Positions 1 through 55,421 of a stretch of DNA of 55,421 bases are shown one piece after another. The position numbers and the translations under genes were made by a program. The stretch's first letter is position 1; every line of letters starts with the position of its first letter. The DNA lies in IMG/VR virus record IMGVR_UViG_3300037743_000357, positions 1-55,421 of that record; one strand, 5' to 3'. The notes under the pieces were generated by a model. It saw only the letters and a program-made list of their open reading frames with translations. It was not told the DNA's origin and made no database searches. Origin of the DNA: a virus (lineage: Duplodnaviria; Caudoviricetes).

Positions 1-4
1 GTCA

Positions 5-130
5 TTACACGGACCGGACAAGATGATGGCCAGATGGCCGCAATCCGCAGGATCTAGCATCCCCTGCTCTAGGGGGGATAGGTGCTCCCATAGGTCCACA
101 GGCACGAGCGAAGGCCGAACCAGCGGATGC
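5..130. repeat. Terminal direct repeat, copy 1 (circular assembly overlap)
   Basis: 126 bp identical to 55296-55421. Confidence 0.95.
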
Positions 131-182
131 ACGTAATTCGCTTGCTCGGTGCTCATGCGTGATCCTTGGCGTTTTACGCGGT

Positions 183-371
183 TCATAGCAGCGTCAGAAT
201 GACGATGATGATCAACTCCCCCACGGCGAGCACGCGCCAGAACGTGAGTTTGCCCCGGACCAGGGCCAGTTCGAGGCGCGCGCGCATGTCGCTTGGCATC
301 CGGGGCGGCGGCGTGCGGATCATGCGCCGTTGGATGTGGTCTCGGAATCCGCGTTCGTTATCGGGGTGCAT
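183..371 (-). CDS. Small hypothetical protein with C-terminal hydrophobic segment
   Basis: ATG start; packed in leftward gene run; C-terminal VLAVGELIIIVILTLL. Confidence 0.55.
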   Translation of the reverse strand: MHPDNERGFRDHIQRRMIRTPPPRMPSDMRARLELALVRGKLTFWRVLAVGELIIIVILTLL

Positions 372-377
372 GGTAAT

Positions 378-632
378 TTAGTCTTTGTAAGGCAGGTGTT
401 CGGAGGCCATTCGGCACGCTTCCTTGAATGTTTTGGCTTCGGATATTGTTAAGCTGTAGCCCCATTTGAGGACACAATGGAAGCGGATTGCGCCGCCTTT
501 GATTTCATGCACGGTGCCCCACGTTTCCTCATGGTTGGATAGGTTTGCGCTCCGGACGGACCGGCCCGATAAACCGGCGCTACGCAGGGAATACCGTCCC
601 CGACCCTTGGTTCTTGTGATTTTGCTATTCAT
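378..632 (-). CDS. Hypothetical protein
   Basis: 84 aa ORF with AAACCACC-ATG leader shared with neighbouring genes. Confidence 0.6.
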   Translation of the reverse strand: MNSKITRTKGRGRYSLRSAGLSGRSVRSANLSNHEETWGTVHEIKGGAIRFHCVLKWGYSLTISEAKTFKEACRMASEHLPYKD

Positions 633-638
633 GGTGGT

Positions 639-851
639 TTAAGAAAAATGGAGATACTGTCCAACCTTTAGGCGTTTCATTTCGCAGCATCGGAGGATGT
701 AGTCGAGTCTCACGTCTCCGGCTTCGGCCATCATGTCGACCGCGGCCAGGATGTCTCCGAGTTCGCGGTTGAGTGTTTCGCGGTTGGTAGGTCCCCCGTC
801 CGGATCTGGCGCAGGGCTAGGTCGACGGCTTCTTGGGCCAACTGGGCGCAT
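639..851 (-). pseudogene. C-terminal half of a MazG-like (NTP pyrophosphatase fold) phage protein, out of frame with upstream ORF
   Basis: NRETLNRELGDILAAVDMMAEAGD...K..K..YLH resembles phage MazG-like C-termini; overlaps 731-1084 in another frame. Confidence 0.4.
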
Positions 852-1084
852 TCGAGATCGAGCACAGCGTCGACGACACCCGTGGCGAGTGGCAATGCAT
901 CGACGAATAGCTGCACGTTGGCCGCGATACGGCTTTGACGTTGTTCCAGGAGCGGTTCCATCACGGCCAAGAGCACATCAAAGCCGTCTGGCGTGGTGAA
1001 CTGTTGAAGGCCGCGTGACACAGTGAGCAGGGCCGCCCGGGCGAGGGTGCGCCGGCGGATTTGGGTGGTGAGTGTGGTGGTCAT
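731..1084 (-). CDS. Hypothetical protein
   Basis: ATG at 1084 overlaps stop of 1081-1299 (ATGA coupling). Confidence 0.55.
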   Translation of the reverse strand: MTTTLTTQIRRRTLARAALLTVSRGLQQFTTPDGFDVLLAVMEPLLEQRQSRIAANVQLFVDALPLATGVVDAVLDLECAQLAQEAVDLALRQIRTGDLPTAKHSTANSETSWPRST

Positions 1085-1299
1085 GGCTTTTGCTGGGTGG
1101 CTGGCGCGATTTTCATTCCGCCTAGGCAATCGTTGTATTTTCCGTCGGACCGAACGTCATGGAAATCAGCTCGGTAGTAGCCGCCACAATTAATGCCCCA
1201 AACTGTCCTGCCGCAAACCGGGCATTTAACTTTACGGTCTTCATTCGGGCGACGCTCTAGATACAAGCCGGCGTCGCGGCTCTCTTTACTCAGTTTCAT
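1081..1299 (-). CDS. Small zinc-finger-like protein
   Basis: CPVC...H...C motif; AAACCACC-ATG leader. Confidence 0.6.
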   Translation of the reverse strand: MKLSKESRDAGLYLERRPNEDRKVKCPVCGRTVWGINCGGYYRADFHDVRSDGKYNDCLGGMKIAPATQQKP

Positions 1300-1429
1300 G
1301 GTGGTTTACTCGTTGTGCCGGGTTATTCGGGCTGATCCACGTACAGATATCCGTCCGTGTGAACGTATCGGACTCCATCATAATTCCCTGCATCTGCATC
1401 TTTGCGAGCCGTATCGCTCGCGCGGCGGG

Positions 1430-1894
1430 TTAAATTTCAATACTTGGTGCGGCGGTTGTTTCCGGTGCGATTTCCAGCCCGTGTGTTTCCGCGAAGGAGC
1501 GGCGGCAACGGAGCCTGAACACCACGTCGGCACTGGGTTCGACACGAGGGTTTTTGACCGATCCACCTGAACTCCTGAGAGTCCCGGCGGCCAGGGAAAC
1601 GTCATTGGGCATTTGCACGCGGTAATCGCGTCCCCGCCGCTGGGCGAGCACGTACCCACCGATCTGAAGAATCTGGCCACCGTCGTATTTGTCGTACGGC
1701 ACCAGTGCATCGACCTCCTCGGATTTGGGACCGAACAGCTCCGCTACTCGTTCCCGGGCGGTGTCGTTGTCCGGGATGACCCAGTTGCCGCCGGCGAATT
1801 TACCTCCGAGCGACCGCCAGACGGCGTTGTTGTCCTCGGAGTAGGGGCCGGTGATGATGATTTTACCGTCCTGTGGTGTGATTGTGGTTTGCAT
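1430..1894 (-). CDS. Hypothetical protein
   Basis: 154 aa with globular composition; GAGGA upstream of ATG. Confidence 0.75.
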   Translation of the reverse strand: MQTTITPQDGKIIITGPYSEDNNAVWRSLGGKFAGGNWVIPDNDTARERVAELFGPKSEEVDALVPYDKYDGGQILQIGGYVLAQRRGRDYRVQMPNDVSLAAGTLRSSGGSVKNPRVEPSADVVFRLRCRRSFAETHGLEIAPETTAAPSIEI

Positions 1895-1945
1895 GTTGTT
1901 CCTCGGAGTCTCTCACTCCGCGTCCAGATGGTTTGACCGGGATCG

Positions 1946-2311
1946 TCATTGGCCGCAATCGCGGCAGACTCGCTCTACTTGCGCGGCTTGGATGTAAGCG
2001 CGCGCCCGGTAGGCCAGATCCCTCATGATAAGCCCCTCGGGCGCGCTCGGGTGTGGAACGTAGTTTTCCCAATGCGGAAACCAGTCCTCGAAAAAATGCG
2101 TGTTGCCGTAGCCTGGGCCGCACTCTATCACGATTCCGCCAGATGGCCCGGCTGGCCGCGTAATGCCTACTTTGTGCTTCCCATGCCGAATCCAATGGAT
2201 ATTGCCATCCATCACGTCCCAGAGAGCAAGTTGCAAACACCCATTCTCCTTGCGGAGTGCGTCGCATTCCATCGCGGAGCGGGATTGTTGTCGTTTGGTG
2301 GTGGTTTTCAT
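1946..2311 (-). CDS. Hypothetical protein
   Basis: ATGA-coupled to 2308-2556. Confidence 0.65.
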   Translation of the reverse strand: MKTTTKRQQSRSAMECDALRKENGCLQLALWDVMDGNIHWIRHGKHKVGITRPAGPSGGIVIECGPGYGNTHFFEDWFPHWENYVPHPSAPEGLIMRDLAYRARAYIQAAQVERVCRDCGQ

Positions 2312-2556
2312 TGTGGTTTGGAGTCAGCTTGGATGCTTCCGTCTATCATTCCGTCGGCCAGTGAGTGCTTGCGGCATACCGGAATGAATTGTCGCCACTC
2401 TGGCGACCATTCGCGTTTTATTTCCCCGTTGCTGCCTTGCTCCCGGTCATAGCACCACGCGCATCGGTGTACTGCGTTGACGGTGCAAACACTCCCGTGG
2501 CAGTGATGGTGGGTTTCATAGCAGGTTTTGTCTTTCATCGGCCGTACATTTATCAC
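2308..2556 (-). CDS. Cys/His-rich hypothetical protein
   Basis: First gene of leftward run; several Cys/His (CxxC, CxxH). Confidence 0.55.
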   Translation of the reverse strand: MINVRPMKDKTCYETHHHCHGSVCTVNAVHRCAWCYDREQGSNGEIKREWSPEWRQFIPVCRKHSLADGMIDGSIQADSKPQ

Positions 2557-2799
2557 CCCTCCCCACTAACCGCAACAATTATTTTGCATCTGCGTCACGT
2601 CCTCTCCGCAACCTACCACACTTCAACAACATCCAACTGAAAATAATTCCACACCATCAACCAAAACAACCCCGATTCCCCATCCTCCAAAGCAAAGAGC
2701 AGCAACAACAGAGACAGAGAGACAAGAGCGGAACAGAACAGGGCAGCGCAGAGCGGGAGAGACGAGCGGGACGGGCCGGGCGGTCAGAGCGGTTTTGGG

Positions 2800-2827
2800 T
2801 TGCTCGGGGACGCACATTGGGTATTAT
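2800..2827 (+). promoter_or_regulatory. Sigma70-like promoter
   Basis: TTGCTC-16 nt-TATTAT, 8 nt upstream of ATG 2836. Confidence 0.4.
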
Positions 2828-2835
2828 TTCCCACT

Positions 2836-3180
2836 ATGCCTCTGCCCAAGTGTGATAAACCCCCCAACCCAAAGGATCGTAAGCGCGTCCGATACGGCAC
2901 GCGGAACGCCTTGAAACACGTCGTTGATATGCAAGAGCTTATGCACAAGCTCGTCATGAGCCTCGGGGGGGACGTGGGAAGTGGTCCGATTGAGGATCAA
3001 GTGCGCGCAGCGACCGCCGTTGCCCGCCTGGCGGCGACCTGGTGCCAGCTTCAAGACACCAAAAGGGAGATCCGGGGCATTCCCAAGCTCGCGGTTGCCC
3101 AAGCGGTCATCCAGCCGCACCGATCCCGCACCGAGCGGCTGATGGCCGGCTACGCCGCCGGGGAAGCGCCGGTCGAGTAG
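2836..3180 (+). CDS. Hypothetical helical protein (terminase small subunit candidate)
   Basis: Isolated gene with basic N-terminus and helical core next to the candidate packaging repeats; function inferred from position only. Confidence 0.5.
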   Translation: MPLPKCDKPPNPKDRKRVRYGTRNALKHVVDMQELMHKLVMSLGGDVGSGPIEDQVRAATAVARLAATWCQLQDTKREIRGIPKLAVAQAVIQPHRSRTERLMAGYAAGEAPVE

Positions 3181-3343
3181 CGGCGCCGACGCAAGCGCCG
3201 CACGGATGCAGGGCATGCAGGGGGCGGATCGGGTGGTTTTGGGGGACATTGTGGCGCTATTCTCCTAAGTCATAGCAACCACAACGTTACGTACGAAAGA
3301 TAACTGATATTGTGGGAAAGAAATCTATTTTTTGGCTCTGACC

Positions 3344-3439
3344 GTCCCCACCACCCCTCCCCCCAGACCCCCATTCGCCAGGCCCGTCACATAATAATAC
3401 CCCTGCCCCAGTGTGCGCTGGAAACCGCCTGTTCTGGCT
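3344..3439. repeat. Imperfect ~95-bp direct repeat, copy 1, with G-quadruplex motif on minus strand
   Basis: GTCCCCACCACCCCTCCCCCCAGACCCCC...ATACCCC...CAGTG...CTGGCT; homologous to 3911-4005. Confidence 0.8.
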
Positions 3440-3470
3440 TCCGCGCATGTTGCTGGCATCGGTTCTGATT

Positions 3471-3845
3471 TTAGTGTCCTACGGTGTGGAGGGGATATTT
3501 GCGCCAATGTTTTGCGTTATCGGCCATGGTAATGAGTTCTAGGTTTTCGAGGCGGTTGTCGTGTCTGACCCGATTCTTGTGATTGACGGTGATGAATTTG
3601 CCTTTAGGGGCTGGTGGAGGGGACAGGAATGTATTGGCTACGAGGCGATGGAGTAGGAACCATACCTGGCGTTTATTTCTTGTGATGCCGATGTGTTGGT
3701 ATCCGAGGCGGTCGCGTCTTCCTGAAAGTTCTACGGGTCCTTTGGGTGATGAACGTTGGCACCGGCCCATGTTGGAGATTTGGTGGTTTGGAAAGCCCGG
3801 GATAGGTTTCCACAATTCGCCTGGGATAGGGATGAGGGGTTTCAT
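3471..3845 (-). CDS. NUMOD4 + HNH endonuclease
   Basis: WKPIPGF..QISNMGR (NUMOD4) and HRLVA..F...VNHKNR..DNRLENLE (HNH_3). Confidence 0.92.
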   Translation of the reverse strand: MKPLIPIPGELWKPIPGFPNHQISNMGRCQRSSPKGPVELSGRRDRLGYQHIGITRNKRQVWFLLHRLVANTFLSPPPAPKGKFITVNHKNRVRHDNRLENLELITMADNAKHWRKYPLHTVGH

Positions 3846-3910
3846 TGGCAGGAGATGATGGTGAACAATCTCTTAATCGTCAATGAGGACTCTCTTTTTT
3901 TGATGGTAGG

Positions 3911-4005
3911 GTCCCCACCACCCCCGCCCCGAGACCCCGCTCGCGCGCGCCCGCCAGATACATATACCCCCGCCACAGTGCGCCCTGAAAAACGGGTCTC
4001 TGGCT
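3911..4005. repeat. Imperfect ~95-bp direct repeat, copy 2, with G-quadruplex motif on minus strand
   Basis: GTCCCCACCACCCCCGCCCCGAGACCCC...ATACCCC...CAGTG...CTGGCT. Confidence 0.8.
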
Positions 4006-4137
4006 ACTGGATACGCGCCGAAAAACGCTGGAACTGGGCTGGTGTGGACATGTCCAAACGGTGTCCAAACCACGGTGCGCGACCAGAAACGACCTTGCTC
4101 TGGCCCATGTTACCCGCTCTGCCCGGACCTGCTCTGG

Positions 4138-4698
4138 TTACTTGGGCTGGTTGTAGAGGTCTTGGCCTGATAGCAGGTCGTATTCGATTTGATTTCCGAA
4201 CACTTCCCAGCCTGGGCGTTTGAGTCGGGAGAACATTTCGAGTTTGGGGGTGTTTGGGTACCATTGTTCTATCCAGTGGCGTACTTGTTCGGGTTTGGCG
4301 CTGTGGCGTCCACGGTGGCAACGGAGCACCGATGGCACGCGCAACGAAGATGGAGGGGACGTGACTCGTCCACGAACCCCGACCAAGAGCAATTCATGCT
4401 GTCCTCGGAACCAGTATCCCATTCCCATCGCCACCTTATCCCACACGGCGCAAGACTTGTAATTAAACCCCCAAGCTGAAATTACCTGAAGCGCCTCTGG
4501 AAGCAGTGGGGCGGTGGCCCACAGGTAGAGGATGCAGTCTTTTTCGGCTGGGACATCCATCGAGCAGATCGCATCAATGGTCATCGTGTCGTATTGATTT
4601 GAGATCGAGCGACTGGAGCCTTCGTAGTCGAGGGAGTAGTTCCATGGGGGATCGGCGTAGATCACCCCAAAGACAGATTTATGAGGTTTTGTGCTCAT
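4138..4698 (-). CDS. MT-A70 family (N6-adenine/N4-cytosine) methyltransferase
   Basis: IYADPPW catalytic motif, LYLWAT, AWGF.YK, GMGYWFRGQHE, HSAKP, LEMFSR...GW...GN. Confidence 0.92.
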   Translation of the reverse strand: MSTKPHKSVFGVIYADPPWNYSLDYEGSSRSISNQYDTMTIDAICSMDVPAEKDCILYLWATAPLLPEALQVISAWGFNYKSCAVWDKVAMGMGYWFRGQHELLLVGVRGRVTSPPSSLRVPSVLRCHRGRHSAKPEQVRHWIEQWYPNTPKLEMFSRLKRPGWEVFGNQIEYDLLSGQDLYNQPK

Positions 4699-5659
4699 TG
4701 AGGTACCAGCGGATGGTGTGGTGGAGGTAGGGGAGGAATGGGCGGGAAGGTTTCCAGTTGAGTTGGGAGGAGAGTTTGTGTGGGTTGACGGAGTAGCGGA
4801 GGTCGTTGCCCGGGCGGTCTTGGACGTGGGAGATGAGGGAGGCGGAGTTTTGAGATTTGGTGATGCGGTCGAAGGCGGTGCAGATGGTTTTTAGGATATG
4901 GAGGTTGGAGAGTTCGTTTTGAGCGCCGATGAGGAAGGTTTCGTTTTGGGGGGAGTGTAGGAGGATGGTGAGGAGGGCGGAGGCGTGGTCGGAGACGTGA
5001 ATCCAGTCGCGGACATTAGAGCCGTCGCCGTGGAGGGGGATGTTGGATTTATTGATGAGGCAGGTGATGGCTTTGGGGATGAGTTTTTCGGGGTATTGGC
5101 GTGGGCCGTAGTTATTGGAGCAGTGGGTGATGATGGCGGGGAGGTTGAAGGTATGGCGGTAGGCGCGAACGAGCATGTCGCTGGCGGCTTTTGAGGAGGC
5201 GTAGGGGGAGTTGGGTGCGTAGGGGGAATCTTCGGTGAAAGAGCCGTTTGGGATGGATCCGAACACTTCGTCTGTGGATACGTGGAGGAAGCGTTGGTTG
5301 TGGGGTGGGTCCCAGCACATGCGGGCGGCTTCCAGGAGGTTGAAAGTGCCGGCGATGTTGGTGGAGATGAAGGCATCGGGGGAAGTGATGGAGCGGTCGA
5401 CGTGAGATTCGGCGGCCAAGTGTGCGACGTGGGAGATGTTGTGGCGTTTGAAGATGGAACGGACAAGGTCTTTGTCGCGGATGTCACCGACGATGAGGGA
5501 GAATTTTGGGTTGTAGAGGGCGTTGGAAAGGTTGTCGATATGGGAAGCGTAGGAGAGACAATCCAGGCCGACGACACTGGTGAATTGTGGGTTGGTCAGT
5601 GCGAGGTCGGTGAAGTGGGAGCCGATGAAACCGGCGCAGCCAGTGACGAGGAGGTTCAT
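4679..5659 (-). CDS. rmlB: dTDP-glucose 4,6-dehydratase
   Basis: LVTGCAGFIG, AAESHVDRS, VSTDEVFG, YASSK, SNNYGPRQYPEKLIP, RDWIHV.DH, DRPGND.RY; start 5659 is TAATG-coupled to the upstream gene. Confidence 0.95.
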   Translation of the reverse strand: MNLLVTGCAGFIGSHFTDLALTNPQFTSVVGLDCLSYASHIDNLSNALYNPKFSLIVGDIRDKDLVRSIFKRHNISHVAHLAAESHVDRSITSPDAFISTNIAGTFNLLEAARMCWDPPHNQRFLHVSTDEVFGSIPNGSFTEDSPYAPNSPYASSKAASDMLVRAYRHTFNLPAIITHCSNNYGPRQYPEKLIPKAITCLINKSNIPLHGDGSNVRDWIHVSDHASALLTILLHSPQNETFLIGAQNELSNLHILKTICTAFDRITKSQNSASLISHVQDRPGNDLRYSVNPHKLSSQLNWKPSRPFLPYLHHTIRWYLNEHKTS

Positions 5660-5871
5660 TATTCGATGATTTTGGGATGCTCGAAATCCCATGGCACGAA
5701 GACCTGTTTTAGCAGCACGCGATGCGTGTTTGACTTCCACAACTGTCTGGTTGTCCCATCACTCAGGTCGGCTAGGACCAAGCGAAATTCTTGACCGTCC
5801 ATTGCCCCGCCGATTATGTCGATCGTGATGCCGCCTTCGGTGATTTCGGAGATGCGGATTGGTTTGATCAT
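5659..5871 (-). CDS. Hypothetical protein
   Basis: Coupled to rmlB start. Confidence 0.55.
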   Translation of the reverse strand: MIKPIRISEITEGGITIDIIGGAMDGQEFRLVLADLSDGTTRQLWKSNTHRVLLKQVFVPWDFEHPKIIE

Positions 5872-5875
5872 GGAT

Positions 5876-6118
5876 TTAGATTTGTGGCGAACGGTTCATT
5901 CCATCACGCACGGCCAGCGGTTTCCCGCACCCGAAACAGTAGCCGTGTTCGTAGGCACGGTCGCCGCATCTTGGGCACTTGCTGATGAGCCCGGCCCATC
6001 GAATTGCTTCTTGATCTTGCTCTGACCATTCTGTTTTCAACTTGGGGATTTTTGATGGGCGCAGGATCTTGGCTGCGTCACGGTTGATGGGATTTGGATG
6101 TTCTTCCAGCAGAGCCAT
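5876..6118 (-). CDS. Small zinc-ribbon protein
   Basis: CPRC...CFGC. Confidence 0.6.
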   Translation of the reverse strand: MALLEEHPNPINRDAAKILRPSKIPKLKTEWSEQDQEAIRWAGLISKCPRCGDRAYEHGYCFGCGKPLAVRDGMNRSPQI

Positions 6119-6128
6119 GGAACTAATT

Positions 6129-6401
6129 TCATTGGGTTTTGGTGAGCACGGAGCGCCAGGGGACGACGAAGTGATTGGGGAGATCGGGCAGGGATTGGGC
6201 GTTCTCACGGTGGGAGAGGACCATTTCGCCCGGGACAATGGCGCCCTTTGGGACCTTGGGACCGACGGAGATGACGGTTGCCCATTTGGCGTTTGAATGG
6301 TTGAAGCGCGCTCGGAGGCTCTCGGGAAGGAAGATGCCGCGGGTGTGGGTTGGGATGTGGTCTTGGACGATGATGGTGTCGCGAAGAGCTCGTAGTTTCA
6401 T
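6129..6401 (-). CDS. GroES-like co-chaperonin
   Basis: MKLRALRDTIIV...GIFLPES...ATVISVGP...IVPGEMVL; 90 aa. Confidence 0.75.
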   Translation of the reverse strand: MKLRALRDTIIVQDHIPTHTRGIFLPESLRARFNHSNAKWATVISVGPKVPKGAIVPGEMVLSHRENAQSLPDLPNHFVVPWRSVLTKTQ

Positions 6402-6479
6402 GTTGGAAGTAGAGAGTGCGTCGGAAGCCGCCAAACAATCAAGTTGCAATGAAGGGGTTCTTTTGCTTTTGTTTGGGCC

Positions 6480-7154
6480 ATGGCCAGACTCAAAAGCCGC
6501 GAGCACCAGATACCCGGAGGATTCAGGTTTCGCCAACCCGAGATCAAATGGGACTCGATGGTGGCCCTTGGCATGCATCCATCGTTTACGCGGTTGGTCG
6601 ACGCGGTGATGGCCATGCGGCAGGGCAACCAATGGATGGGCCAACAGAAAGGTTGGGCGACGGACCGGCTCTCCGTCGAAGTGGAGGTCGAGCAATACAA
6701 CGTGAAGATTTGCCAGGACCACAACTGGAACCAGTATCTGTTGGAGGGCGATCCCGTCCCAAAACAGGCAGCCCACCCGCACGGGCTCGGGCGTGTTGCG
6801 GTGGGCGCTAAAGTTCTGGCGGACTGGCTGGGGGAAGGCGGCAAGCCCGTGGAGAAGGAGAAGGCGGTTGGAAGGGCGTCGGTGTGCGTGGCGTGCCCGA
6901 TGAATGCCGGCGGGGATTGGACGAGGTTTTTCACTGGACCTGTGAGCGGGATGATTCGGAGGTTTTTGGAGGCAAAGAACGAGTTGAAGTTGGAAACTGA
7001 GCATGACGAGAAACTTGGCATTTGCCAGGCGTGCGCGTGCCCGATGAAAGTGAAGGTGTGGACGCCCATTGACCACATCACCGCGCATCTGAGCCAGGAG
7101 ACACGCGCCGAACTGCACCCGGACTGTTGGATCTTGAAGGAGGCAATCAAATGA
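6480..7154 (+). CDS. Cys-rich hypothetical protein, first gene of rightward operon
   Basis: CVACP...CQACAC...HPDCW; ATGA-coupled to the next gene. Confidence 0.75.
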   Translation: MARLKSREHQIPGGFRFRQPEIKWDSMVALGMHPSFTRLVDAVMAMRQGNQWMGQQKGWATDRLSVEVEVEQYNVKICQDHNWNQYLLEGDPVPKQAAHPHGLGRVAVGAKVLADWLGEGGKPVEKEKAVGRASVCVACPMNAGGDWTRFFTGPVSGMIRRFLEAKNELKLETEHDEKLGICQACACPMKVKVWTPIDHITAHLSQETRAELHPDCWILKEAIK

Positions 7155-7342
7155 AAATATTCCGAAGAATCATCTCGTTTCTTATCGCCTTAATCTTCAC
7201 TCCCACTTTGGTTTTTTGGGTGTTCGCGGTTAGTTTCGTCATTATAAGCGCCGCGACTGCTTCTAGCGATGCCTCAGTAGAGTGGGCTGATCGTTATTGG
7301 AAAGGATGGCAGAAATTTTTGATGAAGATTGGAGGATTTTAA
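7151..7342 (+). CDS. Small membrane protein
   Basis: Long hydrophobic N-terminal stretch; lower GC than neighbours. Confidence 0.6.
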   Translation: MKIFRRIISFLIALIFTPTLVFWVFAVSFVIISAATASSDASVEWADRYWKGWQKFLMKIGGF

Positions 7343-7345
7343 ATC

Positions 7346-7597
7346 ATGACTGAACAGGAGAAAGCGGCCAAGGAAGCCGTGGTAGCTCAATGCGTCTCGA
7401 TGCTGGGCGAGCACTTCGAGGCGGTCCAGGTCTTCGCTTCATCTACGTCCGATGATGGGGGATGGACCGAATCAATCTTCAAAGGGTCGGGTAATCTTTG
7501 GGCGCGCATTGGACAAACCCAACGCTGGTTGCATTACCAAGAGGAAACGACGCGCATCGAATGCCGCCAAGAAATGGAGCAAGATGGGCTTGATTGA
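7346..7597 (+). CDS. Hypothetical protein
   Basis: 83 aa acidic ORF in operon. Confidence 0.65.
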   Translation: MTEQEKAAKEAVVAQCVSMLGEHFEAVQVFASSTSDDGGWTESIFKGSGNLWARIGQTQRWLHYQEETTRIECRQEMEQDGLD

Positions 7598-7599
7598 AA

Positions 7600-9249
7600 A
7601 TGGACCCAAACCGCTGTTTCATGATCCAAAACGCGCCCCTTCCAAGCGGCGGTGGCAACGTCGAATTCTCTCGCACCGTCAAAACCCCCCTGATCGTCCG
7701 GCGCACCGCCGCCATCGGAGATGCCTTGTGCGCGTCCATCGTCGCCCAAAAGCTCCAACAGATGGGCTATCATGTCCGCTACCAGACCCACCGGGATATC
7801 CATTGCGTGTTCCGGCGCCATCCCGAGATCAACGACGTGAGCGTTCCGGGCGGCGCCCCAGATGTGGATCTGGACGGGGCTTATGAGACCATGGTCGACC
7901 GCCAAAACCGCCATTTCCATGATATGTTCTTCGAGGTCGCCGGGCGGCAGTTAGCCAAGCGCGGCATCGCCCTGGGCAACGCCAACAATCTGACGCCGCG
8001 ATTGGTGGTCGCGCCCGAAGCGCGGGAACGAGCCTCCCGAGCCTTCGGTGACCATCTCCGTCCGTGGGTCATCATCAGTCCAAGATCGAACAGCTACAAC
8101 GTCCGGCAAGTGGCCGATGCGGTGTGGGTGGAAGTGGCGCCCAAAATCAATGGCACCTGCTTCTGGATGGGCACGACGCCCGCGCCCCCTGGCACCGTAG
8201 ACTTAACCGCGCGCCACTTGGATAACATCATCGAATGGATCGGGGCGGCGGACCTTGTGGTTTCGGTGGACACCGGCCCGCTCCACATCGCCGCGGCATT
8301 GCGCACTCCCCTGGTGGCCATCGAACAATCTTCAAGCCCCCAACTGCATCTCTCCGACTTGATCGATTATACGAGCGTGCAAGGGACTTTGGACTGCTTG
8401 AACTGCCAGAAGAATATATGCCCCAAAAACCAGCACCTTCCCCCATGCCAGTATTTGGACGCCTCGATCATCGCCAAAGCCGTCAATGATCGGCTTTCAC
8501 AAAAAGGCAAGGTCTCCTGCATCATCTCGACGTTCAACGCGCCGGTTGGCCGGCTCAACAAATGCATCGCCAGCGTCATCAATCAGGTCGATGAAGTCAT
8601 CGTGACGAAAGAGAAAAATGCTATCATCCCGCCAGGCGCCACGACCCATCCCAAGGTCCGCTACGTGTCGAGCCGATTCTCAAAGCTCGGGTACGGCAAG
8701 AACATGAACTTTGGCGCGCGCCATTCCAGCGGAGAATTTCTGTGGTTCTTGAACGATGACTGCTACCCGGCCGCCGATTGCCGCGAGAAAATGATGGAGG
8801 TCATGACCGACGGAGTGGGCATGGTGGGCCATCTGTTGAGATACCCAAATGGCCAGATCTGTCACGCCGGCAAGTTCAGAAACCCGGGCATGCGCGGCTG
8901 GGGCCTGTTCGACAACCGCCAATGGCACAACACCGTCAAGGAACCCATCCAAATGGAGAACGTTACCGGAACCAGCGTACTCGTCAGACGGGAAGCTTTC
9001 TATGGGTGCGGCGCGTTTGACGAGGACTTCTTTCTGTACGCCGAGGATGACGCGTTCGCCCTGGCCATGGGGCAGGCCGGTTGGAAGATCATGTACACCC
9101 CCCACGCCATGGCCACGCACGATGAAGCGGCCACGACCAGCAAGTTCAAGGAGTTCCTGCCCTGGGTTCAGGCGGGCAACGCCACGCTCGAACGCAAATG
9201 GGGCTGGTGGCTCGACAAAAACAAAAACACGATACCAGGAATATTCTAA
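7600..9249 (+). CDS. Bifunctional glycosyltransferase: GT9 (heptosyltransferase-like) fused to GT2 (WbbL/rhamnosyltransferase-like)
   Basis: GT9: AIGDAL, ADLVVSVDTGPLHIAAALRTP, C..C....C...PC; GT2: IISTFN, GYGKNMNFG, FLNDD, GAFDEDFFLYAED. Confidence 0.9.
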   Translation: MDPNRCFMIQNAPLPSGGGNVEFSRTVKTPLIVRRTAAIGDALCASIVAQKLQQMGYHVRYQTHRDIHCVFRRHPEINDVSVPGGAPDVDLDGAYETMVDRQNRHFHDMFFEVAGRQLAKRGIALGNANNLTPRLVVAPEARERASRAFGDHLRPWVIISPRSNSYNVRQVADAVWVEVAPKINGTCFWMGTTPAPPGTVDLTARHLDNIIEWIGAADLVVSVDTGPLHIAAALRTPLVAIEQSSSPQLHLSDLIDYTSVQGTLDCLNCQKNICPKNQHLPPCQYLDASIIAKAVNDRLSQKGKVSCIISTFNAPVGRLNKCIASVINQVDEVIVTKEKNAIIPPGATTHPKVRYVSSRFSKLGYGKNMNFGARHSSGEFLWFLNDDCYPAADCREKMMEVMTDGVGMVGHLLRYPNGQICHAGKFRNPGMRGWGLFDNRQWHNTVKEPIQMENVTGTSVLVRREAFYGCGAFDEDFFLYAEDDAFALAMGQAGWKIMYTPHAMATHDEAATTSKFKEFLPWVQAGNATLERKWGWWLDKNKNTIPGIF

Positions 9250-9252
9250 CTT

Positions 9253-10161
9253 ATGATTCTCATATTCGGTTCGAACGGTTACTTGGGCAGCGCCATCACC
9301 CGGGCATTGGACGATCAAGGCATGACATGGCAGGCGGGCACCATCGACGCGCATTTTCCATCGCGATTCGCCGATCTTGTTGAACAAATCACTGATGCCG
9401 ATCCGGACTTCGTAATCAACGCCGCGGCCTTCATACCGCCCAATTCGGTTTATGACTGCGAAGAGTCCCCACTGGAAACGGTGCGCGGCAATTATCTCTT
9501 GCCCGTCGAACTGGCCCATGCCTGCCAAATTTGCGAAGTGACCTTGGTACACATCTCCACCGGATGCCTCTTCCAAGGAGATAATGGAGTAAAAGGTTGG
9601 AGCGAAGAGGATGCCCCGCAATTGACTTGGGACCAGCACCCCGGCATCTACCTTGCCTCCAAGCACGCCGCCGAATTGGTCGTGGCCGCCAATCCGGACA
9701 ACTACATCTTTCGCGTGCGCCTCTTGTTCGACCAGTTCGATCATCCGCGCAATCTGCTCACCAAAATGGCGAACTTCCACTGGATATGTAGTTGGGATAA
9801 TTCCTTGACCAACCGCACTCAGGCCGCTGGGCACATGGTTGAGTTGCTCATGAAAAACGCCCACCCCGGCATCTACCACTTGACCAACCCTGGCGCCATT
9901 TCCAGCGAGGAACTTTCCAAGATGGTGCGAATTTCCCGTGGCATCAATGGGAATCCAGAATTCGAAAGTCCAGAAGAATTTCAACTGCGCTACCCCAAGA
10001 CCATCAAATCCAACTGTGTGCTTTCCTGCCAGAAGTTGGAGAAAGCTTTGGGCCACGAAATCATGACCGTGCATGAATCAGTCGAGTTTTCCCTTAACAA
10101 TTGGACCTCCTCAACCCATGTATATCGAACACACCCATTGCCGCATCTGCCAATCCAATGA
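9253..10161 (+). CDS. NDP-4-keto-6-deoxyglucose 3,5-epimerase/4-reductase (RmlD fold, NRS/ER-like)
   Basis: GSNGYLG, INAAA, STGCLF, EEDAP, YLASK (YxxxK), RVRL, PRNLLTK, NSLT, GIYHLTNPG, SNCVL follow the plant UER1-type bifunctional enzyme pattern. Confidence 0.85.
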   Translation: MILIFGSNGYLGSAITRALDDQGMTWQAGTIDAHFPSRFADLVEQITDADPDFVINAAAFIPPNSVYDCEESPLETVRGNYLLPVELAHACQICEVTLVHISTGCLFQGDNGVKGWSEEDAPQLTWDQHPGIYLASKHAAELVVAANPDNYIFRVRLLFDQFDHPRNLLTKMANFHWICSWDNSLTNRTQAAGHMVELLMKNAHPGIYHLTNPGAISSEELSKMVRISRGINGNPEFESPEEFQLRYPKTIKSNCVLSCQKLEKALGHEIMTVHESVEFSLNNWTSSTHVYRTHPLPHLPIQ

Positions 10162-11287
10162 ACTGCTTCCAGTTCTAGACTTGGGAGTGCAACCCTTGGC
10201 CAACGACTTTCGACCTCCGGGCCACGCGCGCCAAGGCATGGTGCCCTTGAAACTGTTGCTCTGCCCGGAGTGTCTACTGGGCCAGCTTTCCGTTGTCGTC
10301 GATCCCATCGTTCTCTACGCCAATTACGCCTACTCGACTTCCACCACCCAAACCATGCGCGCGCACTGGGATTGGTTGATTGATGAATTTTTGAAACTTA
10401 CGCCCGCCAAGAAGGTCGTGGAGATCGGCAGCAACGACGGCGCGTTTTTGGCCCACTTGAAAAAGTCGGTGCCTGACCGGCAAGTGCTGGGCATCGACCC
10501 GTCCGTTCAATTCTGCAAGTCGGCCCTTGAACAAGGTGTTCCCACCATTCGAAAAATGTGGGGCATCGGCGCGGCGCATGAGGCGCTGGCAAGGTTCAAA
10601 CCTGATCTTGTCGTCGCAAGGCACGTCTTTGCCCACATGAACGATTGGAAAGGGACCATGGAAGCTTTGGATTGTTTGTGCTCCAAAGACACGGTCGTGG
10701 CCATCGAAGTGCCCAACGCGGTGAGCATGCTCAGGTCAAACTACTTCGATCAGGTTTACCACGAACACTTGAGTTACATCACACCTTATTCGATGTGGAA
10801 ACTACTGGCGCAAACTCCATTCCGATGCTTCCAAGTGCTTTACTCTGCGGTCCACGGCGGCAGCACGGTTTACTTTCTCAACAAACATCCCGACACACAT
10901 CAACTGGTTTATTCAAAGATGGGCATCAATATCAGTGATTGGGAAACATTTGCCAGCGATTCAAAAATAAAAATCGAGCGATTCCATAAAATGGCAACCA
11001 ATAGTGACACTCCGTTTTCATTGGTTGGATACGGAGCACCGGCCAAAAGCACCGTCTGGATTCAAGCCGCCAAACTGGATAAGACACATTTAAAATGCCT
11101 GTTTGATTGCAATCCTAGAAAAGTCGGAACCTTAAGCCCCGGCACCGATATCCCCGTACACGCGGAATCAGAATTCAAAGATGTTGGAACTCCAAGGGCT
11201 GTTCTATTCGCTTGGAATTACGAGTCGGAAATCAAACGCAAACAGGCTGACTGGATCGAGGCAGGCGGAAAATTCATGTTACCATGA
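10118..11287 (+). CDS. NDP-hexose C-methyltransferase (TylC3/TcaB9/NovU class)
   Basis: Zn site CRIC...CPEC, LDLG.QPLAN.F, EIGSNDG, FDQVYHEH, HGGS, YGAPAK, K.G..SPGT.IP, AWNY..EI. Confidence 0.92.
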   Translation: MYIEHTHCRICQSNELLPVLDLGVQPLANDFRPPGHARQGMVPLKLLLCPECLLGQLSVVVDPIVLYANYAYSTSTTQTMRAHWDWLIDEFLKLTPAKKVVEIGSNDGAFLAHLKKSVPDRQVLGIDPSVQFCKSALEQGVPTIRKMWGIGAAHEALARFKPDLVVARHVFAHMNDWKGTMEALDCLCSKDTVVAIEVPNAVSMLRSNYFDQVYHEHLSYITPYSMWKLLAQTPFRCFQVLYSAVHGGSTVYFLNKHPDTHQLVYSKMGINISDWETFASDSKIKIERFHKMATNSDTPFSLVGYGAPAKSTVWIQAAKLDKTHLKCLFDCNPRKVGTLSPGTDIPVHAESEFKDVGTPRAVLFAWNYESEIKRKQADWIEAGGKFMLP

Positions 11288-12264
11288 AATGGCTTCTAAT
11301 CACCAACGTCGACAACGAAAACCCGGGCGATGAATTTATCCGGATCGCCATCGAAGACATGATCCGGCGCGCGGACTCGGATGCTACCTTCGATCTACTC
11401 AACAAGGATGACCCGGCCCATTACCACGAACGCCCCTTCGACCGAGCCGTTTGGTGCGGGTCGCCCATGTTCTTCGAGGACTGCCAGGATTATCCCTGGT
11501 GGGGAGCGCTCGTACGCGGTTGGCTATTCAAGGACAGATCCAAGATCCTGGTTTTGGGCGTTGGCGATGCCGTTGGGCCGCTGCCAACTTCCAGCAGGTT
11601 TGCCCAGGCTGTTGACGAAGTGATTCAAAAATCTTGGGCGCTGGTTTCACGCAACTGGATCATCGAAGACTCGCGCATCATCCAAAGCGTGTGCCCGGCG
11701 GCGTTCTGTCTGCTCGACGCCAAACCCAAGGAACGGTTCATCTGCAATCTGATGGAAGGGGCCACGCACGAGAAGAACTTGAACCCGCGCCAATCTGCGG
11801 TTTGGGATGAAAAAATCCAGGACGTTTCCGACTGGCTCAAGGCCCATGGTTTTTATTTCCTGGGCCACAACGAGCCCGAAGAGCAATTGGCCATGCGGCT
11901 CGGCTGGCCGGAAGACAGAATTCTTGAACGCCCCGCGACCGCCCAAGGTTACTTGGATCTGTACTCCACGGCCAAGGGCTACATCGGCAACCGCCTTCAT
12001 GGCGCGGTCGTGGTCGCCGGATCGGGCGGGAGAGCGTGGGGTATCGGAACTGATTCACGCCTCAAAATGGCGGCGCTTGCCGGCGCGCGCATCTCACTTC
12101 CATCCCAATGGAGGGAGCGAGACGCCAAGGATTGGCTGGCCAATCCCGAAGTGCTCCACAACCGTTCCAACGGGATGCTTGGCAACGAATGGGTCAGGCA
12201 ATGTCGTCTGGTCAAAGCCTTCGCCGCCCAAGAAGTTCTTGAGGTTGGCTCTGATAGCGCGTAA
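11284..12264 (+). CDS. Polysaccharide pyruvyl transferase family protein
   Basis: N.GDEFI, LGVG, ALVSRN, CPAAF, IGNRLHGAVV, DSR motifs. Confidence 0.75.
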   Translation: MKWLLITNVDNENPGDEFIRIAIEDMIRRADSDATFDLLNKDDPAHYHERPFDRAVWCGSPMFFEDCQDYPWWGALVRGWLFKDRSKILVLGVGDAVGPLPTSSRFAQAVDEVIQKSWALVSRNWIIEDSRIIQSVCPAAFCLLDAKPKERFICNLMEGATHEKNLNPRQSAVWDEKIQDVSDWLKAHGFYFLGHNEPEEQLAMRLGWPEDRILERPATAQGYLDLYSTAKGYIGNRLHGAVVVAGSGGRAWGIGTDSRLKMAALAGARISLPSQWRERDAKDWLANPEVLHNRSNGMLGNEWVRQCRLVKAFAAQEVLEVGSDSA

Positions 12265-12275
12265 ATCATTGTCTT

Positions 12276-14597
12276 ATGGCTCTATTCAAAGATCCCGCCG
12301 AGGTCGAGATGGTATGCCAGCAGATGCGCCTCTCCGATTACCCGCGCTCGTTGAACCGGGCCATGATCAACTCTCTGGCCAACGGCTCGCCTCCCTACAC
12401 GGAGGAGGATGCTCAAAAGGATAGCATCAAAATCAACGTCAACGATCTGACGCTGACCCGGGAACTGCACGACGCGCGCACCCAGTTCGCCAGCGCCTTC
12501 ACCAAACCGGGAACCTGCTTCACTGCCCGCACCGACCTTGGACCCGTCCACAAGCGCGAAGCCTGGGGCGCCATCGTCACCAAGGAAATCAACCAGGTGA
12601 TGAAGCGTTCCCTTGGGTTTTACGAGTCTTTCCGAGCCAAGTTTGCCCAAACCATCCTGCACGGCATCGGCCCATCGATATTCACCGACAAGGACAGATG
12701 GTGTCCGAAGCCCCTAGGCATCGAGGACGTGATGATCCCAAGCCAGACGTTGCTATCCGATATAGCCGAGAACAACCTTCCTTTCCTGGCGCTTTACCGG
12801 AGCTTCAAGGCGCCCGAACTGATGCGATTGACGCGCGGAGCGAAGGTCGATGCGGGCTGGAACATGAAGGCCGTCAATCAAAGTATCGACTGGCTGGATG
12901 AACAAACCCGCATCTACGCCAACAACAATTGGCCGGAAACATGGGCGCCAGAGAAAAAGGAGGAACGCACCAAGAGCGATGGGGATGTTTACGCGAGCGA
13001 CGCCGCGCCTCGAATAAACGCATGGGACTTCTACTTCTACGACGAACGCAAAAAACACAGCGGATGGCGCCGGCGTATGATCTTGGACGCTTGGACCAGC
13101 CCTTCACCCCTTGCAAGCGGCGCCAAATCCGATCCGGACCCTGGCAAAACCTGGGCGCGCGGCCAATGGCTCTACAATAGCGACCGGGTGGTGGCAGATC
13201 ATTTGTGTGAACTGGTCAATTTCCAATTCGCAGACCTTTCAGCGGTGGCCCCATTTCACTACCATTCGGTGCGTTCCTTGGGGTATCTACTCTATTCGGT
13301 GTGCCACCTTCAGAACCGGCTCAACTGCCGATTCAACGAGGCGGTGTTCGAGTCGTTGCTCATGTATTTTCGAGTGAAAAACGCCGATGACATGCAACGG
13401 GCGCTCAAGGTGGAACTGTCGAGCCGCGGCATCATCGAGGAAGGCATCGAGTTCGTGCCCGCCGCCGAGCGTTACCAGCCCAACGCGCCATTGATCACCC
13501 TGGGCATGCAGCGGATGAGCGATTTGATCAAGCGCAACGCCCAGTCCTACACGGGCAACACGATCAACGCGCCCGACCGCCGGGAAATCACCGCCACCCA
13601 GTTCATGGGCGAGCAACAAACCGCCGTGCAACTGGTCTCCGCGGGCCTGGCTCAGGCTTACCAGTATCAAATGGTCGAGTATCGTGAGATCTTTAGGCGA
13701 TTCTGCCGCAAGAATTCACGGGACGCGGACGTGCGCAAATTCCGGGAGCGAGTTTTGAGGCGCGGCGTGCCAGAGGAGTATTTGGATGCCGATTGTTGGG
13801 AGATCGAGGCCGAGCGCGTCATGGGTGCCGGAAACAAGACATTGGAACTGGCGATTGCCGAGAAGTTGCTGGCACTGCGCCCAGCCCTGGACCCGCAACC
13901 TCAGCGGGAGATCCTACGTAAAGCCATTCTGGCTTACACCGACGACCCGGGCCAGGCGTTGTCCCTGGTCCCGGAGCAGCCCAAGATTTCCGATTCGGTT
14001 CACGACGCGCAGTTGGCCACGGGCGCGCTCATGGCCGGCTTCCCGGTCGCCATCAAGAGCGGCATAAACCATGTCGATTACGTGGAAGCGTTGATGGCGA
14101 ATATCGCGCTCAAAATCGCCGAGATCCGCAAGCGCGACAACATGGGGACGCTCGAAGAGTTGCAGGGACTCGACAATATGATGCGCCACATGGTCGAGCA
14201 CATGGCCATTCTCGCTCAGGACCCCGGCGCTAAGCAGATCGTGGCCGAATTCAACCAACAGACCCATGAGCTACAGAATTTGATCAAGGGATTCGTGCAA
14301 CGCTTGCAGCAAGCCATGGAAGCGCAGGCCCAAGAACAGGGAAATCAACCCGACCCGGAAGCGATGGCGAAGATCCAAGCCATGATGATGCAGTCCCAAG
14401 CCAAGGCGGAGAACACCCGCGAAAGCCATGCGCAGAGAACCGCCCAACGCCAGATCGCCTTCGAGATGGAACAGGAACGGCGCGCCCAAGAGTTTGCTGC
14501 CGAACAGGAGCGCGAGAACGTGCGCACCGCCGCCGAAATAACCCGCGAATCGGTTAAAGAAGCCAATGAGCCCAAAACAACGTCTTCATCAGGATAA
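12276..14597 (+). CDS. Portal protein (P22-like, long C-terminal helical barrel)
   Basis: 773 aa; REITATQ motif; Q/E/A-rich coiled-coil tail; precedes scaffold and capsid. Confidence 0.8.
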   Translation: MALFKDPAEVEMVCQQMRLSDYPRSLNRAMINSLANGSPPYTEEDAQKDSIKINVNDLTLTRELHDARTQFASAFTKPGTCFTARTDLGPVHKREAWGAIVTKEINQVMKRSLGFYESFRAKFAQTILHGIGPSIFTDKDRWCPKPLGIEDVMIPSQTLLSDIAENNLPFLALYRSFKAPELMRLTRGAKVDAGWNMKAVNQSIDWLDEQTRIYANNNWPETWAPEKKEERTKSDGDVYASDAAPRINAWDFYFYDERKKHSGWRRRMILDAWTSPSPLASGAKSDPDPGKTWARGQWLYNSDRVVADHLCELVNFQFADLSAVAPFHYHSVRSLGYLLYSVCHLQNRLNCRFNEAVFESLLMYFRVKNADDMQRALKVELSSRGIIEEGIEFVPAAERYQPNAPLITLGMQRMSDLIKRNAQSYTGNTINAPDRREITATQFMGEQQTAVQLVSAGLAQAYQYQMVEYREIFRRFCRKNSRDADVRKFRERVLRRGVPEEYLDADCWEIEAERVMGAGNKTLELAIAEKLLALRPALDPQPQREILRKAILAYTDDPGQALSLVPEQPKISDSVHDAQLATGALMAGFPVAIKSGINHVDYVEALMANIALKIAEIRKRDNMGTLEELQGLDNMMRHMVEHMAILAQDPGAKQIVAEFNQQTHELQNLIKGFVQRLQQAMEAQAQEQGNQPDPEAMAKIQAMMMQSQAKAENTRESHAQRTAQRQIAFEMEQERRAQEFAAEQERENVRTAAEITRESVKEANEPKTTSSSG

Positions 14598-14829
14598 AAA
14601 CCAGGCTCGCTCCGTCGGGCAGTTCGTCAACCAAATCGAGATGCAGAAGGTTTTGGACCTGGCGACTTTGGAACTGGCGCATCAACTGGCCAAGGCCGAC
14701 TTGGACCCCGCCGCGATGCATTGGAAACTGGCCGGCGCGCATGATTTTTGCAGAATTCTCCTGGATTTGGGCGTCTTGCCCGAAATCCCCAAACACCAAC
14801 CCCCAGCCCAATTAAATCACAATGCCTGA
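14566..14829 (+). CDS. Small protein between portal and scaffold
   Basis: Fills the gap in a position typical of podoviruses. Confidence 0.6.
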   Translation: MSPKQRLHQDKNQARSVGQFVNQIEMQKVLDLATLELAHQLAKADLDPAAMHWKLAGAHDFCRILLDLGVLPEIPKHQPPAQLNHNA

Positions 14830-16123
14830 AGCACCCGCTGCCCCACCCCCGACCCCGGCTCCCGCCGCGCCACCCCCAAAACCTTCCGGAAGCGCGTTTC
14901 CGCCCAGCACGGGGGAAATCCGATTGGACCAGTTGACCCCGCCGCCCGATGCGCCCAAGCCCACATCGCGCAAGGCCAAGATGTTCGAGGATCTTCAAAA
15001 GTCAGCCAACAAGTCCAACCCGCAATCCATCGCGCCGCCCGAGCCCGATCCCAAGCCAAAACCTGCCCCGGAACCTGCGGCGCCCGAGCCCGAAGAGCCC
15101 CAACCCGAACCGCCGGCGGATGACACCGACGACTTGGCGGACCTGAAGACTTCCAAGGAACCAGATGCCAAGGGCAAGAAACCGAGTCCATGGAAGATTG
15201 CCGAGGAATATAAGAAGAAAAGCGCCCAGTTGGAGAAGGAACTTGCCGAGGCGCGCGCCAATTCCACGGCCAAAAAGGAATACGAAGCGTTGCAGAAACA
15301 GTTCAAGGAAGTTTCCGATCGCACCGCCCAAATGGAAGAGGAACTGCGCTACGTCAATTATCAGAAGAGCGATGAGTTCAAGAAGCAGTACAAAGAGCCC
15401 TACGAAGCGGCCTGGAAACGGGCCATGGACGAGTTGGGCCAATTGACCGTCGATGACGCCGGCACGATGCGCCCGATCAACGCTCAGGACTTACTTCAAT
15501 TGGTCAATCTTCCTCTCCAGAAGGCCAAGGAAGCGGCCAAGGCGTTGTTCGGGGATTTGGCCGACGACGTGATGAGCCACCGCAAGGAGATCAAGAGTCT
15601 TTTCGACGTGCAATTGAGCGCATTGGAGGAAGCCAAAAAGGTCGGCGCCGAGCGGGAGAAGCAAAAGGCTATGGAGATGGAGGCCAGACATAAGGAAATG
15701 AACGAGTTTGTTTCCAAGAACTGGAGCCAAGCCAACGAGGAAGTCGCCCAGGACGAACGTTTCGGCAAATTTTTCAGCGAAGATCCCAAAGACCAGTCCG
15801 GCAACGAACGGCTTCGCAAAGGTTTCGCGCTGGTTGACAAGGTATGGGGTGAAAACCCCATGGACCCGCGCCATTCCCCCGAGGAGAGGCAGCGTATCAT
15901 CCGAAGTCACGCCATGTTACGGAACCGGGCCGCGGCCTTCGGGCGACTGGTGGCGACCAACCAGAATCTGGAGAAACAGATTGCCCAATTGAGCGAAGAA
16001 CTGGAGTCATTCAAGGCAAGCGAGCCGGCCAGATCGGGCAGTCAAAGTGGCTCTGAACAACCTCAAGGAAGAGGTCCATGGCGCCAGCAAGTGGAAGCCG
16101 AACTCAAAAAGAGAGCCAGATAA
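14822..16123 (+). CDS. Capsid scaffolding protein
   Basis: Pro/acidic disordered N-terminus, long coiled coil, basic C-terminal helix; directly upstream of capsid. Confidence 0.75.
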   Translation: MPEAPAAPPPTPAPAAPPPKPSGSAFPPSTGEIRLDQLTPPPDAPKPTSRKAKMFEDLQKSANKSNPQSIAPPEPDPKPKPAPEPAAPEPEEPQPEPPADDTDDLADLKTSKEPDAKGKKPSPWKIAEEYKKKSAQLEKELAEARANSTAKKEYEALQKQFKEVSDRTAQMEEELRYVNYQKSDEFKKQYKEPYEAAWKRAMDELGQLTVDDAGTMRPINAQDLLQLVNLPLQKAKEAAKALFGDLADDVMSHRKEIKSLFDVQLSALEEAKKVGAEREKQKAMEMEARHKEMNEFVSKNWSQANEEVAQDERFGKFFSEDPKDQSGNERLRKGFALVDKVWGENPMDPRHSPEERQRIIRSHAMLRNRAAAFGRLVATNQNLEKQIAQLSEELESFKASEPARSGSQSGSEQPQGRGPWRQQVEAELKKRAR

Positions 16124-16127
16124 AGCG

Positions 16128-16156
16128 TTGACAGATTTTCTGGCCGGGTGTAACGC
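16128..16156 (+). promoter_or_regulatory. Sigma70-like promoter for capsid gene
   Basis: TTGACA-17 nt-TAACGC. Confidence 0.55.
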
Positions 16157-16188
16157 TTGGCCCAGTAGTTGTCCTTTAACAGAAATTT

Positions 16189-16351
16189 TGCCGATTGGAA
16201 GGGCAGCGGTCGGCAGGCCAATCCGGAGCCATTAATCCGGTGCCCGCTTCTAAAGGCGTAGCTTCTAAAACGCCCCCCACGCAAGAAAACCGTTCGATGC
16301 AACGTTGCATCGATGGACTGCGTGTAAAGTGTAAACCTTTACGTTTTAGAA
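16189..16351 (+). ncRNA. Structured 5' leader of capsid mRNA (candidate cis-regulatory RNA)
   Basis: Stems 16189-97/16207-15, 16223-27/16236-40, 16263-72/16342-51; 20-bp perfect palindrome 16294-16313. Confidence 0.45.
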
Positions 16352-16355
16352 ACTT

Positions 16356-17744
16356 ATGGCTTGTCCCGATAGCAGCATTATTCAGGCGTGCGATTTTAAG
16401 CAGTTCTTCATCGATCAAACCCCCAAGTTTGACGAGATGATCATGCAGGACATCCGGCCCACTGATGGCTGGTTGTACAATATCAGCACGGGAACTACTC
16501 CGATGGGTACGCCCGTCGAAATCACCCAAGACCGTCTTCGATCTGTTCACCCCAACACGACCAAGCAATGGAATCGGGTTGTGGCCAACGGGCTGGGTTG
16601 CACGGGCAATCCATGCGATCCAACCGAAAATCAAATCGGTATGGGCGCCGACCGGCTGACTTACTACGCCGAAGAACAGACCTGGGCCACGCCCATGATC
16701 TGTTACAACCAGGCGATGCACATCACGCACGCCATGCAGCACATTGATCAGCTTATCAGTAAGATTTTGAAGCCTGCTACGACGACCATATCGAGCAGTT
16801 TCCTTCGAAAACGCGCCTTGCAGTGGGCCAAGTACCACACGACGGCCAACAGTGCGATGAGCGAATTCACCTTCCAATGGACCACGCCGGCGCAATTTCC
16901 GGATGAGGAAATCTATTTCGATACCTCCGTGGACCCGGCCAATGTCTTCTTGCTGGCGCCTCAGATGTTGCAGAAAAACTTCTCGCGCACGATGTTGGAA
17001 GGCTACGCCGGGGAGAATCCATTCAAGGAAACGCTCCCGTTCATCGAGTTGGTGTCCGATCTGGACACGGTTCGAGGCTTGGAACGTTTGGGAACACGCC
17101 AGGGCACCGGAGGCGGTTCATCGCCCACCGTGGTCAATAACTGGCGGTTCAGCGAATGGGGTGCAGCCAGTGAGTATTGGCGCTACGGGTTTTCGGGCCA
17201 AGTTGGAAACTACCTGGTGAGGTCCGACGAAATGGGATTGCGCTTCAACTTCGTCACTGATCTTGGCCCGGGCGCGGCTCCCAACCGTTTCCGCTACCAA
17301 ATCATCCTTCCGTTCAACAACGTCGTGACCAGCGGCGCGGGCGGCGCGCCGGGCATCGGTTCGGAAGTCAATGAAGACTTCCAGAACGCCCAGTTCACCA
17401 TCAGTTTTCAGATGCACAAGAAGGGCATGGAACTGTTGGTGCCGGACGCGACCCCGCTCAATCCCGCAATGCCTTACGGCCATATTGATTTTGGCGGCAG
17501 ATGGGAATTCCAGATGGACAACTTGGGCGCCGATGCATCGGGCCAGGTGATTGCCAATCCGTGGCGAAACAAGGGCCGGTTTGCTTCGTGGTTCAAGTAT
17601 TACATCCGCCCGTTGCACACCGAATTCATGCGGGCTTACTTCCACAAGCGCGAACAGGAATGCATCCCTGAGATCTCTCCATGCTCGCCTGATCCTGGTT
17701 ATCCGAGCCAGAGCTACTCTTCGGCTCCTCCGAATTGCGAATAG
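16356..17744 (+). CDS. Major capsid protein
   Basis: 462 aa after scaffold, with its own promoter and downstream hairpin; assigned by size and synteny. Confidence 0.8.
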   Translation: MACPDSSIIQACDFKQFFIDQTPKFDEMIMQDIRPTDGWLYNISTGTTPMGTPVEITQDRLRSVHPNTTKQWNRVVANGLGCTGNPCDPTENQIGMGADRLTYYAEEQTWATPMICYNQAMHITHAMQHIDQLISKILKPATTTISSSFLRKRALQWAKYHTTANSAMSEFTFQWTTPAQFPDEEIYFDTSVDPANVFLLAPQMLQKNFSRTMLEGYAGENPFKETLPFIELVSDLDTVRGLERLGTRQGTGGGSSPTVVNNWRFSEWGAASEYWRYGFSGQVGNYLVRSDEMGLRFNFVTDLGPGAAPNRFRYQIILPFNNVVTSGAGGAPGIGSEVNEDFQNAQFTISFQMHKKGMELLVPDATPLNPAMPYGHIDFGGRWEFQMDNLGADASGQVIANPWRNKGRFASWFKYYIRPLHTEFMRAYFHKREQECIPEISPCSPDPGYPSQSYSSAPPNCE

Positions 17745-17757
17745 GGTTGTCGGCACA

Positions 17758-17826
17758 CCCCCGTCAACCGTGACTGAAGGGTTGGGCGGTTGACGGGGGC
17801 TTATAATCCAAGCCCTTCCTTTTTTG
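17758..17826 (+). terminator. Hairpin/H-type pseudoknot followed by U-tract after capsid gene
   Basis: 13-bp stem 17758-70/17787-99; loop GAAGGGTTGG pairs with CCAA(G)CCCTTC 17808-18; then T-run. Confidence 0.6.
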
Positions 17827-17828
17827 CC

Positions 17829-18071
17829 ATGGCGATTATTGACGATGGAATGTACGGCGACGTGGAGATGGAATCCACCCAGGCGGAAGATCCAAGCGGC
17901 AAGAAAAGCCCCACGGCGCTGCTTCCCAAGTCGATCACCATGGGCAAGGACGTTGAAGTGGGCGATTCCATCGTCGTGAAGGTGACGCGCATCTACGATG
18001 ACGAATTGGAAGTTGAGTATGCCCGGCCCAAGTCCAACGCGCCCCCGATGCAAATGGACGATATGGAGTAA
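17829..18071 (+). CDS. Small acidic protein
   Basis: 80 aa; beta-rich core VEVGDSIVVKVTRI. Confidence 0.65.
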   Translation: MAIIDDGMYGDVEMESTQAEDPSGKKSPTALLPKSITMGKDVEVGDSIVVKVTRIYDDELEVEYARPKSNAPPMQMDDME

Positions 18072-18074
18072 CCT

Positions 18075-18485
18075 ATGCCCGCAACGCTTCCTTCTGAACT
18101 GTTCACCGAAGCCAACTGTTTCCGTTGCTACGGGCAGGCTAGTTCGACGCAACTCTTGCGCCTGGCGATGTTGGCTAGAACCTTAACCATTCTCGATAGT
18201 ATGGCCGCCACTGATCCTCAAAGTTTACTGGAATACGCCAAGTGCTTTGGCTGCTACGGAGACGCCAACCTTGTTGACATGATGGAACTGGCGTTGCTCG
18301 ACCAAATCAGCCAGAACGTCAGTGGCGGGGGCGGCGGAGGGGGAGGCGGTTTGTCTGGCGCCGGAGATCCGGAAGGATCAGTGACCGCGGCGGCTGGCAC
18401 GACCTACATCAACACGACGGACGAATCGTTTTGGGTCAAGAAAACCGGCGCGGGCGACACTGGCTGGATTTCTCTTATTGTGTGA
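18075..18485 (+). CDS. Head fibre/decoration-like protein
   Basis: Two CFxCYG repeats, poly-Gly linker, G.G.PEG.VTA..G..Y...WVK.TG.G.TGW fibre motif. Confidence 0.65.
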   Translation: MPATLPSELFTEANCFRCYGQASSTQLLRLAMLARTLTILDSMAATDPQSLLEYAKCFGCYGDANLVDMMELALLDQISQNVSGGGGGGGGGLSGAGDPEGSVTAAAGTTYINTTDESFWVKKTGAGDTGWISLIV

Positions 18486-18501
18486 TGCGATGAGATTTTC
18501 C

Positions 18502-19218
18502 ATGAAAAACAAAAAACTCTTCCTCACCGCGGCTTTCTGTTTTGTGGCCACGTTCCTGGTCGCCCAAGCCATCGTGCGCAGTGGATGGACCACAACGGGA
18601 GATCCGGATTTAGCTCGCGCGGCGCTCGGGGTGGGGGACACCACAGTTACCAACCTGGTCGTCACGGAGACCAACTTCGTGAATGTCTCCATCGTGACGA
18701 ATCTTTACGTCATCGAAACCAACTATGTGAATGTTGAGTACGTCACCAATCTTTATGTCACGGAAGTTAGGGGAGGGAGAATTACCATTGAGACAAATAT
18801 CAACACCTACATCTTCACGACCAACCTTTACGCCACGACGATCAACGCCACGACGAACATCAACAATTATACGATCACGACCAATTCCAGCCGGTTCGAG
18901 CGAAAGACTCTGGCTTACTCGGGAACAAACGTTTGGGTGGATTGGAACACGGGCACGAGCTTTGATTTGACTCTGACCGGGGACACGCACTTGATCATGA
19001 CCAATGTCCCAACGGATCTTGATCAGGTCGTAAATATTTTGCTGCTCAACGACGGAACAGGTGGGTACGGTGTGAGTTTCGATTATCACATGATGTGGCC
19101 CGGCGGGACTGCGCCGACGATCTCCACGGACCCGGACACTTGGGATGTGATTTCCATGATGCCAGGACCCTTCGGAACCAATGAAGTGGCGTGCGTCATT
19201 CAGCAAGATTTCAGATGA
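18502..19218 (+). CDS. Fibre-like protein with signal peptide and Thr-Asn-rich repeats
   Basis: MKNKK-hydrophobic-AQA signal; 16-aa VTNL.V.ETN.VNV repeats; C-terminal LTLTG...NDGTGG...WPGGTAPT.ST...DVIS fibre-type domain. Confidence 0.7.
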   Translation: MKNKKLFLTAAFCFVATFLVAQAIVRSGWTTTGDPDLARAALGVGDTTVTNLVVTETNFVNVSIVTNLYVIETNYVNVEYVTNLYVTEVRGGRITIETNINTYIFTTNLYATTINATTNINNYTITTNSSRFERKTLAYSGTNVWVDWNTGTSFDLTLTGDTHLIMTNVPTDLDQVVNILLLNDGTGGYGVSFDYHMMWPGGTAPTISTDPDTWDVISMMPGPFGTNEVACVIQQDFR

Positions 19219-20105
19219 AACAATCCTTCGCTTCTTTAGGAGTTTTACTGGCCGCGACGTTCATCATCGCCGCGGCGGTGGTTCCTTTTTCATGGTGGGG
19301 GGGAACGTCGTCAGATCTTCCGTCTCTCCCGTCTAATGCACTCGTTGTGGCGCTATCCGGCAGGTATAAACTGGTCAGTGACTACTCTGGAAACGCAATG
19401 GTGCTAAACAATCAAACGGCGGTCACAAATATTGGGTTTATCGGCAGGGATATAGACTACCAGTCAATAAGCAATTGGTGTTTGGCGGCTGTCGGAACGG
19501 TGAGTAATCTTGCGAATCAGACAGGATTAACGATCCCATGGATTCAAGCGGTTACTGCCAAGCAACCCACGGTTTACACCAATAATTGGACAGGTTTGGA
19601 CAGTGCGTTCACCAGTTACGACGGTGCAGGCGACCTGCTTGTTTCAGGATCATTTCCTATCACAAATACGTTTACGGTTTCCGCATGGTTCAGGCTTCGT
19701 GGTGCTCAGGCGCAAGACTATGAAAGGGTATCAGAGAACACACAGACTATTGGATATTTTCTTGGCCTTAATACTTTGGCGTCTCCGGGCTTCATCTGGT
19801 GGATTAAGGGTAACATTGCGGGAGGCGTGATTGGGGGGACTCCGACGTTAAATACATGGACGCATCTGACTGGAACCTTCGACGGGACCGATGGAGTATT
19901 ATACATCGACGGAGTTGCTGTAGGAACTAACGCATTCACAGCTCCCGGGGCTCTCACGCAGCCAGTCTACATTGGAGGATACTCAGGTGGAAATTTCGAT
20001 CCCAACAGTTGGATTGATGACTTCCTTATTTATTACAGAGCACTCTCAGCGGAAGAAGTTCAAACGGTTTACACTATATCAACTAATCGTCATCCCAACC
20101 CATGA
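19215..20105 (+). CDS. LamG/concanavalin-like domain protein with N-terminal signal peptide
   Basis: FTVSAWF, WTHLTGTFDG...LYIDG, IDDFLIYYRALSAEEV; hydrophobic N-terminus. Confidence 0.85.
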   Translation: MKQSFASLGVLLAATFIIAAAVVPFSWWGGTSSDLPSLPSNALVVALSGRYKLVSDYSGNAMVLNNQTAVTNIGFIGRDIDYQSISNWCLAAVGTVSNLANQTGLTIPWIQAVTAKQPTVYTNNWTGLDSAFTSYDGAGDLLVSGSFPITNTFTVSAWFRLRGAQAQDYERVSENTQTIGYFLGLNTLASPGFIWWIKGNIAGGVIGGTPTLNTWTHLTGTFDGTDGVLYIDGVAVGTNAFTAPGALTQPVYIGGYSGGNFDPNSWIDDFLIYYRALSAEEVQTVYTISTNRHPNP

Positions 20106-20662
20106 GAAATTTTAAAATTCAATGCGCCATCCTCCTGGTGGCCGTGGCCGCGCTGAGCGCCCGCGCCGAAAACGTTCACTTCGCATGGGACCCAAACCCA
20201 CCACAAGAAAGCGTCACGAATTATGTTCTCTTCGAGCGCGTCAGCACAAATTATGCGGTCGTGGGCCAGACCAGCGGCACAAACTATATCCTGACCAACG
20301 TGACGCCAGGAATTCACATTTACGCGGCCAAGGCTCAAAATGCATGGGGCGAGTCGCTCTTTTCAAACGAGGTGACTGTTGAGATCATGCCCGTTCCCAC
20401 GGCGCCGGGTAATTTCAAGGTGCAGCAAATCGCCGGGACCAACACCGTCAGCGTCGGGTTCACGAACATGCCCAACGAAGCTTTGGTGATGACGAGCGAG
20501 GATCTTTCACAATGGCGCGATTGGATGGCGTGGAATTCATTGGACTCTTCGGCCTTTCCGGATTCGGTGATGTTCAACGTGCAGGTGGAGAAACCCAAGA
20601 CCTTCTGGCGCGTCGTCCCCAGCGCGCCGCCGCCGTCGCCCGTGGGGGTGCTTGCCCCATGA
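20102..20662 (+). CDS. Secreted Fn3-like protein
   Basis: Signal peptide ending ARA; FAWDPN...Y...A.NAWGES.FSNEV, PTAPGNF; C-terminal S.DL..W...FWRV module. Confidence 0.75.
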   Translation: MRNFKIQCAILLVAVAALSARAENVHFAWDPNPPQESVTNYVLFERVSTNYAVVGQTSGTNYILTNVTPGIHIYAAKAQNAWGESLFSNEVTVEIMPVPTAPGNFKVQQIAGTNTVSVGFTNMPNEALVMTSEDLSQWRDWMAWNSLDSSAFPDSVMFNVQVEKPKTFWRVVPSAPPPSPVGVLAP

Positions 20663-21081
20663 CCAACTCCATTCCCTCCGAGACCAGCGCGATCCTGAAC
20701 AAGGTGGATCTGGTCTTTTCATGGATGTGGACGAGCCCCATCGAAATCGTCGGGGTGGCGGCCATCTTGATCTTCGGCTACGTGCTCAAGAGCATTCCAA
20801 AGTTCCAAAACGAATACATCCCCATCTCAACGTTCGCCGTGGCCATCTTTTACTATGCTTTCATCCTGTCTCCGTCCAAAGCACCGCAAGTTGAGATTGA
20901 CCCCCGCCACTGGATGGGTGGCGTGGTGGCCCCAATCGCATGGGCCGTGGCTTGGGGAACGCATGTTTTGGTAGGCAAAAAGCTTGGATTGGACAAAATT
21001 CTCTTCCATAAAGACGACAGCGGCAACACGCGATTGATCCGCAAACCAAATACGGAAATGCCGGATTCAGCCAGTGAATGA
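20659..21081 (+). CDS. Holin
   Basis: Three hydrophobic segments; FGYVLKSIPKF.NEYIP; charged C-terminus; ATGA-coupled. Confidence 0.7.
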   Translation: MTNSIPSETSAILNKVDLVFSWMWTSPIEIVGVAAILIFGYVLKSIPKFQNEYIPISTFAVAIFYYAFILSPSKAPQVEIDPRHWMGGVVAPIAWAVAWGTHVLVGKKLGLDKILFHKDDSGNTRLIRKPNTEMPDSASE

Positions 21082-21374
21082 AAATGTCATCCGAAACTAG
21101 GGAATTAATCATGAAGGGGTTTCCAAACTGGTTCCAAAACCTGTTGATGAGTTTCCTGTGTTTTATCCTCTCAATGCTCTACTTCGACTTTCGGGGTTTG
21201 CAGCGAACGGTCCACATCAAGGAAGTGGAGTTTGCCGAAGTAAGGAGTAAAACTATCCAGCACGACAAAGACATCCAGTACATCCAATCAACGCAGAGCT
21301 CCCTGGCCGACGCGCTCAATCAAATGGCTATTACCATGGCCCGATTGGCCGCATTGGAAGACCGCCGAAACTAG
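21078..21374 (+). CDS. Membrane-anchored coiled-coil protein (lysis accessory candidate)
   Basis: One TM segment then coiled coil; follows holin. Confidence 0.6.
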   Translation: MKMSSETRELIMKGFPNWFQNLLMSFLCFILSMLYFDFRGLQRTVHIKEVEFAEVRSKTIQHDKDIQYIQSTQSSLADALNQMAITMARLAALEDRRN

Positions 21375-21381
21375 CTTTTTT

Positions 21382-21906
21382 ATGAAACACCTATCGTTTC
21401 TCACACTGGCCCTGGCTCTTTGCCTTGGGGATATTCACGCCACCGAATGGGTTGCCGTCGCTTCCAATGAAGAAACGCCGACCTTCAGCTTCGATGCCGG
21501 AGGGTTCGTCAAAACATCGGACTTCGAAAATGCCAGCAGCGGCTTGTTTGTCGGTGTCCACGGCTACCCAAAACCGTTCACGGAGAATCTTGGGCTCTTC
21601 GCCGAGGGCCGATTCTACGACAACAAAGGAACCTTCATTGATGAAGGCTTCGGCGGGCTGCTCTTCAGCGTCCATGAAGGGCCAAAGGCGTCCTTGAGCC
21701 TGTACGGAGGGGCTGGCTTGAACTTCGAGGAAAGCATTTCCAACGCGGATAGAAATGATATCCTGATCGGTGCCGGCATCCGGTGGGATACTCAACTATT
21801 CGATTCACCTTTGCATCTCGGCGTAAGGGCCGGGTGGGAGAAGCAACTCATGGCCGAAGCCGATCATCAGGCCATTGGTGCAGGTTTTCTATCCTTGAAG
21901 TTCTAG
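21382..21906 (+). CDS. Small outer-membrane beta-barrel protein
   Basis: Signal peptide, amphipathic Gly/aromatic strands, C-terminal GFLSLKF. Confidence 0.7.
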   Translation: MKHLSFLTLALALCLGDIHATEWVAVASNEETPTFSFDAGGFVKTSDFENASSGLFVGVHGYPKPFTENLGLFAEGRFYDNKGTFIDEGFGGLLFSVHEGPKASLSLYGGAGLNFEESISNADRNDILIGAGIRWDTQLFDSPLHLGVRAGWEKQLMAEADHQAIGAGFLSLKF

Positions 21907-23756
21907 GCGGATAACTGGCCCAGTTTCCAAAACCGATTCGCCTTATCCTGCGCATCGCGTTTCCAGCGCCGGTCCTCGGGCCTGATGATGGCCTGTGAAA
22001 GTTTGCTGATGACGAACCCGCGCCGCCGCGCGCCCCAAACGCCGGCGGCCAGTCCGTCGAATAGGTCGGGTGAAAAGCCGGTCTTCTCCTTCATGTCCTT
22101 CTTGCTCTCCACTTCGATCTTGTTGCCGGCGGTCATTTTGATTTCGCGCATGCACCCTTCGTTGGCTACGTCGACCGTCATGCCCCGGAACTGATCGCAT
22201 TCGATGATCATCCGAACCAGGTACCAAAGCTCAGTGACGCGCTTGGAGAAGTAATCGCAGCATGGGATTCGTATCTCGGAGGAAACGGGCAGGTCTGAGG
22301 GTTTGCCGCCAAAATCGATGCTCTCCACGTCCGGACTCCAAAGCCGTGAAAAGGCTGTGACCAGGCTCGTTCGCATGCCCGCGTCGAAGAAGAAGTTGGA
22401 AGGTGCGATGCCGCGGCGCTGGCATTGGTCCATGACGAATAGCGCAATCTGGTCTTCGGGCTGGTCGCTTTCTTTTTCCGCCGCGATGGGGACGATCATT
22501 TTATCGACCAGATTTAGCAGCATGCGCCCGGATGGCTGGAATAATTCCTGGTTGATGATGTTGCCGGCGGCCTCCGGTGCATCCCCCTGGGCTGCCAAGC
22601 CGAACTGCAACTCGCCGAACACACACCGATCCCCGCCAACTCCCCGGTAGGCCGCATCCAGGAAGGCGATGCTGGTCCGGTTGGAGTCCCGCCAGATAGG
22701 TTTGTCGAACGCATGGAACTTGCGGCACATCTCCATGGTGATTACGCGCCGACTCCCCTGGCCCCGGGGAAAGCGGCCCTCATTGAACATGAGATAATGC
22801 CAGTCATCGGTCATCCAGATCTTGGCATCATCGGCCATCTGTTGGCGCGTGATAAGGAATGGGAACGGAGGCGGTTCACCCTCGGGAACATCCATGTTGG
22901 GTGAGTCACTGCCCGGGTACTGGATGGCCACGCCGTTGGGCATGCGCGTCGGCCATGTCTTGGTGCCGGGGCGCTGGTCAACGCCGCTCTCCCATCCGCC
23001 AAGTTCGGCTGAGGGTTCGCAGATGAAGCCGTGGGCGTTGTTGATGTCGTTGGGATTGCCCAGCCCGCGCATTTTGAAGTCCGGACACTTGGCCAAGTTA
23101 GACACCGAATCGATGAAGGAACGCGGCATGAGGTTCAGTTCGTCCCCTAATAGGCGCACGCGTTTGTTGTGGATACCTACAAGCGAACCAAGTCCCACCC
23201 AGGCATTGCCCTTCTTCACTGGGACCGCCATCAGCCCATTTTTGAAATCTCGACCTTCTGAAAATTCTTCTCGCCGGCTTTTGATGATGCGCCGTTTACC
23301 TTCGATCAAATGGCCTGGAATCCATGAAAAACGTTCCTTGGCTTCCCGGTGGTATCGCTTGATCATGCCCCACGCGCGCAACTCCAAACTGTCCAGATCA
23401 GTTGAACTGATTAGAACGGTCGTGCATTCAGGGAAGCAGTACCAGTCCATGAGAACGTCGGAGGCGGCGGCATCCGATTTTCCCGCCGCTGCGCAGCCAA
23501 GTTCCCCTATGTATTGGTGGTTCAGGAACATCTCCAGGGCGAGCGTGTTCCACTTGTGCCATGCTTTGGATGGGAAGGCGATCTTCTGCGCTTCCATGTA
23601 GTGGAAGAAGAGTCCTTTGCCGATTTCACGTCCCTTGGGGCTTGTCCATTTTCCGCCGTGGCGGATGCATTCTATCTCGATAGCCAGGGGGTGCATGGTG
23701 GGCGTCCACATCCCACCGTATTTCTCGACGCGTCCGGAGGACTTTTTTACTGCCAT
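21903..23756 (-). CDS. terL: Terminase large subunit
   Basis: Walker A GCAAAGKS, Walker B LLGDE, LGNP, RNase H-like FLDAAY.G.GGD.C and SPD..DG. Confidence 0.88.
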   Translation of the reverse strand: MAVKKSSGRVEKYGGMWTPTMHPLAIEIECIRHGGKWTSPKGREIGKGLFFHYMEAQKIAFPSKAWHKWNTLALEMFLNHQYIGELGCAAAGKSDAAASDVLMDWYCFPECTTVLISSTDLDSLELRAWGMIKRYHREAKERFSWIPGHLIEGKRRIIKSRREEFSEGRDFKNGLMAVPVKKGNAWVGLGSLVGIHNKRVRLLGDELNLMPRSFIDSVSNLAKCPDFKMRGLGNPNDINNAHGFICEPSAELGGWESGVDQRPGTKTWPTRMPNGVAIQYPGSDSPNMDVPEGEPPPFPFLITRQQMADDAKIWMTDDWHYLMFNEGRFPRGQGSRRVITMEMCRKFHAFDKPIWRDSNRTSIAFLDAAYRGVGGDRCVFGELQFGLAAQGDAPEAAGNIINQELFQPSGRMLLNLVDKMIVPIAAEKESDQPEDQIALFVMDQCQRRGIAPSNFFFDAGMRTSLVTAFSRLWSPDVESIDFGGKPSDLPVSSEIRIPCCDYFSKRVTELWYLVRMIIECDQFRGMTVDVANEGCMREIKMTAGNKIEVESKKDMKEKTGFSPDLFDGLAAGVWGARRRGFVISKLSQAIIRPEDRRWKRDAQDKANRFWKLGQLSA

Positions 23757-23810
23757 GGTTTGAACTTAAAGGGTTGCTTGTAAGGGCGGCTAGCGCAATT
23801 ATTTCGGACG

Positions 23811-25637
23811 ATGGCTAATGGTTCCAGTGATTTTACGATAGTCGATGGCAGCCTGGATTTTAGCATGGGCGTCGATTCGATTCGCACGACCACGATCCAA
23901 TCAGAATCCAACCCGGGTGGCTTGCCGCGCAACCAACTGGCGTGGCTCTACAATGCCACCGTCAGGGATGGAGGTATCAGACCGCGTGGCGGATGGCAAC
24001 TCTTGGCGGCGGTGGATACAACCTCGGCGCTCTTTCAAGGGGGGTATATTTATGAGCCCACCAGCGGAAGCCCCTATCTCGTTACGAGCATCGGCGGCAA
24101 CATCTTCAAGGTCGATTGCGTTGCTCCATTCGCCGTCACGAATCTAAGTGCCGCCTTTGGCCTGACCAACCCGCCCGACGTGGACCAGGCGTTCTTCGTC
24201 CAGGCCGAACAGTTCTTGGTCATCCAAGCCGGCGACTTGGTGACGCTGCCGCTCTTTTGGGATGGAGCGATACTCAGGCGGAGTATCGGCATCACCAATA
24301 CGGTAGTGGCCCCGGGCACACCGGGAGTCAACGAGATCCCCGCCGCGACGACCATGGATTATCACATGAATCGGCTTTGGTATGCTCAAGGGCGCATCTC
24401 ATCAGCCGGCGATATTGCAGGAGGCGGATCTGGTACGGCTCCCTACAATTTCAAGGACTCGGTGTTGAATGTGACTGAAAATCCTTTGTCTGTGGGTGGA
24501 GACGGATTCAGCGTTCCGGACAATTCGGGGAACATACGCGCCCTAAGGCATGGAGCCAATCTGGACACCGCTCTTGGTCAGGGCCCACTTTTCATTTTCA
24601 CCCGCAAAACCATTTATGCCCTTGTGGTTCCTGTGACCCGAAACGATTGGATCGCCGCGGACACAGACAATCAACCACGTCAAACCGTTGTGCAGTTGGT
24701 CAACGGCGCCGTCAATGACCGTTCCATCACGCCGGTCAACGGAGACTTGTTCTACCAATCCCTGGAGCCGGGTGTACGGTCTTTGGTTTCCGCCGTTCGA
24801 TATTTTAACTCCTGGGGCAACAAGGAAATAAGCGCCAACGAAAACCGTGTTTTGCAGTTCGTGGACCGATCTCTGATGCGCTTTGGCAGCGGCGTGACAT
24901 TTGATAACCGTCTTTTGGAGGCCACTCTTCCCAAGATGAGCCCGCGTGGGGTAGTGAATCAGGCGATCTTACCCATGGACTTCCTTCCAGTAAGCACGTT
25001 CGGCAATGATGCATCGGCAAACTGGGAAGGCATGTATGAAGGCTTGGATTGGTTGCAATTGTCCGTCGCGGATTTCGGAGGGTTGGAACGGTGCTTTGGC
25101 TTGGTGGTTTCGCGCATCGATTCCTCGATTCAACTGTGGGAACTGACCAACCATCTGCGAAGCGACTTCAACGGGGTGGTGAGTGAAGCCAACCCGGAAG
25201 GAGAATCGCGCATCACGTGGCTGATCGAGACGCCAAGTTTCACGTGGAACAAAGAGTTCAACCTTAAAAAGCTCACGGGCCTGGAATTGTGGGTAGACAA
25301 ACTCTCCGGGGAAGTGTTGTTCAAAGTCGAATGGCGCCCGGACGGCGATCCGTGCTGGTATTTCTGGCATGAATGGACCGAATGCAGCGCCCGCAACTGC
25401 AACGAGGACACGCAGGCTTCCTGCGGGTATCCGCCGGCTGAGTTCGGGCCGTCGTACCGTTCCATGATGAATTTGCCCAAACCGCCGCAACACTGCGCCA
25501 GCGTGGGCAAGAGGCCGGCGCACATCGGCTATCAGTTTCAGTTGCGTATTACGATCAAGGGTTACTGCCGTGTGCGCGGGATGATTTTGAAGGCCCAAAT
25601 GCTTTTGCGACCGGAAGGCGCCGATCCTGTATGTTGA
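23811..25637 (+). CDS. Tail nozzle / tail tubular protein B-like
   Basis: 608 aa beta-rich; LYNA...GGI..R.G N-terminus; C-terminal FQLRITIKG; podovirus synteny. Confidence 0.7.
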   Translation: MANGSSDFTIVDGSLDFSMGVDSIRTTTIQSESNPGGLPRNQLAWLYNATVRDGGIRPRGGWQLLAAVDTTSALFQGGYIYEPTSGSPYLVTSIGGNIFKVDCVAPFAVTNLSAAFGLTNPPDVDQAFFVQAEQFLVIQAGDLVTLPLFWDGAILRRSIGITNTVVAPGTPGVNEIPAATTMDYHMNRLWYAQGRISSAGDIAGGGSGTAPYNFKDSVLNVTENPLSVGGDGFSVPDNSGNIRALRHGANLDTALGQGPLFIFTRKTIYALVVPVTRNDWIAADTDNQPRQTVVQLVNGAVNDRSITPVNGDLFYQSLEPGVRSLVSAVRYFNSWGNKEISANENRVLQFVDRSLMRFGSGVTFDNRLLEATLPKMSPRGVVNQAILPMDFLPVSTFGNDASANWEGMYEGLDWLQLSVADFGGLERCFGLVVSRIDSSIQLWELTNHLRSDFNGVVSEANPEGESRITWLIETPSFTWNKEFNLKKLTGLELWVDKLSGEVLFKVEWRPDGDPCWYFWHEWTECSARNCNEDTQASCGYPPAEFGPSYRSMMNLPKPPQHCASVGKRPAHIGYQFQLRITIKGYCRVRGMILKAQMLLRPEGADPVC

Positions 25638-25668
25638 AAGACGTATGCTATTTTTGAAAGACGTATGC
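25634..25668 (+). repeat. 15-bp tandem direct repeat TTGAAAGACGTATGC spanning a stop codon and the next start codon
   Basis: Identical copies at 25634-48 and 25654-68. Confidence 0.85.
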
Positions 25669-27551
25669 CATTCCCCTGCGACAACAAAGTTCTGTGTCCG
25701 GATGATGAAGCGCTGGCCAATCTGACCAGTGAATCGCTCGATGGCCCGACCTTCGTTCGTGTAATCAATGGGGTAATCACCCCACCCCTTGGCTCTAATT
25801 GGGATCAGACCGGGTGCTTGGGGGTATGCGTCTCCTTGGTTTCCCAAGAAGACGCCGATCTGTGCGCACTGCGCCAGCAAGCTTTTTGCAATGGCACCGA
25901 AGTTTTCCTCAACGCCGCCCAAAGCTGCACGGTCAATTGCCCGGACGGGACGCCCTTTACCTACACGGTGCCGGCGGGAACGTTCACGGCGCCCTTCCAG
26001 GAGGAAGCCGACGCGGTGGCCCGGAGTTACGCATGCCAACAGGCCAACTTGAACCGGATCTGTTTGTCGCCCGCCCAGTGCCAGGTTTGTGTGGGAGAAC
26101 TGAGCACCATCGGATTCTTTGCGGCCGGCGCGATTGATGAGCCTACTCAAATGCTGTGGCAGATCGTGGCCGGCCAAGTCCCGACCGGCATGGTGTTCGC
26201 CGTCGATTCCCAAGGCGTGCCTCGGTTGGTTGGGATTCCGACCGAATCGGGCCAGTTCATCTTCACGCTTCGAGTCACTGCGACCAACGGGAATTTCATG
26301 CAGAAATCCTACTCGGTGTATTCGATTGAGATCGTCGATGGGACATTGCCAGATTTCGAAGTCGGCGTGGCTTACTCGCACCAATTGACCGTCGATGGTG
26401 GGAGTGGCGATTTTCTGTGGCGTATTTCGGAAGGATCATTGCCAGCGGGCTTGAGTCTTTCCAACGACGGGTTGATCAGTGGCACCCCGACTTCCGCGGC
26501 CAGTTCGACTTTCAGCGTTGAAGTGGTGGATTTGGCTTGCGAGGCGGCGGACAAGAGCTTCTACCCGCCGGCGGTGAGCCTGACCACGCTTTCGACGACG
26601 CGCATCGCCACCCTGCTTGGATTCTCGGAGTATCAGGGCTTTGCTTCCACGCCGCCCAAAAAGTACCGCACCCTGACCTTCTCGGGATACAGCAAGAGCG
26701 GCTATCGCACCTTTGGATCGTCTGGCACGGTGTTCTTGGGGGCTGGGAGATACGATTGGAGCGGCTTGAGCCAGTATGATCTTGGGGGCGCGTTGACCAG
26801 TGAGTATGAGAAAGTCTTGAAGACGGCCTGCCAAAGCAGCCCCAACGGCCCGGGCGTTCTCATTCAAGGTTCGAGCCCGCAACTGCGCGGGTATTGCGGG
26901 CCGTGGTTCGGCGTGAACAACGGAGAACTGTTCAGCAAAACATGCGATAGTTGCCCCAACCCGGACGTTTACGTTGATGAAATTGGCTGGAAAAGCTGGC
27001 CAGGGTTCGCCACCAATTCACCATATGACGGCAGCGATTTGTTCGGCGCATTCCCGGGTGGTGGATCGGCGTTGACGCCTTCCAGCGCCACACAGGCCGG
27101 CGTGCACACGGCTGGCGTGGCGAGCTTTTCGTTTCAAGCTTCGCCCATCGCCAATGTGGCTTTCCCATCTGGAAGCGGTCCCGGTTCCTCGTTGATCATC
27201 GATTTTGATCATCAGTTCGATGCGGTTCTCTCCGATGAATACACCGATGCCCAAGCCCTGGCTCAATCCGTGGTGATTACGGGCATCGGACGGGTGGCCG
27301 AGAGCCGCCCGCGCACGACTGGATTCCAATCGCGCTGGACGAGTGTGGCGTTCGTTCTGAACTTCACGCAACTGCTTGCCGGGGAGAATTATGTTGCGAG
27401 CGTTCGCTTTGTGAATGATAACGGAGTAGAGACCGTGCAGAATTATGCATTCACCGCCGAAGACATTGTGCACACGATCAATGGAACCATCCCTACGCCG
27501 CCCGATGGAACGTTCCTGGAAATCCGCAACCCGACGGTTGCCTATGCTTAG
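25665..27551 (+). CDS. Tail fibre/spike with Cys-rich N-terminus, DUF5977-like segment and putative Ig domains
   Basis: 12 Cys in first ~145 aa; FTYTVPAG.F....QEEAD..A; G.LPAGLSL...GLISGTPT. Confidence 0.75.
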   Translation: MPFPCDNKVLCPDDEALANLTSESLDGPTFVRVINGVITPPLGSNWDQTGCLGVCVSLVSQEDADLCALRQQAFCNGTEVFLNAAQSCTVNCPDGTPFTYTVPAGTFTAPFQEEADAVARSYACQQANLNRICLSPAQCQVCVGELSTIGFFAAGAIDEPTQMLWQIVAGQVPTGMVFAVDSQGVPRLVGIPTESGQFIFTLRVTATNGNFMQKSYSVYSIEIVDGTLPDFEVGVAYSHQLTVDGGSGDFLWRISEGSLPAGLSLSNDGLISGTPTSAASSTFSVEVVDLACEAADKSFYPPAVSLTTLSTTRIATLLGFSEYQGFASTPPKKYRTLTFSGYSKSGYRTFGSSGTVFLGAGRYDWSGLSQYDLGGALTSEYEKVLKTACQSSPNGPGVLIQGSSPQLRGYCGPWFGVNNGELFSKTCDSCPNPDVYVDEIGWKSWPGFATNSPYDGSDLFGAFPGGGSALTPSSATQAGVHTAGVASFSFQASPIANVAFPSGSGPGSSLIIDFDHQFDAVLSDEYTDAQALAQSVVITGIGRVAESRPRTTGFQSRWTSVAFVLNFTQLLAGENYVASVRFVNDNGVETVQNYAFTAEDIVHTINGTIPTPPDGTFLEIRNPTVAYA

Positions 27552-27556
27552 CGATT

Positions 27557-28591
27557 ATGGCCTGCGCCAAAGAGTTGACCATCAATTCGAGTACATCCGA
27601 CATGCCACTTGATTCAGCAACGTATCTGGCCAGCGCAGACGCCATCTTCGGCGTGCGCGGTCCATGGGTGTTCAAGTTCAACGCCATGACCGGGGCATTG
27701 ATCGACTCGGCTATCTTCTCGCCCAACGCCATCGGTCTTTCGACTATTGTTGCGGCCAACGGGCGGTTGATTGCGGGCGTGTCACTCTCGACCATGCCCT
27801 TCCCGGACGATGCCACGCTGACACCGACGGGAGATCCATTCCAGGAACGGGATCTTTACCAGATCAATCCCACGACCTTGGGCAACACGCCCTTGCAGTT
27901 CTGGCAGTACTTCAACAGCACGGCGCTGACGGTTATTCGCAACGAATGTGGTCATCGGGATTTGGTGACTGACGGAACCAACGTCATTGGGACTTGGTGT
28001 TTTGATTATCTCTACCGATTTGACCCGACCAACGTGGCTGGAAGCATGGAGTTTGGCCGGATTGTCACGACTGCCACGGACACCAATTGGGGGGATAACT
28101 CCATCGACACGGACAACAACAGGCCGATTGTGGCGCGGGGCGAAGTGACTTCTACGTTGGGCGAGATCCGCAGTTTCTCGTTCGCGGCGGGTTGGAGCCA
28201 GGAATGGGAAGTAGATTTCCCGGAGATCCCGGCCAACACCTACCCGGTGGCGGTGTGTTACTGCCCGCTCAACGGGGCGTGGTACGCGCCAATCCTGACC
28301 TACGCTGCGCCCACGACCCTGGCGGTTATCAAGGTGACGGGAGATCATGTATTATCCACGATCAACACCAACACGATTGGATCAACGGCGCGACACATCC
28401 GATACGACGCAGTGACCCAACGCATCTACATCCCCGATGGCAACGCCGGTTCCATCACCGTTCTCAACCCGGCGACTGACACGGTTGAATCGGTCAAGAC
28501 GGGATTCACGATGCCTTGGGACGTGGTTTTCACCCCGACCAAACGTTTCGCCGTTCAGAACGCGCCCAAGGGCCTTTTGGAGATCACATGA
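27557..28591 (+). CDS. Beta-propeller (YVTN/YncE-like) virion protein
   Basis: RIYIPDG..GSITVLNPAT......TG...PWDV.F blade motif. Confidence 0.65.
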   Translation: MACAKELTINSSTSDMPLDSATYLASADAIFGVRGPWVFKFNAMTGALIDSAIFSPNAIGLSTIVAANGRLIAGVSLSTMPFPDDATLTPTGDPFQERDLYQINPTTLGNTPLQFWQYFNSTALTVIRNECGHRDLVTDGTNVIGTWCFDYLYRFDPTNVAGSMEFGRIVTTATDTNWGDNSIDTDNNRPIVARGEVTSTLGEIRSFSFAAGWSQEWEVDFPEIPANTYPVAVCYCPLNGAWYAPILTYAAPTTLAVIKVTGDHVLSTINTNTIGSTARHIRYDAVTQRIYIPDGNAGSITVLNPATDTVESVKTGFTMPWDVVFTPTKRFAVQNAPKGLLEIT

Positions 28592-29628
28592 AACGCCTTC
28601 GACTTTACGATATTCGCACCGGGCGCTTGCCCGAGCTTCTGCAAATGTGCCAGAGCGACGTGGCCCGGCTGGCTGAGTTCGTCAACGCCGCCCAGCAAAG
28701 GCTCATTTACGCCAAGGAAGCCGGCGAGACGGGCTGGTGGGGGACGTGGGCGGAGATGGCGTTCAACATCCCCAAGGCATCGCCCTATCTCACGACGCCC
28801 CGGAGCGTGGCGCGGTTGGAAACGCTGGTTATGTGCGATCAACCCGTGCCACTGAACAATCAGTTCTACGAATACCTTCGCTTCGGGAATGGTAGGATGC
28901 CCAAGGAATGTCAGAGTCAGTGTCCGCGGGAACGGCAGGTCTTCACGCGCAACAACGCGGTGAGCTTCACGGACATGACCAATGCGCCCCAACTGATTCG
29001 AGTTTACCTGACCGATCCCCAGGATGTTGGTAAACGCGTTTTGATCCAGGGCGCCGACGAAAATTTTGTGACCGTGTTCACACAAGACAACGCCAACCGG
29101 GTGCAGGGAGTTTTTCTGACCTTGGATTCGCCCTTCGTGACGACGCCTTTCTCGTTCCAAACGCTGACTGGCATTCAGAAGGACATCACGGCGGGGGAGA
29201 TCAACATTTACCAGGCCGACCCATTGACGGGCGAGGAAGTGTTGCTCCTGACCATGGAACCGGGGGAGGAAACTGCTTATTACCGGCGCTATTACTTCGA
29301 CAACATGCCCTCGCGATGCTGCGCGACGGTGAACGCGGACACCATCCAGGTGCGGGCCATTGTGAAGTTGGAGTTGCTTCCGGTGGTGACGGACACCGAT
29401 TACTGTTTGATCCAGAACAAGGAAGCGTTGATCGAGGAAGCCATGAGCGTGCATTACTCGCAGGTCGATTCCTCCAGCGCAAAGATGATGGCCCAGGAGA
29501 AGCACCAGCAAGCCATCCGACTTTTGAATGGAGAATTGAACCACTACGTCGGCCAAGAATCCGTGGCCATCAATTTCGCGCCCTTCGGCGACGCGGACCT
29601 TCGCCGAGTCAACATTGGAATGATTTAG
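28588..29628 (+). CDS. Head-tail adaptor / tail tubular protein A-like
   Basis: FVNAAQQRLI N-terminal helix and AIRLLNGEL C-terminal helix; ATGA-coupled. Confidence 0.65.
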   Translation: MKRLRLYDIRTGRLPELLQMCQSDVARLAEFVNAAQQRLIYAKEAGETGWWGTWAEMAFNIPKASPYLTTPRSVARLETLVMCDQPVPLNNQFYEYLRFGNGRMPKECQSQCPRERQVFTRNNAVSFTDMTNAPQLIRVYLTDPQDVGKRVLIQGADENFVTVFTQDNANRVQGVFLTLDSPFVTTPFSFQTLTGIQKDITAGEINIYQADPLTGEEVLLLTMEPGEETAYYRRYYFDNMPSRCCATVNADTIQVRAIVKLELLPVVTDTDYCLIQNKEALIEEAMSVHYSQVDSSSAKMMAQEKHQQAIRLLNGELNHYVGQESVAINFAPFGDADLRRVNIGMI

Positions 29629-29632
29629 CACC

Positions 29633-30292
29633 ATGGCCTTTGAATTCAAATCGTTGTTCGACCGGCAAGTTCCGATGACGGGCTGGGGAACCAATCAAAT
29701 CAATCGCCCAACTTACGCGGAGAAGTTCGGCTTTGGCGGTTCACAGCCGGCCAGCGTTGCCCCACCCCGCCCCTACTACTTCGACGCACCGCCCGAACAG
29801 ATCGCCGCGCAGACCAACGCCTTCATGACTGACCAAGCGGTGGCTCCCTACCGCGCCAACCTGCCCGGTTACGACGCGATGGTTGGGCAGCGTAGTGACG
29901 TGATTGGGTCACAGTTGGAAGGGGAAGTGCCCGATGACGTGTTGTCCCAAATTTTGCAGAGCGCCGCGGAGCGTGGCATCATGACGGGTTCGCCCGGTTC
30001 CCCCAACGCCTCGGCGGCTTACCTTCGAGCACTGGGCCAGACTTCCATGGGATTGCAGCAACAAGGCATGCAGAACTTGGGTGCGGCCATTGAATCCACT
30101 CCGGTGCCTGAGCTTTTGAATCCGGCGAGCATCTCTGTTCCGGAACGCTTCGCGCAACAGGAGTATGACCTTTATGAGCAATCCCTCCAGCCCATCAGTT
30201 ATCAGATTGGACCGGGAACCACGCATACGACGTTGCCCACGCCGTTCATCCGGGGAGCAACCCCCACCATGAACCTCTTTCAACCAAGGTAA
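29633..30292 (+). CDS. Internal virion (ejection) protein
   Basis: Q/A/G-rich; SAAERG..GS; position before giant gene. Confidence 0.6.
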   Translation: MAFEFKSLFDRQVPMTGWGTNQINRPTYAEKFGFGGSQPASVAPPRPYYFDAPPEQIAAQTNAFMTDQAVAPYRANLPGYDAMVGQRSDVIGSQLEGEVPDDVLSQILQSAAERGIMTGSPGSPNASAAYLRALGQTSMGLQQQGMQNLGAAIESTPVPELLNPASISVPERFAQQEYDLYEQSLQPISYQIGPGTTHTTLPTPFIRGATPTMNLFQPR

Positions 30293-30295
30293 GTC

Positions 30296-31174
30296 ATGCC
30301 AGTGATGCCCAGTTTCTCATCGTTCGCGCGCGGCCCCAATCTGGTGGGGGCGGCGTCAACAGCCAAGAGCCAGGTGTTGGACGCCCAGCGCGTGGCCATC
30401 AACGCCCAACTCCAGCGCCAACAACTTGCCCAGCAAGCCGAGCAGGCGCTCATGAGGCATCAGGTTGACTTGATGCAGTTGGACGCCAGCCGGAAGGCTT
30501 CGGAGAGCCAAGCGCAAATCGCCCAGCAAAACATCGAGTTAAAGAAGGCGTATGATTCACAGCGACTGTCCTTTATCGACCGGCAACTGGCCATCGAAGA
30601 GCAAAGCGCGGCGTCCGAAATGGAACGGGCGTTGATGGAGGAAGAGTTGAAGCGGGAGTATAGCGATTTGGTGAAGACCAAGATCAGCGCGGGCATGGAC
30701 GTTGAGAGCGCGGCTCGGGAAGCGGGGATGCAGACGGGTTGGCGCGGATGGCAGGGGTTGCCGGCGGCGGCGATTCCCGATGGGATGGGCGGCTCTGGAT
30801 CCGGATCTGGTCAGGAAGCGTTCGATCCTGAAATGATTCCTCTTCCAGGTGGCGGGAGTGCGTTTCGGCGGGGTGAAAAGAGCTTTCAATTCATTCCCAA
30901 AGAGAAAACCACGGTGCCGATGTTATTGCCGTCAAACTCGTACGGTGGACAGGAATACAAGGAAGTTTCTCCGGACAAAGTTAAAACTTATTTCGACAGC
31001 CTTCCTGAAAAGTTCAAAACAAACACGATCAACCGGGCGGCCATGGAGTTTGTGAAGGATCGAAAGGAACCTGATACAGATACTTCGCCTCAGAACGTGC
31101 GCGAGGTTGTCACGCCGAACGGGCGCAAATACAAATTGGTGATTCCCAATGCCCCAGTATCAAATAATCGATGA
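30296..31174 (+). CDS. Internal virion (ejection) protein
   Basis: Q-rich coiled coil; position. Confidence 0.6.
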   Translation: MPVMPSFSSFARGPNLVGAASTAKSQVLDAQRVAINAQLQRQQLAQQAEQALMRHQVDLMQLDASRKASESQAQIAQQNIELKKAYDSQRLSFIDRQLAIEEQSAASEMERALMEEELKREYSDLVKTKISAGMDVESAAREAGMQTGWRGWQGLPAAAIPDGMGGSGSGSGQEAFDPEMIPLPGGGSAFRRGEKSFQFIPKEKTTVPMLLPSNSYGGQEYKEVSPDKVKTYFDSLPEKFKTNTINRAAMEFVKDRKEPDTDTSPQNVREVVTPNGRKYKLVIPNAPVSNNR

Positions 31175-34100
31175 ATCGGGGCGCACACTACTGGTTGAAG
31201 GGGACACCGAACCCGATCCGAGCGACGTAGATTTTCTCCTCTCCCAGCTTGACCAACCCCAAGCCCCGGCCGCGCCGGATTTAGAACAGCCTCCCGGCCA
31301 GGTCTCCGGCATCATCACATCCGCCACCCAGGGGTTTAAAACCACGCAGCAAGCCATGGACGCCCGCCGTCTGGCCGATACGTCCGGGGGACCGACCATG
31401 CGCCAGGAACGCAGGGCTTTTGTCCAGGCCATGGAAGATCCGCGATACATGGATCTGCTCTCCCGTCGCCCCAATGACCTGGAGGCGTTTACCGAGCAGG
31501 AAGTTGGTCCAGGTTCCATGGCTTCACTGGTTGGTCCTGAATCAAAACTTCAGGATATGCGCCAGGGCGTTGAGATGGATCGCAGGGAAATCGTTGAGCG
31601 CATGGCGGCGAGGGAAAAGGACATCCAAGCCCAATCACTTGCCCCGGGTTATCAGCAATACCGCGAGGCCAAAGGAGTGGATGCGGTCAAAGCGTTCCTT
31701 GCCAATCCCGTTGAAGTCACGCTCAACATCGTGGCCCAAGGGTTGGGTTCCAGTGTTCAGGCATTGTTGGGCGCTGCGGCGGGGGGTGTGGTGGCTGGGC
31801 CGGTTGGAACCGCAGTGGGCGCGGGGACTGGATCTTTCAGTATTGAACACGCCCACGCCATTCTTGAAAGCCTGGCCGAAGAGGGAGTTGATTTGAAAGA
31901 TCCAGACGCGCTTCTGGCGGCGTTCAAGGACACCAATAAACTCGCTCGGGCACGGGAACGCGGCGTCAAACGGGGTATTCCCATTGCCATGTTCGATGCT
32001 TTCAGCGGCGGGGTGGCTGGCAAATTCCTCATGGGCTCTAAAGGGTTCAAGGAGATTGTCAAGAAAGCCGGGCTGGAAACCGCAGTGCAAACCGGCTCCG
32101 GTGCCGCCGGCGAGGCGGTGGCTCAATTGGTGAGTGAGGGCAACGTCAACGCGTGGCGGGACGTGTTCGAAGAAGCCATTGGAGAGCTTGGGCCTGGAGC
32201 CGTGGAAGCCGCAGTCAACGTATTGAGCGCCCGTCAACAATCTGTCCCATCAACCGAAACCCAAACCGAAGGAAGCCAAGATGCCAGCCAAGACCGAACG
32301 ACAGAGGAGATTCATGGCGATGTGCGCCAAGAACCCGAGCAAGTCCAAGAAGCCGTGCCCGCCCAGGAAACTGGCTCGGGAGTTCAGCCACAAGAAGAGG
32401 AAGTCTTAGAATCGCGCATCGTCTCGGAGGAAGAAGCTCCCGAGCTTGAATACATTTCACAGGAGGACGTTGAAGCCTACTTCGACCGGCGTTTTGGCAA
32501 GACCGAAGAGCAACCCGAATCCCCCGATGCTTTGGAAGCCAGGCGTCCTGGTCGATTCACGTTCCCTGATTATGACCAGTTCAAAAAATGGATGGGCGAG
32601 CGTTACGCCGAGCGCGACTTGGATGGGATGAAGCTGGCTTTCGCCGAGGCATCCAACAAGGACAAAGCCAAGTTCGCCAAGGAATTGTTGCGCGGTGCTG
32701 ATGACCATTTGAGGAACTGGATTTATCACATGGCCGCCGGCGCGGATTTGACCGACATCGATCCGCCCGTCAAGCGAACGACGCCCCGGCCCATGCCTGA
32801 CGGCTCGACGCAACCCGTGGAGACACCTGCGCAACAGCCGCCGGGGCCACCGCCCAAACCGCCCCCGCAGAATGTCCCGCAGCATCGGCCATTCAACATC
32901 ACGGCCATGGTTCAACTGCTTCGGCGGCACGCCAAATTCCCCACGGTCAACGAAAGGTTGGTTACGGCTTACGGGCGATACATGACCAAAGCCCAGCAGA
33001 TCGAGTTGAAGGGGCGCCTGATGTGGGACCAAAAACTGGCGTCCCGTATGTTGGGCCATGAGATCGGGCATTGGATCGATCTGGCCATTGAGGCAACCGG
33101 ACGGGGCAAAGACTTCGCGCAAAGGTTGAAACCGATGTTCGATTTCAAGAAGGACATCGCGGGCGCCGCGCATTTGAAGAATCAGGCCAAGGCACTTTCA
33201 GCGGAGTGGCGCGGTCCGTTCAGTCCCAATGATCGGTATCGGAACAGGTCCCAAGAACTGTTGGCAGATTTTCTATCGGCGATGTTCAATGATCCTGATT
33301 GGGTGAATCAGAATTACCCCGAGTTGTTTGATGCCTTCCAGGATTTGCGCGATGCCAAGCCGGCGTTCAAGAGCGCCTACCGTGAAGTGGAAACTTGGTT
33401 GCAGGGCGAAACGATGGCCCAAGAATTGATCGATCAGGACAAGGACGCTGTGGTTCGAACGCACGACATAATCATGGAAGACCGCACTGCCGAAACTTCC
33501 TCGATCAAGAACCGGCTCTTGGGTGCTTTGATGACGGTGTGGAACCGGGCCTTCGAAGTGGAAGGGCGCCCTCGCGAGATAGGCAAAAGCCTGACCGAAC
33601 AATTGGAGTTTTCCTACACATGGGCGGCCAATCAAATGTCGGTGTGGTTCGACGATTACTTGCGCAATGTCCAACCGCTCATTGACAAGGTTTCCGCCGA
33701 TCCGGTCCAAGCCCAAGCCGCTCTTCTTTCCTATACGAAGGCGCGACGCGTGATTGGAGAACGGCGCGCGGCGGGGGTGTGGATTGAGGAGAACCCGGAG
33801 GATGCGCGTTCGCTTTTGCGTTTGATCGTCGCGGTGGACCCCGCACTTAACGACAAATATATCGACGCAGTGGAAAGCGCTGAACCGGATCAGATTTACG
33901 ATTTGAGCGCGGTCATCCTGCGCGAGATCCATGACCAAGGAGAAGCGTTGGTCAACCGGGTGACGCGTGAGATCGACAATGCCGATTTGGGTGTCTCCGG
34001 TCAGTCGTTCATGGTGGCGTTCAACGTCCGAGGCAAACTTCTCAATCCCCAAGGGTTGACCCCCGAGACCGCGCAATCCGTGTTGAACCAGTTGCGGGAA

Positions 34101-36407
34101 GAACTGGGTCCGGAACGTTTCCAAGCGTTGGAACAAGCTGCTTCCAACCTGCGCGACTTGCTCTTTGGCGTTCAGCGGAGGATGTACGAATCCGGGTTGA
34201 TTCCGACAAAAATGTGGGAGGAATTGATTGCGCCCAACCGGGACAATTATGTGCCATTTGCCGTGCTGGATTATTTCGAGGGGAGCGTTGGGGCCGGGGT
34301 GATGCCGCAGAAAGGCACCGCCAAGGACGTGGCCGATGTTTCCGCCGCCACACAACTCAAAGTCGTGAGTTCGTTCGGCTGGTTGCAGCGGCAGCGCCAA
34401 GCTCAATTGATTCGGCAGATCTGGCAGCGGGCCGGCAACCCGATGGAGCTTGGGCAGCGTTTGAAACGCTCCTCGCAGATCAAAGACATCCGCCGCGCCC
34501 ACAAGCACGACAACACCAGTCGCATCGTGATTTGGGATAATGGCCAACCGCACGTCTTGGAAATCCCGGGGGACCGCGGCAAGACCATGGAAACGGCGAC
34601 TTCGATGCCTGATTTCTATGAGCACATCCGATGGTTCCAGGGGGCGGCCCAATTCACGCACCGCATCATGGCGGTGTACACGCAATTGACGCCCAGCTTT
34701 TTATTCTGGCGCAACCCGATCCGAGGCGCGCGCACCGCCTACCTGAAACTGGGTGTCGCTTCTCTGGCCAAGCAGATCGGACCCAAACGCACCATGGAGT
34801 TGATGAAGCTGGCCTACAACTATGCCGAAGCGGCCACGGGAAAACCGATGCTGCCGTTGGTTCGGGAATTGGTGGAGAGCCAGGCGTTGCCGGCGCCGCA
34901 CTTGGCTTATGGGGAAGTTCGGGACCTTTCCAGCGCGCGCGAACTCATGGCGCGCGGTGCGTTGCCGGTGTTTGTGGCCCACAGAATCCGGGAATCTGTT
35001 CCGGAGAAGGCCGGTCCAGTGCGAACGGGCGCGCGCAAGTTCAAGGCGTTGACCGACAAATCCTTCACGGCCTACGAGGCTTTCGAGAAGATTTACAATT
35101 TCCAAGCGGCTCTGGAAGCTGGCCATGACGTGCAAACCGCCCGGGGCGTGGCTCGGCGCGCCGGCATCGTCAATCCCGGGGTGGCGGGCAAGTGGTCCTT
35201 CCTCATGGAGATCTTCTATCCATGGACGCGAATCCGATTGCAGGGTCTGCGCGTGACCTACCAGATGCTGCGGGACCCGCGTTTCCGTGACGGTTACATG
35301 GCTCGCTTCGGGATGTCGGAAGCGTTGCCGCGGATGCTCAAGGTCGCGATTGCCAGCGGAATTATCGGCGGCCTGGTCAAATGGCTTTTGCCGGGGGATG
35401 ATGACGAAAACGACACGGTGATGGCCGAAGTGATGCGCCGTATCTCGCCTTACAAGATGGCCTTGGACGATCTGGTGCCGTTGATGTTTTTCGATCCTCG
35501 AACCGGAAGTTACATTCCATTTTGGACCTTCAAGAAAGGTTCGGAGATCCCCGATCATTTCGAGGTTATCAGCTTTCGCATTCCGGCCAGCGAAGAGGGC
35601 ATCACATGGGGCACTTTCCTTTATCACGCGCTTGCTTCGGCGCCGGGGTTGCATGACCAGATCGGCCAGCCGGACAAGGGTTGGATGCACACGATGGGAA
35701 GCTGGGCCGGCGACTACCTGGCGCCAGGATTGAATCCCGCAATCACCACGCTTGAGAACACCATGGTCATGATCGGCACGGGAGAGAACCCCGAAGATCC
35801 TTACACGATGCACCCATCGGCCAATGAGCAGATGTTCGACGCCGGCGGCATGGAGCGCGCCCAGGCCATCGCCGGGTATGTCATGAACGAGTTGGGCGGT
35901 CCGGGTGTGTTGGCTGGCATCATGGCGGCCAACTTCGGGCTGATGGATGAGCGGGCATTGAATGCGTTCTCCAAGCGACTTGAGAGCGACAAGAAAAGCT
36001 GGATTGAATCCATCCCGTTTTCTTCAACGGCGTTTTCCTTCGACAATTACGCCAAGTATCGCACCGAACGATTGAGCCAGGTTGAAGAGGACAAGCTGCG
36101 CGCCGGCGCACGGCTCTTGATGCCGCCCCGCCTTAAATCGATGTATGATTTCTACTACCGAAATTCCAGGCGCAAAGACAAGTTGAGCGACAACGAACTT
36201 GCACAGTTGGAAGTGGCCAGCGCGTGGGTGCGGGACGTGTGGGGAACGCTCACAATTCAAGGCGATCCAAACCCCGATTCATGGTACTCGAAGGCGGGGG
36301 CGGCGATGAACGGTTCCCGGCAAGCCAAGACCACATTCAAGCGCGACATCGAGGCGGTCTCGGCGGAATTTGTGGAGGAATTTGAAGCCATTCGTTCCGC
36401 GCCTTGA
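31149..36407 (+). CDS. Large ejection/polyvalent protein with zincin metallopeptidase motif
   Basis: 1752 aa; Gly/Ala hydrophobic hairpin; HEIGH (HExxH) with downstream ELLADF; YVPF; hydrophobic C-terminal region. Confidence 0.8.
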   Translation: MPQYQIIDESGRTLLVEGDTEPDPSDVDFLLSQLDQPQAPAAPDLEQPPGQVSGIITSATQGFKTTQQAMDARRLADTSGGPTMRQERRAFVQAMEDPRYMDLLSRRPNDLEAFTEQEVGPGSMASLVGPESKLQDMRQGVEMDRREIVERMAAREKDIQAQSLAPGYQQYREAKGVDAVKAFLANPVEVTLNIVAQGLGSSVQALLGAAAGGVVAGPVGTAVGAGTGSFSIEHAHAILESLAEEGVDLKDPDALLAAFKDTNKLARARERGVKRGIPIAMFDAFSGGVAGKFLMGSKGFKEIVKKAGLETAVQTGSGAAGEAVAQLVSEGNVNAWRDVFEEAIGELGPGAVEAAVNVLSARQQSVPSTETQTEGSQDASQDRTTEEIHGDVRQEPEQVQEAVPAQETGSGVQPQEEEVLESRIVSEEEAPELEYISQEDVEAYFDRRFGKTEEQPESPDALEARRPGRFTFPDYDQFKKWMGERYAERDLDGMKLAFAEASNKDKAKFAKELLRGADDHLRNWIYHMAAGADLTDIDPPVKRTTPRPMPDGSTQPVETPAQQPPGPPPKPPPQNVPQHRPFNITAMVQLLRRHAKFPTVNERLVTAYGRYMTKAQQIELKGRLMWDQKLASRMLGHEIGHWIDLAIEATGRGKDFAQRLKPMFDFKKDIAGAAHLKNQAKALSAEWRGPFSPNDRYRNRSQELLADFLSAMFNDPDWVNQNYPELFDAFQDLRDAKPAFKSAYREVETWLQGETMAQELIDQDKDAVVRTHDIIMEDRTAETSSIKNRLLGALMTVWNRAFEVEGRPREIGKSLTEQLEFSYTWAANQMSVWFDDYLRNVQPLIDKVSADPVQAQAALLSYTKARRVIGERRAAGVWIEENPEDARSLLRLIVAVDPALNDKYIDAVESAEPDQIYDLSAVILREIHDQGEALVNRVTREIDNADLGVSGQSFMVAFNVRGKLLNPQGLTPETAQSVLNQLREELGPERFQALEQAASNLRDLLFGVQRRMYESGLIPTKMWEELIAPNRDNYVPFAVLDYFEGSVGAGVMPQKGTAKDVADVSAATQLKVVSSFGWLQRQRQAQLIRQIWQRAGNPMELGQRLKRSSQIKDIRRAHKHDNTSRIVIWDNGQPHVLEIPGDRGKTMETATSMPDFYEHIRWFQGAAQFTHRIMAVYTQLTPSFLFWRNPIRGARTAYLKLGVASLAKQIGPKRTMELMKLAYNYAEAATGKPMLPLVRELVESQALPAPHLAYGEVRDLSSARELMARGALPVFVAHRIRESVPEKAGPVRTGARKFKALTDKSFTAYEAFEKIYNFQAALEAGHDVQTARGVARRAGIVNPGVAGKWSFLMEIFYPWTRIRLQGLRVTYQMLRDPRFRDGYMARFGMSEALPRMLKVAIASGIIGGLVKWLLPGDDDENDTVMAEVMRRISPYKMALDDLVPLMFFDPRTGSYIPFWTFKKGSEIPDHFEVISFRIPASEEGITWGTFLYHALASAPGLHDQIGQPDKGWMHTMGSWAGDYLAPGLNPAITTLENTMVMIGTGENPEDPYTMHPSANEQMFDAGGMERAQAIAGYVMNELGGPGVLAGIMAANFGLMDERALNAFSKRLESDKKSWIESIPFSSTAFSFDNYAKYRTERLSQVEEDKLRAGARLLMPPRLKSMYDFYYRNSRRKDKLSDNELAQLEVASAWVRDVWGTLTIQGDPNPDSWYSKAGAAMNGSRQAKTTFKRDIEAVSAEFVEEFEAIRSAP

Positions 36408-36480
36408 CAATCCCCATCGAATAGCCCATACACGGCACTGTCCTAGTGGTTATTCATACGCTCAGGCTGTTCCTTGTGCG

Positions 36481-36512
36481 CCCCCTCCGTAACTGGAGGG
36501 GGTTTTCTTTTT
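36481..36512 (+). terminator. Intrinsic terminator ending the structural operon
   Basis: CCCCCTCC-GTAACT-GGAGGGGG-TTTTCTTTTT. Confidence 0.85.
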
Positions 36513-36533
36513 GTCTCGCATGCAAAAAAAGAC

Positions 36534-36569
36534 TTGCGCGGTGTTTCGCAATGAAATACATCTTTCGCA
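36534..36569 (+). promoter_or_regulatory. Promoter/operator motif, copy 1
   Basis: TTGC...ATGAAATACATCTTTCGCA; 17/19 identical to 46468-46486. Confidence 0.55.
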
Positions 36570-36676
36570 TCGGGTGACGCTCAACGAACGCAGGCGCACT
36601 CTCTGGCGGTTCAAAGTCCGATGCGATTAAAGGACGCCCCCGGAGCGACCCCGTGAAGAAGCGAAAGGTTAAGACA

Positions 36677-37357
36677 ATGGCACCTAAGAAAACGCTGTAC
36701 CACAGCGAACTGGTCAAGGAATCCCCCGTCACACTCAAAATCAAAAGTGATGTGATGCCATCCAAGTATCAGGGCAAACCCAATTACTGCATCGTGGAAT
36801 TCAATGGGTTCGAACGCAACTTGTCCTGTGAAAACGTGGACATTGAGGGAGTGCTGGAAGGTTGCAAGGGCCGCACGTTGGTCTTTGAAGCAGGTGGCGG
36901 CGGCCGAGACGATCCGGATGGGGCTTATTTGCAGTTCGTGGAGGAACTGGAAGGTGAGAGCGCCCCACCCCAACGCGCTGCGCCCCCGGCCCGGAGATCG
37001 GCGCCACCGGCACCCCCGGCGCGGACGGCTCCCCCGGCTACGCGTCCCCCGGCGGGCAACCCCGCACCACCACCGGCGCCGTCATCCTCGAAAGATCCGG
37101 TCATGGACGCCAAGAAGATGGCTGCGCGGTTGGTAAATTTGAGGTTGATTGCGATGCAGGCCGCGCTCTACTTCCGGGATCAGGTCAAGGAACAGTTCGG
37201 GGTGGATCAATCGCCGGAATTAACGCATGCCACGGCGACCACATTCATGATCGGGCTGGAACGGGCGAGCCTGGTGCATCAGATGCCCACGGGACCGTTG
37301 CAACTGGCCCAAGCGCCGCCCAACGAACCATCCGACAACGACGGGTATGCGGATTGA
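36677..37357 (+). CDS. Hypothetical protein (possible ssDNA-binding/recombination factor)
   Basis: Beta-rich N-domain, Pro/Ala linker, helical domain, acidic tail. Confidence 0.7.
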   Translation: MAPKKTLYHSELVKESPVTLKIKSDVMPSKYQGKPNYCIVEFNGFERNLSCENVDIEGVLEGCKGRTLVFEAGGGGRDDPDGAYLQFVEELEGESAPPQRAAPPARRSAPPAPPARTAPPATRPPAGNPAPPPAPSSSKDPVMDAKKMAARLVNLRLIAMQAALYFRDQVKEQFGVDQSPELTHATATTFMIGLERASLVHQMPTGPLQLAQAPPNEPSDNDGYAD

Positions 37358-37361
37358 GCTT

Positions 37362-37592
37362 ATGAGCAACGAGCAATGGAAAGACAAGAACTGGCATCTG
37401 AGCCCGGAATCCAATGGTAATTTCAGCTTGGATGCAGCCACGTTGGCCGTGTTGATGGACATCCGCTCGGAACTGAAGAAACTGAATTTTCTACTGCATT
37501 GTCCAAATTTCAGATGTCTTCCCCAAAAGATCGACGCTATCAGGCTCAACACAGCCAAGAAACAAAAACGAAAGACTTCCAAAAAATCATGA
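37362..37592 (+). CDS. Hypothetical protein
   Basis: ATGA-coupled to the next gene. Confidence 0.6.
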   Translation: MSNEQWKDKNWHLSPESNGNFSLDAATLAVLMDIRSELKKLNFLLHCPNFRCLPQKIDAIRLNTAKKQKRKTSKKS

Positions 37593-39493
37593 TAACCAAA
37601 CTTGAACTACTGAATGTCAAAGGCATAACGGCCAACCTGGAGTTGAAGCCGTGCGTGGCTATCATCGGCCCCAACTTCAGCGGCAAGACGGCCATCCTCG
37701 AATCGATCCGGCTGGCGCTCTTGGGCTGGTCCCCGACGCATGGCAAGACCGCCCAGGGCTTGTTCAAGCTCTCCAGTGGAAAAGAGATGGTCATCCGCGC
37801 TTTGGTCGGCGCCGAGAAGATCGAACGGCGATGGAGTCAGACCGGCGCGAAGGTGAGCCAGAGCAAGGGGGACGAACTGGTTCCGCCCGTGCTGGTTGAT
37901 CTGAATACGTGGCTGCGCATGACGGCGGCGGAACGAACGAGCAACCTCCTGGCTGCGGCGACTCAATCGGGCACGCCCGAGGACACCATGGCGCGGATTC
38001 GGTTGCTGCGGGTCAACGGTGAAGTGCAGGTCAAGGTCCATGAGGCGGCCAAGAATCGATTGGCCGATCTGGTGAAGGACGCCGAGGACAACGACGCCAA
38101 CTTCGCGCAGTTCTTGGACGTGGCCATTGAGCAGGAGAAGAAAGAATTGAAGGATGCCAAGGACAATTCCAAACGGTTGGCGGCGGCGATTCAGGGCGGT
38201 TCCATGAGCCAGGGCGGCGCGCCGGAGAACGTGGATTCGTTGCTGGGCGAGTCGCGCGCCAAGCTCTCAGTCCTGGACAAACGGCTGGGGGCGCAGGTCA
38301 GTGAGATGCGGTTGCGGAACAATCTCATGCAGGAGATAGACGCGTTGAAGAAGGAAATTGCCATGGACGAATCGGCAGTGGCCGGCGCGGCGGAGTCTCG
38401 CAAACGCAAGGACGTGGCGGAAAAGCAAATCGCGGACTTGCAGAAGGTTGTGGCATTGGCGCCCACCCAAGTCACGTTCGATCAAGCGCTTCAGGATGTT
38501 GATGATGCTGGGGCGCAAGTTATTCTGTTCAACGTGCAGAAAGACAAAGCCGAGAAAGGTTTGATGGAACTGGCTTCAACCGAACGGTGTCCGCACTGTC
38601 TGGCCAAAGGAAAGGGTTGGAAGGACAACATCGAAACCACGCTCAAGAACCAACTGAGCGTTGCTTCTTCTGGCATGGAGCAAGCAACTCACCGTTTGAA
38701 TGAGACCCGGAAGACCAAAGAGGACTTGCAAGCACGCCTCGAACGAGCGCGGGGCGCGGCCCAGGAAATCACACATCTCCAACGTGACGTGAAGGAGTTT
38801 GCGGATATTCTGGCCGACGTGGACCAAGCGCCCGTGCGCATCAAAACCTCGAAGGACGAGATCGCGGCCAAGCAGAAGGAACTCCAAGAACTCGGCCCCG
38901 TCGAGTCGGTGGACGATCTGACCGTCCAGGCCAGCGAGTTGCGCTCGCTGATAGGCAACCTGGAAGCCCAACAGAAACAGTTCCACGCCTACATGAGCGG
39001 ACGGGCGGCCATGGCCAAACAAGCCGAGCAGCACGACGAAGCGGTTGCGCAGGCCGAAGTCATCGACCAGATCCTGAAGATCCTCGTCCACGACCGGGAA
39101 CATCTCCTGGAACAAGTGGCCGATTCGGTCATGGAACGGGCGCGCAAACTGACCGACGGAATCATGCCCGGCAAACTGGAGTGGAAAGGCGGCGAACCGG
39201 GGTATGCTTGGGACTCCGGGCGTTGGGTTTCCTTCGAGGTGCTCAGCGGCACGGAGAAAGCCATTGTGTATGCCGGTTTGAGCGTGGCGCTGGCTCACGA
39301 GGCCAAGCACAAAATCGTTTTGATTGATGAAATGGGTGTCATGGAACCGATTAACAAAAAGAAGGTAGCGGAGCGCATGGCCGACTTGGTGAAGCAGGGC
39401 TTCATTGATCAATTCATTTGTGCGGACGCGGATGGGACATGGATCGTGCCGGGCTACCAAGTCATCGAGACGAAACACATCCGCGCAAAATAA
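37589..39493 (+). CDS. Rad50/SbcC-like SMC ATPase
   Basis: Walker A GPNFSGKT, coiled coils with CPHC hook, LSGTE signature, VLIDE Walker B. Confidence 0.9.
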   Translation: MITKLELLNVKGITANLELKPCVAIIGPNFSGKTAILESIRLALLGWSPTHGKTAQGLFKLSSGKEMVIRALVGAEKIERRWSQTGAKVSQSKGDELVPPVLVDLNTWLRMTAAERTSNLLAAATQSGTPEDTMARIRLLRVNGEVQVKVHEAAKNRLADLVKDAEDNDANFAQFLDVAIEQEKKELKDAKDNSKRLAAAIQGGSMSQGGAPENVDSLLGESRAKLSVLDKRLGAQVSEMRLRNNLMQEIDALKKEIAMDESAVAGAAESRKRKDVAEKQIADLQKVVALAPTQVTFDQALQDVDDAGAQVILFNVQKDKAEKGLMELASTERCPHCLAKGKGWKDNIETTLKNQLSVASSGMEQATHRLNETRKTKEDLQARLERARGAAQEITHLQRDVKEFADILADVDQAPVRIKTSKDEIAAKQKELQELGPVESVDDLTVQASELRSLIGNLEAQQKQFHAYMSGRAAMAKQAEQHDEAVAQAEVIDQILKILVHDREHLLEQVADSVMERARKLTDGIMPGKLEWKGGEPGYAWDSGRWVSFEVLSGTEKAIVYAGLSVALAHEAKHKIVLIDEMGVMEPINKKKVAERMADLVKQGFIDQFICADADGTWIVPGYQVIETKHIRAK

Positions 39494-39531
39494 ACATTGC
39501 GCCTTTCCCATTGATCCCTTACCAAACCGGA

Positions 39532-39720
39532 ATGAATGTTTGCTTGTTAGTGTATTGCCCGGACTGCAACGGCTTCTTTGCGGCCCCTGTCTCATGCCGG
39601 CGCCGGTTCTCGCCTTTGCGGGCGGGGGCCGGCGTGCCGTTGGGGGATTTCATCCAAACCCGGTGCGCCAAGTGCGAGGGAAAGCGGCGCCAGAAAACCA
39701 AACTAAAAACCAACGTATGA
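39532..39720 (+). CDS. Small zinc-finger protein
   Basis: CPDC...CAKC; TTGCGC-17-TACCAA upstream. Confidence 0.55.
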   Translation: MNVCLLVYCPDCNGFFAAPVSCRRRFSPLRAGAGVPLGDFIQTRCAKCEGKRRQKTKLKTNV

Positions 39721-40064
39721 CGACTGATTCTAAAGTTTGCCCGGAATGCGGCGGTTTGGGATGGAAACTTTTACCTGAGGGATGTTCGTTACCATGGGGA
39801 TCAACAAAAATTCAGTGCGACAGGTGCTTTGGCACAAGAGTATTCCAAAATCCACCCATCCAAAAAAACATGAAAACCGATCCTAATGTATCAGCCTTTC
39901 CGCACGATTCAACGTTTGCTCCTGGCCTTACCAAACGCGAACTGTTCGCCGCCCTGGCGATAGTGGGGTTACAGGCGTCTCCGTTTGTTATAAGAGATGT
40001 CGAAGCCGCCGCTGTCAATTCCGCCGACAAACTCATTGAAGAACTCAACAAAAACGAAGAATGA
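39717..40064 (+). CDS. DnaJ-type Zn finger fused to common phage AFP...GLTKRELFAA domain
   Basis: CPECGG.G...CDRC.G.; ATGA overlaps at both ends. Confidence 0.65.
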   Translation: MTTDSKVCPECGGLGWKLLPEGCSLPWGSTKIQCDRCFGTRVFQNPPIQKNMKTDPNVSAFPHDSTFAPGLTKRELFAALAIVGLQASPFVIRDVEAAAVNSADKLIEELNKNEE

Positions 40065-41005
40065 AAACCACAGTTATTTATCACTCCGCCGACTACGACG
40101 GCATCTTCTGCCGCGAGATTGCACGCAAATTCCTCCCCGATGCCGAACTGATCGGGTGGGATTTTGGAGATCCACACCTTGCCATTCCAGAAGGTGACGG
40201 ACAGATCTACGTCATGGATCTTCCGGTTGACCGGGTATTGGGGTGGGCTTCGGCGATTCAAGATCAATTGGTTCATTCCGGCATAACCAACCGTTTGATT
40301 TGGATAGATCATCACGCCAGTTCGATGGCTTCGCACCCCGGGAGCATTCCAGGATACCGCATTGACGGCGTGGCGGCGTGCAGGCTGGCGTGGTTTTATT
40401 TCAATGCCTTGGAACGATACACGCAGCAGACTGTGACTGCCGATTTTAATTGGTTTCATGGACATTATCCGTGGGCTTCGAAGCAGGATTTCGTTGAAAG
40501 GAAAGTGAGTGAGCCACTGGCTGTTCGACTCGCTGGAGAATACGACATTTGGGACAAGCGCGATCCGGATGCGGAAACGTTCCAGTTCGGGTTGCGGTCA
40601 CGGGAACTTACCAATGACGACTGGGCAGAGATGCTTCGTCCAGAAGAGCCAGGCGACATTCTGATCCTTGAGTTGCTCCGCGATGGAAAACTCCTTCAAA
40701 CCTTCCAAAACCGCATGGATGTTTCCATCATCTCAACCAAGGGCTATATCGTTGAATGGGAAGGCTTGACGTTCTTAACACTCAACACCGCCCGATTCAA
40801 CTCCTTGACCTTCGCCGCGCTGGACATGCCGGAGACCGGCCATGATGCGCTCTTGGGCTACTGTTTTACGGGCAAGCACTGGACCGTATCACTCTACCAC
40901 GCCAAGCACCGCACTGACTTGGACCTTTCGCAGATTGCAGTCAAGCACGGGGGCGGTGGGCACAAGGGGGCGTGCGGCTTCACATGTCCAAAACTTCCAT
41001 TCTGA
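40061..41005 (+). CDS. DHH/DHHA1 phosphoesterase
   Basis: YHSADYDG, YVMD, WIDHH, YDIW, GGGGHKGACGF. Confidence 0.9.
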   Translation: MKTTVIYHSADYDGIFCREIARKFLPDAELIGWDFGDPHLAIPEGDGQIYVMDLPVDRVLGWASAIQDQLVHSGITNRLIWIDHHASSMASHPGSIPGYRIDGVAACRLAWFYFNALERYTQQTVTADFNWFHGHYPWASKQDFVERKVSEPLAVRLAGEYDIWDKRDPDAETFQFGLRSRELTNDDWAEMLRPEEPGDILILELLRDGKLLQTFQNRMDVSIISTKGYIVEWEGLTFLTLNTARFNSLTFAALDMPETGHDALLGYCFTGKHWTVSLYHAKHRTDLDLSQIAVKHGGGGHKGACGFTCPKLPF

Positions 41006-41011
41006 TTATCC

Positions 41012-42628
41012 ATGAACTTCACCGAAGAACAAAACGAGGCCATCACCACCACCAACGCCCAAGTGTCCGTCGTGGCCGCGCCGGGCAGTGGCAAGACCGC
41101 CGTGCTGGTGGCGCGGGTGGCGCATTTGATTGCGACTGGCATCTCACCAGAACAAATTGCCGTTGTGACCTTTACGAGATCCGCGGCCAAGGAGATTCAG
41201 GAACGGCTTGGACCCGATATTCCCCTGGGTCACTGCGGCACGTTGCACGCCCTGGCGATGAAGGTTGTGCAGGAAGCGGGGGCCATCAAGACCGTCATCG
41301 ACGATGCGCTGGCCAAGAAACTTTTGGTCGAATGCATGGCATCGTTGAAGATCAAACTGCCCATCACCAAGCTCTGGCGCTACGCCCGAAAGCCCGGGTT
41401 CATTGACGCGGATTTCACGAGCCAACATCAAATCGTCTTGGACGAGTATCGACGGTTGAAGGTTGCCAATAAGATGTTGACCTACGATGAAGTTATCATG
41501 GAGGCGGTGTGTTATTTGAAAGTCAAAAGCCACCATCGATTCGATACGGTATTGGTCGATGAAGCGCAGGATTGTAACAAGGAAGATTGGTTGTTGCTGA
41601 TGATTCTTGCGAGCGACGTCTATGCAATCGGAGATCCTGAACAGTCTCTTTTTGGTTTTCGCGGCGCCCAACCCCAACTCATGACCCATGAGGCGCGTGG
41701 GGTATTAAAAATGAAAGGGTGCTTCCGGTGTGCGCGGGTGATTTGCGAGGCGGCCAATCGGTTGATCGAGCACAACGGCCACAAGCGCAACCTGGGCTCC
41801 AGCATCGTGCCGATTCGAGATGCTGATGGAGAGATCGTGATTTGGCGCAATGTTCCCGACCAAGACACCGAGGCCAAGGCCATCCAGAGCGCCATCGAGC
41901 GCAACGCCCAAGGCCAGAGCGTCGCCGTCCTGGCCCGAACCAACGCGATTGTAAACGACGTGGCTGAGCGGCTGCGGGCGCTTGGGGTGAAAGTTCGGGA
42001 GACGCGCAAGATCAAGGGGGACGATGAGACCGCTCGGCTCAAGCTCTTCGTGTCCTTCTGCGCCGATCCGGAGAACGATGTGTTGGCCAGATGGTGGCTC
42101 ACCGAAACGTTGGGGGAGGATCAAGCCAAGCGGGAGGCCAATGCGGCGGCCAAAGCCATGGAGACGATCAACACCCACGCACTCAAGATTCCGAAGTTTG
42201 AAACGGTCGTCGAATTCTTGGAACACATGGACAAGAGCCAGTTGCAACTACTCTTCGGAACCGACGCGCGGTTGCTGTTGAATCAGGCTGTTCGAAAAGT
42301 GGGTGTTTTCGCCAAGCTCACCGAGCTTGCCGCCGCCCTGGACGAACCGGAAACTCAGATGGTCGAGGACGGGGAAGGTTTGGACTGTATGACTTTGCAT
42401 GGGGCTAAGGGAAGGGAGTGGGACATTGTGATCATCGTGGGCATGGAGGAAGGCACGCTACCTTCGAAGCAGGCCACGCTTGAGGAAGAACGGCGACTGC
42501 TCTACGTGGGCATCACGCGGGCGCGTGACACAGTGATCCTGAGCCGGTGCGTGCGGCGCGACGTGAACGCCTGGGACAAGGGCGAGGTCCGGGCGCCGAG
42601 CTTGTTCTTGGACGAATTGGGGGTGTGA
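41012..42628 (+). CDS. UvrD/REP superfamily 1 helicase
   Basis: AAPGSGKT, TFT..AA.E, VDEAQD, GDPEQSLFGFRGA, VLARTN, TLHGAKGREW, EERRLLYVGITRAR. Confidence 0.95.
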   Translation: MNFTEEQNEAITTTNAQVSVVAAPGSGKTAVLVARVAHLIATGISPEQIAVVTFTRSAAKEIQERLGPDIPLGHCGTLHALAMKVVQEAGAIKTVIDDALAKKLLVECMASLKIKLPITKLWRYARKPGFIDADFTSQHQIVLDEYRRLKVANKMLTYDEVIMEAVCYLKVKSHHRFDTVLVDEAQDCNKEDWLLLMILASDVYAIGDPEQSLFGFRGAQPQLMTHEARGVLKMKGCFRCARVICEAANRLIEHNGHKRNLGSSIVPIRDADGEIVIWRNVPDQDTEAKAIQSAIERNAQGQSVAVLARTNAIVNDVAERLRALGVKVRETRKIKGDDETARLKLFVSFCADPENDVLARWWLTETLGEDQAKREANAAAKAMETINTHALKIPKFETVVEFLEHMDKSQLQLLFGTDARLLLNQAVRKVGVFAKLTELAAALDEPETQMVEDGEGLDCMTLHGAKGREWDIVIIVGMEEGTLPSKQATLEEERRLLYVGITRARDTVILSRCVRRDVNAWDKGEVRAPSLFLDELGV

Positions 42629-42864
42629 TGCGCCCGATGCCTGACCATCCGGTTCGCAAGAACTACAGCGTGCCGCCCCGCATCGGTCTGAGCCAAGGCT
42701 CCAAAGGTCCGGCCTGCCCCAATTGCGCGGGGCGCTCTTCAAGCGTGATTGATACGAGAACGGCGGGAGTGGACACGCGCCGGCGACGGGTTTGTATGGT
42801 CTGCAAGCGCCGGTTCACGACGCTGGAACATTGTGTGGAACCGATGGTCGATTACCAAATATGA
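42628..42864 (+). CDS. NrdR-like zinc ribbon (no ATP cone)
   Basis: CPNC....SVIDTR.....RRRRVC..C..RFTT.E. Confidence 0.8.
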   Translation: MRPMPDHPVRKNYSVPPRIGLSQGSKGPACPNCAGRSSSVIDTRTAGVDTRRRRVCMVCKRRFTTLEHCVEPMVDYQI

Positions 42865-43061
42865 AGGTCAAACTTCTCCAACACGAATCGCGTCCCGAAA
42901 CCGAACTGGCCTTCAAGTTCCGGCGCCCCAACGGCAACGAGAACGTCTACGTGCCAAAGTCCGTCATCAGCCACATCTCCCGGGAGGCGCCCGACTCAAG
43001 CGGCTGGCGCATCGTGTACGTGGAGGTCAAGGACTGGTTCGCGGAGAAAGAGGATTTGTAA
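42861..43061 (+). CDS. Hypothetical protein
   Basis: ETELA...YVPKS.I...V.DWFAEK, common small phage protein pattern. Confidence 0.65.
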   Translation: MKVKLLQHESRPETELAFKFRRPNGNENVYVPKSVISHISREAPDSSGWRIVYVEVKDWFAEKEDL

Positions 43062-43063
43062 GG

Positions 43064-43096
43064 TTGACGATGTCCCATAATGTCCCATATTGTCCC
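43064..43096 (+). promoter_or_regulatory. Initiator gene promoter overlapped by three TGTCCC iterons
   Basis: TTGACG at 43064; TGTCCC at 43071, 43081 and 43091. Confidence 0.65.
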
Positions 43097-43099
43097 GCC

Positions 43100-44008
43100 A
43101 TGGCTAATTACACCAAATTATTCAATTCCATCGTCACGTCAACTATCTGGATGGAAGATGATCAAACGCGCATTGTTTGGCTTACTATGCTGGCAATGGC
43201 CGACAAAAACGGAGAGGTTCAAGCAAGTATTCCCGGCTTGGCAAACATCGCGCGAGTGCCGATTGAGAGTTGCCGGATTGCCATCGGGAAGTTTTTATCC
43301 TCTGATCCCGACTCCCGGACCAAGGATGATGAAGGCCGGCGCATTGAGGAGATCGATGGAGGTTGGTTGCTGATAAACCACCAAAAATACCGGGAAATGG
43401 CGAGTAAGGATGAACTTCGTGAGGCTGAGACGAAGCGCAAGGCGAGGTATCGGGATAGATTACGACGGAACGGAAAGTCCCAAAATGTCCGGGACATGTC
43501 ACAAGATGTCCCGAAAATCCAGCACATAGCAGAAGCAGATACAGATGCAGAGGTACAGGGAATTGTCGGCGAGGGCGCCGACCGTCCCGTTCGCCACAAG
43601 AGCAAACCACCCCCGAAAGCCAAAGCGGAGTCCAGTCCGGAGCACCACGAATTCATTCGACGCTGGACGGACCGCTTTCAAGCTGTGCATGGGCGCCCTT
43701 ACGTTTTCCAGGGCGGCAAGGACGGTAAGGCGGTCAAAACGCTTCTGGCGTCCTCAGGGCTTAAGCCTGACGAATTGATGGCCATCGCGGAAAAGGCGTG
43801 GGGCTCGACTGGCCGCGACTTCTTCCATTGCCAAGCCGCCGTGACGATTTCAGGGTTCGCGAGTCGCATCAACGAAATCCAGGACGAACTCTCCGGACGT
43901 AAACTCAGATCCCAAAACAATGGCAAAACCAATGCACGCCCTCATTCATACGGCCCTGACCGGGACAAACACACCTACGCCGCGCGTCGAGTTGAAAACA
44001 AGCCGTAA
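43100..44008 (+). CDS. Replication initiator protein
   Basis: YTKLF.SI..STIW.E...RIVW.TML..AD..G.V..SIPGLA winged-helix-type N-domain; internal iterons; upstream of DnaC-like gene. Confidence 0.8.
   Translation: MANYTKLFNSIVTSTIWMEDDQTRIVWLTMLAMADKNGEVQASIPGLANIARVPIESCRIAIGKFLSSDPDSRTKDDEGRRIEEIDGGWLLINHQKYREMASKDELREAETKRKARYRDRLRRNGKSQNVRDMSQDVPKIQHIAEADTDAEVQGIVGEGADRPVRHKSKPPPKAKAESSPEHHEFIRRWTDRFQAVHGRPYVFQGGKDGKAVKTLLASSGLKPDELMAIAEKAWGSTGRDFFHCQAAVTISGFASRINEIQDELSGRKLRSQNNGKTNARPHSYGPDRDKHTYAARRVENKP
43476..43512. other. Candidate replication origin (iteron cluster inside initiator gene)
   Basis: AGTCCC, TGTCCG, inverted GGGACA, TGTCAC, TGTCCC at ~10-11 bp spacing. Confidence 0.6.
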
Positions 44009-44576
44009 GTGGCGCCAGAAGTGGATCAAGCTGGATGAGAGCCATGCAGACGTTCGGAGGATGGCCCAACGCGCAGAACTTTTCGCCAAGCGATTCTTTC
44101 TCAATGATCGGACTGGCCCGATGTTTTTGGTGATCTGCGGGGACAACGGGTGCGGGAAAACCCATACTGCACGGGCGATTTACCGTTACTGTTCTGCGGT
44201 GGCGCCCACGGCTTGGGAGGCGGGCTATTGGAAAGGCGGTTCCACTCCCGCGTCGGTCTTTGAGGGTTGGTCGCGCTTAGCGGACACGACAGATTATCAT
44301 GGGCGCTGGTTGGACATCGTAGGGGCGCAGATGGCCGTGCTTGATGACGTGGGGGCGGAGGTTGATCGGTTTCGAAGCGCTTTGCCCATCGAAAATTTGG
44401 GACGTATGCTCGGGGAGCGCGAGGGAAGGTTTACTGTCGTCACGACGAACGTTCCGCCTGATCAATGGATTTTGCAATGGGATGCGCGGGTTGAAGAGCG
44501 GTTGCACCGCAAGAGTGAGATCATTGAACTGGCCAACGTCCCGAGCTTTTACAGAAAGGAACAAACGAAGATATGA
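43920..44576 (+). CDS. DnaC/IstB-like AAA+ ATPase (helicase loader)
   Basis: GDNGCGKT, VLDDVG.E, TVVTTN, RVEERL. Confidence 0.88.
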   Translation: MAKPMHALIHTALTGTNTPTPRVELKTSRKWRQKWIKLDESHADVRRMAQRAELFAKRFFLNDRTGPMFLVICGDNGCGKTHTARAIYRYCSAVAPTAWEAGYWKGGSTPASVFEGWSRLADTTDYHGRWLDIVGAQMAVLDDVGAEVDRFRSALPIENLGRMLGEREGRFTVVTTNVPPDQWILQWDARVEERLHRKSEIIELANVPSFYRKEQTKI

Positions 44577-44956
44577 AAATAACCAACCTAAAAGAACTCA
44601 AAGAATTCATGAACCAGATGCCGGACGTGGAGCATCCGGAGTGGGAGCATCAGACAACGTCAGGGGAATGGGATTGTTCTTGTCAAAGCCTACATTACTT
44701 GGCTGCCGTCTCGGGACAAGTCCGCTGGAAACCCGCCCCCAAGCTCAAACCCTACATGCCACAGCCGCCGTTTTTGGTGAAGTGGACATGGGTCGATCTT
44801 GCGCCAAAGCATAATGTGGAGCGATTTGATTTCGATGGCATCAAACTGATTGATGGCCGCTATTTTAAGTTAGACCATCTTGTAGATGCTGGCGCACTCC
44901 ACAACGCCGAGGGCCGGGACATTTGGAAACCGTTCACCAGGGAGGTTGAGGGATGA
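44573..44956 (+). CDS. Hypothetical protein
   Basis: ATGA-coupled; ends REVEG. Confidence 0.65.
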   Translation: MKITNLKELKEFMNQMPDVEHPEWEHQTTSGEWDCSCQSLHYLAAVSGQVRWKPAPKLKPYMPQPPFLVKWTWVDLAPKHNVERFDFDGIKLIDGRYFKLDHLVDAGALHNAEGRDIWKPFTREVEG

Positions 44957-45258
44957 AAACTGAAAATAATAACTCCGATTGGAGAGCTGTAAAATATCCA
45001 GATTCTAAAACATGGTCCGTTGTCGGAGATGTTAGCATAGCCCGTGGAATTAAAAGTCAGACGGATGCTGAACTTCTTGCGTCGGCACCAATTCAAACGC
45101 GGGTAATTCGAAGGATTGCCTATCAACTTGTTTCCGCCATTAATCGGGTGAATGAATTAACACCGCCAGATGAAATTGGTTTAATTGCGCCCTCGATGGA
45201 CGATGTAATTGACGACGCATTTCTTGCAGAGCGTGACATCAGGGAGGTTGAGGGATGA
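44953..45258 (+). CDS. Hypothetical protein (lower GC)
   Basis: DAELLASAP motif; flanked by 20-bp direct repeats. Confidence 0.65.
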   Translation: MKTENNNSDWRAVKYPDSKTWSVVGDVSIARGIKSQTDAELLASAPIQTRVIRRIAYQLVSAINRVNELTPPDEIGLIAPSMDDVIDDAFLAERDIREVEG

Positions 45259-45455
45259 AGCTCCGAATCATAAATCGGAAAACACTCAAGGCGCAGTTTC
45301 AGTTCGAGCCTCGGGACCTGTGGGTCGGCTTGTTTTGGCGCGTCAACCGAGAGATGCCGCCGCCATACTACACGCTGCATCTCTACATCTGCGTCGTGCC
45401 GATGATCCCGTTCCATGTGACGGTGCTGCTGCACTCGAACAAGATTGAGCGATGA
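45255..45455 (+). CDS. Hypothetical protein
   Basis: FEPRDLWVGLFW; ATGA-coupled. Confidence 0.65.
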   Translation: MKLRIINRKTLKAQFQFEPRDLWVGLFWRVNREMPPPYYTLHLYICVVPMIPFHVTVLLHSNKIER

Positions 45456-45721
45456 GCGACTATTACGAAAAATATCTTAAGGGCGCATTCGAGCGCGGAT
45501 TAAAGGAAAACGGTAGGCTGCATATGAGGCGTCGAGAACGTGTTGGACGAAAGGGACTCGTTCACGCTATCGCCCATTGCATGGATTGTGACTGGGAATG
45601 TCAAGACTACCTAATGGTGCAACGCAAAGCCGCCTACCACGCGAAAACAAAAGGCCACCGTGTCAGCGCGGAACTCGGATATGAAATCACGTATTCGCCT
45701 ATCGAGAAAGGTAAGCGATGA
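45452..45721 (+). CDS. Small C2H2-like zinc-finger protein
   Basis: CMDC.W...H...GH. Confidence 0.65.
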   Translation: MSDYYEKYLKGAFERGLKENGRLHMRRRERVGRKGLVHAIAHCMDCDWECQDYLMVQRKAAYHAKTKGHRVSAELGYEITYSPIEKGKR

Positions 45722-45987
45722 GTGGCAATAGCGACAAAGTTGTTCGGCGGATGGACGTGGGAATCGTCCATAGAATGGTCAGAGAAATCGACCATCAATC
45801 TACGGGCTATCTGTTCCGCGTAGCGCGGAAGAAAGCAAAACTCTCGCTCCGCGAAGTGGCGCGTAGACTAAAACTGTCTGCGCCGTTTGTGTCTGATTTG
45901 GAGCTTGGACGGCGTAACTGGACGGAGGAAATGGCCGAGCGATACATTGACATCCTCTGCCCACCGAACACGAAAGGTAAGCGATGA
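45718..45987 (+). CDS. XRE-family HTH protein
   Basis: R....LSLREVARRL.LSAPFVSDLE.GRR. Confidence 0.85.
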   Translation: MSGNSDKVVRRMDVGIVHRMVREIDHQSTGYLFRVARKKAKLSLREVARRLKLSAPFVSDLELGRRNWTEEMAERYIDILCPPNTKGKR

Positions 45988-46235
45988 GTGAAGTCTATGT
46001 CTATTTCCCGTGCCAATGGAATTCGTTCAAGTGTGACATTTGGCTCTTCGCTCACCCATTACCATCTCCACTCAGATGGTGGACTGAGGAAGATGAATTG
46101 TTTCAAAGGATGTTCCAAAAACCAGGCAGGTTGAAAGCCATGGAATCAGTTTCGGACACTCGCCCCATACGCGGGCTCGGTGCCGCCGGCGCACACACGC
46201 AAGGCCGCGTTCCGGGAGCGGCCAGCCGGCATTGA
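45984..46235 (+). CDS. Hypothetical protein
   Basis: ATGA-coupled. Confidence 0.45.
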   Translation: MSEVYVYFPCQWNSFKCDIWLFAHPLPSPLRWWTEEDELFQRMFQKPGRLKAMESVSDTRPIRGLGAAGAHTQGRVPGAASRH

Positions 46236-46239
46236 TTTT

Positions 46240-46446
46240 ATGTCTGACAAAAAAGCAAGGTTCGACGCCGGGACGATCCGCGGCGTGGCGACGGTCGTTC
46301 AGGACTCGCGGCGCAACTGTGAAGTGGTGATTCTGGCGCCCAGCCAGGCGGCCCTGGAACACTTCCTGAACCAGGAACTACCCCGGACGGTTTGGGACAC
46401 GTCAAAATTCCAGCACGGGTTGAAGCTGGTGCGCGATGAAAAATAA
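46240..46446 (+). CDS. Hypothetical protein
   Basis: ATG 4 nt after previous stop. Confidence 0.55.
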   Translation: MSDKKARFDAGTIRGVATVVQDSRRNCEVVILAPSQAALEHFLNQELPRTVWDTSKFQHGLKLVRDEK

Positions 46447-46449
46447 AGA

Positions 46450-46486
46450 TTGCAATCCCGCGTCAGCATGAAATAAATCTTTTGCA
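46450..46486 (+). promoter_or_regulatory. Promoter/operator motif, copy 2
   Basis: TTGCAA...ATGAAATAAATCTTTTGCA in intergenic gap. Confidence 0.55.
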
Positions 46487-46515
46487 CGTTAAATCAACCT
46501 AAACCCAAAAAGTAC

Positions 46516-46836
46516 ATGCCCAAGAAAAAACAGCCCAACGCCCAAGTCCAAGACATCAAGCAAACCTTCCTGCAAGAGCACGCCCCGGATCTGTGGGACC
46601 GGCACGAGGACAAGTTCATGCAGATCTTGGAGGAGAGCGAGAATCGCAAGGTCAGTGTGACGTTCAATCTGACCATGGATTTCTCCGAGTCCACGGCCCA
46701 GCTAAACACGCGCATCCGATACAGCCAGGTGATGACGGACGAGCGCACGGCGGATTTTGACGATCCGAATCAGGCGCCGTTGCCCCTGGAAGATGACAAC
46801 GAAGAGGAAGCGAAACCTTCCAAGCGCAGAAAATAG
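46516..46836 (+). CDS. Acidic hypothetical protein
   Basis: 106 aa ORF after promoter motif. Confidence 0.7.
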   Translation: MPKKKQPNAQVQDIKQTFLQEHAPDLWDRHEDKFMQILEESENRKVSVTFNLTMDFSESTAQLNTRIRYSQVMTDERTADFDDPNQAPLPLEDDNEEEAKPSKRRK

Positions 46837-47604
46837 GTGGGCAAAGACACAAAAATCCAGTGGGCGCACTCGACGTTCAATCCTTGGTGGGGTTGCGTTA
46901 AGGTTTCGCCAGGGTGTGCCAATTGCTACGCCGAGGGATGGTCCAAGCGCACGGGTTTCGGTGTGTGGGGTCACGACGCGCCCCGTCGTATGATGAGTGA
47001 TGCCCACTGGAAAAAACCGTTGGAATGGGATTCTGAAGCGAGGTTGTTCAATGAGCGCCGCCGCGTTTTCTGTGCGAGCATGGGGGATGTATTCGAAGAT
47101 CGGAAGGACTTGATCGAGCCTCGCAAGCGTTTGTTTCGCCTGATTGATCAAACACCAAACTTGGATTGGCTCATTCTGACTAAACGTCCTGGCAACATTC
47201 TAAGACTGGCTCCAGACGGATTCAGAGAAAATGTTTGGTATGGCACATCGGTTGAAGATCAGGTTCGCCACGATGAGCGCGTTGAGCAATTACGAGCAGT
47301 TCCCGCCAAGGTGCGCTTCCTCAGTGCTGAGCCGTTGCTTGGCCCTATTCGATTCAATCTCGAAGGCATTCAATGGGTGATCTTCGGGGGTGAATCTACT
47401 GGCGGCCGGGAATGTCATTTGGATTGGATCTTGTGGGGAATTGATCAATGCCGAAATGCTGGCGTCGCGCCGTTTGTTAAACAACTTGGCAGTAATCCCG
47501 TCCAATATCCTTGGCCCAGTTCCTCGCGTTGCAAAGACGCGAAAGGCGGCGATATGACCGAGTGGCCCATGGATGCATTGAAAGTAAGGGAAATCCCATC
47601 ATGA
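46837..47604 (+). CDS. Phage Gp37/Gp68 (DUF5131) family protein
   Basis: T.I.W...TFNPWWGC.KVSPGC.NCYA, VFCASMGD.F, ILTKRP, RFLSAEPLLG, WVI.GGES, PFVKQ.G. Confidence 0.93.
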   Translation: MGKDTKIQWAHSTFNPWWGCVKVSPGCANCYAEGWSKRTGFGVWGHDAPRRMMSDAHWKKPLEWDSEARLFNERRRVFCASMGDVFEDRKDLIEPRKRLFRLIDQTPNLDWLILTKRPGNILRLAPDGFRENVWYGTSVEDQVRHDERVEQLRAVPAKVRFLSAEPLLGPIRFNLEGIQWVIFGGESTGGRECHLDWILWGIDQCRNAGVAPFVKQLGSNPVQYPWPSSSRCKDAKGGDMTEWPMDALKVREIPS

Positions 47605-47819
47605 GATACTGCATTGTGATTTGCCTGCTTTTGATCGGCTGCCAGACCAAACCGCGCCTTCCCGACGGGTTCGGTTACGGGCAGGATGAGCGCGGGCATT
47701 ATTGGGTGTGGAAAGAGTGGCCGGAGTATCGGAGCATCTGGCGTCACGACACCAAGGAACAAGCGTGGCTGGATGCGTGGGCGTTCATTCACGCGTACAA
47801 TGAGAGCAAGAGACCATGA
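47601..47819 (+). CDS. Small lipoprotein
   Basis: MRY-hydrophobic-LIGC lipobox. Confidence 0.65.
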   Translation: MRYCIVICLLLIGCQTKPRLPDGFGYGQDERGHYWVWKEWPEYRSIWRHDTKEQAWLDAWAFIHAYNESKRP

Positions 47820-48301
47820 AACTATCGATCAACAAACTTCTCCTTGGCGGCAACCTGACTCGGGACCCCGAACTGCGCGTCACGTCCGACGGCACATACA
47901 TCTGCACGGGCTCCTTGGCGGTCAACAAGAAGTGGAAGGGCAAGGACGGCCAGATGCGGGAGAAAGTTTCCTTCATCGAATTTTCGATGTTCGGTCGGAG
48001 CGGTGAAGTTGTGGCGGAGTATTTCCGCAAGGGCGATCCGATCTTGTTGGACGGGGAGTTGCAGATGGATGAATGGGAGGACAAGCAGAGCGGGGAGCGC
48101 AAGACCAAGCTGAAGATGCTGGCCAACAGTTTCAGTTTCTGCGGCCCCACGGCCAAGGCCGGCGAGCAGAAGCAAAAGAGCGTGGCGCACCAGGAAACAC
48201 CGGGGGAACGGGTTCGCCGTGCCGGGCGCACGGAAGCGGCGGTGAGCGCGGGGGCGGCGAAGAAGTGGGAGGATGAAGAAGAAAATCAGTGTCCATTCTG
48301 A
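47816..48301 (+). CDS. ssb: Single-stranded DNA-binding protein
   Basis: INK..L.GNLTRDPELR, LAVN, FG...E...Y.RKG, G.L....WEDK.G; acidic tail ending PF. Confidence 0.95.
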   Translation: MKLSINKLLLGGNLTRDPELRVTSDGTYICTGSLAVNKKWKGKDGQMREKVSFIEFSMFGRSGEVVAEYFRKGDPILLDGELQMDEWEDKQSGERKTKLKMLANSFSFCGPTAKAGEQKQKSVAHQETPGERVRRAGRTEAAVSAGAAKKWEDEEENQCPF

Positions 48302-48303
48302 TC

Positions 48304-48786
48304 ATGAAAAAATGCTTTGAATGTCACCGGCAACTGCCACGCGCCGAATTTTATGATCATCATCGGATGGCTGACGGCAAGTTGGGCAAGTGCAAAGTGT
48401 GTGTTAAAAAAGGTGTGGCCGCGCGATACAAAGAAAAACAGAATGATCCTGTTTGGCTGGAAAAGGAACGCGCTAGGTGCCGATTAAAATCGAAACTGGC
48501 CAAATTAAATGGCCAAACCATGAAGCCTTCAATTGAGCCTGGGCGCAAATGGCGGAAGAGGAATAAAGTCAAAGTTAGAGTATGGAATACAGTCCAAAAA
48601 GCGCTGGTAAACGGCAAAATAAAATCCAAAAAGACATGCCAAGATTGCGGGTCTGCTGGGAAACTGCATAAGCATCATGAAGACTATTCTAAGCCGTTGA
48701 GTGTGGAGTGGCTTTGCCCAGCATGTCATGGGAAGCGTCATCGAAAAGCTTTTGGTGAACCGATCAAACCGCGCTTGATTCCCTGA
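48304..48786 (+). CDS. HNH-type zinc-finger nuclease-like protein
   Basis: KKC..C...FY...DG....CK.C and C..CG....HH.DYSKPL.VEWLC..CH. Confidence 0.85.
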   Translation: MKKCFECHRQLPRAEFYDHHRMADGKLGKCKVCVKKGVAARYKEKQNDPVWLEKERARCRLKSKLAKLNGQTMKPSIEPGRKWRKRNKVKVRVWNTVQKALVNGKIKSKKTCQDCGSAGKLHKHHEDYSKPLSVEWLCPACHGKRHRKAFGEPIKPRLIP

Positions 48787-49112
48787 TGCCCGTTCCCCAG
48801 TCATTCAAGTTGTCCCTGCCTTCCGGCGTGCGGCCCATTGCCCGGGAGCCGTTGCGTTTCTGGGTGGTGTCCCGGTCCCGCGGCAAGGTGGAACATCTGG
48901 TGGATCTGGAAGAGAACGGGTTCAATGGGAAGTGCTCATGCGAACTTTACCAATTCAAAATCGCGCCCCGCCTTCGGGAAGAGCGAACCAGCCGGGAAAC
49001 ATCGATGCGGCTTCGGTGCTGGCACATTCGGCGGGCGATGTTTTACTTGGCCGAACTGACGATGCGCACGATGGCCAACAAAGATCCCCGGGCACGGAGG
49101 GATCAGGGATGA
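48786..49112 (+). CDS. SWIM zinc-finger protein
   Basis: CSC...CWHI (CxC-n-CxH). Confidence 0.75.
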   Translation: MPVPQSFKLSLPSGVRPIAREPLRFWVVSRSRGKVEHLVDLEENGFNGKCSCELYQFKIAPRLREERTSRETSMRLRCWHIRRAMFYLAELTMRTMANKDPRARRDQG

Positions 49113-49243
49113 ATTTTCGACTCCAAAGGCATTTGATTCATGATAAGCAACTTCTGGACCCCTTATCCTGTCTCTAACCACAGTTCGTATTATAGGCTGC
49201 GCCTGTCGCGTGGCCGGTGTCTTTGGAGTCGTTTTTTAATTTG

Positions 49244-49645
49244 ATGAACCGTAAAGCCCCATGGACAACGATGCCCGGCGCTCGGGTGCGTGAGCCGAAG
49301 ACCAAGCCCAAGTGGGTTCAGCCCTTCTCGGCGGACCGGCGCCTGATCATGGACAAGCTTTACCAGCCCCGGCGCGTGCGTTGGCTGGCCCGCAACACGG
49401 TCTGCGCTGTGACGGGCGCCCGGGCCACTGACGTTCATCATGTCCGTGGCAGGGCCGGAACGCTCCTGATCGATGAACGGTTTTGGGTGCCGGTAAGCCG
49501 GGCAGGGCATCGTTGGATCGAGGACAACAAAGAACTGGCACGGAAAGCGGGGCTCTTGTGCGGGCGCGGGCAGTGGAACGTAGCGCCCAAGGACGCGGTG
49601 AGCGCGAAACTGGGGTGGATGATTCGGGAGGTTGTGCATGGCTAA
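49244..49645 (+). CDS. HNH-like protein
   Basis: ATDVHH.RGR...W..V.R.GH.WI; start uncertain. Confidence 0.7.
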   Translation: MNRKAPWTTMPGARVREPKTKPKWVQPFSADRRLIMDKLYQPRRVRWLARNTVCAVTGARATDVHHVRGRAGTLLIDERFWVPVSRAGHRWIEDNKELARKAGLLCGRGQWNVAPKDAVSAKLGWMIREVVHG

Positions 49646-49814
49646 AACCAAACCCAGGAAAGTCTTTGGTCGGATCAAGCGCAACATCGACGGCCATGAT
49701 TACGTGCTGGAACTGACCCGGGACGGGCTGCGGGTGAGGCGCAAGTGGAGCCGGGAGCCGGTGATGATCGGGTTTGAAAGTTTGACCAGGTGGGCGGATG
49801 GGAGGTTTTTGTGA
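49638..49814 (+). CDS. Hypothetical protein
   Basis: Overlap-coupled small ORF. Confidence 0.55.
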   Translation: MAKTKPRKVFGRIKRNIDGHDYVLELTRDGLRVRRKWSREPVMIGFESLTRWADGRFL

Positions 49815-50053
49815 GTGAGAAAAACGAGACCACGGAGGCCGGTTCGAGTGCGACGGTTGGTTCGGCGGCGGCGGGAACATGCCTGACGTGCGACTACTGG
49901 ACGCAGCGCACTGCCGACGCAACTGGTGGAATGCAAGGATGGTGTGACCTGTTCGTGAAGCGCACCCATGCGGACCACGGTCAGAAATGCACAAGATGGA
50001 CGCCGATAGAGCCGCCGAACGACCCAAGCTCAGCCACACGGCTGGGCGAATAA
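49811..50053 (+). CDS. Cys-rich cassette gene (CxxC..W...C...C..W)
   Basis: Core bounded by attC-like R boxes at 49860 and 50014. Confidence 0.65.
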   Translation: MSEKNETTEAGSSATVGSAAAGTCLTCDYWTQRTADATGGMQGWCDLFVKRTHADHGQKCTRWTPIEPPNDPSSATRLGE

Positions 50054-50328
50054 CGCAAAAGGAACGAAATGAGCAAAACATCCAAGAAATCAAAACGCCG
50101 CGCGAAGCCAACCAGCGAAGCCGTGTTGGCTGGAGCGCGTGGTTCGGCGCACTGGGCACAATGCTACCTGGAGCACGCCGCGCGGGAAACAGCGTGGGCT
50201 GCGCAGAGCGCGAAGGAATGCAACTACAGCGCCGCTCACGATGCGGTGGTGCGGCGGGGAGTGTGGCTACATGCAGCCCTGCTCGCTCAAGAGAAAAGTG
50301 CGCCGAACACTGAGGCCACCGACCGGCC
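49837..50328 (-). mobile_element. Two-cassette attC-like array without integrase
   Basis: Full attC-like site 50014-50148 plus mutually complementary half-sites 49837-49866 and 50302-50328. Confidence 0.7.
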
Positions 50329-50332
50329 CTAA
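50069..50332 (+). CDS. Cassette gene, hypothetical
   Basis: Starts in attC loop and ends just past the next half-site. Confidence 0.55.
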   Translation: MSKTSKKSKRRAKPTSEAVLAGARGSAHWAQCYLEHAARETAWAAQSAKECNYSAAHDAVVRRGVWLHAALLAQEKSAPNTEATDRP

Positions 50333-50337
50333 GATAA

Positions 50338-50889
50338 ATGAAGCGAACCAAACTCACGGATGGCCGTGCCTTCCAGGACGAACTGGTGGCGACGTGCAAG
50401 CAGTATCAAGCTCAGGGCGTTCTGCGCATGCGCAAGGTCGATCCCCCCGTGCGCATCATGGGTGGGGGTGCCGGGCGGCAAGTCATGTTCCTTGATAATC
50501 CCTTTCCCGACTTCATCGGGGCATGGACGGAGCGGGGCGGGCGCATGGTGGCATTCGAAGCCAAGTCCACCAAAGACCCCAAGCTGCCGGTGGGCGGGAC
50601 GGGCGGTGTCAATGAAACTCAACTGCGAAACTTGCAGCACTGGCGGGCTGCGGGCGCTTTTACGTTCATTCTGTGGCAGTGGCGAGGTCATGGCGTGGTC
50701 ATGATCGGGTTGGAGGCTCTTCGAGTTAGGCTCAAGGGCAAGCATATCAAATGGGGGGATTGGCAGGACTGCCCAGTGCCGCAGGGCAAAGGTTTTGTGT
50801 TGCACGATTTCCTTGCGTGGATGAGACACTATCCCCATGACTCCCCTGTTCCACGATTTCCTTTCTTGGATGAGTCTTTATCCCCATGA
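50338..50889 (+). CDS. recU: RecU-like Holliday junction resolvase
   Basis: G..F...L...C..Y, KVD.P, PDFIG, VAFEAKST, QL..L. Confidence 0.85.
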   Translation: MKRTKLTDGRAFQDELVATCKQYQAQGVLRMRKVDPPVRIMGGGAGRQVMFLDNPFPDFIGAWTERGGRMVAFEAKSTKDPKLPVGGTGGVNETQLRNLQHWRAAGAFTFILWQWRGHGVVMIGLEALRVRLKGKHIKWGDWQDCPVPQGKGFVLHDFLAWMRHYPHDSPVPRFPFLDESLSP

Positions 50890-51164
50890 CCCCTAAACAC
50901 TGGCGCCGTGTGCGCATCGTGCCGGACGGTCGCCGGTTCAAGCTCGTTACCTACTACGCCTTCATCGATCTGACCGACGGTGATGCCCGGGCGCTGGGAT
51001 TCGAGCGCGCCAAAGACTTCCGACAACTGACCAAGGCGCGGGCGCTCGAAGTGGGGGATGAAGTCGAGAAGGCTTTGGCCGATGGTGAACCGCGCAAACG
51101 CCTCAAGATGCACGAAATAAATGTTTTGCAAAATACCGAGGCAAAATTTACATTGCGGGCATGA
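50886..51164 (+). CDS. Hypothetical protein
   Basis: ATGA-coupled at both ends. Confidence 0.6.
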   Translation: MTPKHWRRVRIVPDGRRFKLVTYYAFIDLTDGDARALGFERAKDFRQLTKARALEVGDEVEKALADGEPRKRLKMHEINVLQNTEAKFTLRA

Positions 51165-51424
51165 CGTTGAAAGATCCGATGAAACATTTGTGCCGGGTGC
51201 GCAAATACATGAGCGCGGCGGAGATTGCACGGAGGTTGACGGTGATGACGGGCAGTCCGGTCCATCGGGTGCAGGTTTCCCAGTGGTTGCACCCGCGCAA
51301 GGAGCGGCGGTGCGAGCCGCGGCTCAAGGTGGCGTTGGCGCTTTTGAGCATGCTGGCCAAGGAAGAGGGTTTTTTCGTGGTCGATGACAAGGGGATTCAT
51401 TCGGAGACGCCAAAGAAGCGGTAG
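51161..51424 (+). CDS. HTH-like protein
   Basis: SAAEIARRL...QVSQWL; stop codon lies inside the left TIR. Confidence 0.65.
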   Translation: MTLKDPMKHLCRVRKYMSAAEIARRLTVMTGSPVHRVQVSQWLHPRKERRCEPRLKVALALLSMLAKEEGFFVVDDKGIHSETPKKR

Positions 51425-51509
51425 TGTCCTAATTTGACGGGCGGTAAATTTTTCACGACTTGACATATATGCGATAATTATCCCGTGCCGACGAATGAAA
51501 CAGAATCAT

Positions 51510-51869
51510 CTACTGCAATAAGAAGCGGCTCGGTACGTCCCAAGGTGGCAATTGAATCACTGCCTGCCGTCCTCCTAATTCCAATTGGGCGCTCCCCTCA
51601 TAAACATCTCGCGATAGTGGTTCAAGCAATAGGTAATCCGCTTGAGGATGACCGCCGATGGTATAACTCAGGAATCCGTCCAGACATATTGCTAGCCTTG
51701 GTCGGCTCATGCCTATGTCTGCTCTGTCGAGCCATTTGGGGACTAGCCATTTCCTCTCTTCATAATCGACGGTATCGACAAGAAGCTGTGTAGACATCGG
51801 TTCACCAGCAAACATTACCAAGGTCTTCTTAATTTTCACTGGTTTGTTTTTCTTTTGTGCATGGTTCAA
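51510..51869 (-). CDS. Hypothetical cargo protein
   Basis: 119 aa inside the element. Confidence 0.6.
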   Translation of the reverse strand: MNHAQKKNKPVKIKKTLVMFAGEPMSTQLLVDTVDYEERKWLVPKWLDRADIGMSRPRLAICLDGFLSYTIGGHPQADYLLLEPLSRDVYEGSAQLELGGRQAVIQLPPWDVPSRFLLQ

Positions 51870-52021
51870 TTCTTCTGGCTCTCGCGGACTTCATGTGCAA
51901 TCGCAACCTCCTTCTTTGCAGTTTCAAGATTGTTTGACATAACGTTTCTTTCTTTCGGCTGGACTATTCGTGCCACAGATATTAAGTTGCGTCAACATAA
52001 TTGTGGCACAATAATAAAACT

Positions 52022-52207
52022 ATGAAAAAAACAAAACCTGGCAGGCCAAAGCTTCCGAAAGGAGAAGCCAAATCCGTCGTGTTGCGCGCGCGTGTTTCCA
52101 AAAATGAACGCGCTATTGTAGAGAACGCCGCATTTGCCTGTGGCAAAGACCTGTCCGAATGGATAAGGCAAACTCTTATATCTGCCGCTTGCGTTCGGAA
52201 AGCTTAG
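52022..52207 (+). CDS. Ribbon-helix-helix DNA-binding protein
   Basis: GRPKLP...V.RARVS..E...V..AA......LSEWIR..L; TTGCGT-17-AATAAT upstream. Confidence 0.85.
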   Translation: MKKTKPGRPKLPKGEAKSVVLRARVSKNERAIVENAAFACGKDLSEWIRQTLISAACVRKA

Positions 52208-53132
52208 TAGCCAACAATTCCATAAAGTTTTTCACATGATCAAACACACGTTCGGCTTCTTCTTCTCCGTACCAAACCTTTGAATTATGGAACGCTTGGT
52301 TTCTCCAAGCTGCTGCAAAATAGCGGAACTCCAAAAATAGTTGTGGGAAAAAACTTCGCTTCCATCCGCGTGTTTTAGGCTTTGCCTTTAGATGCTTTTC
52401 CCAAGCAGTTGAAAAAATATTCAAGTCTGTTCCCCATCCTCTAGGGGAGCGTTTTACTTTGACCGCATGGCCCAAAGCGTCTAGTCCGACTTCGAGCACT
52501 CGCATGGAATGCATAACGGTTGCGGTGTAGCGATCCAGCGCGAAGCAATTAGCAGCTTCCCTAATATCGTATTCCGCAGATGGGAACTTCTGGTGAACTA
52601 ATTCACCAAATGCGGCGGGGTGGTCGTAGAACTTTAGTTTTGAGGATTTCTGAAAGAAAAATGAAATGGAATCCAGTTCGTCATCGATCCTGTTGTCCAG
52701 TTCCTCCAGGAATTGTTTCACACTATCGGACGTTGCGTTTTTCAACGTTTCAATAAAACGAGTGATTCCTTTGCTTGTAAATTCCAAGCCAAGAAATTCC
52801 AGTTCTCGTGAAAGTTCGTCCAATGACTTCCTGACATCATCCTTTTCTTTTTGTGAAAGCCTGCCGTCGGTCTTATCATTCATGCAGGTGTAAATCACAA
52901 ATGTGCCCATCGCAATTTTGACTAACCTCTTGGCTATGTAAGTTTTCACGAATCCAAGGGTAATTACTCTTGGACCATCACGCCAAGGCAATTGTGTGGC
53001 ACAAAAATGCCCCGAATTGCAAATTAGGACACTACTGGTTTGTTTTCGGTCGCACGGCGCGCACACGTTCACGTTTCGGGGGCTCGGTTCCCGGATCGGT
53101 TGGCCGCACATTCTGCAAATGGTGGGGGTCAT
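52176..53132 (-). CDS. HEPN-domain protein fused in frame to an N-terminal CxxC-CxxC peptide
   Basis: DIREA..CFA...YTA.V.H.MR.LE.GL and RNQAFH (Rx4H); ATG 53132 is coupled to the SNF2 stop; alternative internal start TTG 52991. Confidence 0.7.
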   Translation of the reverse strand: MTPTICRMCGQPIREPSPRNVNVCAPCDRKQTSSVLICNSGHFCATQLPWRDGPRVITLGFVKTYIAKRLVKIAMGTFVIYTCMNDKTDGRLSQKEKDDVRKSLDELSRELEFLGLEFTSKGITRFIETLKNATSDSVKQFLEELDNRIDDELDSISFFFQKSSKLKFYDHPAAFGELVHQKFPSAEYDIREAANCFALDRYTATVMHSMRVLEVGLDALGHAVKVKRSPRGWGTDLNIFSTAWEKHLKAKPKTRGWKRSFFPQLFLEFRYFAAAWRNQAFHNSKVWYGEEEAERVFDHVKNFMELLATKLSERKRQI

Positions 53133-55138
53133 GGCTTCAATAGTTCTTCCATCCGTTCGACGAAACCGGCGCCCAACTGGCGCCGATACTTGCGGACTAG
53201 GCGAGCTCCAAGGGCCGCTTGTTTCGGACTCAGGCGCGCGCACGCGGCCAGGCTCTTTCCAATAGTCGAATCCATCTTGTTGAACCCGGCCCCGTCGATG
53301 GCTTGGGCGCCGTCGCACATCGCGGCCAGCCTTCTTAATCCGCCCAAGATCCACGCGCACGCTTCCGGGTTGATCATCTTGGCTTCCTGGGCCAGCCGGT
53401 CGAACGGATCTTTGGCGCCGGCGGTGGGTTTGGCCCCGGCAGGGGTGGAAATGACCACGGTGGGTGGGGGGAATTCGGTGGAAGTGTCCAGGGGATCGAG
53501 TTCGGCGTCCATGGCGCGGTGAATGACGTTCATTTTGTCGACGTTCACGCGCATGATGTGGGCGTCCAAGCTTCCTTCGAGGACCAGATAGGAGACTAAG
53601 ACACTGTCGTGCTGGCCGATCCGGTGGCATCGGTCTTCCTTCTGAGCGAGCTTCCCGGGCACCCAGTCCCCTTCCAGCATGACGACATGGGAACTGGCCG
53701 TGAGCGTGATGCCTTCCGCCGCGGCGTTGTTCCCGATGAACACATTGCAGGCGGGATCTTGCTGGAAGCGATCCACTTCCCCCATCCGGTCCCGGGTGTC
53801 GCCGGTGATGACGGCGGCTTGGGGAAACTTGGCGTGCAGGGCGGCCACGACGTCCTTGTGATGGCAGAACACGACAATTTTCCCGTTCTCCACGGCATCG
53901 GAGATGAATTCGATGGCTTGGGGGACCTTAGCCAGCCCTACCTCATGGCGGATTCGCGCCATCTCGGCAAACACGGCGTCCTGGCTCTCCCGCAGGGCCG
54001 CCACGGCGCGTTCGTATTCCTCCCGGCTCTCTGACGCCTTGGCAAGCTCCACGCGCGCCTTGAGGCGTTCTAGCATTTCCAGGCGGTCGGCATATTGGGC
54101 TTCTTCCCGGAGCACGCGCCCGCAGCCTGAGGAGTCCAGTTCGATGAGCACGCGTCTTTTGGCGGGCAATTCCTTGAGAACATCCGCTTTGAGGCGCCGG
54201 ACCATAAGCGAGCCGCGCAGTTTCCGTTGCAACTCCTCGACGTTGGAAGCGCCGCTGAAATCCCAGCCGAATCCGTTGTTAACCGCGTCACAGTAGCGCT
54301 TTGCGAACGGGAAAAATTTGGGCCACGCTTCAGGTTCCAACCAGTTCAGGATCGTCCAAATCTCCTTGGGGCGGTTTTCGATGGGTGTGCCGGACAGGGC
54401 CACGCGGATCGGTGGCCTGATGCTGAGCGTGGCTTTGGTGCGCTGGGCTTTGGAATTCTTCACATAATGGCATTCGTCGATAATCATCATGTCGAACCCG
54501 GTGGCCCGGATCTGGTTGAGGTATTTGCCGACGATATCGAAATTGATGACGGTCACATCGGCATACTCCCCGACATATGGTATGCCAGTGTTCTGGACGC
54601 AGACCTTGAGGGGGCGCGCGCACCATCGGTTGAATTCCCGGCGCCAGTTGACTTTTAGCGTGTTTGGGGCGACTACTAGGACCTTGCGCACGTCCGGGCG
54701 AAGATTGACGATTCCGATGGTTTCCACAGATTTTCCGAGGCCCATTTGGTCTCCAATCAGCACCCCGCCGCATTTCGAAATTGAATCCAGGGCGAACTTC
54801 ACCCCGGCGCGCTGATACCCCAGGAAATCCAGATCCAGCCCGGCGGGTTTCGGGATCTGGATGTCGGCGTCATCGGCGCGGCTGGCTTCGAGGGTGCGGT
54901 TCTGTTCTTCCTTCACGGCCTTGGGGACGTCTTGCCACCACTTGGCTTGCCATTGGTTTGTCTTCATGTCGCGCCCGCACGAGATGCCGGCGGCCTTGAG
55001 TGCGGCCTTGTCGGCGCGCCAGGCTTCCCAAAAGGTTTCGGTGGGCGGCGCCACGCGTAGGATCTTTTCTACGCCTTGAGCGCGGACGGTCTTGGGCGGT
55101 CCCCAGGCGACTAGGTTTGAAAGGTCGATGGTGGTCAT
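53129..55138 (-). CDS. SNF2-family (SMARCAL1/HARP-like) helicase
   Basis: YQ..GV, DQMGLGKS, IIDECH, LSGTPIENRP.E, MVRRLK.DVL.ELP.K, VVFCHH, EGITLT.S, Q.EDRCHRIGQ. Confidence 0.95.
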   Translation of the reverse strand: MTTIDLSNLVAWGPPKTVRAQGVEKILRVAPPTETFWEAWRADKAALKAAGISCGRDMKTNQWQAKWWQDVPKAVKEEQNRTLEASRADDADIQIPKPAGLDLDFLGYQRAGVKFALDSISKCGGVLIGDQMGLGKSVETIGIVNLRPDVRKVLVVAPNTLKVNWRREFNRWCARPLKVCVQNTGIPYVGEYADVTVINFDIVGKYLNQIRATGFDMMIIDECHYVKNSKAQRTKATLSIRPPIRVALSGTPIENRPKEIWTILNWLEPEAWPKFFPFAKRYCDAVNNGFGWDFSGASNVEELQRKLRGSLMVRRLKADVLKELPAKRRVLIELDSSGCGRVLREEAQYADRLEMLERLKARVELAKASESREEYERAVAALRESQDAVFAEMARIRHEVGLAKVPQAIEFISDAVENGKIVVFCHHKDVVAALHAKFPQAAVITGDTRDRMGEVDRFQQDPACNVFIGNNAAAEGITLTASSHVVMLEGDWVPGKLAQKEDRCHRIGQHDSVLVSYLVLEGSLDAHIMRVNVDKMNVIHRAMDAELDPLDTSTEFPPPTVVISTPAGAKPTAGAKDPFDRLAQEAKMINPEACAWILGGLRRLAAMCDGAQAIDGAGFNKMDSTIGKSLAACARLSPKQAALGARLVRKYRRQLGAGFVERMEELLKP

Positions 55139-55195
55139 GTGAGCAGGGCAAGGAGCAGTCCCAGGAAAACACCCAGGAGAATGCAGATGATGATT

Positions 55196-55421
55196 TTACT
55201 TAGTTTTCGGCCTATCTTTCACCCAGCCGATCTTGGTTTTGTGATAGGTGAAAATCGCTTTTCCGTCTCGATTCCAACCTGTGAAGTAGTGGCATTTACA
55301 CGGACCGGACAAGATGATGGCCAGATGGCCGCAATCCGCAGGATCTAGCATCCCCTGCTCTAGGGGGGATAGGTGCTCCCATAGGTCCACAGGCACGAGC
55401 GAAGGCCGAACCAGCGGATGC
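55196..55421 (-). CDS. Hypothetical protein spanning the circular join (start ATG at 156)
   Basis: MSTEQANYVHPLVRPSLVPVDLWEH... reads continuously from 156 through the overlap to the stop at 55196. Confidence 0.65.
   Translation of the reverse strand, partial: HPLVRPSLVPVDLWEHLSPLEQGMLDPADCGHLAIILSGPCKCHYFTGWNRDGKAIFTYHKTKIGWVKDRPKTK
55296..55421. repeat. Terminal direct repeat, copy 2
   Basis: Identical to 5-130. Confidence 0.95.

Follow-up and report, generated by a model that had tools for sequence, protein, structure and literature searches.

The stretch of DNA analysed here, which we call the window, is a viral record of 55,421 bases with a completeness rating of 99%. The genes around 49632-50889 are all located on the + strand and comprise the following.

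49632-49814, + strand: open reading frame of 60 aa.
49811-50053, + strand: gene 1, 80 aa, with a GTG start at 49811, a frame open from 49790 and four Cys residues.
50069-50332, + strand: gene 2, 87 aa, a small helical protein belonging to a real family (17 relatives and itself).
50338-50889, + strand: RecU-like Holliday junction resolvase, a phage backbone gene (PF03838, 29.2 bits; phrog_843, 5e-17).

The resolvase is 72% identical to that of the syntenic locus L002, and it is here that the similarity of the window to L002 resumes. Gene 1 had no family match in the protein-family search, and the searches for relatives of gene 1 in viral contigs and of gene 2 in genome contigs found none. The comparison of 48200-51500 with 50,697 phage records by blastn gave no match, while a promoter and terminator scan of 48000-52000 returned counts at the shuffle level and nothing at the site described below. 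When sequencing runs were searched, the region was found in three DNA runs, with a small share in each, and in no RNA run. For a tyrosine recombinase, PF00589 produced 0 matches across the whole 55,421-base record, in agreement with the original prediction of a phage without an integrase. An antisense open reading frame of 350 aa (49347-50399, - strand) also covers the entire region, and since the third-position variation relative to L006, a locus with a gene-2 relative, tracks the + frame, it is probably not a gene.

Overlapping both small genes is a structure with the anatomy of an integron attC site, for which the + strand is the bottom strand. Its parts are given below, all on the + strand.

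50014-50148: complete attC, 135 nt, identified by geometry, shuffles, covariance model and homologous arms.
50014-50020: R' box GCCGAAC.
50021-50027: 5' spacer, 7 nt.
50028-50043: 5' arm.
50044-50118: loop (variable terminal structure), 75 nt.
50119-50136: 3' arm with extrahelical T (50126/27) and G (50132/33).
50137-50141: 3' spacer, 5 nt.
50142-50148: R'' box GTTCGGC.

The two arms pair over 16 bp and leave two bases unpaired, both in the 3' arm; the R boxes, which carry AAC and GTT, are paired at 7/7, and the stem is paired at 12/12. When positions are counted from the outer R'' end (50148), the extrahelical G at 50133 is position 16 and the extrahelical T at 50126 is position 23, with 6 bp between them. 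The bounding boxes, the unpaired spacers beside them and the two extrahelical bases had all been proposed beforehand, and re-reading the letters and coordinates found the same. The proposal that the gene ends are complementary also holds, with a perfect 12-bp pair (50142-53/50297-308) and a 10-bp pair inside 49855-69/50011-25.

In the covered parts of Nivina 2016, an attC bottom strand is described as R' (RYYYAAC), a spacer of 5-6 nt, the L' arm, the loop, the L'' arm, a spacer and R'' (GTTRRRY), with a length of 57-141 nt. According to the same parts, the L'' arm bears an extrahelical G at position 16 and a T at position 23 or 24, 6 bp apart, and the crossover point is at A|C of the bottom-strand AAC (Nivina 2016). 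The site at 50014-50148 has the complementary 7-bp boxes with AAC and GTT, G16 and T23 at the separation of 6 bp, and a length of 135 nt with the 75-nt loop as its variable terminal structure. It deviates from RYYYAAC by a G at position 4 of R' instead of a pyrimidine, but control attC sites also deviate from this pattern (e.g. GCATAAC and TGCTAAC). Its central spacers of 7 and 5 nt are present, the 5' spacer exceeding the defined 5-6 nt. The spacers of 50 control sites are 5-6/5 nt, with one of 4/6, and the 7-nt 5' spacer is found again in the integrase-linked site of L096 and in L104.

The site is embedded in the coding sequence. The stop codon of gene 1 (50051-53) lies just beyond the 5' arm, so that its tail PPNDPSS... 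is encoded by the R' box, the spacer and the 5' arm. Gene 2 begins at 50069 within the loop, which holds both its purine-rich ribosome site and its start codon, and its residues ..LAGARGSA.. are encoded by the 3' arm, the spacer and the R'' box. The stop codon of gene 2 (50330-32) is found just beyond a further arm at 50314-28. The two statements that one open reading frame begins within the attC loop, and that both cross the next arm before stopping, are thus borne out.

We evaluated the site with a rule scanner that represents the attC geometry. On the control set of 80 loci with intI1 or close relatives, its matches upstream of intI numbered 50 on the expected strand and 1 on the wrong one, compared with 1 site in 455 kb downstream of intI on both strands, and it also recovered the aadA1 attC of plasmid R100. 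In the window the sole match was 50014-50148 on the + strand, with a stem of 12/12. For 150 dinucleotide shuffles (16.6 million strand-bases), 16 loose matches were obtained, 0 of them at 12/12. A covariance model (R1) was built from 34 distinct bacterial attC sites, and a run of such a model on both strands had been suggested as a check. It scores 50014-50148 at 33.9 bits with an E-value of 3.9e-7, on the + strand only; the training sites were chosen by the rule scanner, so that this score and the geometry test are not independent, and the calibration is short and rough. In the R100 control, the model gives 65.9 bits on the + strand (aadA1 is on the - strand) against 12.5 bits on the other strand. 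A point against the attC reading is the modest folding energy, with a DNA z of -2.39 on the + strand and -2.07 on the - strand.

These figures bear on the alternative that the repeats arise by chance or from codon usage in GC-rich coding sequence. The 7-mer R box is fairly common, with 24 copies in the window against 12.75 expected, and by our own estimate a single inverted repeat of 10-12 bp is expected about once per window. Against this, an equal site occurred in 0 of the 150 shuffles, the R1 E-value is 3.9e-7 as given above, and homologous sites with compensated stems occur in other contigs. We regard this alternative as already refuted, with practically no probability left to it.

Two weaker R1 matches were also recorded. 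The second-best in the window (34019-34061, + strand, 17.5 bits, E 0.013) is within an open reading frame of 1752 aa and covers 43 nt with R boxes and spacer only, too short for an attC; it is probably a chance match. The other (114-177, - strand, 12.4 bits, E 0.32) ends in GTTCGGC and is near the contig start and a tRNA-Ile(TAT) at 323-419.

Homologous sites were found in both bacterial and viral sequences. In Methyloversatilis universalis, the attC at L087:983-1054 is located next to an intI with 73% identity to IntI1. The spacer of this attC and the first part of each of its arms agree with those of 50014-50148, and its stem differs by a compensated change. In the viral loci L096 (2171-2304) and L104 (1093-1202), the arms nearly match those of the window; L104 carries the exact R boxes, and L096 has 25 identical bases from the 3' arm through R''. 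A metagenome contig of 1,358 nt (L013) contains a relative of gene 2 followed by two such attC sites, one of which differs from 50014-50148 by several compensated changes in its distal stem. The spacer and arm sequences are common to L087, L096, L104 and L013. A degenerate pattern drawn from these attC sites identified 23 stretches in viral contigs, in which R1 detects 84 sites at E<0.01, in arrays of up to 11.

The integron integrase itself is also found among these viruses. With the TIGR02249 cut-off of 265 bits, it was detected in 3 of the 21 searched site-bearing viral contigs (22 in total, that of L104 being left out), as follows.

L102, contig G001 (43.5 kb, 100% complete virus): integron integrase, TIGR02249 347 bits.
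L096, contig G007: integron integrase, TIGR02249 275 bits.
L095, contig G011: integron integrase, TIGR02249 341 bits.

The mutual orientation of intI and the attC bottom strands is the classical one in each of these contigs. No integron integrase was found in the contigs of the window, L002 and L006. A tblastn search with the small proteins of the window and L013 against 81 bacterial integron and R100 loci gave nothing below E 0.02. Among the viral contigs are proviruses and fragments, in which host DNA may be included. One provirus contig (G020, locus L112) has eight attC sites at about 72% GC with the longer open reading frames on the top strand, which is the classical arrangement; this may be a host chromosomal integron next to the provirus.

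The conservation of the structure was examined with 58 sites aligned to R1, an alignment that is fitted to the model and so is biased toward structure: 97% of the stem cells are paired, compared with 27-37% in slid controls. Among the 12 stem pairs, 11 vary on both sides, with 177 compensated cells against 49 in shuffles, and AAC/GTT is invariant in 58/58 sites.

With the genes on the strand of the hairpin, we also considered that it works at the mRNA level, e.g. in translational coupling or RNA processing, with the attC likeness being secondary. The start codon and the purine-rich ribosome site in the loop fit such an element, as does the location of all local genes on the + strand, and covariation cannot separate RNA from DNA. 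However, the invariant AAC/GTT and the unpaired bases at 16 and 23, the positions read by integrases, argue against it, together with the homology to bacterial attC, the adjacency to intI and the breakpoints at AAC described below. In addition, the Rfam search of 49400-50800 at E<=1 gave nothing, and the RNA folding z of -1.34 for 49825-50340 is unremarkable. We therefore consider an mRNA element very improbable, and a plain translational-coupling hairpin was set aside on the same evidence.

The strand of the genes differs from that of the classical cassette, in which the open reading frame is on the top strand with the attC downstream. Genes 1 and 2 are on the attC bottom strand, and the R100 control, with aadA1 on the - strand and the R1 match on the + strand, confirms the original prediction that the two frames face opposite to classical cassettes. 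To see how far this extends, we collected the open reading frames of at least 60 aa inside the viral arrays (116 on the bottom strand and 128 on the top strand, L107 being left out as a duplicate of L100) and scanned the 70 longest of each. The bottom-strand set matches 4 Pfam families (QueC, DUF3850, PAPS_reduct and Lar) and 20 PHROG families, seven of the 20 PHROG matches coming from two open reading frames, while the 70 longest top-strand frames have 0 Pfam and 0 PHROG matches. Because only the bottom-strand frames match known families (20 PHROG against 0), the reversed orientation is confirmed and is a property of the whole viral attC family. In L102, L096 and L095 the array genes are likewise on the bottom strand, co-directional with intI; those that could be named include genes for an RNA-binding protein and a DNA methyltransferase as well as a PAPS-reductase-like gene. 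With the genes on this strand, the attC is transcribed and partly translated. The attC-encoded peptide LAGARGSA of gene 2 recurs in an unrelated open reading frame of L096, and the tail PPNDPSS of gene 1 also ends an unrelated gene in L104.

A second attC is present in two separated halves, both on the + strand.

49837-49866, + strand: 3' half (L'' arm, 5-nt spacer, R'' GTTCGGC), pairing with 50302-28.
50302-50328, + strand: 5' half (R' GCCGAAC, 5-nt spacer, L' arm), pairing with 49837-66.

The 3' half falls in the N-terminal coding part of gene 1, and the 5' half encodes the final 8 residues of gene 2. The halves, which are 435 nt apart and whose order is inside out, enclose gene 1, the complete attC and gene 2. 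Their R boxes pair at 7/7 and the stem at 11/12, with one mismatch in the 3-bp L box, and three bases on the upstream arm are unpaired (C 49851, A 49847 and T 49843, at positions 16/20/24). The mutual pairing had been predicted, and it is present; the two bulges given for it are replaced by these three unpaired bases and the mismatch. Unpaired bases at positions 16/20/24 are described as a three-base attC variant in the covered parts of Nivina 2016. Among 110,749 positions of the window, only 49837-66 pairs so well with 50302-28.

The complementarity of the outer halves should be read against the viral arrays. There, 83 of 384 half-site pairs that do not belong to one site (22%) pair at 11/12 or better, so the match in the window is no sign of a special event; in the i versus i-2 geometry of these arrays, 9 of 41 pairs reach the same level. 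From these counts, a two-cassette circle opened in the loop is not needed as the reason for the matching halves. The inside-out order by itself fits such an opened circle and a piece of a longer array joined at gene boundaries equally. The window and L002 cease to be similar at about 49815 and are similar again from about 50335, which places both junctions within loop sequence.

The locus had been announced as an attC-like cassette array. Its attC character is upheld by geometry, model and homology; the array is not, as there are one complete site and one split site. IntegronFinder assigns a CALIN to at least two close attC sites without intI; the window has no intI, but it has fewer than the two sites. 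A complete integron, with intI adjoining the array, is likewise not what is found.

If a bottom-strand cassette is taken to begin with the C of an AAC and to end with the AA of the subsequent AAC, the crossover rule predicts the following unit.

50020-50307, + strand: predicted cassette unit, 288 nt, with the attC followed by the body of gene 2 (crossover rule; breakpoints at 50308 and 50011/13).

Related sequences show where similarity to the window is lost. Contigs of two sediment runs from two studies, X1 (50026-50308) and X2 (50115-50308), match the window exactly as far as 50308 (C of the AAC in R'), beyond which their sequence is unrelated to it. These contigs are short and shallow (depth 7.0 and 4.6), they were compared at 85% likeness, and the break is also close to the end of the conserved protein core. 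Further short contigs of X1 start to match the window at 50011/50013. The continuation of X1 resembles the 5' half of a different attC type, which is complete in L108, and would be what another downstream cassette looks like. A similar pattern is observed in the proteins. The gene-2 proteins of the window, L006 and P0002-P0005 share their sequence up to ..SAPN/..SVTN, whose Asn is an AAC codon, and then have differing tails, and the gene 1 homolog P0019 (76% identical) diverges after ..NDP. In the syntenic L002, gene 1 has a distant analogue (24% identity, E 0.003) and gene 2 is absent. Gene turnover at the crossover was the test put forward with the original prediction, and it is seen in both the contigs and the protein tails. 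The AAC breakpoints suggest cassette turnover, as good but indirect evidence from sequence comparison.

The distant gene-2 relatives L009-L012 have no flanking repeats, and the link with attC is therefore limited to one clade. Transposon-like terminal repeats around gene 2 were also considered and rejected: the 12-bp repeat is the R box plus 5 bp, and it is missing in the distant relatives.

Some further observations concern the same accessory genes and their relatives. In L006, a direct repeat of about 28 nt (about 3975-4005 and 4225-4255) is found on either side of the gene-2 relative and covers the region of the ribosome site as well as the next gene's start codon. L002 has an extra Cys-rich open reading frame of 133 aa (3185-3586) between the homologs of window 49217-49645 and 49632-49814, a further difference in gene content in the same accessory region. 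Elsewhere in the window, a direct repeat of 17-19 bp borders an XRE-type HTH gene (45718-45987) on both sides, at 45706-45748 and 45962-45990, with 2 exact copies against 0.13 expected. This repeat matches the spacer and L' arm of the attC type that is complete in L108 (1617-1729). In the XRE gene, GTTCGGC is found 24 nt downstream of the start codon and ACCGAAC ahead of the stop codon, and the homolog of this gene in L104 (58%) ends in a complete attC. The two repeat regions look like further, degraded cassette remnants.

From the anatomy of the site, its model score, its homology to integrase-linked attC sites, its strand, the covariation and the AAC breakpoints, we conclude that 50014-50148 is probably a true integron-type attC, and that a second one is split between 49837-66 and 50302-28, the two sites bounding two cassette-derived accessory genes. 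The strongest competitor accepts the descent of the site and denies its use. Here the attC would be a fossil, captured once from a phage or bacterial array, no longer recombined and kept as protein-coding sequence. The missing integrase in a 99%-complete record agrees with this, and so do the split second site, the other degraded remnants (45706-48 and 45962-90) and L006, which retains merely a decayed 3' half of the attC. On the other hand, the inner site is undamaged, with the stem at 12/12, the R boxes at 7/7 and both extrahelical bases, and near relatives differ in their neighbours at AAC, which indicates that exchange is recent in the lineage. A fossil is thus rather unlikely in our judgement, though it is the alternative that we take most seriously. 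That IntI acts on 50014-50148, and that exchange continues in this phage, is inference.

In this reading the cassettes are mirror images of the classical ones, with the gene on the attC bottom strand and the attC at the 5' end of the gene. The hairpin loop carries the ribosome site and start codon, the 3' arm and R'' are translated as an N-terminal tail, and the reading frame closes in or just after the R' box of the next site. For a functional site, we propose the following mechanism. The attC would fold from single-stranded DNA of the + strand, and an integron integrase, guided by the extrahelical bases, would bind the R and L boxes and cut within AAC, the predicted cuts separating A 50019 from C 50020 and 50307 from 50308. 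The intact site could be cleaved by an IntI acting in trans, from the host or a co-resident phage, and exchange with another attC or an attI would excise or replace the 288-nt gene-2 unit. The original prediction placed this IntI in the host; its donor need not be the host, because related phages carry their own intI (3 of 21 contigs). Such units probably circulate among related phages, some of them with long arrays and their own integron integrase. The segment in the window would most likely have come from a longer array or a two-cassette circle and been joined to the backbone at gene boundaries; since attC loops contain these boundaries, a half-site is left at each end.

A broader reading is that there is a phage lineage with mirror-image integrons, having bottom-strand cassettes, co-directional intI, start codons in loops and translated arms, of which the phage in the window is an exchanging member without an integrase. 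We see the chances for and against this reading as evenly balanced. With the genes on the bottom strand, phage transcription would express the cassettes, and the displaced non-template strand would be the recombinogenic one. Genes for a DNA methyltransferase and for Lar-like restriction alleviation are among the cargo of the related arrays, as are QueC and PAPS-reductase-like genes, and some of this cargo looks like counter-defence functions. If the reading is true, small accessory genes of phages would have a site-specific route for their mosaic turnover, and attC sites would be shown to survive inside coding sequence. It would also mean that standard integron finders under-report such elements, because they expect top-strand cassette open reading frames and at least two sites. 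The 135-nt site and the 288-nt unit, with their predicted cut points, make a directly testable case.

Integrons are known as bacterial gene-capture devices, and in sedentary chromosomal integrons reverse-oriented cassettes, such as those with toxin-antitoxin genes, are exceptions in classical arrays and have their own promoters. Phage-borne attC clusters were first reported in 2023 (Qi et al. 2023, Front Microbiol, PMC9892861). According to the parts of that paper covered here, a screen of 10,705 phage genomes gave 3 integrons and 17 attC clusters lacking an integrase, besides one integrase with no cassettes; IntI1 recombined 5 of 6 tested phage attC sites, and the clusters were proposed as a route to gain cassettes (PMC9892861). 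An attC in a phage without an integrase has therefore already been published (Qi 2023), and the window resembles these CALINs in having attC in a phage genome without a nearby intI. In contrast to them, it has one complete and one split site, which is below the two-site rule. The window also has bottom-strand genes, start codons in the loop and frames running through the arms, none of which appears in the covered parts of Qi 2023 (PMC9892861), where two of the arrays are called 'most typical of bacterial arrays'. In the part of the literature covered here, neither whole bottom-strand-gene arrays nor attC embedded in coding sequence are described.

The chromosomal class-1-like attC of Betaproteobacteria (L087 being an example) agrees with that of the window in the order of its boxes, and the two have spacer and arm sequence in common. 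The bottom strand of bacterial arrays is non-coding, as in the R100 control, whereas it is coding in the window. The phage-borne integrons L102, L096 and L095 share with the window the attC subfamily, the bottom-strand genes and, in L096, the peptide LAGARGSA; they have intI and up to 11 sites, while the window has neither an integrase nor a long array. What it has in common with the reverse-oriented sedentary cassettes is a gene orientation opposite to the usual direction of the array. Those are exceptions, whereas in the viral family to which the window belongs the reversal extends to entire arrays, and the coding sequence takes in the attC.
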